Part shown: positions 1 through 40,609 of the stretch, in pieces
How positions within the stretch are numbered: the first letter of the stretch is position 1
Layout: each line of letters begins with the position of its first letter
Origin: Candidatus Aenigmatarchaeota archaeon
GTDB lineage: Archaea > Aenigmatarchaeota > Aenigmatarchaeia > CG10238-14 > SCSR01
Reading direction: 5' to 3'
Length of the DNA: 40,609 nt
Assembly (NCBI GenBank): GCA_039000165.1
Contig: JAWBTW010000007.1
Span: 1 to 40,609 of the forward strand
The notes under the pieces: generated by a model
Databases searched by the model: none
Told to the model about the DNA's origin: nothing
Seen by the model: only the letters and a program-made list of their open reading frames with translations
Program-made: the position numbers and the translations under genes

Positions 1-2
1 CT

Positions 3-533
3 GCAAAGAATCTCTTAAACTTGATAGACCAGATGCAAAATAAAAACATTCCTCCTGGAAGTGCATCACCTTTTTATAAAGAAAAAATCATACCAGAAGT
101 TGTTGATGCTTGTATAAAGTGTGGAGAGGGGATGATAAGAAACAATTCAACATTGGGAGCTTCAGGTTCAGAGCACGATTTATCTCATGCTACTGATAGG
201 CTTGCTCCTAAGCCTGCACGTCACGGTCATCAAGTTGCCTTGTGGACTTCTTTTGTTATGTATTTATACGAGGAACTAGAAGACCCGGTAGAAAACGTGA
301 AATGGTGGGATTTGCTTAAAAAACTAGAGTATATGCAAATGCCAGTTAACTCCTTACAGCTTGGAATAGAACCCACAGTAATGGTTAAAGTACCTGAAGA
401 GGCTTTAAGATTAAGAAAAGAAGAAAGAGGAAGGTATAATGGTGTTCTAGAGCGTTATGTGGCAAAAGGTAATACTCTTGATTCTGTTACTACTGCAAAA
501 ATATTGGCTGAGATGAAGATTGTGCCAGCATAG
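3..533 (+). CDS. egsA: sn-glycerol-1-phosphate dehydrogenase (G1PDH/EgsA-like, iron-containing ADH family), 5'-truncated by window edge
   Basis: Frame is open from the window edge. Metal-binding motifs ASGSEHDLSHA and HGHQVA match the G1PDH SGSEHxxSHA...HGxQ pattern. C-terminal MPVNSLQLGIE and R-Y motif are typical of the family. Confidence 0.75.
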   Translation, partial: AKNLLNLIDQMQNKNIPPGSASPFYKEKIIPEVVDACIKCGEGMIRNNSTLGASGSEHDLSHATDRLAPKPARHGHQVALWTSFVMYLYEELEDPVENVKWWDLLKKLEYMQMPVNSLQLGIEPTVMVKVPEEALRLRKEERGRYNGVLERYVAKGNTLDSVTTAKILAEMKIVPA

Positions 534-597
534 CAAAAAAAACTGGAAAATTTCTCATCAAAAAGCTTAAATCTTTAACTACTTCTTATTAAAACTT

Positions 598-1653
598 ATG
601 AAATTTAAAGAGTGGATAGCAAAGCAACTTTACAAAAGATTGTTTACTTACATGCAATTAGATACTCAAGCAATTAAACCTAGAATGGAAAAAGCTGTTC
701 TTAATTTCTATCTTGATGTAGATTCGCCAACAAGAGAGGAAGAAATTTATGAAATTTTAAACTACCAGACAAGGCTTTACGCTGCAGGGACTGTAGAAAC
801 TTTAACTATATGTGGTGCAAATCTTGGGTTTAAGAAAGCTATAAAGAGTCCCTATGTTTTAGAAGTTGCGACAACAATAAGGCTTGCTTTTGGCCTTGGT
901 GATATGATGGATACTGATAATGATGAGTATGACCCAAGAGTTTTGGCCTTCAAGAAACTTGACGAAAAAACTTTGAAAGAAAAGCTTCACAAACATGAAG
1001 TTTACAAGAATATAGTTAACAATTTAGATTGTCTTGTGAACGAAAGATTTGGAAAGCTAAATCCTTCTTCTTTTCAAATCTATCTTTCAGAAAAAGAAAA
1101 AGTTATGGGAGGTCAACAAAAAGATATAGAGGATCATTTGTGCTACCTTCAAGGTGATTTTGAAAGATTAAGAGAAAAGTATCCAACTTATCAAGCTTGT
1201 ATGGAGCTTCTTGTTGAGAAGTTAGGACTGATGGGAGGATGTGCAGCTCGTATAGCTTATTTAGAAAGCGGAGGAAAAAACAAAGTTTTAGAAGAATTAG
1301 AAAGTGAATTTTTCACTGTTGGAGGAACTCGTTTACAATTATGGGTAAACGACGTTCAGAAAATTGAAAATGACATAGAAAATTTGGAAACAAATCCGAT
1401 AATAACCACTGCAATTTGCAAGTTCAAAGACGCAAAAGAAATAAACAAAGAATTAGTAAGAAGGCTTGTAAAAGAAGACCCAAAAATTCTTGATAAGATG
1501 GACGAGCCCTACAAGCAAAGAATGGAAAAAGCTTTGAAAGAAATAAAAAGGCTCAACTTTGACCCAAGAACTCATCAAGGTTTAGCTTTAATGATCGAAA
1601 CTCAAGCAAAAAAGGAAAAAGTTAATTTTTTCAAAAAGTTTGGTTTAATTTAA
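598..1653 (+). CDS. Divergent class I isoprenoid synthase-fold protein (trans-prenyltransferase / terpene synthase-like)
   Basis: GDMMDTDND (degenerate DDxxD), GGQQKDI (GQxxD), EKLGLMGGCAARIA (KT-helix region) and LQLWVNDVQKIENDIENLETNP (second Asp-rich / NSE-like motif) occur in the expected order. Predicted all-helical. Confidence 0.6.
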   Translation: MKFKEWIAKQLYKRLFTYMQLDTQAIKPRMEKAVLNFYLDVDSPTREEEIYEILNYQTRLYAAGTVETLTICGANLGFKKAIKSPYVLEVATTIRLAFGLGDMMDTDNDEYDPRVLAFKKLDEKTLKEKLHKHEVYKNIVNNLDCLVNERFGKLNPSSFQIYLSEKEKVMGGQQKDIEDHLCYLQGDFERLREKYPTYQACMELLVEKLGLMGGCAARIAYLESGGKNKVLEELESEFFTVGGTRLQLWVNDVQKIENDIENLETNPIITTAICKFKDAKEINKELVRRLVKEDPKILDKMDEPYKQRMEKALKEIKRLNFDPRTHQGLALMIETQAKKEKVNFFKKFGLI

Positions 1654-2573
1654 AAAAGAATTTCTTCAGGACCAAAAGGACTTCCTATTATAGCTCTTTT
1701 AGTTAAGGGAGGATATTTTATAAATCCACCGCAAGGATGTGGTTTAAAAAGATAGAAGCGTCTATAATATAACTCTTCTTCTCTCAATCTTCTTATCCTT
1801 TCTGCCTCTCCTCTTGCGTATTCTTTCCAGTATTGTGTTCCTAACTCGTTTATCAGCATGCTCCTTAAAGCAATCCCAGCTAGGCAAATTTTTTGATACT
1901 CTCTCCAAGTAGAATCTGCGGAGCCTTGCTGAACATAAACAAATTCAGTATTTTCTGACTTCTCAGGAGGAAGTTGCATTCCTGTAGAAAACCTTAGCTT
2001 TGCATGTCTAATCGTTACCGTTATTTCAGGTAAATCTTCCCATAATTCACGATTAAGCTCTGCCCATTCAGGTGAGTAGCCCAAGAGGTAGACAGAGGTA
2101 AAACTTTTGTTATTGGCAGTTTTTTCCATCAGCTTATCTATTTCCCTTCCCAACTCTCCTGAAGGGTCCATTTTGTGGTAATCTCCCAAGAATATTAGTC
2201 TAACATCATTTTCCTCGGCATAATCTCCGTAAATTCTTGGGCAACGTTTTAAAGCAGCTAGAATATCAGGCCAATTTTTTCTTTGAGCATGCTTCTCTTC
2301 CACAACATTAGTGTACAAGCATTTGGTTCCTAATTCTTTGAGGATATGACCAAACTTAAGGACAAAAATTGCACCGTCAAAGTAAGAATCAGCTCCTGTA
2401 AGCTTAGTAGTTGTTCTCATACCATCGGTCATTTCATAAACTACCAACCTTTCCAAATCTTCTCGAGAAGGTTCAATCTCCAATTTTCTACAGATTTCCC
2501 TAAAAGTTTTATGAATATAATTGCGGTCAGGAAGTTTGTAGAGAGTGATCTTAAAATTTTTTTGAGTTAACAA
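1650..2573 (-). CDS. Divergent cis-prenyltransferase (UppS)-fold protein
   Basis: MTDGMRT resembles IMDGNRR. ENDVRLIFLGDYHKM...EIDKLMEKTANNKSFTSVYLLGYS resembles the UppS VRVRFIGD...EAEEATKNN...LNIALNYG segment. Confidence 0.6.
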   Translation of the reverse strand: MLTQKNFKITLYKLPDRNYIHKTFREICRKLEIEPSREDLERLVVYEMTDGMRTTTKLTGADSYFDGAIFVLKFGHILKELGTKCLYTNVVEEKHAQRKNWPDILAALKRCPRIYGDYAEENDVRLIFLGDYHKMDPSGELGREIDKLMEKTANNKSFTSVYLLGYSPEWAELNRELWEDLPEITVTIRHAKLRFSTGMQLPPEKSENTEFVYVQQGSADSTWREYQKICLAGIALRSMLINELGTQYWKEYARGEAERIRRLREEELYYRRFYLFKPHPCGGFIKYPPLTKRAIIGSPFGPEEILF

Positions 2574-2605
2574 GCAAACCCCTAATAATTAGATACAGTT
2601 AAAGA

Positions 2606-3115
2606 TTAAAATCTTTTCTTCACGTCGAAAGAGCAGAATTCATCGCCTTTTGTCAAGCTTGAATTCTGAACAAGCGTGTAATTCTCGCCAGCAATTTTTT
2701 CAACTATTCCTTTACAATACTCATGACATATTGCACAGAGAAACGGGTCCTTTACTCTCATAACTTCTGCTCCGTAAGGACATTCCACGATTACGGTATG
2801 ATTGTTTACTATACCAAGCTTCAAGCCTAATATTAAAGCAGCAATTTTTAATGCCTTAGAAGCAGTTTCAGCGTTTTTTTCTTGCGTATTAAGAAGTTTT
2901 ATCATGATTTCTGCATCATTTCTCCCTATTTCTCTTAGCTCTCTTTCTATTATTTTTTTTGTTACGCTGTAGCCTGTATCCTTAACTAAGTGTTTGGCCA
3001 TAGTACATATAATCCTTCCAGCAATGTTACCAAGCATTTTCATTCTTTCTCTTTCGTTAAAGTTCTTGTAAACTCTTTCTTCAATATCTTTTAACTCTTT
3101 TATTTTCTCTTCCAT
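2606..3115 (-). CDS. V4R-like small-molecule-binding domain protein
   Basis: ECPY...CAICHEYCKGIVE...SLTKGDEFCSFDV is the Cys pattern of V4R/L-2-amino-thiazoline-4-carboxylate hydrolase-like domains. Confidence 0.65.
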   Translation of the reverse strand: MEEKIKELKDIEERVYKNFNERERMKMLGNIAGRIICTMAKHLVKDTGYSVTKKIIERELREIGRNDAEIMIKLLNTQEKNAETASKALKIAALILGLKLGIVNNHTVIVECPYGAEVMRVKDPFLCAICHEYCKGIVEKIAGENYTLVQNSSLTKGDEFCSFDVKKRF

Positions 3116-3119
3116 AATT

Positions 3120-3668
3120 TCATTCCTTTAAAAAAGCAGGGCATCTTAAGCATCTAGTTTCATCGTCATACCTCAAACCACAAGGTGCAGTTTCAGTGTT
3201 TTTTGGGTAAAAAAGCCTTATGTTTGCAAACTCAGGCAAGGTTATGGTATTCCCTAGGTTTACCTCTACATGCTTAATTCCAGGCTCAGACCTTATTTGC
3301 TTGTTTATAAACTCATCTATTAAACCAATATCAGTGCCTACAACATTTACTATTAGATTATGATTTCCTGAAGTTTTGACTAAGCTTAAAACTAGAGGGC
3401 AATTTCTTAGCTTTCTTATCAAGATGTTTACCCCGTCAGCATCAGTTTCCACTCCTATACAAGCTGTTAAAGGATAAAGTTTTTGCAAGTTAACTAAAGC
3501 GCTTATTTTTATTATCTTTTTTTCTATAAGCCTTTCAACCCTTTCCTTTACCGCAGCTGGCGTAACTTTAAGCTCTTTTGCAAGTGTTGTATATTTAATT
3601 CTTCCGTCTTTAAGAAGTTGTGAAATGAGATACTGATTTTTTTCATCTAAAATATTTTTAATTTTCAT
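3120..3668 (-). CDS. Lrp/AsnC family transcriptional regulator with Cys-rich C-terminal tail
   Basis: LDEKNQYLISQLLKDGRIKYTTLAKELKVTPAAVKERVERL HTH, RAM domain (KTSGNHNL), and a tail PCG...RCLRCP. Confidence 0.9.
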   Translation of the reverse strand: MKIKNILDEKNQYLISQLLKDGRIKYTTLAKELKVTPAAVKERVERLIEKKIIKISALVNLQKLYPLTACIGVETDADGVNILIRKLRNCPLVLSLVKTSGNHNLIVNVVGTDIGLIDEFINKQIRSEPGIKHVEVNLGNTITLPEFANIRLFYPKNTETAPCGLRYDDETRCLRCPAFLKE

Positions 3669-3778
3669 TCAAAATCACTTTATTTTTTATAACTTTCAAA
3701 TATTTAAATTTTACTTTTTAAGGGAAAACCTTAAATATTCTAAAAAATCAATAATATATCCCTAGAAAGAGGGATGGT

Positions 3779-4267
3779 ATGGAAGAGACAACAATCTGCA
3801 GGATTTGTCTTGAGCCGATAATAAATTTTCTGTGTATAGATTGTATTAATCAAACAATTTCCCGTTGGCTTTCTCAGGAAAGAACGAGTTTGCTTCAAGA
3901 ATACCAGACAATTCATCTTTTCCTGCGAAATTTTTTTTCGAGCGACGAGCAAGAGTTTTGCGTCAAGTGCAAGAAAAAGTCTAGTACAGTTCTATGCCCT
4001 TATTGTTACACTAACGAAATTTTCTGGTGGATTTTTAGTAAAGACATAAGCTTGGCAAAAAAATTTGCCCATCTCTTTAACTTTGATTTTCAAGGAACTG
4101 GCTTTTACAATCACGAAAAAACCAGAAACCTAGTTCCAGTAATTCTTAACGAAGATCCAGAAAATCTTGAGGAGATAGGAATCTGTGAGGCTTGCGGCCA
4201 ATTCTCCGAAAATTTAAAAAAGAAAAACGGCTCTTGGCTCTGCGAATCCTGCAGAGAAGAGGATTAA
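3779..4267 (+). CDS. Multi-zinc-finger hypothetical protein
   Basis: Six CxxC pairs (CRIC, CIDC, CVKC, CPYC, CEAC, CESC). Confidence 0.7.
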   Translation: MEETTICRICLEPIINFLCIDCINQTISRWLSQERTSLLQEYQTIHLFLRNFFSSDEQEFCVKCKKKSSTVLCPYCYTNEIFWWIFSKDISLAKKFAHLFNFDFQGTGFYNHEKTRNLVPVILNEDPENLEEIGICEACGQFSENLKKKNGSWLCESCREED

Positions 4268-4305
4268 AAATTAGCTTAAAGAGACTTTTTCTTACTCTTA
4301 ACTTT

Positions 4306-4575
4306 TTACTTCCTATAACTATAGTAATAGCTTCTAATCTCTTGAACCATTTGCTCTATATTTTTTATTCTTTCGTTCAAAGTTTCGTACTGAGTTTTTA
4401 GGCTGTCTATGTGAGTTAAAACCAAATCAATCTTTGCTCTTAAATTTTCTATGGAGGAAGACTCTAAGGTTGGTTCCTTTGATAATGCTGGCGCAGGTGG
4501 CAAAGGAGGTAGTTCAGGAAGTTCTGTAGGTAAAGTTGGTTCTTTTTTTCTTTTCAAGAATGAAAAAATACCCAT
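4306..4575 (-). CDS. Hypothetical protein: amphipathic N-terminus, Pro-rich linker, C-terminal coiled coil
   Basis: Likely start is the ATG at 4575 (MGIFSFLKRKK), rather than the track start that overlaps the upstream gene. Contains PELPPLPPAP followed by heptad repeats. Confidence 0.7.
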   Translation of the reverse strand: MGIFSFLKRKKEPTLPTELPELPPLPPAPALSKEPTLESSSIENLRAKIDLVLTHIDSLKTQYETLNERIKNIEQMVQEIRSYYYSYRK

Positions 4576-4606
4576 ACTATTTTTTTGGTTTTCTTTGTTA
4601 AAATAA

Positions 4607-5131
4607 TTAAGTTTTTCCCAAGGCTTCTTCAGAGATTTCAAGAGCTTCCCTTAAAGCAGAGTTAAGCTTTTGTATCCATTGGTAGCACATACCAAGATAA
4701 CCTCTTCTCACCCTATTATAAAAGATTTTATGGTAAAGCCAAAGCAATCCTTTATAAATAGGAAGCTGTTGAAATCCTGTTTCTCGTTTATATTCCGTTC
4801 TTAACCTTCCTCCAAGTTGAATGGTTATTCTACCTTCTTTGTTTGGGTCAGAAGGTATTTCACCTTGCATTATAACTTCTATTAAAGCTTTCGACCTAGC
4901 GTCTATTCCTTTATCCACGTAGACTCTTACAAAAAATCCTCTAGGATCAGAGCTTATGTCCCATCTAAAATCTCTTTCCCACAGGTCTTTTGACTCTACT
5001 CCCAGAACCTTTCTTAAAGTATCTCTCAAAATTTTATAAGCTCTGAAAGGGTCCTTTCCAGCATAATCTATACTTATTCTAGCTTGTGGTGCTAAGCAAT
5101 CGTCTTCGATTCTCCATGTTAAAGTTACCAT
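4607..5131 (-). CDS. Conserved hypothetical protein, paralog of 5139-5693
   Basis: Shares DDCL.P, Y.G..P, ERD..WD, D..S and GRLRTEY motifs with the neighbouring gene. Confidence 0.75.
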   Translation of the reverse strand: MVTLTWRIEDDCLAPQARISIDYAGKDPFRAYKILRDTLRKVLGVESKDLWERDFRWDISSDPRGFFVRVYVDKGIDARSKALIEVIMQGEIPSDPNKEGRITIQLGGRLRTEYKRETGFQQLPIYKGLLWLYHKIFYNRVRRGYLGMCYQWIQKLNSALREALEISEEALGKT

Positions 5132-5138
5132 TTAATCA

Positions 5139-5693
5139 CTAGCTTGATTTGCTAAGAATATTAAGAAAAGATTTTATTTCCTCGATAAACTTCATCAAGT
5201 CTGTTCTGCACTGCTCAAAGTATTTCTTTCTTGTTCCTTCGTATATTACTCTATGATAAAAAACTCTAAACATCTCATAAAGCAAACTTCTCTGCCACAA
5301 AGTATCTTGCGGATATTCTGTTCTCAACCTTCCCTCTATCCTCATAGTTGCTGAACCTTCACTTCCAAACTCTTTGCTTGGTTTTGCAGAGCCGCTAAGC
5401 TCTACGATAATCTGAATATAAGAAAAAGCGTCTAAGTCTTTTACCATGTCAAAAGTAACCTTGAACTTTTCCTCCCCTCTGCTTCTATCCCAAGAAACAT
5501 CTCTTTCTTGTAGTTCATGCGGGTCAACTTTCCAAATGCTTATAAAAAGTTCTTTTATCTTATGGTAAAGTTTTTGCGGATTTGGCCCTTTGTATTCAAG
5601 CTTTGTGTAGGCCATTCCTGGAAAAGGGCTGCCTGGAGCTGGAGATAAGCAATCATCACTGATAACAAGCTTTGTTCTTGCAAATATAGGCAT
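5139..5693 (-). CDS. Conserved hypothetical protein, paralog of 4607-5131
   Basis: Same shared motifs. SD-like AGTGA upstream. Confidence 0.75.
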   Translation of the reverse strand: MPIFARTKLVISDDCLSPAPGSPFPGMAYTKLEYKGPNPQKLYHKIKELFISIWKVDPHELQERDVSWDRSRGEEKFKVTFDMVKDLDAFSYIQIIVELSGSAKPSKEFGSEGSATMRIEGRLRTEYPQDTLWQRSLLYEMFRVFYHRVIYEGTRKKYFEQCRTDLMKFIEEIKSFLNILSKSS

Positions 5694-5759
5694 CTTATCA
5701 CTTTATATTATTTGTGCTTCCAACTAAAAAGATTTTAACCTTTCTTCTAAATTTAATTT

Positions 5760-5906
5760 ATGGAAAAAATGATTGCTGGAATTTTCCTTTTATTCGGAAT
5801 TTTATTTTGCTTAGGTGCATTTGGAACTTCAAGTAGAGAAGTTTTCTTAGCAGAGATTTTATTTGGTCCTGCTTTGATTTATATAGGTTTAGAGCTTTTG
5901 AAGTGA
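5760..5906 (+). CDS. Small two-TM membrane protein (48 aa), not in ORF track
   Basis: MEKMIAGIFLLFGILFCLGAFGTSSREVFLAEILFGPALIYIGLELLK, read directly from the sequence. Confidence 0.6.
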   Translation: MEKMIAGIFLLFGILFCLGAFGTSSREVFLAEILFGPALIYIGLELLK

Positions 5907-5910
5907 GATA

Positions 5911-6072
5911 ATGATCAATCAAATAATAGGTGCAGGTTGTTTTGTTTTTGGTTTATTGATTGTTATTTGTTTTCCATACATAGAAAAATACCAACCAGAA
6001 GAGATGACAAAAGCAGGAATTTTTATCGGAATTCTACTGATGATAATAGGACTAATTCTAATGAAGGTTTAA
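5911..6072 (+). CDS. Small two-TM membrane protein (53 aa), not in ORF track
   Basis: MINQIIGAGCFVFGLLIVICFPYIEKYQPEEMTKAGIFIGILLMIIGLILMKV. Starts 4 nt after the previous stop, with SD-like AGTGA. Confidence 0.65.
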   Translation: MINQIIGAGCFVFGLLIVICFPYIEKYQPEEMTKAGIFIGILLMIIGLILMKV

Positions 6073-6097
6073 GCGAGAAAAAATATAAAATTAAATT

Positions 6098-7852
6098 ATG
6101 GTGAAGTATCCAGAAGGACCATTCCCTCCAGCAGAAATTCCGCCAGGTCAAGGAATAAACGCTAAGCCGCTAGAAGCAGAAGAACTTTTGGATTTTACCG
6201 CACCTTTGGGAAGATGCACAGGAGTTTACTATTCTCTAATGTTTCAACTTCCAAAATGGGGTTTCGTAAGGTATAAAATAGAAGAATCCATTTTTGTTTC
6301 TCCTGTATTTAGAGAATACTATGAGTTAACTTTAAGACAAAAAGAGGCTTTAGAGGCTACGATAAAAGCTGGTTTAGCTAGCGTAGCAACTGCAATCTCT
6401 GATTTAGAATTGGTAATGCACGACTTAAGAAAATACAAAGAATTTCTGGATTACTACACAAAGATAGAAAAAGGAAAAAAACTGATTAAAGAAGGAAAAA
6501 AAGAAGAAGGGGAAAAGTTGGTAAAAGAAGGTGATCAATCTCTAAAAGCAGTTTTTATAGATTTGGTAGATGCTCACACAGGTCCAGGAATTGCTTTAAG
6601 AGAAATTGCTGTAAGATGGCCAACTATTATAGCAGATTTTATGAAGTTAGGCGATGAAGATACAGAACCAGAAAAAATAGCAAAAAAGCTTAACGTTTCA
6701 GAAGCAGAAGGCGTTGTACTAGCTACAAAAAACAAACTTTACTTAGAATGGCGAGACAAACTTTTTGGCGAAACTGTTAAGAATAGGTATAAAAGCTTGA
6801 GACAATTGGTTGAAGCAAGAAGAAAATCTGTTGAAGAATACAAAGAAATGCTTAAGCCAAGTATAGCAAGGTATAAAATGATAAATGATATGCTTTCAAG
6901 TCCTGAAGGAAGAGGAATAATTAAACTATTTTTTAGACCAGACGCTCAAGCCTTATCGATAGATTTTATGAGAATATATGCTTGGAAACCTTTTGCTGTT
7001 GAAGAAAAGTATAAAGTTGTAAGAGAAAGTTTTGACAAGATTTCTTTGGCTAAAGCAGGTTTCACAGAAGAGGAAATAACATTCATATATGAGAAAAAAG
7101 GTGAAGGTTTTGACGGTTATGTTAAGGCCTTGCCAGTTGAGCCTTCGATAGATAGTGTAGTAAGGAAAATGATTCCAGAAATAGAGAAAGAGTATAACGT
7201 TAAGTTCACTCCTTTAGACCTTCTGAAAGCAAGAGATATGCTTATAGATCAATTTGAAAAATCTAAACAAGGTTTGGGTATGACGGAAGCCTGGGTTTTC
7301 TCTCCATATTATGTTTTCCTTGATATACCAATCTCAAGAACCGTTGTAAGAATACCACCAGCAGGACCTGAAATTGAAAATATTATGGTAGATACACTAA
7401 AAGCTTACACCCAAACTCAAAATTTGATAATATGTCATTGTCTTGAAATAATAGCAAGAGACAAACAACTTGAAAATTATATAAGTCAAATGCTAGGCGA
7501 GGCTGTTGAAGGTAAACCAATAAAAGAATTGCTGGAAGAAGAATTTCCTGAAATTTATGGAGAAAAAGAGAAAAAAGAAAAGCCAAAAGTTTTTATTTCG
7601 GCAAGTGATAAAGCTTATCTCCAAAGAAAAAAGTTTATCGAGCAATTTAACAAGATTAAAGAAGGTATTAGCAATCTCTTTAGAAGCTTAGGTTTTGAAA
7701 TGGCTTTTTTCAGAGCTTACGGACCTTATGAGTTTATTCCTAATGAGAGGATAACAAAATTTTATCAGCCAGTTACAGGAAGACATTTTGGATTAGTTGC
7801 AAACTTTCTAAAAACAAAGTTTGAAGTTCCGGGTTTTGAAGTTTACTGGTGA
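6098..7852 (+). CDS. Large conserved hypothetical protein (helical / coiled-coil)
   Basis: 584-aa ORF with genome-typical codon use. No recognisable catalytic motif. Confidence 0.8.
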   Translation: MVKYPEGPFPPAEIPPGQGINAKPLEAEELLDFTAPLGRCTGVYYSLMFQLPKWGFVRYKIEESIFVSPVFREYYELTLRQKEALEATIKAGLASVATAISDLELVMHDLRKYKEFLDYYTKIEKGKKLIKEGKKEEGEKLVKEGDQSLKAVFIDLVDAHTGPGIALREIAVRWPTIIADFMKLGDEDTEPEKIAKKLNVSEAEGVVLATKNKLYLEWRDKLFGETVKNRYKSLRQLVEARRKSVEEYKEMLKPSIARYKMINDMLSSPEGRGIIKLFFRPDAQALSIDFMRIYAWKPFAVEEKYKVVRESFDKISLAKAGFTEEEITFIYEKKGEGFDGYVKALPVEPSIDSVVRKMIPEIEKEYNVKFTPLDLLKARDMLIDQFEKSKQGLGMTEAWVFSPYYVFLDIPISRTVVRIPPAGPEIENIMVDTLKAYTQTQNLIICHCLEIIARDKQLENYISQMLGEAVEGKPIKELLEEEFPEIYGEKEKKEKPKVFISASDKAYLQRKKFIEQFNKIKEGISNLFRSLGFEMAFFRAYGPYEFIPNERITKFYQPVTGRHFGLVANFLKTKFEVPGFEVYW

Positions 7853-7856
7853 TTTT

Positions 7857-9632
7857 TTGGAAGAACAGTTTAAGGTTGGAGTAACAACTGGCTTACACGC
7901 GATAGCAGCGGCTCCTGAATTAGCGAATGCTATTAGAAAGTTAGGTTACGCTTTAACGAGAGGAGCAAATGTTATCGAAATTGCAGGCGACGTTCCACAT
8001 GAAATAGATTATTCTATGGGAAAAGAGTTGCGCTACATAGCAGAAAAGCAAAATTTAGAGCTAACTTTTCACGGCAGCTTAACTGTGCCTATGGAAATGG
8101 GTGACGCTGAGCACTGGAGAGAGGCTGATGATCATCTAAGAAAATCAACTATTTCAGCAATTTTTGGCGGTTGTAAATATATAGATTTTCATTCTTGCCT
8201 TTATCCTTGGGTTGAGCTTTTGACTTATGCTGAGGCAAGGATGATTGTTATAATGGTTGATGAATTGGGAGAGCACATTCGTTTTAAGTTAAAAGAATGC
8301 GAACCTTTGAGAAAATGGTTTTGCAGAATTAGTAGACATTCCTTAGAGTATGATGATGCAATACTTGGGCCTCACAAAGTGGCAGAAATTAGAGCAATTA
8401 CAGAAGAAGAAGTTAAAGAAGGGAAGGTTAAGTTAGAGGAGTGGAGTAAAGCATATGAAAAAAGAATTAGAGAGGCTGTTGAAGAGCATTTGGCCAGAGG
8501 AGATAAATGGTTTGTAGAAGAGGTTGGCAATTTAAATGTTGTTTACCGAATTATGTTTCACTATCTTTACTATACTCAAGACCCTATCTGGAAAGAAATG
8601 GCAAAACTTTATGAAGATGTTCTTAAAAAATTGGAAGAGAGACTTCCTCCAGAGATTAAGTCAAGAGCTTTTTCTCCTTCTACAGAAGATTTGGAAAAAG
8701 AGAAAGATTATATTGATGCTATGTTGGAAATAGCGAAAAAAGCTTCCGGGCCTGATGAAAGAAAATTCAAAGAATTTTATTATGCTTGCGTTAGTGCAAA
8801 GTACCTTTGCGGTCATATAAAAAAATTGATTGAATTCATCCTAGATGAACTACCAAAAGAAATAGAGGAAAAGATTAAAGTTCTATCTCCCCATAAAATT
8901 GAAGAGGAAAAAAAGAGTTTTGAAAAAATAATCAAAGAATTTAAGATTGCCATAGAAAATCCTGACGCAAGGGCACCTACCTATGCAGGCTTGTATCCTT
9001 TATGGCATCCTAAGCAAATTTATGTGGCAATAAAAGTTTTAAGAGAGGAATTAGCTAAAAATCCAAAAACAAAAGATTGGTCAGAAAAAATTTTTATGAT
9101 AGTTGATAGCGAACATCTTTCAACTCAAGGTGTTGACCCTCTTTACGAATACTCAGAACTCATTAGACTAGTTCCGGATATTGGCAAGTACATTTTAACT
9201 TTACATGTTACAAAACCTTCACCTCTTCATCATCATATAGAAGTCGAGCCCGGCGATATAGAAGTTTACAAACTTCTTTGGACTTTGAGAAAAGCTGGTC
9301 TCGGAAAGTACCATACCGTTTATCTAATATATGAAAGAGGTGGTGGTGATGATCCTTTTAAAAGAAGTGTTACTGCAATAAGAATTATGGCTGACTTTTT
9401 ACAAAAAGATGTCCCTCCCGAAGAGTTAATTAATAAACCAGAATTCTTTGGTGTAGCAACAGGAGAAATAGCTTCTCCTGAAAGACAAAGAGTTATAATA
9501 AGAGAACACGCTTTTGATCCGATAAAAGGTTTGATAGTAGTTCCGGAAGAAGAGTATACTTTTCTTGGGGGTGCGGCCTTACAAAAACCTGGAATGACAC
9601 CAGAAAAATGGAAAAAAGAAGAATTAAAATAG
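7857..9632 (+). CDS. Xylose isomerase / AP-endonuclease-2-like TIM-barrel protein with large helical insertion
   Basis: LTFHGS, YIDFHS, IAIENPD, MIVDSEH, LTLHV, HHH and LIYERGGG metal-ligand strands. Likely start is TTG 7857 after GGTGA. Confidence 0.65.
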   Translation: MEEQFKVGVTTGLHAIAAAPELANAIRKLGYALTRGANVIEIAGDVPHEIDYSMGKELRYIAEKQNLELTFHGSLTVPMEMGDAEHWREADDHLRKSTISAIFGGCKYIDFHSCLYPWVELLTYAEARMIVIMVDELGEHIRFKLKECEPLRKWFCRISRHSLEYDDAILGPHKVAEIRAITEEEVKEGKVKLEEWSKAYEKRIREAVEEHLARGDKWFVEEVGNLNVVYRIMFHYLYYTQDPIWKEMAKLYEDVLKKLEERLPPEIKSRAFSPSTEDLEKEKDYIDAMLEIAKKASGPDERKFKEFYYACVSAKYLCGHIKKLIEFILDELPKEIEEKIKVLSPHKIEEEKKSFEKIIKEFKIAIENPDARAPTYAGLYPLWHPKQIYVAIKVLREELAKNPKTKDWSEKIFMIVDSEHLSTQGVDPLYEYSELIRLVPDIGKYILTLHVTKPSPLHHHIEVEPGDIEVYKLLWTLRKAGLGKYHTVYLIYERGGGDDPFKRSVTAIRIMADFLQKDVPPEELINKPEFFGVATGEIASPERQRVIIREHAFDPIKGLIVVPEEEYTFLGGAALQKPGMTPEKWKKEELK

Positions 9633-9703
9633 TTGCTTTTCAGTTAGTATATTTAAATACAACAAGGTAATATTTAAGCAGTAGAGCTGTTAAATGTGAT
9701 GAT

Positions 9704-10558
9704 ATGATAGAAAAACTGGAAGATGAGTTAGAAAGAACAGAGCTCGTGAAAAAAGAAGAAAAAGAGGAAATAAAAACCCCAAGAGAAATTTATTCTAAGG
9801 TTGTTACTTTTACAAATGAAGCAAGAAGGCAGTATGGTGATATAGTAAAATCAGTTCTAATTTTTGGTTCAGCTGCAAAAGGCACCATGGTAAAAGGGAG
9901 CGATGCAGACGTTTGGGTAATTCTTGATGATACAGCTACTAAAAGTTCAGAAGATTTGGAAAAAGTGACAACACATCTTTACCTTATTGCCCATCAACTT
10001 AAGGATTTGCACGTTCAAACAACCCCTTTAACAGAATTCTGGAACTGGGTTAAGATGGGCTCTCCTGAACTTGTAAACTTTTTGAGGTATGGTTTGGTTA
10101 TTTACGACACTGGCTTTATCAAACCCGTGCAAAGAATGCTTCAAATGGGTCTAATACCTCCTAGCGAGGAAACGGTTAGTTTAAAAGCTAAAGCAAGTGA
10201 GGCAAGGTTTAGGAAAATCAAACTTGACATAAAATCTATGATTTTTGAGTTGAGGTACTCAGCTACAGACATATGCCAAGCTGTCATCATGTACTACTAT
10301 AAAGCCCAACCTGATCAGAAGGCTATTCCAGAATACCTAGAAAAGCTCGTTGCAGAAAATAAGCTCGAGAAAGAATACATAGAAAAGTTTAAAGAACTAG
10401 ACAAGCTTTGGAAGGACATAGACCATAAAGTTATAAGAGAGGTAACTACAGAGCATTTGGAAAAGGCTTTAAAACTTACAAAAGAAATAATCGAAAGATT
10501 CAAAAGCTTACTACCAAAAGAAATAGTTGGCGAGGAATTGCCAGAGGAGGAGGAATGA
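9704..10558 (+). CDS. Pol-beta-type nucleotidyltransferase fused to HEPN-like domain (HEPN motif degenerate)
   Basis: IFGSAAKG...SDADVWVILDD (GS + DxD). C-terminal helical domain has WKDIDH. Confidence 0.8.
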   Translation: MIEKLEDELERTELVKKEEKEEIKTPREIYSKVVTFTNEARRQYGDIVKSVLIFGSAAKGTMVKGSDADVWVILDDTATKSSEDLEKVTTHLYLIAHQLKDLHVQTTPLTEFWNWVKMGSPELVNFLRYGLVIYDTGFIKPVQRMLQMGLIPPSEETVSLKAKASEARFRKIKLDIKSMIFELRYSATDICQAVIMYYYKAQPDQKAIPEYLEKLVAENKLEKEYIEKFKELDKLWKDIDHKVIREVTTEHLEKALKLTKEIIERFKSLLPKEIVGEELPEEEE

Positions 10559-11679
10559 TGCCAAAAGAAAAGAAGGAGAAAGAAAAAGAGACAAAAGAAG
10601 AAAGGCTAAAGGAAGTTAAAGAATTTGCTGAAAAAGTCTTGGAAAAATACGGGAAATACATAAAATGTATAGTTATGATGGGAAGTGTTGCAAGAGAAGA
10701 GTTTAAGCCAAAAAGCGATATTGATGTTTTTGTTGTTTTGGATGATACTTCTTTTCAAATAACTCCTGAAGAACAAGAAAAAATAGACGAAGATTTAGAA
10801 AAAATTGCGGAAAAAATTTCTGAAAGAATTTCTGTTCAACCAAGCTATACCTTAACTGAATTTTGGGATTATGCAAGAGTTTGTCATCCTATAATTTACA
10901 ATTTCATAAAAGAAGGAATTCCCATATATGATACAGGTTTTTTTGCTCCAATAAAAAAGCTTTTAGAAATGGGAAGAATACCTGCAACAAGAGAGGCTAT
11001 AGAAAGTTACATGGAAGGTGCTCCAAAAAAAATAATGCGTGCAAAAACTGTTAAGCTACTAATGCTTGCCGAAGATTGTTATTATGCTATGCTTAACACT
11101 GCCCAAGCAGTTTTGATGTTTATGGGACTGGCTCCTCCTGTTCCCAGTAAAGCTTATGATGAAGTAAGAAAATTTTTAGTCGAGCCAGGAATTTTAGAGC
11201 CAGAGTATGCTGAATGGTTAAAAGAAATTATTGAAATAAGGAAGAAGATTGAGCATAAAGAGCTCACAGATGTAAGCGGAGCTTTTGTCGATGAATGGAT
11301 AAATAAAGCAGAAAAGTTTGTTGAAAAAATGTTCGGCTTACTTAACGCTTTAGAGCTGAGGAAAAAAGAAAAAATCTTGGAAAGAACCTATGAAGTTATG
11401 CATAAAGCAGCTATAACTGCCTTAAAAACTTTGAAAAAAATGCCTGAAAAGGAAGAAGAGGTTCCACTAACTTTCAAGAAGGAGTTTATAGATTCAAAAC
11501 TTATAGAAAACTATTACTGGGATATCTGGCAAAGGATTGAAAACATGAAAAAACTTGCTGATGAGAAAAAAATAACAGAAATTCCTGACAAGGAAGTTTA
11601 CGAGATGAGAGAATACGTAAGAAAGCTAATTCGTGACTTGGCAAAAGTTTTGAAAGAAAAAGAAGTTAAGGAAGAATAG
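10555..11679 (+). CDS. Pol-beta-type nucleotidyltransferase fused to HEPN domain plus C-terminal helical repeat
   Basis: MMGSVAR...SDIDVFVVLDD, then CYYAMLNTAQAVL and RKKIEH (Rx4H). Confidence 0.8.
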   Translation: MMPKEKKEKEKETKEERLKEVKEFAEKVLEKYGKYIKCIVMMGSVAREEFKPKSDIDVFVVLDDTSFQITPEEQEKIDEDLEKIAEKISERISVQPSYTLTEFWDYARVCHPIIYNFIKEGIPIYDTGFFAPIKKLLEMGRIPATREAIESYMEGAPKKIMRAKTVKLLMLAEDCYYAMLNTAQAVLMFMGLAPPVPSKAYDEVRKFLVEPGILEPEYAEWLKEIIEIRKKIEHKELTDVSGAFVDEWINKAEKFVEKMFGLLNALELRKKEKILERTYEVMHKAAITALKTLKKMPEKEEEVPLTFKKEFIDSKLIENYYWDIWQRIENMKKLADEKKITEIPDKEVYEMREYVRKLIRDLAKVLKEKEVKEE

Positions 11680-11701
11680 TTTAAGTAATTTTTTATCGAA
11701 T

Positions 11702-13273
11702 CTAACTAATTATTTTAGTAATAGTGCCTATTCCTTTTGTTTTCCCTTCTCTAAAAACAAAGTTTCCTCCTTCTTCAAGAAAATGAGGAGAATACTTGAA
11801 AGTAAACTTAACTTTTCCTGAATCACCTGACTTTAAGTATTCCTTATCCAAGCATTCTATTCTTGCAACTTCTGCTACAGTATAATAATGGACAACAGGC
11901 TCATAACCTGAAGCTATGCGAGTAGGATGATTCAAAACTAAAATTTCTGCTTCAAAACTTCTTACAGCTCTCGGTTCTATTTTCTTATCGCAAAGTATCA
12001 TCCCTCTTTTTACTTCTCCATGTTTTACCCCATGGATAGCAATTCCAACAACTAAGCCTGCGTTAGCTTCTTCTAAAGGACAATAATGCATTTCTATACT
12101 TTTTGCTTTAACTTTCTTGAAGTTACCAGAGCCATCAGGACCGAGCAACAATTCAGAGCCAGCTTTAAGCTTTCCTTGTTTTATGCTCCCAGAAACAACG
12201 GTTCCAACTCCGCTTACGTTATAAATTCTATCTATAAACATGAGAAAAGGTTTTTCTATTTCTTTCTGTCTTTCAGGTAAATAGTATAATAGTTTATTAA
12301 GTAGATCGAATCCTTCAAGGGTTTTTGAGGATACTTTAAGAATCGGAACTATGGTTTCAAGTTTGTCAACTACAACTTCAATATCCTTTTCTTCTTTAAT
12401 TGAAAAAGGGACCCTTCCCACGTATTTAAGCGTTTCTTCTAGTTGATTCTCAACTTCTTTTATCCTTTTTTCCCCTACCTTGTCAACTTTTGTCAAACAA
12501 ATTATTATAGGTAGATTCATTCCTAGCATTATCCCTAAGTGTTCTTTGGTTATGTGAGTTATGCCATCGTCTGCAGCCACAACAAGTATTCCATAATCTA
12601 AATTCTGTCCGACTAATCCACGGATAGTAGTTCTAAGCCATGGCTCATGCCCTACTGTATCGACAAAACTAATTATCTTTTCAGCTTTCTCTACTATTCT
12701 TGCTCTTTCTTTTTTATCCAAAGGGTTGTTTAAATTTAAAGGCTTGCCTTTTTCAAACCCATACAAGGCATAGTGTAAGTCTGCTGATAAACCTCTTTCA
12801 ATTTCATGGGGTAAAACATTCAAGTAAAGCCATGCTTTCCCGTTTTTATCCGCTTTACCCGTCATTAAGGTAGCTATCAAAGTTGATTTTCCATGTGCAA
12901 CATGCCCACAAACTCCTACAGTTATGTGTTGTTTTCCTTTACTTTCATATTTTTTCGCTATAAGAACTCTTCCGATAATTTTCCCATTTTCTGTAAATTT
13001 TTCAACTTTCTCGATTTCAGCATTGATTTCTCTAGCTATTATTTTCAAAACATTCAAGCTCTCTTCAAATTCTATCTCGCTTAAGCCTTTTGCGTTTCCT
13101 TTATCATCAACTCCAAGAATGTAAACTGCTTTTCCATCTCCTACTTCAAGTCTAAACTTCATCTGCGAAGCTAAATGTTGTTTTTTATCCTCTCTCAAGT
13201 GTACTGAAGAAACTAACTTCTCCTTAAATTCTATGTTCTTATTTTCCTTTTTTGGGAGTGATACTTTTTCCAT
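11702..13273 (-). CDS. Archaeal GTPBP1-like translational GTPase (aGPBP)
   Basis: N-terminal ENKNIEFKEKL...GDGKAVYILGVDDKG domain; GHVAHGKST, DTVGHE and TKVD G-motifs; EF-Tu-like domains II/III ending FREGKTKGIG. Confidence 0.85.
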   Translation of the reverse strand: MEKVSLPKKENKNIEFKEKLVSSVHLREDKKQHLASQMKFRLEVGDGKAVYILGVDDKGNAKGLSEIEFEESLNVLKIIAREINAEIEKVEKFTENGKIIGRVLIAKKYESKGKQHITVGVCGHVAHGKSTLIATLMTGKADKNGKAWLYLNVLPHEIERGLSADLHYALYGFEKGKPLNLNNPLDKKERARIVEKAEKIISFVDTVGHEPWLRTTIRGLVGQNLDYGILVVAADDGITHITKEHLGIMLGMNLPIIICLTKVDKVGEKRIKEVENQLEETLKYVGRVPFSIKEEKDIEVVVDKLETIVPILKVSSKTLEGFDLLNKLLYYLPERQKEIEKPFLMFIDRIYNVSGVGTVVSGSIKQGKLKAGSELLLGPDGSGNFKKVKAKSIEMHYCPLEEANAGLVVGIAIHGVKHGEVKRGMILCDKKIEPRAVRSFEAEILVLNHPTRIASGYEPVVHYYTVAEVARIECLDKEYLKSGDSGKVKFTFKYSPHFLEEGGNFVFREGKTKGIGTITKIIS

Positions 13274-13341
13274 AATCAACACTTTCTTAAAATGTTTTAA
13301 TGTTTATTCTTTTAACCATTGATATATAAAAATTAAAAGGA

Positions 13342-14424
13342 TTACTCTAGATATTCAGCTTCCTCTTCCTTAGGCTTTTCCAAGACTTTCATTTTTTTCA
13401 TTTTTCTCCTCATGTAAAGTTTGTAGGAAACGAAAGTAAGCATTACAATCAAACCACTAATGATCCACAATAGAATTATCATGGTTAAAAGCTCAGGGTG
13501 CCAAGAAGGAGGTTCATTTGCTATTAAATTAATTTCAGTAACATGGAAAGCCTCATTTGAAGTTATATTAATTTTAATCTCATAATTTCCTACTTTCTTT
13601 GGGGTAAGGGTTACAATAAAACTCTTTGTTTCGCCAGGAGAAATTCTTGAATAAGAGGTGGGGAAAACTTGATATTCTACTTCAGAAGAGATGTTAAATA
13701 CGTTTATTTTTACGTTTGTCACACTTTTATCTCCTATGTTTTTAATCTCAACGCTTGCGTTAATAGGAGTGTTCACAAAAGTCTCTAAGTATTTAGAAAT
13801 GGTTAAATTCCAGTTTAATTTACACTCATCCTTGCAAACTCCTTCGCACCATTGGCAACCAACGTTACTACAACTCTCGTAATCAGTTAGTTGTGAGCAG
13901 CTTCCTGCAAAAGTTTCATGACAAGCGTTATTATACCATTTACAACCTGCGTTTAAACATTTTGAAGAATTGGTAAATTGTGTGCATCCACCCGGACAAA
14001 CATGCATGCATTGGTCCTTACAATCTTTGTAGATATTGCTAAGAGGAACTACATAGCAATTTGAATAACCTAAACCTGCGCAATTGCAACATTGGCCGTA
14101 TGTTTGAACACAACAAATTATATCTCTAGTCGGGTCACAAGGTGCTGGGCCTCCACCGGGCGGCGAAGGCTGTGACGGGGTTACACAAACATTATCTTGA
14201 CAAATCTGTCCTGCTTGGCAACCACAAGAATTTCCACAGCATCCTGGTGAACCTGGACAAGGACAATCTTGCAAACAATTAGAACAAGTTTCCCCAGGGT
14301 CGCAAGTTCCGTTAATTACGCAAACTTCTTCATACTCTATAGTGATTTCAACTATCGCAGAAAGAGCAAGAGGAATTAATAAAAATATGGAAATCAAAAC
14401 GAAAAAGAACATTCTAAGGTCCAT
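13342..14424 (-). CDS. Secreted Cys-rich surface protein with CARDB/Ig-like domain and C-terminal TM anchor
   Basis: Signal peptide, many Cys with internal repeats, SVEIKNIGDK...ISPGETKSF Ig-like domain, then a hydrophobic helix followed by a basic tail. Confidence 0.75.
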   Translation of the reverse strand: MDLRMFFFVLISIFLLIPLALSAIVEITIEYEEVCVINGTCDPGETCSNCLQDCPCPGSPGCCGNSCGCQAGQICQDNVCVTPSQPSPPGGGPAPCDPTRDIICCVQTYGQCCNCAGLGYSNCYVVPLSNIYKDCKDQCMHVCPGGCTQFTNSSKCLNAGCKWYNNACHETFAGSCSQLTDYESCSNVGCQWCEGVCKDECKLNWNLTISKYLETFVNTPINASVEIKNIGDKSVTNVKINVFNISSEVEYQVFPTSYSRISPGETKSFIVTLTPKKVGNYEIKINITSNEAFHVTEINLIANEPPSWHPELLTMIILLWIISGLIVMLTFVSYKLYMRRKMKKMKVLEKPKEEEAEYLE

Positions 14425-14497
14425 TCTCTCTTATTTAAAATTATTTTGTCTGTTTAAAAAGTTAATCTTTAAATTTTAAGTAAACAATTTGAGTATT

Positions 14498-15454
14498 ATG
14501 GAAATATCGGTATGGGCTGAAAAGTATAGACCAAAAAAGTTGAGCGAAGTAATTAACCAAAAACATATTGTGGAAAGAATAAAGACTTTTGTAGAAGAGA
14601 AAAACATTCCTCATATGCTTTTTGCAGGACCCCCAGGCACAGGAAAAACTACAGTAGCTCTTTGTATAGCTTACGAGCTTTACGGTAAGAACTGGCGTCA
14701 AAATACTTTGGAAAAAAATGCAAGCGATGAAAGAGGAATAGATGTGATAAGGGGAGAAATAAAAGATTTCGCGAGGATTAAACCGATTGGTGAAATTCCT
14801 TATAAACTTATAATTCTTGATGAGGCAGACGCTTTAACTCCTGACGCACAAAATGCTTTGAGAAGAACAATGGAAAGTTATACTGCTGTGACTCGTTTCA
14901 TATTGATATGTAATTATTCCAGCAAGATTATCGAACCTATTCAGAGCAGGACAGCAGTTTTTAGGTTCAAATTGTTGAGCGATTCTGACATAAGAAAATT
15001 TATTCAAAGAATAGTAACAGGAGAAAAATTAAAAATAACCGAAGATGCGATTCAAGCTTTGGTAGAAATTTCAGAAGGTGATTTAAGAAAAGTTGCAAAC
15101 CTTTTACAGGCTGCTTCTTCTATAGACAAAAAAATTACTGCAGAAAGCGTTTATGATGTTGCTTCCAGAGCTAAGCCTACAGATGTTAAGGATATGCTTG
15201 AGTTAACTCTAAAAGGAAAGTTTGAAGATGCCAGAAAAAAATTACAAGATCTTCTTCTGAGACAAGGATTAAGCGGGAGTGATATAATTTCAGAGATCCA
15301 CAGACAAATATATTCTCTAAACATTTCTGAGGATTTAAAAATAAAGTTGATTGAAAAGTGTGGAGAATATGAATTTAGGTTGAGTATGGGTGGTAATGAG
15401 CTAATTCAGCTGGAAAGTCTCTTGGCTCAATTTCTTCTGGCTAGCAAGCAATAA
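14498..15454 (+). CDS. rfcS: Replication factor C small subunit
   Basis: WAEKYRP, GPPGTGKT, NASDERGID, LDEAD, IIEPIQSR. Confidence 0.97.
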   Translation: MEISVWAEKYRPKKLSEVINQKHIVERIKTFVEEKNIPHMLFAGPPGTGKTTVALCIAYELYGKNWRQNTLEKNASDERGIDVIRGEIKDFARIKPIGEIPYKLIILDEADALTPDAQNALRRTMESYTAVTRFILICNYSSKIIEPIQSRTAVFRFKLLSDSDIRKFIQRIVTGEKLKITEDAIQALVEISEGDLRKVANLLQAASSIDKKITAESVYDVASRAKPTDVKDMLELTLKGKFEDARKKLQDLLLRQGLSGSDIISEIHRQIYSLNISEDLKIKLIEKCGEYEFRLSMGGNELIQLESLLAQFLLASKQ

Positions 15455-15463
15455 GGGTTAAGA

Positions 15464-16621
15464 ATGTGGAGCGAAAAGTATAGGCCAAAATCGTTAAAAG
15501 AATTTGTGAATCAAAGGGAAGCCCTAGAAAAATTTTTAACTTGGATTAAAAATTGGAAACCTGGAAGCAAAGCTATGCTTTTTTATGGCCCTCCTGGAAC
15601 AGGAAAAACTGCATTAATTCAGGCTTATGCTCAAGAAAAAAACCTGGAATTTGTGGAGATGAATGCAAGCGATTTCCGAAGCAAAACTCAAATAGAGGAA
15701 GTTTTCGGAAGAAGTATGTTACAAAAACCTTTGTTTAAAAAATCAAAAATCTTTTTGATAGACGAGATAGATGGTATTACAGGAAGAGAAGATTTAGGTG
15801 GAATAAATGCAGTTATAAAAATAATAAAAGAGTCGAACTATCCTTGTGTTCTAACCGCTAACGACCCTTACGACCCAAAACTTAAAAGTTTAAGAGAAGA
15901 GTGCATTCTTGTTGAATTTAAAAAAATTCATGTTTTTGACATAGAAAAAAGGTTAGAAGAAATATGTAAGAAAGAAGGAATAAGCGTAGAAAAAGAAGTT
16001 TTAAGAAATTTAGCAAAAAGAGCAGAAGGTGATTTAAGAGCTGCTATTAACGATTTAGAAGTTGTTGCAGCAGGAAAGAAGAAAATCACTCTTGAAGATT
16101 TGGAAGTTTTAGGTTACAGGGAAAGAGAAGAAACGATTTTTGATGCGTTAAAGGTAATTTTTAAAACTCAGTCTGGAATTTCAGCAAAATTAGCGATAGC
16201 CAACGTTGACAAAGATCCTGAGGAAATTTTCTGGTGGATTGAAAACAACATAATAAAAGAATATGAAAAACCAGAGGAAATAGCTAAGGCTTTAGATGCT
16301 TTGAGTAAGGCAGATTTGTTTAGGCAAAGAATAACTCTTGCTCAAAACTGGAAGTTTAGAAGTTATATGGTAGATTTGATGACAGCTGGTGTAGCTCTAG
16401 CTAAAAAAGAAATGTATAGAAAATTCACAAAGTACGAGTATCCGCAAAAACTAGTAATTCTTGGAGGAACAAAAACGTTAAGAAAAGAAGAAAAAGAAAT
16501 GCTGTCCAAACTTTCTAAAGTTTTGCATTGTTCAACAAAAAAGATTAGGTTAGAGTACTTGCCTTACTTCAAAATAATTTTTGGTAAGGATATGGAAAAA
16601 CTTCTGGCTTCTATTTCCTAA
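15464..16621 (+). CDS. rfcL: Replication factor C large subunit
   Basis: WSEKYRP, GPPGTGKT, EMNASDFR, IDEIDG, GDLRAAINDL. Directly downstream of rfcS. Confidence 0.95.
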   Translation: MWSEKYRPKSLKEFVNQREALEKFLTWIKNWKPGSKAMLFYGPPGTGKTALIQAYAQEKNLEFVEMNASDFRSKTQIEEVFGRSMLQKPLFKKSKIFLIDEIDGITGREDLGGINAVIKIIKESNYPCVLTANDPYDPKLKSLREECILVEFKKIHVFDIEKRLEEICKKEGISVEKEVLRNLAKRAEGDLRAAINDLEVVAAGKKKITLEDLEVLGYREREETIFDALKVIFKTQSGISAKLAIANVDKDPEEIFWWIENNIIKEYEKPEEIAKALDALSKADLFRQRITLAQNWKFRSYMVDLMTAGVALAKKEMYRKFTKYEYPQKLVILGGTKTLRKEEKEMLSKLSKVLHCSTKKIRLEYLPYFKIIFGKDMEKLLASIS

Positions 16622-17003
16622 ACTCAAACTCTTTCCCCATCCTTACGTTTGTGCTTAAGAGTTGAATGTTAAATCTAGTTCTCAAAACGCTATCCTCACA
16701 AGGTGAAAGAATGGTGTAATTTATTTCCACTTTTATGTTCTTCTTTGCATAGAAACTTTCAACAAAATTTTTGTATTCGTCAAGATTGTAAGCAAGATCT
16801 TCACAATTTTCACTTTTTCTAACAGTTTCTTGAGCTTTTTCAACTATATTGTCAAAAATGAAAGGCTCGTCCAAGACCACAGAAGAAGTATCAACCAAAC
16901 TTTGGGGCCCCATATACTTACTTAAGATAAAAATTATGCTTACTATTGCAACAGTAGAAACCACAAAAAATTCAGCTTTCCTAGATTTTAACAAATTGCG
17001 CAT
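16611..17003 (-). CDS. Membrane-anchored protein with class III (pilin-like) signal peptide
   Basis: SRKAEFFVVSTVAIVSIIFIL: basic-Ala cleavage-like site followed by a hydrophobic helix. Confidence 0.5.
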   Translation of the reverse strand: MRNLLKSRKAEFFVVSTVAIVSIIFILSKYMGPQSLVDTSSVVLDEPFIFDNIVEKAQETVRKSENCEDLAYNLDEYKNFVESFYAKKNIKVEINYTILSPCEDSVLRTRFNIQLLSTNVRMGKEFEFRK

Positions 17004-17271
17004 GCGAGACTCCATTAATTAAGATAACGTTTTCCTTTGTTATAAAACCATTTTTTTCAGCAAGTTCAACTATCCTTTTTCCCATTAAATTTCCTATGGT
17101 TGCTTTTCTCATGAGCTTAATAGCAGTTTCTTCGTCGATAAGCTCTCCACCATAAAAGTTTTTACTTACCTTAATCTTTAGCTTCTTGTCTATTTCCTTC
17201 TCTATAAGCTCCTCGTCGCAAATGGCCACAACTATATCGTACTTTGTTTCAAAAACTTTGCTCCAAAACAT
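16981..17271 (-). CDS. DUF424 family protein
   Basis: VVAICDEELI...FYGG...ATIGNLMG...INGVSHAQ. Confidence 0.9.
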   Translation of the reverse strand: MFWSKVFETKYDIVVAICDEELIEKEIDKKLKIKVSKNFYGGELIDEETAIKLMRKATIGNLMGKRIVELAEKNGFITKENVILINGVSHAQFVKI

Positions 17272-17304
17272 CTTCCCATCTATTTTGAATTGGATAAAAA
17301 AATT

Positions 17305-17709
17305 TTATATGTTTTCGGCTGCCGATCTTGCCCCACATGCTTCGCATTTCATTATTGTTATTCTACCTTCTCTAACAAGTTTCGTGTCAGGATTTTTACA
17401 CTCTTTGCAAATCACAAATCTTTTGACATAATCTTCTATTTTTTTCTGGATAATTTCCTTCGAAATTCTTCCTTGAAAAACTAGAGTATTGCCCTCAACA
17501 CTCCCTGAAGTTGCCAATTCTTTGAGCAAAAATTTTGAAAGATGCTTAGCATCCCTTCTTAAAATCGTTAAAATTTCACCAAAATTTCTAAGAATAGTTT
17601 TGTTTCCTACCATTTCGCAAGCAGCTTGAGGGATTTCAAACCTTTGCTTTGTTTTTATTTCACTTGGCAGTTCTTTTATTGCCTTTTCAAGCATTTCTTC
17701 ATAGTTCAT
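17305..17709 (-). CDS. eif2b: Translation initiation factor 2 subunit beta
   Basis: YEEML...RFEIP...KTILRNF...KELAT...CKECKNPDT...CEACGA. Confidence 0.97.
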   Translation of the reverse strand: MNYEEMLEKAIKELPSEIKTKQRFEIPQAACEMVGNKTILRNFGEILTILRRDAKHLSKFLLKELATSGSVEGNTLVFQGRISKEIIQKKIEDYVKRFVICKECKNPDTKLVREGRITIMKCEACGARSAAENI

Positions 17710-18440
17710 GTTCCCACCTTTTTCAAAATTCCTGGTCTTGGCTCGAATAATTCACCAGAGTTTAACAGTTCTTCTATTTCCCTTTCTATTATGTTTTCAG
17801 GTAGGTTTGAAATTTCGAAGATCTTTCCTATTTCCACACCTTCCCCTTCATCAAGTTCCTCTATTATTTTCAAAATCTTAGGTTTATAATCTTCTTCTCT
17901 TTTGTACCCTTCTATTACAAATGCTAAGGCTTCCTCGTCAAGTCCGTATTTTTCTTTTGCATGTAATTTAAACTCCTCTTCTTCCATTTTTTCTTTCAAA
18001 CTTTTTAATTCATTAATAATTTTCTTCTGCTCTATAAGCTCTTTGAGTATTTCTAATTTTCTCAAAACTTCAAGGTTAGGTTGAGTAATTTTTCTTATTA
18101 TTTCTCCGTTCACGTAAGTTTCTCCGTTATACTCCTTTACTTTTCCTATTACTAGAACAAGGTCGCCAATATCCACATTTTGCAACAATTCTGTTTTTTC
18201 TCTGAAAGTTTTCACTCTTATAGCCTCGGTACCATCGTCTATTGTTATCGTTGAATAATTTCCATCTTCGCTCAAGAACTTATCTATGACACTAGCTATC
18301 ATATTTACTCTTGAAACTTTCTGCCCAAATGGTGTAATTAAATAGCTTTCTTTCATATTTTCCTTTTCTCCAGGAAAGTATTTCCCATAAACTAAATCTG
18401 AAATCCTTACTTTCTTTGCAGGTAATCTTTTTGTAGTCAT
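17706..18440 (-). CDS. RPA2/RPA32-like OB-fold ssDNA-binding protein with C-terminal winged helix
   Basis: VSRVNMIASV...IDDGTEAIRV...VLVIGKVKEY OB-fold, and C-terminal GELFEPRPG. Confidence 0.85.
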   Translation of the reverse strand: MTTKRLPAKKVRISDLVYGKYFPGEKENMKESYLITPFGQKVSRVNMIASVIDKFLSEDGNYSTITIDDGTEAIRVKTFREKTELLQNVDIGDLVLVIGKVKEYNGETYVNGEIIRKITQPNLEVLRKLEILKELIEQKKIINELKSLKEKMEEEEFKLHAKEKYGLDEEALAFVIEGYKREEDYKPKILKIIEELDEGEGVEIGKIFEISNLPENIIEREIEELLNSGELFEPRPGILKKVGT

Positions 18441-18444
18441 TCAA

Positions 18445-20454
18445 TCACATTTTCTGAAGTATTCCAGGTCTAGGTTCGAACAGCGTTCCATTACTTTTAA
18501 GCTCATTTAACATCTTTTCTATATCAAATTCTTTTAATCCTCTACTCTTTGCTAGCTTCACTATATCTTCTTTTGGAATGTTTTTACCTACAGTATTCGT
18601 CAATTCCTCTATAACTTCTAGCAATATTCTAATTTTACTTCTTTGCGTTGCGGTCAAATGGCCTTCTGCCCTATCTATATCTATTTTTCCAATTTCTGGA
18701 TCAAAACCAAACTGCCTTAAAGAAGCTTTCATAAGGTTTATTGCCCTTATCGCATCTTCTTTTGTAACCTCATTTCTGAGCTGAACTTTTGCTGATGCTT
18801 CAGCAAGTCTTATGAGAGCTTCATACTGTCTTAAAGTTATCGGTATAGGAGCTTCTTCCCCACTAGATTTTTCTCTCAACTTTACAAAAAACTCTTTTAT
18901 GGTTTCTCCAGCCTCTCTCGTGAGTTTTGGATGGCAGTTTTTTCTTGCGTAAGCTACATATTTTCTTATGAACTCAGGCTCAATTTCTGGTTTAATTTCT
19001 TCTTCTTCATAATGTCTTGCTTTTAGGATATGCTCGGCAATTTTTGCGTCTAGCTCAGGGTTTGGCACATCTCTTAGAGCAAACTTCAAGTCAAACCTTG
19101 CTAAAAGAGTTTCTGGAATGTCTATTTGCTCTTTTATCGGTAAGTAGGGATCAAACCTTCCAAGCTTGGGGTTTCCCCCTGCTAGTATGCTAGTTCTTGC
19201 AGGCAGAGTAGCTACTATGTTTGCTTTTGCTATACTAATCGTTTGTTGTTCCATCGCTTCGTGTAAAGCTATTTGATCACTCTTCTCAACCTTCTCAAAT
19301 TCGTCTATTGCGCAAAGGCTTCTGTTACACATTACCAAAGCTCCAGCTTCTAAAACCCATCCTCCCAAAAATTCTTCATCTCTTACAACTGTAGCAGTTA
19401 GTCCTGCAGCTGTTACACCTTTCCCAGAAACATACCTTCCACGAGGGATCAAGCTTGAAACAACTTTCATTAAAACACTTTTTGCCGTCGAAGGATCTCC
19501 AATTAAAAGTATGTGAATATCTCCCCTAACTCTTGACTTATCTTTTTGAACATGAGGCTCGCCGCCAAAAAGTTGCAAAACTATTGCTTCTTTTACTTCT
19601 TCTAATCCATACAAAGTTGGCCCTATGGATTTAACAAGCTTTTCGTAAATTTGAGGATCTTTTGCCAGTTCTAAGATTCTTTTCTCGTCTTCTGGAGTTA
19701 TTTCAAGCTCTTCCCACTCAACTTCTATGCTTTCGATAGAATTTGCTTCTATGTAAATTTCCACTTGTCTTGATCTTGTACCTTTCACCCTTTTTGGCAA
19801 TTCCTTTAGAATTCCTACGACTTTAATCCTGTTCCCAGGATCAGTTTTATTCTGCATTTTTGGGGAAGTTAAATCTTCCTTAAGAAAAACCATTATCTCT
19901 GAAGGCCTTTCTCCTGAAACTATCTCGAAAGGTTCTTCTATAACAATCCATCTAGCATCATAAAGTTTTTGTTTGACAAGCCTAAAGCCTTTTCTGTTTC
20001 CACATTCACACTCGATTGGAGCTTTAATCGTTCTTTCAGTCTGTAAAACTGTTATTTCTCTCCCACATTCCGGGCAGGAAAATATGGCTTCTGAAACTTC
20101 CGGTCTTATTTCGCTCGCTCTTTTTACTATCCCATCTACTGCAATCAACTTACCTATATGTTCCGAACGAATGTTTCTTATTCTTATTTCTCTACTCTCA
20201 GGTAAGTTTACTACTCTTACTCTCAGCTTTACTTCTCCAGGCAAGTCAATTTGTTTTATTGCTTCTTCAGCCAGCTCCAAAACTTCTTCAGGATTTTCAA
20301 GCAAATAATCTGCTAGTTCAGGGTCGAACTTATCAAGAAGAGAAAAATCTATCCATATTGATTTTTTTCCTTCGTTTACAGCGCTTACTAAATCGTTATA
20401 GTATTCTTCCCTTAAAAATTCGATGAACTTTTCTATTATATTTTCCTTTTCCAC
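18445..20454 (-). CDS. mcm: MCM replicative helicase (no intein)
   Basis: Zn finger CPECG...CECG, GDPSTAKS, AIDEFEK, HEAMEQQTISIAKA, LARFDL, ITLRQYEALIRL. Confidence 0.98.
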   Translation of the reverse strand: MEKENIIEKFIEFLREEYYNDLVSAVNEGKKSIWIDFSLLDKFDPELADYLLENPEEVLELAEEAIKQIDLPGEVKLRVRVVNLPESREIRIRNIRSEHIGKLIAVDGIVKRASEIRPEVSEAIFSCPECGREITVLQTERTIKAPIECECGNRKGFRLVKQKLYDARWIVIEEPFEIVSGERPSEIMVFLKEDLTSPKMQNKTDPGNRIKVVGILKELPKRVKGTRSRQVEIYIEANSIESIEVEWEELEITPEDEKRILELAKDPQIYEKLVKSIGPTLYGLEEVKEAIVLQLFGGEPHVQKDKSRVRGDIHILLIGDPSTAKSVLMKVVSSLIPRGRYVSGKGVTAAGLTATVVRDEEFLGGWVLEAGALVMCNRSLCAIDEFEKVEKSDQIALHEAMEQQTISIAKANIVATLPARTSILAGGNPKLGRFDPYLPIKEQIDIPETLLARFDLKFALRDVPNPELDAKIAEHILKARHYEEEEIKPEIEPEFIRKYVAYARKNCHPKLTREAGETIKEFFVKLREKSSGEEAPIPITLRQYEALIRLAEASAKVQLRNEVTKEDAIRAINLMKASLRQFGFDPEIGKIDIDRAEGHLTATQRSKIRILLEVIEELTNTVGKNIPKEDIVKLAKSRGLKEFDIEKMLNELKSNGTLFEPRPGILQKM

Positions 20455-20514
20455 GCTTTTTTATTGTATTCAAAGTTTATTAAATTTTTCTAATTTTTGA
20501 AATGTTTCAGAAAG

Positions 20515-21072
20515 TTACTTGCTCTTTACTAGCGCACCAATTTCCTTTAACTTCCTTGAAACTTTTTTTACAGCGCTTTTTACATCTTCCACACTTCTAG
20601 CTCCAGTGCAAACAATCTTCCCTGACCCAAAAAGAAGAAAAGCTACTTTTGGGTTGTCCATCCTGTACACTAAACCAGGAAACTGCTCAGGTTCATATTC
20701 AGAATTTTCAAGGTTAAAAGCTATTGTATCCAAGTTTAGGTTTGCGTCAAGCTTCGCTGAGGCAACTATATTTTCTATCTGGACTTTTACTCCTCTCGGA
20801 ACTTTTACTCCTGTGCTTTCAACAACTTTAATAACTTTTTTTATTACTGTATTTACATCTTCCACACTTCTAGCTCCAGTGCAAACAATCTTCCCTGACC
20901 CAAAAATCAGCGCAGCAGCCTTAGGGTTTTTAACCCTGTACACTAAACCAGGAAACTGCTCAGGTTCGTATTCCATTCCTTCTAACTTTGAAACTATCTT
21001 CTCCAAAGTTACATTCACTCCAAGTGAAGCAGAAGCAACAATGTTTTCTATCCTTATCTTAAAATCAGTCAT
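20515..21072 (-). CDS. tbp: TATA-box binding protein
   Basis: Two IENIVASA...EYEPEQFPGLVYR...FGSGKIVCTGA repeats. AGGTGA SD upstream. Confidence 0.98.
   Translation of the reverse strand: MTDFKIRIENIVASASLGVNVTLEKIVSKLEGMEYEPEQFPGLVYRVKNPKAAALIFGSGKIVCTGARSVEDVNTVIKKVIKVVESTGVKVPRGVKVQIENIVASAKLDANLNLDTIAFNLENSEYEPEQFPGLVYRMDNPKVAFLLFGSGKIVCTGARSVEDVKSAVKKVSRKLKEIGALVKSK
20579..20967. repeat. Intragenic direct repeat in tbp, identical at DNA level (55 bp and 33 bp blocks, 273-bp period)
   Basis: 20579-20633 = 20852-20906 and 20662-20694 = 20935-20967, read directly. Confidence 0.9.
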
Positions 21073-21180
21073 CACATCACCTATACTTTTAATTTAAAGA
21101 AGAAAGTATTTAAATAACTTTTTATGCTTTTCGAAAAATTTATTAATAGACAAGGAAAAAGTTTATAAATTAAAGTTTTC

Positions 21181-21648
21181 TCAAACCAAGATGTAACTTT
21201 CAACTTCATTCAGAAAAGAATTCAACTTCCATATAGGAACAACGAAAGTTCCACCCTCTTTCTCTTTTACCACTTCTTCCTCGAAAAGAGTTACCAGCAA
21301 AGGATAAAATCTCATACTTTTAACCTTTAAACTTTCTTTTGCTATTAAGTTTTTTCCCAAGAATTTCTTTAACTCTTCGGTTCTTTCTTCCTGCTTTATT
21401 GCAGCTTTTATTATTTCACTCTTTTTATACCTTCCCTTTCCTAAACGCTTGCAATCAACACAAAAATTAAACCATTCCTTAACAGCTATCAGATCAATTT
21501 CATACTTTCTTTTAGTTTTAAACCTAAAATTTCTTTTTACAATAAAACCATTGGCCTCGAAAATTTCCTGAACTATTTTTTCAAAATTTTTCCAGTCAAA
21601 ACTTTTAAGTTCTTCTTCCAAAATTCTTGTTTTTAAACTTTCAATCAT
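21181..21648 (-). CDS. PD-(D/E)XK restriction endonuclease-like (Mrr_cat) protein
   Basis: WKNFEKIVQEIF...EIDLIA...VDCKR. Confidence 0.8.
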   Translation of the reverse strand: MIESLKTRILEEELKSFDWKNFEKIVQEIFEANGFIVKRNFRFKTKRKYEIDLIAVKEWFNFCVDCKRLGKGRYKKSEIIKAAIKQEERTEELKKFLGKNLIAKESLKVKSMRFYPLLVTLFEEEVVKEKEGGTFVVPIWKLNSFLNEVESYILV

Positions 21649-21698
21649 ATTTAATTATTAGAAAGAATAAGATTTTTGCTCTTAAACAAACAAATTAA

Positions 21699-22175
21699 GT
21701 GGTGAAAATGGATATATTAGCCCATTTTGCGTTGGGTTTATACTTAAGCTTTAAATTTGAAAGTTATTGGCCACTATTTTTCAGTTGTATCTTTGATATA
21801 GACCATATTATTGGATACTTTTACGATAAGAGAAAAAAAACTCTTGTGGAAATTCCTTCATTTCTTCACATAGCCTACAGACCAAGAAGTTGGTTTCACA
21901 GTTTTTGGGGTTTTTTAATCGTTTTAGTTCCTTTCATTTTCTTTTTACCTTTAGAAATTGTTGCAGTTCCTCTAATTCTTCATCTTTTTCTCGACCTTTT
22001 GGATAAAAATGGAATTTTCACTTTTCCACCAATCGTTAGAAAAAAAATAAAAGGTCATTTACCAGTTGGTTATTTGGTCGAGGATCCTGCTTACTTAAAA
22101 ACTCATAAAAGGTCTCACATTCCAAGCCTTTTGGCTAGTGTTATCTTTTTCTTACTGATGATTTTAAGGGTTTGA
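21699..22175 (+). CDS. YdjM-like membrane metal-dependent hydrolase
   Basis: AHF, DIDH, RSWFHS and HLFLD motifs with TM segments. Alternative start ATG 21708. Confidence 0.75.
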   Translation: MVKMDILAHFALGLYLSFKFESYWPLFFSCIFDIDHIIGYFYDKRKKTLVEIPSFLHIAYRPRSWFHSFWGFLIVLVPFIFFLPLEIVAVPLILHLFLDLLDKNGIFTFPPIVRKKIKGHLPVGYLVEDPAYLKTHKRSHIPSLLASVIFFLLMILRV

Positions 22176-22176
22176 C

Positions 22177-22551
22177 ATGGGTTTAAAGTATGCAGCTTTT
22201 CATTGGTTTATTCACTTCTTTCTTGTTTTCCTTTTAGCAAATTTTCTTAATGCTGATTTTTATTCACTTCTTTTAATTTTCTTTTCAAGTGTTTTTATCG
22301 ATTTGGATCATTTACCAATCCTTTTGAAAAAAGGAATAAGAGGGATAATTACTTTCGAAAAACCTAGAAAGTACCTCTTCCACAACTTTTTCTTCTTAGT
22401 TTTTTTCGCCTCTCTTTCAATTTTACCAATCTATTTTCTCCTTAGGCTAGTCTTTTTTTCTTTATTCTTACATTTGATTTGGGACTTGGTTGAGGATGTT
22501 TTAATTTTTAGGTTAGGGACAAAACATTGGTTTTTTAAAAAGAATAAATAA
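22177..22551 (+). CDS. YdjM-like membrane metal-dependent hydrolase, short paralog
   Basis: HWFIH, IDLDH, LFHN, HLIWD. Confidence 0.7.
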   Translation: MGLKYAAFHWFIHFFLVFLLANFLNADFYSLLLIFFSSVFIDLDHLPILLKKGIRGIITFEKPRKYLFHNFFFLVFFASLSILPIYFLLRLVFFSLFLHLIWDLVEDVLIFRLGTKHWFFKKNK

Positions 22552-22567
22552 ATTTATTCAAAGGGAG

Positions 22568-23373
22568 GTGAAAGAAATCCTTATCTGCGGCATGGACGAA
22601 GTTGCTTCTTGCAACGTCAAGCAGGCCGCGGAGCTCTTATTGGACCAATGGTAATTTGTGGTTTGGTAATAGAGAAAAAAGATGAAAAAAAATTGAAGAA
22701 CTTAGGGGTTAAAGATTCAAAAGAGCTTTCGCCAAAGAGGAGGGAAGAATTAGCTAAAATTATAGAGGAAATAGCAAAAAATTTAGTTGTTTTAAGAATT
22801 CCTGCCTGTAGAATTAATAGCTATATGGACAAGAAAATAAACCTAGATAAAATAGAAGCTATGAAGATGGCTGAGATAATTAATATGGTAGACGCAAAAG
22901 TAGTTTATATAGATTCTCTTGGAAACACAAACGGTTCCAAAAATAAGAGGTTCGAGAAACTAATCTTAGAGCATTTAACAAGAAAAAATGTGAAATTGAT
23001 AGTTGAAAATTATGCGGACGAAACTTATCCTGTAGTTTCTGCTGCTTCGATAATAGCTAAGGTAGAAAGGGACAAAGCGATAGAAGAGTTAAAATCAAAA
23101 GTTAATTTTGATTTCGGTGTGGGTTATAGTCATGATCACAGAACAATAGAATTTCTAAAGAAAGTTTTAACAGAATACAAAGAAAGGCCAAATTTCATAA
23201 GGTGGCATTGGGATACCGTTGAAAGTGTTGCGACAAAATTATTAGAAGAGGGCAAAAACTTGCAACCATGGGTAAAAAAAGAAATCCTGGGAGAAAAGTC
23301 TTGGCAGAAAAAAGTAAAAGATTTCTTTTTTAAAAAAGTAAACTGTAAAGAGGGAGAAGATGAAAGTAATTAA
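22568..23373 (+). CDS. rnhB: Ribonuclease HII, split gene: join(22568..22600,22621..23373)
   Basis: Exon 1 gives (V/M)KEILICGMDE and exon 2 gives AGRGALIGPMV...GVKDSKEL...YIDS...ADETYPVVSAASIIAKVERD...GVGY. The joined product restores the invariant DEAGRG motif that the ORF-track call (22609) lacks. Confidence 0.93.
22601..22620 (+). other. Putative 20-nt bulge-helix-bulge (BHB) intron in rnhB mRNA
   Basis: CTGCGGCATG-GACG-AA|G-TTGC-TTCTT-GCAA-CGTC-AA|G-CAGGCCGCGG: a 4-bp central helix GACG/CGTC, two 3-nt AAG bulges, and inner and outer helices. Cutting after bulge nt 2 removes exactly 20 nt. Confidence 0.88.
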
Positions 23374-23605
23374 AAAAATTACGATAGTGTTTTTGATAGC
23401 CGGAATTGCTTGCGGAATAATTTCGTACTACTTTTCAAAATTTTTAGAAAACTTAACTTTTTCTTTAACATTCCCATTTATAGTTTATTTTGTTCTTCTT
23501 CCCGCCTTCAAAAAACAAACAAAAATAAAAGTTTTAGTTTATAACAGTTTTATTACTTTTGTTTTGTTTTGGCTTTTAAGCTGGTTTACTCTATACGCTT
23601 TGTGA
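23360..23605 (+). CDS. Small three-TM membrane protein (possibly archaeal EMC6-like)
   Basis: Three hydrophobic helices with C-terminal FITFVLFWLLSWFTLY. GGAG SD upstream. Confidence 0.6.
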   Translation: MKVIKKITIVFLIAGIACGIISYYFSKFLENLTFSLTFPFIVYFVLLPAFKKQTKIKVLVYNSFITFVLFWLLSWFTLYAL

Positions 23606-23609
23606 GATT

Positions 23610-24926
23610 ATGCTTAAAAGAACTCATTACACAAGCGAGTTGAAAAAAAATATAGGGAAGGAAGTAATCATTTCTGGCTGGTGTCATGATATCAGGTTAA
23701 TAGGAGGAGTAAACTTCCTTTTGTTAAGGGATAAAGATGGAATAATCCAAGTAACTGCTAAGAAAGGTGAAGTTCCTGAGAAAATTCTTGAAATTTACAA
23801 AAGTTTACATCAAGAAGATGTTTTAAGTATCAAGGGTAAGGTTGTTAGGAGTAAAATAGCAAAAGGAGGAATTGAAGTAATTCCTTCTGAGATTGAAATT
23901 ATAAGCAAGGCTCAAACTCCTTTGCCGTTAGACCCTAGAAATGTTACTCCTGCAACTCTAGAAACAAGACTTGAATGGCGTCCTCTTGATTTGAGAAGAA
24001 GAGAAAATCAAGCTATTTTTATAATTCAAGCAAAGTTGCAAGAAGGGATGGAAGAATTTCTTAAGAAAGAAGGTTTTTTAAGAGTTTGGACACCAAGCAT
24101 AATAGGCGGGGTTTCAGAAGGTGGGGCAGAAGTTTTCAAGATAGATTTTTTTGGGAAAGAGGCTTTCTTAAGACAAGATCCTCAACTACATAGGCAGTTG
24201 CTAATAGCAGCTGGTTTCGAGAAGATTTACGATTTAGGGCCGAGCTGGAGAGCAGAACCTTCAGACCAACCAACTCATTTAGCTGAGCATAGAACTATTG
24301 CTCCTGAGTTTGCTTTTATGAGTGATGAAAGTGATATGATGAGGTTAGAAGAGAGGCTCTGTGTAGCTGGGATAAAAAAAGTTGTAAAAGAATGTAAAGA
24401 AGAACTAGAACTTCTTGGAAAAGAGATTAAGGTTCCAAAAATTCCTTTTCCTGAAGTCAGGTTTCCAAAAATTTACGAAATTTTGGAAGAATATGGAAAA
24501 AAGTTACCAAGAAATCAGGACTTGGATAAAGAATCAACAAAAATTTTAACAGAATACGTAAAAGAAAAGTATAAGTCTGATTTTTTCTTTGTAAACAGGT
24601 TTCCTTTTGCTATCAAACCCTTTTATGTTATGCGTGTTGATGAAGAGCCTGAATGGGCAAGAAGTGTTGATTTGATTTTCAAAGGTTTAGAACTTTCTTC
24701 AGGAGGACAAAGAGAGCATAGATATGAAAAAATTATCGCACAAATAAAGGAAAAAGGTCTGAACTTAGAGAATTTGAAGTGGTTCACAGAAGTTTTTAAG
24801 TATGGCGTGCCTCCTCACGGAGGCTTTAGCATAGGAATAGAAAGATTTACCATGAGGTTGCTCGACATAACAAACATAAAAGAGGCAGTTCTTTTCCCAA
24901 GGTATTTAACAAGAATGTTACCTTAA
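23610..24926 (+). CDS. aspS: Archaeal-type aspartyl-tRNA synthetase
   Basis: RTHY...GW..IR..GG..FLLLRD OB domain; motif 2 WRAE; ELSSGGQREH; YGVPPHGGFSIGIERF; LFPR. Confidence 0.93.
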   Translation: MLKRTHYTSELKKNIGKEVIISGWCHDIRLIGGVNFLLLRDKDGIIQVTAKKGEVPEKILEIYKSLHQEDVLSIKGKVVRSKIAKGGIEVIPSEIEIISKAQTPLPLDPRNVTPATLETRLEWRPLDLRRRENQAIFIIQAKLQEGMEEFLKKEGFLRVWTPSIIGGVSEGGAEVFKIDFFGKEAFLRQDPQLHRQLLIAAGFEKIYDLGPSWRAEPSDQPTHLAEHRTIAPEFAFMSDESDMMRLEERLCVAGIKKVVKECKEELELLGKEIKVPKIPFPEVRFPKIYEILEEYGKKLPRNQDLDKESTKILTEYVKEKYKSDFFFVNRFPFAIKPFYVMRVDEEPEWARSVDLIFKGLELSSGGQREHRYEKIIAQIKEKGLNLENLKWFTEVFKYGVPPHGGFSIGIERFTMRLLDITNIKEAVLFPRYLTRMLP

Positions 24927-25165
24927 ACTCCTTCTAAAAAAAGTTCGCAAGCAACTATATGCGAGCATTTTTTTTGGTGAAGTGTGAAATAGGAACAATC
25001 GCAAAAAAACTTTTTCTTTAGCTTGTCAAAAATTACAGAATAAGTTTCTGTTTCACCTTCAACTTTAAAATGAATTCTTTTCTCTGTTTCTAACTCTTTT
25101 TTTACCTTGTTTTTTCTAAAAAGCAAATAACCTTTTTTTCTAACTTTTCTCGAGACTTTTTCCAT
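24923..25165 (-). CDS. SWIM zinc-finger protein
   Basis: CDC...KCSHIVA (CxCx9CxH). Confidence 0.85.
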   Translation of the reverse strand: MEKVSRKVRKKGYLLFRKNKVKKELETEKRIHFKVEGETETYSVIFDKLKKKFFCDCSYFTLHQKKCSHIVACELFLEGV

Positions 25166-25207
25166 AATTATATTTAAAACAAAAGTTGAAAATAAGTTTG
25201 TGAGAAG

Positions 25208-26116
25208 ATGGAGGAAGTGATTCAGAAGCTAAAAAGAATTAAAGCAAAAAGAGTTTTCGTTCAGTTTCCAGAAGGGTTAAAGCTCAAAATTCAAGAAATT
25301 TCTAAAAAGCTGAAAGAATATTTTGAAGTTGTTTTATGTCTTGAACCTTGCTTCGGTGCTTGTGATATAAGAGACGAAGAGGCCAAAAGATTAGGTTGCG
25401 ATGCAATCCTTCATATTGGCCATGAAAAAATTTTAAAAAGAGCTTCTTTACCGGTAGTCTATTGGGAATATTTTATAGATGCTAATCCTCTTCCAACCTT
25501 GGAAAAAAATTTTGAAAAAATCCAGCATTTTGAAAAAATAGGAATAGTTACCAGCATACAATTTGTTAAAACTGTTAAAAAAGTAAAAGAATTCTTGGAA
25601 AAAAAAGGAAAAAAGGTTTTTACTCACAAAGCTTTACAACATCCTTCCCAGATTTTAGGTTGTAATCTAGAGGCTGCAAAAGCTATAGAGAAGAAAGTAG
25701 ATTGTTTCTTGTGTATTTCGGCAGGGAAATTTTACGGCTTAGGTTTGGTTTTAAAGACAAATAAGCCAGTTTTTTGTCTTGATTTAGAAAGAGGAGAAAT
25801 TTACAGTTTGGAAGATTTCAAGAGGAAGATAGAAAAAATAATCGCTTGGAATAAAGTTCAGTTTAAAGAAGCAAGAAAAATAGGAATTCTTGTGAGTTGG
25901 AAAAGAGGCCAACTAAATAAAAATTTTTTCAAAATCAAAGATAGGCTTGAAAAAGAAGGAAAAGAAGTTTATATTCTAGCTATGGATGAAATAACTCCGG
26001 AAAAAATCGAAGGTTTAAGCTTAGACTTTTTAATCAATTTAGCTTGCCCAAGAATAGGAATCGATGATTTGGAAAAGTACAAAATTCCTATTTTGAATTT
26101 AGTTGAAACTCTCTAA
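25208..26116 (+). CDS. dph2: Diphthamide biosynthesis radical-SAM-like enzyme Dph2
   Basis: QFPEGLK, CFGACD, HIGH, QILGC, LACPRI. Confidence 0.95.
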   Translation: MEEVIQKLKRIKAKRVFVQFPEGLKLKIQEISKKLKEYFEVVLCLEPCFGACDIRDEEAKRLGCDAILHIGHEKILKRASLPVVYWEYFIDANPLPTLEKNFEKIQHFEKIGIVTSIQFVKTVKKVKEFLEKKGKKVFTHKALQHPSQILGCNLEAAKAIEKKVDCFLCISAGKFYGLGLVLKTNKPVFCLDLERGEIYSLEDFKRKIEKIIAWNKVQFKEARKIGILVSWKRGQLNKNFFKIKDRLEKEGKEVYILAMDEITPEKIEGLSLDFLINLACPRIGIDDLEKYKIPILNLVETL

Positions 26117-26738
26117 CTTCTCTTACATATCTTCTCATAACTTTTAAAGCTGAAACTAAGGTAGCAAGAGGGTTAAAAGCAAAAGAGCTTAAGGTTCTGG
26201 TGGAGAGGTAAAAAATATTGTCAATCTTTCTCCAACTTCTGTACTCTAAATTGAATGAACTTTTTCCTATGATTTCGTCGTAGATTTTAGCAACTTCTTC
26301 AACTTTGTTTGAATTTAAGAATTTAAGGTAAGAGGGTTTGAAGACAGGATTGAAAAAAGCATTTTCCTTAAGATAGTTCAGTAGAACTTCCATTCCGGTC
26401 AATTTTCCGTATTTTTGAAAACAATAACTAATTATGTGATATTTTGCTTTAATTTCTGCTTCTTTTACTACTTTTTCGTTCATTAAGGGTTCAACTTTTT
26501 TGGAAAGAATAGAAATCTTAATATGATGAATATTTCTAGGTGCTATCTTCTCGATTTCTTCTAGAGTTAGAGGAAAAAAGCTTAAGTTACCAAGGATAAT
26601 TTTTCTTCCTTTTCCTATAATTCCTATGTCCCAATCACTGTTGCTATCCCAGTAACCCTCAATCCTTGAACCGTAAAGAAAGGCTCCTTCGCATGTTGGA
26701 TAAAGTTCTTTTATCTTTTGAATTATTTTATCTCGCAT
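26088..26738 (-). CDS. Nucleotidyltransferase-domain protein
   Basis: LYGSRIEGYWDSNSDWDIGII. Confidence 0.75.
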   Translation of the reverse strand: MRDKIIQKIKELYPTCEGAFLYGSRIEGYWDSNSDWDIGIIGKGRKIILGNLSFFPLTLEEIEKIAPRNIHHIKISILSKKVEPLMNEKVVKEAEIKAKYHIISYCFQKYGKLTGMEVLLNYLKENAFFNPVFKPSYLKFLNSNKVEEVAKIYDEIIGKSSFNLEYRSWRKIDNIFYLSTRTLSSFAFNPLATLVSALKVMRRYVREVREFQLNSK

Positions 26739-26799
26739 AATTTACTTAAAGTTGGAAAAATTTTTAACCTTAATTTTTTTCTGTATCAAAATAATTATA

Positions 26800-27438
26800 A
26801 TGGATAAAAAACAACTTGAGATCATTTTATCTCAACTAAAAGAACCTTTACTTCCCAAACCAAGCTTAGAACAGTATACGATTACCGGAAACTTGGCTGC
26901 AGAGATTATTAACCTTGCTTATCTACATGGTGACATAAAAGATAAAGTGGTTTTTGATTTTGGCACAGGCTCGGGAAGGTTAGCTATAGGTGCTGCAATT
27001 TTTGGAGCAAAGCTAGTTATAGGCATAGATATAGACAAAAATGTTATAAGGGTTGCAAAAGAAAATTTGAAAAGACACGAATCTTATGTTTCAAAAAAGC
27101 TACCAGTACATTTTGTTATTTGCGACATAAGGAATTGGTTTGCAAAAGCTGATACAATAATTCAAAACCCTCCTTTTGGTGTTCAAACTAGGTATGCTGA
27201 CAGAATTTTTCTTGAGGCAGCTTTAAGATGTGGAAAAAGAATTTATACTTTACACAAAAACGGAAGGAAAAAAACTAGAGATTTTATAAAAAGATTTGTT
27301 GAAGAAAGGAAAGGAAAAATAGAGCAAATATTAAAATATAAATTTTCAATTCCATATATGTTTAAGTTTCATGAAAAACCAAAAATTAGTTATGATGTTG
27401 ATTTGTACATAATAGAGAAGGGAGAGAATGGAGCTTAG
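26800..27438 (+). CDS. METTL5-family rRNA adenine N6-methyltransferase
   Basis: KKQLEIILS...LEQY, DFGTGSGRL, QNPPFG. Likely start is ATG 26800. Confidence 0.92.
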   Translation: MDKKQLEIILSQLKEPLLPKPSLEQYTITGNLAAEIINLAYLHGDIKDKVVFDFGTGSGRLAIGAAIFGAKLVIGIDIDKNVIRVAKENLKRHESYVSKKLPVHFVICDIRNWFAKADTIIQNPPFGVQTRYADRIFLEAALRCGKRIYTLHKNGRKKTRDFIKRFVEERKGKIEQILKYKFSIPYMFKFHEKPKISYDVDLYIIEKGENGA

Positions 27439-27706
27439 AGTAATAAAAAAAGATGAAAAAACCTTGGAGCTTGAAGTTAGAGGGGAAACTTATACTTTAA
27501 CAAATCTTTTGAGAGAAGAGCTTTGGAACGATAAAAGTGTGATAGAGTCTGCTCAAATAAAAGAACATCCTTACCTTTCAGAGCCAAAAATATTTGTCAA
27601 AGTTTCTCGCAGTTCTCCAGAAACTGCGCTAGAAAAAGCTTGCGATAGATTAATTTCAAAGTTGGAAGAATTAAAAGAAGAATTCAAGAAAGCTTTAAAG
27701 AAGTAA
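27428..27706 (+). CDS. rpoL: RNA polymerase subunit Rpo11 (L)
   Basis: LELEVRGETYTLTNLLREEL...EHP. Confidence 0.93.
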   Translation: MELRVIKKDEKTLELEVRGETYTLTNLLREELWNDKSVIESAQIKEHPYLSEPKIFVKVSRSSPETALEKACDRLISKLEELKEEFKKALKK

Positions 27707-28267
27707 TTACTTAATCATTTCAAAAACTACCATACCGCTTTTTAAATTTTTTAACTCCTTTTTGCTAAGTTTTTTTCTTTTTGCTTTCTCTGAGATTATT
27801 GCAGAATTTCCAAAAGGATCTTTGATTATTACCGTAAACTTTTCCTTTCCTTCTCTCATTCTTTCGATTTTTTTTATCAATTTTTTAATTTTTTCAAGCT
27901 TCTTTCCTTTTTGGATTTTTTGCTGATATTTTAAAATATTTTCTATTCTTTCTAGAATTCCTTCAACGTTAGTTATGAAACCTTCTGCATAGCTTCCTGG
28001 CTCTATTTTAACTCCCAACTCAGGAACTATTATAGTTCCAGAAGAAGCTCTTACTACTTTTGCTGTCAAATCCTTTTCACTTTCTATTCTAATTCTATAG
28101 CTCATCGGCTCTTTTATTTCAACATTAAAAATATCGTTATGCTTAAAGCCGCAATTCTCGCATTTCAAACTTAAAATTAGAATTTTCCCAAAGTATGGAA
28201 TTTCTTCTGTCACACTAGAGAAAATTAAACTTTGTTTCTTACATGCTGGGCAAATAGATAATTCCAT
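27707..28267 (-). CDS. ZPR1 zinc-finger protein
   Basis: CPAC...EIPYFG...CENCGFK, IEPG...EGFITNVEG, DPFGNS. Confidence 0.95.
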   Translation of the reverse strand: MELSICPACKKQSLIFSSVTEEIPYFGKILILSLKCENCGFKHNDIFNVEIKEPMSYRIRIESEKDLTAKVVRASSGTIIVPELGVKIEPGSYAEGFITNVEGILERIENILKYQQKIQKGKKLEKIKKLIKKIERMREGKEKFTVIIKDPFGNSAIISEKAKRKKLSKKELKNLKSGMVVFEMIK

Positions 28268-28300
28268 AAATTCAAATTAGATAAAGAATTAAAATAACTT

Positions 28301-28792
28301 ATGAAATTTTATACTTTAGGCCATAGCACAAGAAACTTAGAAGAATTTTTAGAGATTCTAAAAATTTTTAAAATCGAGCTAGTAATTGACGTTCGTAGGT
28401 TTCCTTCTAGCAAAAAATTCTCTTGGTTTAACAAAGAAAATTTGGAAAAAGAATTATCAAAAGAAAAAATTCATTATCTTCACTTTCCTGAGCTTGGTGG
28501 CTACAGGAAAGAGGGTTATGAAAATTTTTCAAAAAGCAAAGAGTTTTCAGAAGCCATAAAAAAACTTCTAGAAATTGCTGATAATAAAAACACAGCAATA
28601 CTTTGTGCTGAATTATTATGGTGGCGTTGTCATAGAAGATATATAGCAAATACTTTGGCTGAGTTAGGCCACACAATAATTCACATTTTTGATAAAGAAA
28701 AAACTCAAGAGCATAAACCTAAAGATAAAGTGGTTGAGGAAAAAATGAAACTAAGGATTTTTTGTGATAAAAAAGCTAAAAATTTTTCTTAA
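28301..28792 (+). CDS. DUF488 family protein
   Basis: YTLGHSTR, IDVRRFPSS, ELGG, LCAE..WWRCHRR. Confidence 0.92.
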   Translation: MKFYTLGHSTRNLEEFLEILKIFKIELVIDVRRFPSSKKFSWFNKENLEKELSKEKIHYLHFPELGGYRKEGYENFSKSKEFSEAIKKLLEIADNKNTAILCAELLWWRCHRRYIANTLAELGHTIIHIFDKEKTQEHKPKDKVVEEKMKLRIFCDKKAKNFS

Positions 28793-28808
28793 TGTTAGAC
28801 GTCTAACA
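28793..28808. repeat. Perfect 16-bp palindrome TGTTAGACGTCTAACA
   Basis: Self-complementary. Begins immediately after the DUF488 stop codon. Confidence 0.8.
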
Positions 28809-29077
28809 AAAAAGAACAAAAGTTACCATATTTGCTTTTTGATTTTTTCTTCTTCTAATTCTTTTAACGCTAGCTTAATTTGCTGACAACTATCACGTAT
28901 AATTATTTCACTACTCATTAAAATTAAGTAAAACGGATTCATGCAGGCTACGGAAGCTAACACATAACAGGCTTTTTTATAACTTTTTTTAGAATTTTTA
29001 TATTTTTGAAAAAGATAACGAGAATTTTAGAAAGTATAAAGTTCTTCTATAAGATTTTTTTCTCTCATAAGTCTTTC

Positions 29078-30010
29078 CTATTCTTCTTTGGCCTTTTTCT
29101 CCACTTCTTCTTCTATACCAAGTTTTTCAATCAATTCTTTATACCTGTTTCTTATGGTCACTTCGGTGACACCAACAATGTCAGCAACTTCTCTTTGAGT
29201 TCTTTTTTCTCCTACTAAAACACAAGCAATATAAATTGCAGCAGCAGCTACTCCAGTAGGTCCTTTCCCACTTGTTATATCATGTTTCTTTGCTTTCTTC
29301 AAAATTTCTGTTGCTTTTGCCTGAACCTTATCGCTTAATCCTAACATTGAGCAAAATCTGGGAACAAAAGTTATAGGGTCGGCAGGCAAAATTCTTATGT
29401 TGAGCTCTCTAGAAACATAACGATAAGTTCTTCCTATTTCCCTTTTTTCAACTCCACTTGCCTCAGAAATTTCATCCAAAGTTCTTGGGCTTCCAAACTC
29501 ACGAGAAACAGCATAAGTTAAAGCTGCTATTACGCTTTCTATGCTTCTTCCTCTTACCAACCCTTTATTTACAGCTTCCTCATAATACCTTGCAATTCTT
29601 TCATGAATGCTTCTCGGTAGATTAAGAAAAGAAACAATTCTTTGTAATTCGCTCAAAGCAAAGCTTAAGTTTCTATCTTTTGATTTTATCAGTCTTTTAT
29701 GCCATTTTGTTAACCTATAATATTGAGCTCTTTTTTTTGCAGGAACTTTGTAAAGTTCACCCAAACCTTTTCCTATTTCTGTAGTTAAACCTTTATCATG
29801 CTTAGTAAAAGTTAAAGGAGCTCCACCTCTTGCCCTTTTGCTCATTTGTTCTGAATCAAAAGCACGCCATTCCTGTCCTGTGTCAATCATTTCCTCTTTT
29901 ATAACCAAACCGCATTTTAAACAAGTAAGCTCTCCTCTAGAAGGATCTTCCACAATACTTGTACTCCCACATTCTGGGCAAGAAGGCATCAATTTTCTTT
30001 TTTTCACCAT
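29078..30010 (-). CDS. tfb: Transcription initiation factor IIB
   Basis: CPECG...CLKCG Zn ribbon, EWRAFD, GLVRGRSIE, GKGPTG, VTEVTIRNRYKEL. Start could also be 30016 or 30019. Confidence 0.98.
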   Translation of the reverse strand: MVKKRKLMPSCPECGSTSIVEDPSRGELTCLKCGLVIKEEMIDTGQEWRAFDSEQMSKRARGGAPLTFTKHDKGLTTEIGKGLGELYKVPAKKRAQYYRLTKWHKRLIKSKDRNLSFALSELQRIVSFLNLPRSIHERIARYYEEAVNKGLVRGRSIESVIAALTYAVSREFGSPRTLDEISEASGVEKREIGRTYRYVSRELNIRILPADPITFVPRFCSMLGLSDKVQAKATEILKKAKKHDITSGKGPTGVAAAAIYIACVLVGEKRTQREVADIVGVTEVTIRNRYKELIEKLGIEEEVEKKAKEE

Positions 30011-30145
30011 TTTCATCACTTTTGAGTGAAACTCTTTTTTCCGAAAACTTAATAAAATATAAGTCGAAAAGTATTTAAAGCTTTCTCTTTTACCTACATT
30101 TTCGAAATCTTTTTTTTTAGAAAAAACAAAATAATAATAGAGAAC

Positions 30146-30781
30146 ATGAAAGCCTTAGTTTTAACTTTTTTGTTCCTAGTAACCTTAGCAGCAATAGCTT
30201 CAGTAAGTTTAGCAAGACTTGGACCAATTGGAGAAACAGAAAGACTAGCTTTTGCTAACATGATAAGAAACTATCTTTCACCAGTAATCCATGGTTGGGG
30301 TATAGGTTTTGATTGCGAAAGAGATTCTTACATAACAGCAAAGTTCCATGTTCTAAGCGTAAAAATTTTACCCTTTGATCAAGTAGCTTCAATAATAAGA
30401 GAAGAGAAAAATAAGGCTCAGGTTGTGGATTGGTCTGCGGTAAGGGAAAGAGTAAGGGCTGCTATAGATGCTAACGGAACAATAATATCAAAAGGAAGGA
30501 TTTCTATCAATGGAACAAATTATGTGCTAACAAACATAGTTAAAACTGATACAAGCTTTAGTGCAGATATAAGAGAGCTTCCAGATTATTCAAAGTGTAG
30601 GCAACAGAACATTTCTGCTGAAGAATGCGAGCTTCAATCAACAAAAGTAGGAAGCATTAGTTTAGCGAAAGGTGAACCAACTGGACTTCCTAGCGCTCCA
30701 TATCTGTGGAAAGGAAGCCTAGAGTTTAAAGGAATAACTTACAAGTTTGGAGCTTTTGCATATCCCAGGGCGGTAGCATGA
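30146..30781 (+). CDS. Secreted hypothetical protein
   Basis: Signal peptide MKALVLTFLFLVTLAAIASVSLA followed by a beta-rich body. Confidence 0.75.
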   Translation: MKALVLTFLFLVTLAAIASVSLARLGPIGETERLAFANMIRNYLSPVIHGWGIGFDCERDSYITAKFHVLSVKILPFDQVASIIREEKNKAQVVDWSAVRERVRAAIDANGTIISKGRISINGTNYVLTNIVKTDTSFSADIRELPDYSKCRQQNISAEECELQSTKVGSISLAKGEPTGLPSAPYLWKGSLEFKGITYKFGAFAYPRAVA

Positions 30782-31014
30782 ACAAGCTAATTGTTGCTGT
30801 TTGCATAATTGCAGTAATTGCAGTGATAGCTTATTTTTTAGTTCGACCAAAACCAACGTCCCAACCTGCTGTAGAAGAGGCTTACTTAGTGGAAGATTCC
30901 ATAGCTTCTTTACTCCAGCAAGAATTCGAAAAAGTTTCTGTTGATCAGAGTGCTTTTAATGCACAAGTCGAGAATGAAATAGTTAGTAGCCTAAGTATGT
31001 TCTACTATGAGTAA
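30778..31014 (+). CDS. Small N-terminally membrane-anchored protein
   Basis: ATGA overlap with the previous gene. One TM helix. Confidence 0.7.
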   Translation: MNKLIVAVCIIAVIAVIAYFLVRPKPTSQPAVEEAYLVEDSIASLLQQEFEKVSVDQSAFNAQVENEIVSSLSMFYYE

Positions 31015-31052
31015 CTTTTTCTTTTTTATTTTTTTGAGAATAATTGATTAAT

Positions 31053-31325
31053 ATGAAGAAGAAAAAGAATTTGGAAAAAATGAAACCTGTTTTAAAAACA
31101 GCAAGGAAGTTTGGTGAACTTATAGGAGAACTAAGCATCCTGAGCCAGAAAAAAACTAAAAAAGCCATAAGAAAAACTGAAAAGGTTGCTGAAGATATAG
31201 CAGCAACTCTAACAGAAAAAACTAAAGAGGTCGCAGAAGTGACTAAGGAGCTTATTCCTTTAATGATAAAGGAAGTGAAAAAAGGAATTAAGCAAGGAAT
31301 GAAAAAAGCAAAAAAGGGGAAATAA
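31053..31325 (+). CDS. Lys-rich helical hypothetical protein
   Basis: Co-directional with neighbours. Amphipathic helices. Confidence 0.6.
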   Translation: MKKKKNLEKMKPVLKTARKFGELIGELSILSQKKTKKAIRKTEKVAEDIAATLTEKTKEVAEVTKELIPLMIKEVKKGIKQGMKKAKKGK

Positions 31326-31354
31326 TTCTTTAATAAGGAAAACAAATTTTAATT

Positions 31355-31825
31355 ATGGAACTTGGGTGGATGACTTTCATTAACTTCGCTTCTTTTGTTG
31401 GATTAAGCTTTGCTTCACTTTTAATTTTTTATTTCGGTAGGCTATCAAACCCAAAAAGGCAAGTTTCGGTAAATGTTTTTGCTCTTTGTTTAGGCTTAGA
31501 ATTTATAGCTCTTTCTCATCTGTTTAGAGTTGAGATAGAGCCTTTTGCACCAACTTTTATAATAGTTACCTCTCTTATTGGAGTAATATTTACTCTTATA
31601 GGCTCAGTAACAGTACTTTATAATGCTTACGAAATTTCTCAACTTAAAAAAAGATACGAAGAGCTTAAGCTTATGATAGCAACCCTGAGGGAGAAATATT
31701 TCAAGCAAGAAATTTCCGAAGAAGATTTGAAAGCAGTTTATGCTAATATTCTTCGTGATTTAACTGAGATAGAAGTTAAGCTTAAAGGTTCTGTAGAATC
31801 TTTTAACGAGGAAAAGAAGTCGTAA
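31355..31825 (+). CDS. Membrane protein (about 3 TM) with cytoplasmic coiled coil / SHOCT-like tail
   Basis: Hydrophobic N-half, then LKKRYEELK...YFKQEISEE. Confidence 0.75.
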   Translation: MELGWMTFINFASFVGLSFASLLIFYFGRLSNPKRQVSVNVFALCLGLEFIALSHLFRVEIEPFAPTFIIVTSLIGVIFTLIGSVTVLYNAYEISQLKKRYEELKLMIATLREKYFKQEISEEDLKAVYANILRDLTEIEVKLKGSVESFNEEKKS

Positions 31826-31863
31826 ATTTTTAAAAATGGAAAACAAATTAAATAAAAGAGAAA

Positions 31864-32556
31864 ATGAGAGTTCAAACAGGAATCGAAAATTTAGACGAGA
31901 AAATCGAAGGTGGACTTCCTGAATCTTCTTCCATTCTACTGGTCGGCCCTCCAGGCTCAGGAAAAACAACTTTTTGCAACCAATTTATTTATAAAGGCCT
32001 TGTTCAAAACGAAGCAGCTATTTACATACTTTTTAACGCTCCACCCGAAGAGGTAAAAAAAAGTATGGAAAAGTTTGGCTGGCGCATAGAAGGGAAAATT
32101 ATAGTTTTCATAGACGTTTATTCTTGGCAAGTAGGAGGGATAGAAAAAGACACTTATATAATAAACAACCCAGCTGACTTAAACGAGTTTAACATAAAAA
32201 TTTCTCAAGCAATTAAGGATTTGCAGGATAAAAATCTTAAGAGATGCTGCATAGATGCGATTTCTACCCTTTATTTATACGTTCCAAAAGACCTTTGTGC
32301 GAAATTCTCTTCAGTTTTGTTTGCTAAACTTAAATCTTCAAAAATAACTTCAATCTCAACTATAGAAAAAGATGTTATCGAGCAAAAAGATATGGTAACC
32401 TTAGAAGCTTTAACTGACGGAACCATAGAATTAGGTTTTGACCCTACTGCTTATACACAAAGGCTTATGTGGATAAGAAGGTTAAAGGATACAAAACCAC
32501 CTCTAGAAGCTTTAAGGTTTACTATAACGGATAAAGGTATAGTTGTGGAGAAGTGA
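31864..32556 (+). CDS. KaiC/RAD55-like RecA-family ATPase
   Basis: TGIENLDEKIEGGLP, GPPGSGKT, IDAIS, DGTIEL, IRRLK, FTITDKGI. Confidence 0.92.
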   Translation: MRVQTGIENLDEKIEGGLPESSSILLVGPPGSGKTTFCNQFIYKGLVQNEAAIYILFNAPPEEVKKSMEKFGWRIEGKIIVFIDVYSWQVGGIEKDTYIINNPADLNEFNIKISQAIKDLQDKNLKRCCIDAISTLYLYVPKDLCAKFSSVLFAKLKSSKITSISTIEKDVIEQKDMVTLEALTDGTIELGFDPTAYTQRLMWIRRLKDTKPPLEALRFTITDKGIVVEK

Positions 32557-32560
32557 TTTT

Positions 32561-33706
32561 ATGAAAATCTCAACAGGAATAGAAAAGCTAGACGAAATTT
32601 TGGGGGGAGGAGTGGAATCAAATTCTTCCGTTTTACTTTTAACCGGAACGCTAATAGACAAATCAAGCTTTTCTCAGCACATTCTTTCCACGAGAATTCT
32701 AGAAGGAGATAGAGGGATTTACTTAACAACTTCAAAGCCACCTGCAGTTATTCTCAAGAATATGTACGAGCATGGTTGGGAATCCAAGGATATAGTCTTT
32801 GTTGACTGCATTTCTTTTACTCTTAAGCAAGAAAGCGACGCAAAATATGTTCTAAAAACATTTGTCACTAAGCCAGAAGAAGCCTGGGAAAAAACTTTAG
32901 AGCTTTTTGAGCAAGCTTTAAGAGAGACAGAAGGTTTAAAAACTGCAATTTTTGATTGCTTGGAAGTTTTTATGGGCGTGGGAGCAAAAAAAGTAGCAGA
33001 AGGAATTAAAAGATTGAAAAATGTTTTTGAAAAAACAAAAACAACATGCTTTTTCTTGTTTACAAACTGGGGTTACTCAGAAGAAGAATTGAGAGAAGTT
33101 TGCGATGTTATGGATACTGTTATAAAACTCGATACCATCGAAAAAAAGCTTTTGTGGATGAATTATTTCCAGTATGATGATTCACCCAGGATTTTATTCC
33201 AAATAACTCAAACTGGAGTAAACATATATGTTCCAAAAATTTTGGTAACCGGACCTTTCGGTGCAGGAAAATCAAGCACTATTCACTCTCTTTCAGAAAA
33301 AGCTGTTTCTATAGATAAGCTTGGAACAACAATAGCTTTGGACCATGGTTACATAGAGAAGAAAGGTTTAGTTTGCGACATTTTCGGAACTCCTGGCCAA
33401 GAAAGGTTTGACTGGATTTTAAAAATACTAGCAAGAGATGTTTGGGGGGTAATTCTTGTTGTTGATTCTACTAAACCAGAAACTTTTGAAAGAGCAAAAG
33501 AAATGCTTGAAAAAGTTAGAGGTTATGAGATTCCTTTTGTTGTTTTTGCAAACAAGCAAGATTTGCCAGGAGCTTTGAGCGTAGAAGAAATTAAAAAAGC
33601 CTTAGGTTTTGAAGATGTTATAGGAACTTGTGCTGTTAAGAAAGAAGGTTTGGAAGAAGGTTTAAGGCTCTTGTTTGACAAAATATTTAAGTTAAAAACA
33701 ATCTAA
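32561..33706 (+). CDS. Fusion of degenerate KaiC-like domain and MglA-like small GTPase
   Basis: N-terminal STGIEKLDEILGGG with a broken Walker A (TGTLIDKS). C-terminal GPFGAGKS, TTIALDHG, FGTPGQERF, ANKQDL, TCA. Confidence 0.88.
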   Translation: MKISTGIEKLDEILGGGVESNSSVLLLTGTLIDKSSFSQHILSTRILEGDRGIYLTTSKPPAVILKNMYEHGWESKDIVFVDCISFTLKQESDAKYVLKTFVTKPEEAWEKTLELFEQALRETEGLKTAIFDCLEVFMGVGAKKVAEGIKRLKNVFEKTKTTCFFLFTNWGYSEEELREVCDVMDTVIKLDTIEKKLLWMNYFQYDDSPRILFQITQTGVNIYVPKILVTGPFGAGKSSTIHSLSEKAVSIDKLGTTIALDHGYIEKKGLVCDIFGTPGQERFDWILKILARDVWGVILVVDSTKPETFERAKEMLEKVRGYEIPFVVFANKQDLPGALSVEEIKKALGFEDVIGTCAVKKEGLEEGLRLLFDKIFKLKTI

Positions 33707-33721
33707 AAATAAAGTGAGAGA

Positions 33722-34084
33722 ATGGTCGAGAAGAAAGAGCTTGAAGATGTTTTGAAGGAACTAGAAAAGATAGGCGATGTAATAGGTTCAGCTATAGTAA
33801 GAAGAGATGGTTTACTAATTGCAAGCGGTTTGCCAAGTGAAGTAAACGCAAGGGCAGTTGCTGCTATGGCCGCTGCAATAGTTGGTACTTCTGAGACTTC
33901 AACAAAAGAATTAGAAATAGGTGAGTTTCAACAAGTAATAGTTAACGCTTCTGAGGGACAATATGTAGCGATAGGCGCAGGAGAAGAAGCAATACTTATA
34001 GCTTTGCTGAGAAAAAATGCAAATATTGGGCTTATTCTTCTTGAGATGGAAAAAGCAGCAAAGAAAATCGAGAAGCTCGTTTAA
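33722..34084 (+). CDS. Roadblock/LC7 (MglB-like) protein
   Basis: GSAIVRRDGLLIAS...VAAMAAAIVGTSE...ELEIG...NIGLILLEM. Confidence 0.93.
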   Translation: MVEKKELEDVLKELEKIGDVIGSAIVRRDGLLIASGLPSEVNARAVAAMAAAIVGTSETSTKELEIGEFQQVIVNASEGQYVAIGAGEEAILIALLRKNANIGLILLEMEKAAKKIEKLV

Positions 34085-34104
34085 ACTTTTTTGGTGAAAA
34101 CCCA

Positions 34105-34389
34105 GTGAAAGAAAAGAAGACTTATATTAAGATATTGAATAAAATGATAGAAGTTATGACTGAGCTCCTTGGTGAAAAAATTGTTTTAATTTGCGCGAGG
34201 AGATCGCCCTTACTTCTAGACGAAAAAGGAAAAGTAAAAACTTTTTATGGAGAAGGTGAAATTGTTGTTGGGATTCTTTTAAAACAGTTTGAAAGTATTG
34301 TTGGCAGCGTTTGTCATGAACCAATAAAAAAGGCTATAAAACCAATAATAGGAAAAAAGAAAGTTAAACTTCCAGAAGTTTTAAAATAG
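34105..34389 (+). CDS. Small hypothetical protein in KaiC/GTPase/Roadblock operon
   Basis: GGTGA SD, GTG start, ends LPEVLK. Confidence 0.7.
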   Translation: MKEKKTYIKILNKMIEVMTELLGEKIVLICARRSPLLLDEKGKVKTFYGEGEIVVGILLKQFESIVGSVCHEPIKKAIKPIIGKKKVKLPEVLK

Positions 34390-34785
34390 TTATTTTTCTT
34401 TTGTTAGTTTGTAATGAATAGTTAAAGCATAGGTTATTATTACTGCACAAACCGCCATGAAAGCCATTTTAACTAGGATAAAATCAAAGTTTAAACCTAG
34501 AATTGCAAAGAGAGGCGATGGTACACGCATGCTTGCCAATATCTCTGGAAAAGTTAAAAACATAGCTTCAAGAGGCATCATGCTTGGCATTGCTTGAACC
34601 AAAAGAGTTTCATCTATAGAATGAAGGATTTGGAATATCCAGCCTATAGCAAAAACAATAAAGAATTTCTTGTACATTCCACCAAACTTTTTTGCCATGT
34701 AAAGAGCAAAGAAAAGAATGATTAAAGTTATTATTGGCGTGATTATACTCTCAACCATTATAAAAGCCATTATAAATTCCATCAT
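34390..34785 (-). CDS. Small multi-TM membrane protein
   Basis: 3-4 hydrophobic segments with a KKFGG loop. Confidence 0.75.
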   Translation of the reverse strand: MMEFIMAFIMVESIITPIITLIILFFALYMAKKFGGMYKKFFIVFAIGWIFQILHSIDETLLVQAMPSMMPLEAMFLTFPEILASMRVPSPLFAILGLNFDFILVKMAFMAVCAVIITYALTIHYKLTKEK

Positions 34786-35084
34786 TTTTTCTCGCCCTTA
34801 ATTGCCTTGTATATTAAATATAGACCTACAATCATCGGTAAGTACGCAATCATTTCTATTATGTAATGAGCTATAAGATAATAGACAACATTCAACCAAC
34901 CAAAGTAGATAACTGCTAAGTCTATTACCATATAAACCAAAATAGCAAAAAGTGAAAAACCAACTACTTTTAAACCAGCTCCTATAGTACCGCCAATTCT
35001 TTTAACCATAAAGTAAATAAGAATATCATCGATGGCACAGAATATTGCTGTAAGTAAAAGAAGCAAAAAAGCTGAGTCTATCAT
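34782..35084 (-). CDS. Small three-TM membrane protein
   Basis: KRIGG loop. ATGA overlap with the downstream gene. Confidence 0.75.
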   Translation of the reverse strand: MIDSAFLLLLLTAIFCAIDDILIYFMVKRIGGTIGAGLKVVGFSLFAILVYMVIDLAVIYFGWLNVVYYLIAHYIIEMIAYLPMIVGLYLIYKAIKGEKK

Positions 35085-35104
35085 TAATTATTTTTCATTT
35101 TTCT

Positions 35105-35449
35105 TTAAATAAATATTTTTCTAAGTTTTGTACTTTCACTTAAAGCCTTATTCAAACCCATTTTACTAAAACGCAACCAAGAATTATACTTGGAGAAACT
35201 TTAAAACGAGAAAAAACCATCAGTAGCTTTGATTAAAGCATAAGAAAAGCTACCAATTTTAAGTTCCTTGAATTTATAACTGAACTTTTGAATACAGCAG
35301 CAGTAAGTGCTGCTAACATTCTGCTATTAATTTCCGAAGGAAAACCTGAAGCAAGTAAAAAGCCATCAGTTCCTGCTAGAATAAATTTCAAATTTTTCTT
35401 TCTTTTCTTTATTCCCATAACTATTTCTTCAACTCTTTCTCTATTTCAT
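35105..35449 (-). pseudogene. Frameshifted Roadblock/LC7 paralog
   Basis: DGFLLASGFPSEINSRMLAALTAAV matches DGLLIASGLPSEVNARAVAAMAAAI of 33722-34084. Similarity continues in other frames (KELKIGSFSYALIKATDG; KVSPSIILGCV; MGLNKAL...). Confidence 0.75.
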
Positions 35450-35775
35450 TTTTTTTCTGTGATTTCGGCTAAAGTTTTAAAGAAGTAGACAAAACCCAGG
35501 AGAAGAACATAAGTAGCAATAGGACCTAAGGGTATAGGAAGAGTCAAAAAAAGATTTATGAAAGTTCTTGCAATAAAAACTATACTGAAAAATAGTAGAG
35601 TTATAATTAATACTTTAAGCGCTTTAGAAGCAGAGGGATGAAGAAAGACTAAAGTCCAACTAAGTTTTTCGTTTTTCTTCACATTTTTTAAGAATTTGTT
35701 CAGATAAAACGAGAGAAATGAGAAAAGAATTACTACAGGTATTGGAGTAACGATTAGGAATATACTTTCATACAT
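35446..35775 (-). CDS. Small three-TM membrane protein
   Basis: Hydrophobic segments. Overlaps both neighbours. Confidence 0.7.
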   Translation of the reverse strand: MYESIFLIVTPIPVVILFSFLSFYLNKFLKNVKKNEKLSWTLVFLHPSASKALKVLIITLLFFSIVFIARTFINLFLTLPIPLGPIATYVLLLGFVYFFKTLAEITEKK

Positions 35776-36250
35776 ACTTTTTCACCCTTCCTAGCCATCT
35801 ACTAAACACAAAAATCGTAGCTAGGGAAAAAAGAATGGAAGAAAAAAGGAAGCTATCACCAATCATTTCATTAATTCTTTTATTCCCTACTGGCGGAATA
35901 ATGCCAATCGCTATAGGAATACAGAGCGTATAGAGGAGCCAACAAATCACACATATCACAGAAACATAAAACATAACTTTACAATCTTCTGTCATTTCTT
36001 CTGATTTTAAAAGAAAAGTAACCATGGATATTTCTTCTTTCGTCTTTAAAAGCCTGTATAGGTTAAGAGATATGAAAAAACCTATACAGCCTAACAGGGA
36101 AAAGATTAAGTTTTGAAAAATGATAGAAAAATAATAACTTCCCTCAATTCCATGATTATCCTCTATATAATAGTAGGCATACTCAAACGGTAAAAAAATG
36201 ATTAAAGAAACTATAAAAATTTTAAAAAACAACTTTGAACTTTCTTTCAT
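35768..36250 (-). CDS. Four-TM membrane protein
   Basis: Likely start is ATG 36250, overlapping the nob1 TGA. Confidence 0.7.
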   Translation of the reverse strand: MKESSKLFFKIFIVSLIIFLPFEYAYYYIEDNHGIEGSYYFSIIFQNLIFSLLGCIGFFISLNLYRLLKTKEEISMVTFLLKSEEMTEDCKVMFYVSVICVICWLLYTLCIPIAIGIIPPVGNKRINEMIGDSFLFSSILFSLATIFVFSRWLGRVKKYV

Positions 36251-36720
36251 CCTACTATATTTTTGGTTGTCTCTGGTATTTTTATTAGTTTCCTTCCGCA
36301 TACAGGACAAGCTGTACCTTCAAAAAATTTCTTACAGTTTTTACAATATTTTTTCCATATTATTAACTTGCTAATCTTCTTGCTGAATATTGAAATGTAC
36401 TTAATCCCCATTCTTTCTGCAACGTTTTGAATGTTCCTATCATCAGAAACTATTAGAAGTTCCTTTTCTTTGGCTAGGGCAAGAAGTTTAACATCTGTTT
36501 TTGATAATTTTTCTAGATCTCCAGTTTCTTTAGCAATCTTTTTTACTTCCTTTATACTTTCCCTTGATGGGTTTTCTACCTTAAGGTTTAAACCAGAAAC
36601 TTTAAGGCTGGTCAGCTTATCTTTTACTTCTTCTATAACTTCAGGAACAGTAAAAATTTCTTCAAAGCTTCGAAAATAATTCAGATAAATCAATCCGGAG
36701 GTGTCAATTACAACTCTCAT
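36247..36720 (-). CDS. nob1: NOB1-family PIN endonuclease
   Basis: VIDTS, GDLEKLSKTD, SDDRNIQNVA, and C-terminal CKNC...CPVCG. Confidence 0.93.
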   Translation of the reverse strand: MRVVIDTSGLIYLNYFRSFEEIFTVPEVIEEVKDKLTSLKVSGLNLKVENPSRESIKEVKKIAKETGDLEKLSKTDVKLLALAKEKELLIVSDDRNIQNVAERMGIKYISIFSKKISKLIIWKKYCKNCKKFFEGTACPVCGRKLIKIPETTKNIVG

Positions 36721-36790
36721 AAAACCTTAATTAATTAAAAACCTAAAGAAAATATATATTTTAAAATTATTAAGAAAATTAGGTGTATGT

Positions 36791-37009
36791 ATGGTTAAAG
36801 ATTTTCCGTTATTAGCGATAGAAAAAGTAGCAAAAAAAGCAGGGAAGGAAGTTGGTGCAGATAGGGTTTCTTTAGAGGCAGTAAAAGAACTTAAAAATTA
36901 TCTTTTAGAGGTTGCAGATAAAATTGCTTCAGATGCAGTAACTGTTGCGCATCACGCAAAAAGAGTAACCGTGAAAAGGGAAGATATTATTCTTGTGACA
37001 AGGAAGTGA
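36791..37009 (+). CDS. Archaeal histone (HMf-like)
   Basis: FP...ADRVS.EA...HAKRVTVKREDI histone fold. AGGTG SD upstream. Confidence 0.93.
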   Translation: MVKDFPLLAIEKVAKKAGKEVGADRVSLEAVKELKNYLLEVADKIASDAVTVAHHAKRVTVKREDIILVTRK

Positions 37010-37013
37010 GATT

Positions 37014-37403
37014 TTGGGCAAGACAACAGCTGTTATAAAAGATTTAAAGCCAAACGGTTTTGTTTTGATAGATAACGAACCATGTAGAGTTGAAAGGGTA
37101 GATGTAAGCAAATCTGGAAAGCATGGCGCTGCTAAAGCAAGAGTTGAAGCTATAGGTTTGTTTGACGGCAAAAGACATAGTATAGTTAAACCTGCAGACG
37201 AAGTTGTAGAGGTTCCGATAGTCGAAAGAAAGAAAGCTCAGGTTTTAGCCATAATTGGAGAAAAAGCTCAGCTTATGGATTTGACTGACTTTTCTGTTTT
37301 TGAGCTCGATATTCCTGAAGAAGTTAGAGAAAAAGTTAAAGTTGGTGAAGAAATAGACTATTTTGAAGTTCTTGGAATAAAAACTCTTAAGGAAATCAAG
37401 TAG
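37014..37403 (+). CDS. eif5a: Translation factor aIF-5A
   Basis: SKSGKHGAAKAR hypusine loop. Confidence 0.97.
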   Translation: MGKTTAVIKDLKPNGFVLIDNEPCRVERVDVSKSGKHGAAKARVEAIGLFDGKRHSIVKPADEVVEVPIVERKKAQVLAIIGEKAQLMDLTDFSVFELDIPEEVREKVKVGEEIDYFEVLGIKTLKEIK

Positions 37404-37496
37404 CTAATAACTAACTTTTACTAGCTTGTTTCCACACTCTGGGCAAACTTTTATCTTGTTCGAGTAAGTTTTATTGCATTTATTGCAGTATTTCAT
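37404..37496 (-). CDS. 30-aa zinc-ribbon microprotein, not in ORF track
   Basis: MKYCNKCNKTYSNKIKVCPECGNKLVKVSY: CxxC...CPxCG. Confidence 0.75.
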   Translation of the reverse strand: MKYCNKCNKTYSNKIKVCPECGNKLVKVSY

Positions 37497-37566
37497 TTAA
37501 TTAAATTAGTTCCTGAACTATTTCATATTTTCGAAAGAATTTATTTTTTCAGTTTAATTTAATTTT

Positions 37567-37929
37567 ATGAGTTTGAAAGAAAGTCTAAGAAAATTGGAAG
37601 AAAGAGTAAGCAAGATTGAAAACTTGGTTTATGATTTGAAAAACAGGCTAGAAATCTTAGAAACTTCTTCCTCTTTAAGGCTAACTTTGGCGTTACCTGA
37701 TCATTTACTTAAAACTTTTATTACTGTTTATGAGCTTGGAATAGCAACAGCTTCACAAGTTGCTGAACGAACAAAAAAAGCAAGGGCAGTAGAATCAGCT
37801 TATTTAAATCAACTTACAACTATGGGTTACTTGAAGAAAGAAAGAAAAGAAAGAAACCGCACTTACTTTCAAGTAGATTATAATTCTCCTCTTTCAAAAC
37901 ATTTCCTAAAAACTCTTGAGCGGAAGTGA
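37567..37929 (+). CDS. Coiled-coil plus winged-HTH transcriptional regulator
   Basis: LPDHLLKT...ATASQVAERTKKARAVESAYLNQL..MGYL. Confidence 0.85.
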   Translation: MSLKESLRKLEERVSKIENLVYDLKNRLEILETSSSLRLTLALPDHLLKTFITVYELGIATASQVAERTKKARAVESAYLNQLTTMGYLKKERKERNRTYFQVDYNSPLSKHFLKTLERK

Positions 37930-37971
37930 GGTAGAGAAATCTTTAAGTTGTTTAAGTTTTTATGAAAAAGT

Positions 37972-38526
37972 ATGATGTTTTTAGACTTAGAAACTTCTTC
38001 ACTTCACGCGGATATAGGAATTATAATTGCTGTTGGTTTAATCTTGCCAAACGGGAAAAAAGAAATAATATTTACTGATGATCCAGAAAAAGAAAAAGAA
38101 ACTATACAAAGGGCTTTAGAAATTATAAGAAAAAATAAGAACGAAACTTTAATCATCTGGCATTCTGGGTTTGATATTCCTTTTCTTTTGACTAGAGCCA
38201 TTAAGTATAATATCGATGCAACAATCTTGTTTGAAGCAAAAATTTTAGATTTGTGTAAGTTTGCAAAAGAAAACTTAGCTCTTGCAAGTTATAGGTTGGA
38301 TGAAGTCTCTAGATTTTTTGGAATAAAGAAAAACTTAAGTATAACAGGAAAAAATGTTCAAGAGCTTTATTTTCAGTTTTTAAAGGGGAAAGACAAGGCA
38401 AAAAAAGAAATAATAGAGCATTGCGAAGACGATTTAGATGCTTTAAAAAGTGTATATGAAAAACTAGAAATTTATGTAAGAAAAAGCTTAGAGCTTTCAG
38501 GTAAGAATTTCTCTTTTAAAAATTAA
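37972..38526 (+). CDS. RNase_H_2 / YprB-like DEDD exonuclease
   Basis: FLDLETS, FDIPFL, LDL, HCEDDL. Confidence 0.88.
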   Translation: MMFLDLETSSLHADIGIIIAVGLILPNGKKEIIFTDDPEKEKETIQRALEIIRKNKNETLIIWHSGFDIPFLLTRAIKYNIDATILFEAKILDLCKFAKENLALASYRLDEVSRFFGIKKNLSITGKNVQELYFQFLKGKDKAKKEIIEHCEDDLDALKSVYEKLEIYVRKSLELSGKNFSFKN

Positions 38527-38846
38527 ACTGCTCTTATGAAATTGCAATTTGGGTCCACTTCAACAAAATGAAAAGCTGTTTTCCCATATTCTGGGCATTG
38601 GTTTTCTTTTATATCATCTACAGGCTCTCTTGGGTTATGAGCTACATCACAAACCCAATTCTCTATTATTTTGTTAGAAAGGCAAGGCCCGTCGTTTAAA
38701 TTCATTTCTTGGGCTTTTGCTTCCATGCAAGCTTGAATACAAGCTTCTTTTGCGGCTTCTGTTTCCTTTAGGCTAGAGTAATAATAGTATCCTACTATTC
38801 CAACAACTACAATAATCAATGGAACTATTAAAACTATTTTTCTCAT
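38523..38846 (-). CDS. Membrane-anchored Cys-containing hypothetical protein
   Basis: N-terminal TM, then GPCLS...WVCDVAHNPR...NQC...HFVEVDPNC. Confidence 0.75.
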   Translation of the reverse strand: MRKIVLIVPLIIVVVGIVGYYYYSSLKETEAAKEACIQACMEAKAQEMNLNDGPCLSNKIIENWVCDVAHNPREPVDDIKENQCPEYGKTAFHFVEVDPNCNFIRAV

Positions 38847-38864
38847 AATTTTAATTCTGTTTTT

Positions 38865-39485
38865 TTAAATATTTTTTGAGATTTTCTTCAATTCTTTCCA
38901 ACAAACTGCTTTTATCCCAACTCTTTTTGCACCTTCCATTTCTTCTTTATCATGTCCAACAAAGATTGCTTCTTCTGGTTTAACTTTAAAATATTCTAAA
39001 ACTTTTAAGTAAGCCTTTGGATGAGGTTTTTCATAACCAATTAAGCGAGAGAGAAAAAGTTTATCATAATGTTTTCCTTTTTTCAGACCAAACTTTTTGA
39101 AAAGCTCTAACCTCCATTTTAAAGGATGAACAGTATCTGAAAGAATTGCAATTCTTATTCCTTTTGACTTAATTTTTTCTAGAAGTTTTTTTCTTTTCTT
39201 GTAAAGTTTGACAAACTTTAAGTTTATCTTTTTATCTTTCCTCAACCATTCATCAACTTTTGAAGTCGGAATTCCAAGTTTCTTGTAGACAATCTGGTTA
39301 GCTTCTCTCAAAGAAATTTTTCCGGAGGAAATTTTAGGATAAAGCTTTATCCAAATTTTATGTTGATTTTCAAACTTTGCCCCAAAATTTTTCAAGAACT
39401 TATTGTATTCCCTTTCAAAAATTTTGATTGCCTTTTTCCCTGTGTACAAAACTCCTTCACCATCAAAAATTATTAGTTTGAGCAT
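38865..39485 (-). CDS. HAD-family hydrolase
   Basis: IIFDGEGVL, ILSD, EKPHP, FVGHD...GAKRVG. Confidence 0.88.
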   Translation of the reverse strand: MLKLIIFDGEGVLYTGKKAIKIFEREYNKFLKNFGAKFENQHKIWIKLYPKISSGKISLREANQIVYKKLGIPTSKVDEWLRKDKKINLKFVKLYKKRKKLLEKIKSKGIRIAILSDTVHPLKWRLELFKKFGLKKGKHYDKLFLSRLIGYEKPHPKAYLKVLEYFKVKPEEAIFVGHDKEEMEGAKRVGIKAVCWKELKKISKNI

Positions 39486-39559
39486 GATGTCGAAGTGCTT
39501 TACAATAAGAGTGGTAAAAGAAGTAAAATTTAAATCATTTAAACTTATGTTTTTTTCTT

Positions 39560-40036
39560 ATGAACTTAAGAAATTTTAGCTGTGTTATAGTTAAGCCAGA
39601 CGGGTATCCATATAAAGAAAGAATAATTTATGAGATAGAAAAAGAGTTAAAGCTTAAAATTAAGGTTAAGAATGAGAATTATGTAATCTCAAGAAAACGA
39701 GCCGAACTTTGGTATATTAAATACAAAGATAATCCCAACTTCAACGAAATTGTTGAAGCTGTTTGTTATAAACCAATGTGCAAAATGTTTGTAGAGGGAG
39801 AGAACGCATTAGAAAAAATATTAGAAAGAGCAGGAAAGCTTACAGACCCAAAGGATTCAAGAGAAAAAGAACCTTATTCCTGGAGAGGAAGATGGGGTAC
39901 TAAACTTCCTTACAATGTTGTTCATAGACCAGTTAACGAGCAAGAACTTGTAAGAGATGTAAGAATTCATTTTTCTTTAAAAGAATTGGAAAACGTATTA
40001 GAAGATGAAGTTATTTTGTATCTTTTTGGAATTTAG
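39560..40036 (+). CDS. Divergent nucleoside-diphosphate kinase-like protein
   Basis: VIVKPDG, GKLTDP, WRGRWG, NVVH. Confidence 0.7.
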   Translation: MNLRNFSCVIVKPDGYPYKERIIYEIEKELKLKIKVKNENYVISRKRAELWYIKYKDNPNFNEIVEAVCYKPMCKMFVEGENALEKILERAGKLTDPKDSREKEPYSWRGRWGTKLPYNVVHRPVNEQELVRDVRIHFSLKELENVLEDEVILYLFGI

Positions 40037-40202
40037 TTTGAATCTGAGGATATGACTTTATAAAAAATAAAAATAGCCTATAGCTTTGTTATCTAAGTTC
40101 TCATTACACACTTACAGAATTTTTAATTGGTTAGCATTATCCATATAAGTATTGGAGTTGGTACCAACCACAGCTTTTTGACAATCTTTCCTTCTTAACG
40201 GA

Positions 40203-40234
40203 TAAATTTTGATTGTTAAAAAAATCAAAATTTA
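40203..40234. repeat. 12-bp inverted repeat (possible terminator or operator)
   Basis: TAAATTTTGATT-N8-AATCAAAATTTA, 10 nt downstream of the MBL-hydrolase stop. Confidence 0.5.
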
Positions 40235-40244
40235 ATGAGCTTAA

Positions 40245-40609
40245 TCAAACCGAGATTTCCTCTCCTTTTTTTACTATCAAAACATTTTTGAACAATTTCT
40301 TGAATTTTTTTGGATTTTTGGTATGAACAGGAATTATTTTTTTAGCATTAATGTTTCTTGCTATTTTTACTATTTCTTCTCTTGAAGCATGCCCAGAAGC
40401 ATGAGCTTGCTTAAAATCAAGCTTAAAGTGTCTAACCCAATTCAGCATTCTTTCAAAATCTATTTCTTGTTCCTCATCATGTGGCTCAGAAGTTGAATAT
40501 ATGTAAGTGCTTCCCAAGTTTGGTTTTAAGTCTATCAATTCTTTTAAATCAAAGTAATCCAAAAACAAAACAATTTTTTCCTCTCTTTCCCTCACATCCT
40601 TATAGCAAA
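40245..40609 (-). CDS. MBL-fold / beta-CASP (RNase J-like) hydrolase, C-terminal part only
   Basis: HASGHA and IIPVHT RNA-metabolising MBL motifs. Open to the window edge. Confidence 0.85.
   Translation of the reverse strand, partial: CYKDVREREEKIVLFLDYFDLKELIDLKPNLGSTYIYSTSEPHDEEQEIDFERMLNWVRHFKLDFKQAHASGHASREEIVKIARNINAKKIIPVHTKNPKKFKKLFKNVLIVKKGEEISV

Follow-up and report, generated by a model that had tools for sequence, protein, structure and literature searches.

A predicted 20-nucleotide bulge-helix-bulge intron within the catalytic motif of the sole RNase HII gene of an Aenigmatarchaeota genome

The genome of a tiny hot-spring archaeon contains a single rnhB gene, and this gene carries a 20-nt insert at positions 22601 to 22620, in the middle of the catalytic motif DE|AGRG of RNase HII (positions are those of the window, the whole 40,609-nt stretch of DNA that was analyzed). 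We infer that the insert represents an mRNA intron of the bulge-helix-bulge (BHB) kind that is spliced by the tRNA splicing endonuclease EndA and the ligase RtcB, and we put the probability of this reading at about 0.85. The rnhB mRNA most likely must be spliced before active enzyme is made. The Asp-Glu (DE) of the DEAGRG motif, which we take to be catalytic residues in archaeal RNase HII, is encoded immediately before the insert. The original prediction had placed this DNA in a DPANN-like lineage, and its relatives proved to be Candidatus Aenigmatarchaeota MAGs. The coordinates, reading frames, and fold that it had given for the insert held base for base and are as follows.

22568 to 22600, + strand: rnhB exon 1, with a GTG start and 11 codons, the last two being the presumed catalytic Asp-Glu, GAC GAA
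22584 to 22594, + strand: 5' strand of the outer (exon-exon) helix, pairing with 22622 to 22632 at 10 of 11 positions
22595 to 22598, + strand: exon 1 half (5' strand) of the central helix, with GACG forming 4 bp with CGTC at 22615 to 22618
22599 to 22601, + strand: 5' bulge AAG, three bases, with the predicted cut between 22600 and 22601
22601 to 22620, + strand: predicted 20-nt BHB intron, identical in the X1, X5, and X6 contigs, with homologous 14- to 23-nt inserts in 19 further genomes
22602 to 22614, + strand: inner hairpin of TTGC, a 5-nt loop, and GCAA; RNAalifold predicts the same stem
22609 to 23373, + strand: open reading frame (ORF) of the gene callers, 254 amino acids (aa), with a TTG start within the intron and without the catalytic DE
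22615 to 22618, + strand: 3' strand of the central helix, CGTC, within the intron
22619 to 22621, + strand: 3' bulge AAG, three bases, with the predicted cut between 22620 and 22621
22621 to 23373, + strand: rnhB exon 2, 250 codons plus a stop, with GCA at 22621 as its first codon and the stop at 23371 to 23373
22622 to 22632, + strand: 3' strand of the outer helix, made of the AGRG codons

Read unspliced from the GTG at 22568, the frame reaches a TAA at 22652 to 22654 after 28 aa. A Shine-Dalgarno-like sequence, GGAGGTGA, lies at 22563 to 22570 and overlaps this GTG, so that the exact rnhB start codon is uncertain. The exon 2 ORF matched the Pfam RNase_HII model (PF01351) at model positions 6 to 199 of 199 only (E value, 1e-44), and exon 1, lying 20 nt away, supplies in a different frame the first model positions that this ORF lacks. 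Alignment of exon 2 to the solved archaeal RNase HII chains 1eke_A and 1io2_A begins at their residue 9, and therefore about eight N-terminal residues are missing from that frame. In the closest intron-less orthologue, that of genome G012 (71% identical), the same residues run uninterrupted into AGRG, and the public gene call for G012 starts at the GTG equivalent to 22568. The neighboring genes in the window are ordinary archaeal housekeeping genes, encoding aIF2-beta, MCM, TBP, AspRS, diphthamide synthase, and TFB. An Rfam 15 search of the window at the gathering score gave 0 matches, and no look-alikes of the stretch were found among the other sequence windows compared.

This anatomy is hidden by gene callers, as had been claimed. 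The public protein for this gene has 254 aa and starts with MQRQ at the TTG inside the intron; it lacks the Asp-Glu of the motif and carries no flag, and the proteins of relatives are likewise named "ribonuclease HII" by NCBI, unflagged. By exact look-up, the TTG-start form is present in the public collection, and neither the protein starting at ATG 22648 nor that starting at 22621 is. Among the matches listed, 61 homologues have xGRG near the start, and 8 of these 61 are without DE before it; among the 120 homologues listed, 59 show no xGRG motif within residues 1 to 60, a group that may include partial genes. Mini-introns concealed in this way bear on the annotation of uncultivated archaea and on metabolic and repair inference from MAGs.

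Next to the protein break, the fold has the geometry of a BHB motif, with two 3-nt bulges on opposite strands and a 4-bp helix between them. The surrounding helices give it the hBHBh' form in this genome: the outer helix contains one A-G mismatch and one G-U pair among its 11 positions, and the inner helix has 4 bp. Yokobori et al. (2009, PMC2738675) place BHB cuts between the second and third bulge residues. When we applied this rule, cutting after the second base of either bulge took out exactly 22601 to 22620 and joined DE|AGRG in frame. The original prediction had made the same claim from the canonical rule, which was borne out in the genome's own tRNA genes: for three intron-bearing tRNA genes, the cuts fall at tRNA position 37/38. 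In those three introns, the anticodon stem serves as the outer helix, the central helix is 4 bp, and the bulge sequences read ag|t and aa|a. Taken whole, the 61-nt stretch outscores its shuffles in folding (z = -2.67; 3 of 200 shuffles were as good). The BHB conformation has a calculated energy of -22.5 kcal/mol versus -24.8 kcal/mol for the minimum-energy fold, 2.3 kcal/mol above it, and makes up about 1.2% of the ensemble. The BHB is thus not the minimum-energy fold in this model, and EndA would have to select or stabilize the BHB conformation.

A strict BHB search of the whole genome, which allowed any intron length from 10 to 150 nt, returned 118 matches on 2 x 783,037 positions, or about 7.5e-5 per position. 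At this rate, two cut sites that both fall at the alignment-defined protein break are not expected by chance, and the rnhB match had the top G-C pair count among the short-intron matches of this search. The number of matches itself showed no enrichment (118 versus 113 for a decoy built as the mirror image of the motif). Genome scans for more mRNA introns, a check proposed with the original prediction, were run at four settings, either applying or omitting a filter for ORF restoration and always in comparison with the decoy; they failed to reveal an excess, the three other settings giving 918 versus 929, 1779 versus 1827, and 2886 versus 2834 matches. In the last of these settings, G-U pairs were permitted in the 11-bp helix, hence low-complexity DNA matched and the listing was useless. 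At 33% G+C, motif geometry alone cannot find introns in this genome. Because BHB geometry itself is not enriched, the significance of the rnhB case rests on the exact fit to the protein break and on conservation.

We examined the rnhB genes of relatives using a pattern of DE, a 10- to 40-nt gap, and then [A/S]GRG...GP. Within the order (Aenigmatarchaeota, DPANN), 21 of 118 genomes matched, and 20 of these carry a true insert of 14 to 23 nt at the same site (site 1): 18 of the 70 genomes of the family and 2 of the 19 of a second family. The remaining match, in G114, was rejected as a site-1 case, its junction being intact and the upstream GATGAA a chance occurrence. The reversed-pattern control gave 2 matches in the order and 12 across all 371 genomes. 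None of the 11 pattern matches among the 253 phylum genomes outside the order was a true case; by eye, 6 had an intact junction further on, and 5 were unrelated sequence. The site-1 counts are lower bounds, given an exact search pattern and the incomplete state of many of the genomes. The insert lengths cover every phase (14, 15, and 16 nt; 17 nt, two; 18 nt, two; 19 nt, four; 20 nt, five; 22 nt; and 23 nt, three), and the 15-nt insert contains an in-frame TGA. After splicing by the predicted cuts, DE|AGRG was restored in 20 of 20 genes (as DE|SGRG in G050).

Both presence or absence in relatives and covariation of the stems had been put forward as checks, and the 20 carriers among 118 genomes answered both in favor of the intron. 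In an alignment of the 20 sequences, compensatory changes preserve the helices. The named structure was paired in 83.8% of cells, versus 30 to 45% when the partners were slid by 1 to 3 columns. The covariation score was 0.279; shuffles averaged 0.152, and none of the 500 attained the observed value, a comparison in which kinship among the genomes overstates independence. The central helix is 98.8% paired across the 20 genomes, with one pair changed from C-G to U-A in three of them, and all five aligned inner-stem pairs have changed on both sides. Without a given structure, RNAalifold recovered these three helices (outer, central, and inner) along with the 3-nt bulge on the 5' side. The outer helix has a mean of 7.7 of 11 pairs in genes with the intron (n = 20) versus 3.8 in intron-less genes (n = 15), a difference with a Mann-Whitney p value of 4e-5 that again overstates independence, as kinship among genomes inflates counts and p values alike. 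In these genes, the exon-exon helix is kept only where the intron is present. The copy in this window is the most canonical, and most relatives have relaxed motifs. The pair adjoining the 3' bulge is present in 2 of the 20 genomes and missing in 18, one genome is without the inner stem, and five g11 genomes have a shifted outer helix.

The same inserts bear on whether a ribosome might skip the interruption, either by translational bypassing of the phage T4 gene 60 type or by frameshifting. A short hairpin-forming gap right after a sense codon is what bypassing has in its favor, but the take-off and landing codons do not match (the insert follows GAA or GAG and terminates in CAA, TAA, or TGA), and there is no stop codon after the take-off codon. 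Moreover, conservation falls on what EndA requires: the 4-bp helix and the pair of 3-nt bulges. As for frameshifting, inserts of 14 to 23 nt fall in all three phases, and thus no single frameshift rule fits. We consider skipping by the ribosome highly improbable.

The integrity of the gene was examined next to the reality of the insert. In comparisons of exon 2 with its counterparts in four congeneric species (dS, 1.0 to 1.7), dN/dS was 0.06 to 0.075, which indicates that exon 2 is under strong purifying selection; other intron-bearing pairs gave 0.05 to 0.21. Relaxed selection on the exons and a second intact rnhB had been named beforehand as signs that would speak against an intron, and neither was found, the genome (91.6% complete) having only one RNase_HII match. 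Confirmation of the insert in independent DNA had also been sought. Contigs of the sequencing runs X1, X5, and X6, from two studies, span the insert and show 0 differences from it, and neither an indel nor a joint was listed; X1 may be the source sample. All eight of the runs listed as containing this DNA are DNA runs. A decaying pseudogene or an insert created by assembly would account for the unspliced frame that ends after 28 aa, but this explanation is almost certainly wrong, given that the insert is present in independent assemblies of two studies and in 19 other species genomes and that the sole rnhB has such low dN/dS values. Stops were also flagged within the rnhB matches of G052, G036, and G041; the stop in G052 was rejected as a gene break, its frame ending at 236 aa and the match reading through the real stop.

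These data also bear on a reading without any splicing, in which translation starts from the TTG at 22609 or the ATG at 22648 to give an RNase HII-like protein with a shortened N terminus, the codons upstream being a mere remnant. The 254-aa ORF reported by the gene callers is such a frame, yet its product would be without the Asp-Glu to which we assign catalysis, and there is no second rnhB to supply the activity. Its alignment to the solved enzymes, from residue 9 only, also argues against it. An in-frame start within the insert is not conserved, because the insert lengths span every phase; in contrast, 20 genomes retain both the GxDE codons upstream and the pairing of these codons with exon 2, even at dS values of 1 or more. 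We therefore regard a shortened protein as very unlikely. An intein, a group I intron, and a group II intron were dropped as candidates, as these elements are much larger and a 20-nt insert is far too small.

Both enzymes that the intron reading calls for, a splicing endonuclease and an RtcB ligase, are encoded in the genome. EndA is encoded by one gene of 188 aa with N-terminal and catalytic Pfam domains, corresponding to a single alpha-type unit, and RtcB is encoded by one uninterrupted gene. Classical alpha4 EndA enzymes, which are of this alpha type, are strict in substrate. With the motif relaxed in most relatives, a broad-specificity enzyme would therefore be needed. Kaneta et al. (2018, PMC5829648) report that DPANN lineages rich in disrupted tRNA genes have EndAs of the alpha4 type bearing an additional "L3" loop, and an enzyme of this type would fit the genome studied here.

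In the proposed mechanism, the codons on either side of the break would pair in the pre-mRNA to form the outer helix, and the 4-bp central helix would arise where the last four exon 1 bases before the bulge meet their complement in the intron's 3' part, so that two 3-base bulges are presented. The genome's EndA would cut after the second base of each bulge, and RtcB would ligate 22600 to 22621, with the 20-nt intron released, probably as a circle. Only the spliced message would encode the DE-AGRG motif and the 261-residue enzyme. Cleavage and ligation are inferred, as is any function that the intron may have, which could be none. The original claim of an mRNA intron spliced by EndA and RtcB thus gains support at the level of sequence, through the geometry, the enzyme genes, the 20 of 118 genomes, and the covariation.

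A second insertion site in rnhB lies 11 nt downstream of site 1, inside the Arg codon of AGRG. At this site 2, an insert of 30 to 37 nt is present in 9 of the 70 family genomes, and the reversed control gave 0 matches. The same cut rule yields DEAGRG in 9 of 9 genes, and the unspliced readings meet stops in 9 of 9. The 4-bp central helix is perfect in eight of the nine, and the inner stems, of 6 to 11 bp, show compensatory differences (for example, AGACAA/TTGTCT versus AGGCAA/TTGCCT). No genome matched both the site-1 and site-2 patterns, and over both sites of this one catalytic motif, rnhB introns are predicted in 29 genomes.

This genome also has an interrupted cbf5. Its TruB_N match contains one internal TGA, and the frame is broken there by an insert of 12 nt. 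Its outer helix has 6 of 6 pairs, its central helix is CCTT/GAGG, and its bulges are ag|a and aa|a. With the insert removed, the invariant GTLDP is restored, and the splice falls between bases 1 and 2 of the catalytic Asp codon. The crenarchaeal cbf5 intron has the same splice position, between bases 1 and 2 of the catalytic Asp codon, according to PMC2738675. All six genomes of the genus carry the 12-nt insert, which was seen in this genome and three others, with G003 and G005 identified by a "one TGA inside" flag only; at this site, the insert of G019 measures 15 nt. Across the five genomes whose cbf5 inserts were checked (this one, its three congeners, and G019), the helices are constant and the loop sequence differs. 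The classic cbf5 intron, at just 12 nt, thus occurs at its crenarchaeal position in the same DPANN genome as the rnhB intron. The original prediction had further suggested a hidden class of tiny mRNA introns. Site 2 of rnhB and the 12-nt cbf5 insert fit that suggestion, but it did not extend to 17 further gene matches from six conserved families of this genome (EndA, RtcB, two PolB, seven GTPase-domain, RpoB, and five class I synthetase genes), which showed no stop or split.

With these additional cases in hand, we can weigh excision of the RNA by enzymes other than EndA and RtcB, or a regulatory hairpin of which a small, controlled fraction is spliced. The BHB not being the minimum-energy fold, the relaxed motifs of most relatives, and the uncertain type of EndA would all accommodate such a reading. 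Nonetheless, it is unlikely, as the geometry agrees with EndA to the single base at both sites of rnhB and also in cbf5. To our knowledge, archaea have no other RNA-level system for excising inserts of 14 to 23 nt.

Excision by EndA and RtcB would give the rnhB intron close counterparts in known systems. Yokobori et al. (2009, PMC2738675), alongside whom Watanabe 2002 and Yoshinari 2006 are named for further cbf5 intron work, describe a BHB intron in the cbf5 pre-mRNA of Crenarchaeota, in Desulfurococcales and Sulfolobales. The crenarchaeal cbf5 and rnhB cases are alike in that a short BHB-type intron splits the catalytic motif of a protein-coding gene, the cuts are predicted to separate the second bulge base from the third, pairing of exon with intron is conserved but the interior of the intron is variable, and the distribution is patchy, with secondary losses and misprediction by annotation. 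They differ in the host gene, rnhB encoding a DNA repair and replication nuclease, in the lineage (Aenigmatarchaeota/DPANN), in the intron length of 14 to 23 nt, and in the two separate insertion sites 11 nt apart in the rnhB family. In addition, cbf5 splicing was demonstrated by cDNA and in vitro cleavage, whereas rnhB splicing is deduced from genomes.

Schwarz et al. (2020, PMC7714728) describe a BHB intron in the 5' untranslated region (UTR) of the Haloferax volcanii HVO_1309 mRNA and state that, besides this one, cbf5 had the only BHB mRNA intron reported by 2020. HVO_1309 and, by prediction, rnhB are alike in being non-cbf5 mRNA substrates of the tRNA splicing endonuclease. The HVO_1309 intron, as described there, lies in an untranslated leader and therefore interrupts no reading frame, unlike that of rnhB. 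Archaeal tRNA introns measure 11 to 175 nt in PMC2738675, where noncanonical and multiple tRNA introns are credited to Marck and Grosjean 2003. The rnhB intron shares with them the motif, the presumed enzymes, and the size range, and this genome's own tRNA genes carry some; in contrast to tRNA introns, its host is a messenger, and its outer helix is made of codons rather than a tRNA stem. In the literature searched for archaeal BHB mRNA introns, we found only cbf5 and the HVO_1309 5' UTR and none in rnhB. Relative to that literature, rnhB adds a second gene with a BHB intron inside the coding sequence, after cbf5, and does so in a distant lineage (DPANN). mRNA splicing by the tRNA machinery would then be wider than described, and such introns can be tiny.

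The history of the site-1 intron was traced on a tree of 38 RNase HII sequences, a chosen rather than random sample of all 20 site-1 genes, two of the nine site-2 genes, and 16 intron-less genes. The intron required 11 parsimony changes on this tree, at least 6 of them forced by well-supported branches, and its distribution is patchy. Conservation of the exon-intron pairing favors a single origin with repeated precise losses afterwards, and gains by transfer are possible. The intron is old, being common to two families within the order. Together with rnhB site 2 and cbf5, it forms part of a small group of mini-introns in the lineage, and this group bears on how protein-spliced introns arise, move, and disappear. 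One tentative and rather doubtful extension is that Aenigmatarchaeota harbor mobile mini-introns of 12 to 37 nt that settle in the catalytic-motif codons of nucleic-acid enzymes, with the two rnhB sites and the crenarchaeal codon position in cbf5 as instances, and spread between genomes in a homing-like manner. They might spread by reverse splicing or gene conversion at conserved sequence, as inteins do, and might be lost precisely through spliced-RNA copies. If this were true, the production of host enzymes would depend on the tRNA-splicing machinery. In the intron-less rnhB of G012, 9 of the 11 outer-helix pairs remain, as expected after a recent loss of the intron.

A second intron site in rnhB, in the Arg codon of the AGRG motif, was found in related genomes:

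loci L094-L102: second rnhB intron site, in the rnhB of genomes G008, G021, G010, G089, G090, G092, G100, G105 and G025

These inserts are 30-37 nt long and occur in 9 of the family's 70 genomes. The loop motif TAAGTCA..TTGATTT is common to many of them, and the one in G090 forms only two of the four central pairs. At the first site, the closest intron-less orthologue (locus L009, genome G012) retains pairing at 9 of 11 positions of the exon-exon helix, and its rnhB looks like the product of a recent, precise intron loss.

Outside the window, the genome that holds it (G000) carries a further insert, inside locus L064:

contig C1, 46352-46363, minus strand: 12-nt BHB/BHL mini-intron in cbf5

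This insert contains an in-frame TGA, and its removal regains the catalytic GTLDP motif. The predicted splice point separates the first base of the Asp codon from the second, which is also the published position of the crenarchaeal cbf5 intron. The insert is present in all six genomes of the genus, with G003 and G005 known only from a flag for one TGA inside, and G019 has a 15-nt version.

Three contigs of the DNA run X5 (22301-22638, 22609-22640 and 22611-23361) begin or end within window positions 22609-22640, and the short middle one has about twice the depth of coverage. These breaks look like a place where the assembly graph forks between two strains, at the border of the rnhB intron and exon 2.

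Of the 120 best public homologues (P0001-P0120), 59 lack an [A/S]G[R/K]G motif within their first 60 residues, and therefore the N-terminus of rnhB may often be mis-called in this group; part of the 59 probably represent genes cut short by the end of a contig. By eye, a Shine-Dalgarno-like GGTGA/GGAGGTG lies 6-8 nt upstream of the conserved I-L-I-C-G codons (window 22563-22570; also loci L007 and L011), and in the window it overlaps the GTG start. Because some relatives, also judged by eye, lack an in-frame ATG, GTG or TTG near this motif, they may use a non-standard start (ATT or ATC). Two adjoining ORFs lie directly upstream of rnhB:

window 21699-22175, plus strand: ORF of 158 aa
window 22177-22551, plus strand: ORF of 124 aa

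Both products are hydrophobic and His-rich, and neither had a Pfam match.

Several tRNA introns of G000, at the loci below, contain TGATGA ... CTGA, which resembles the C and D boxes of guide sRNAs that lie within certain tRNA introns of archaea:

C14, 6986-7124, minus strand: tRNA intron locus
C1, 43454-43599, minus strand: tRNA intron locus
C6, 33224-33346, minus strand: tRNA intron locus
C9, 15028-15146, minus strand: tRNA intron locus

Several of these tRNA genes were wrongly named by ARAGORN with intron search.
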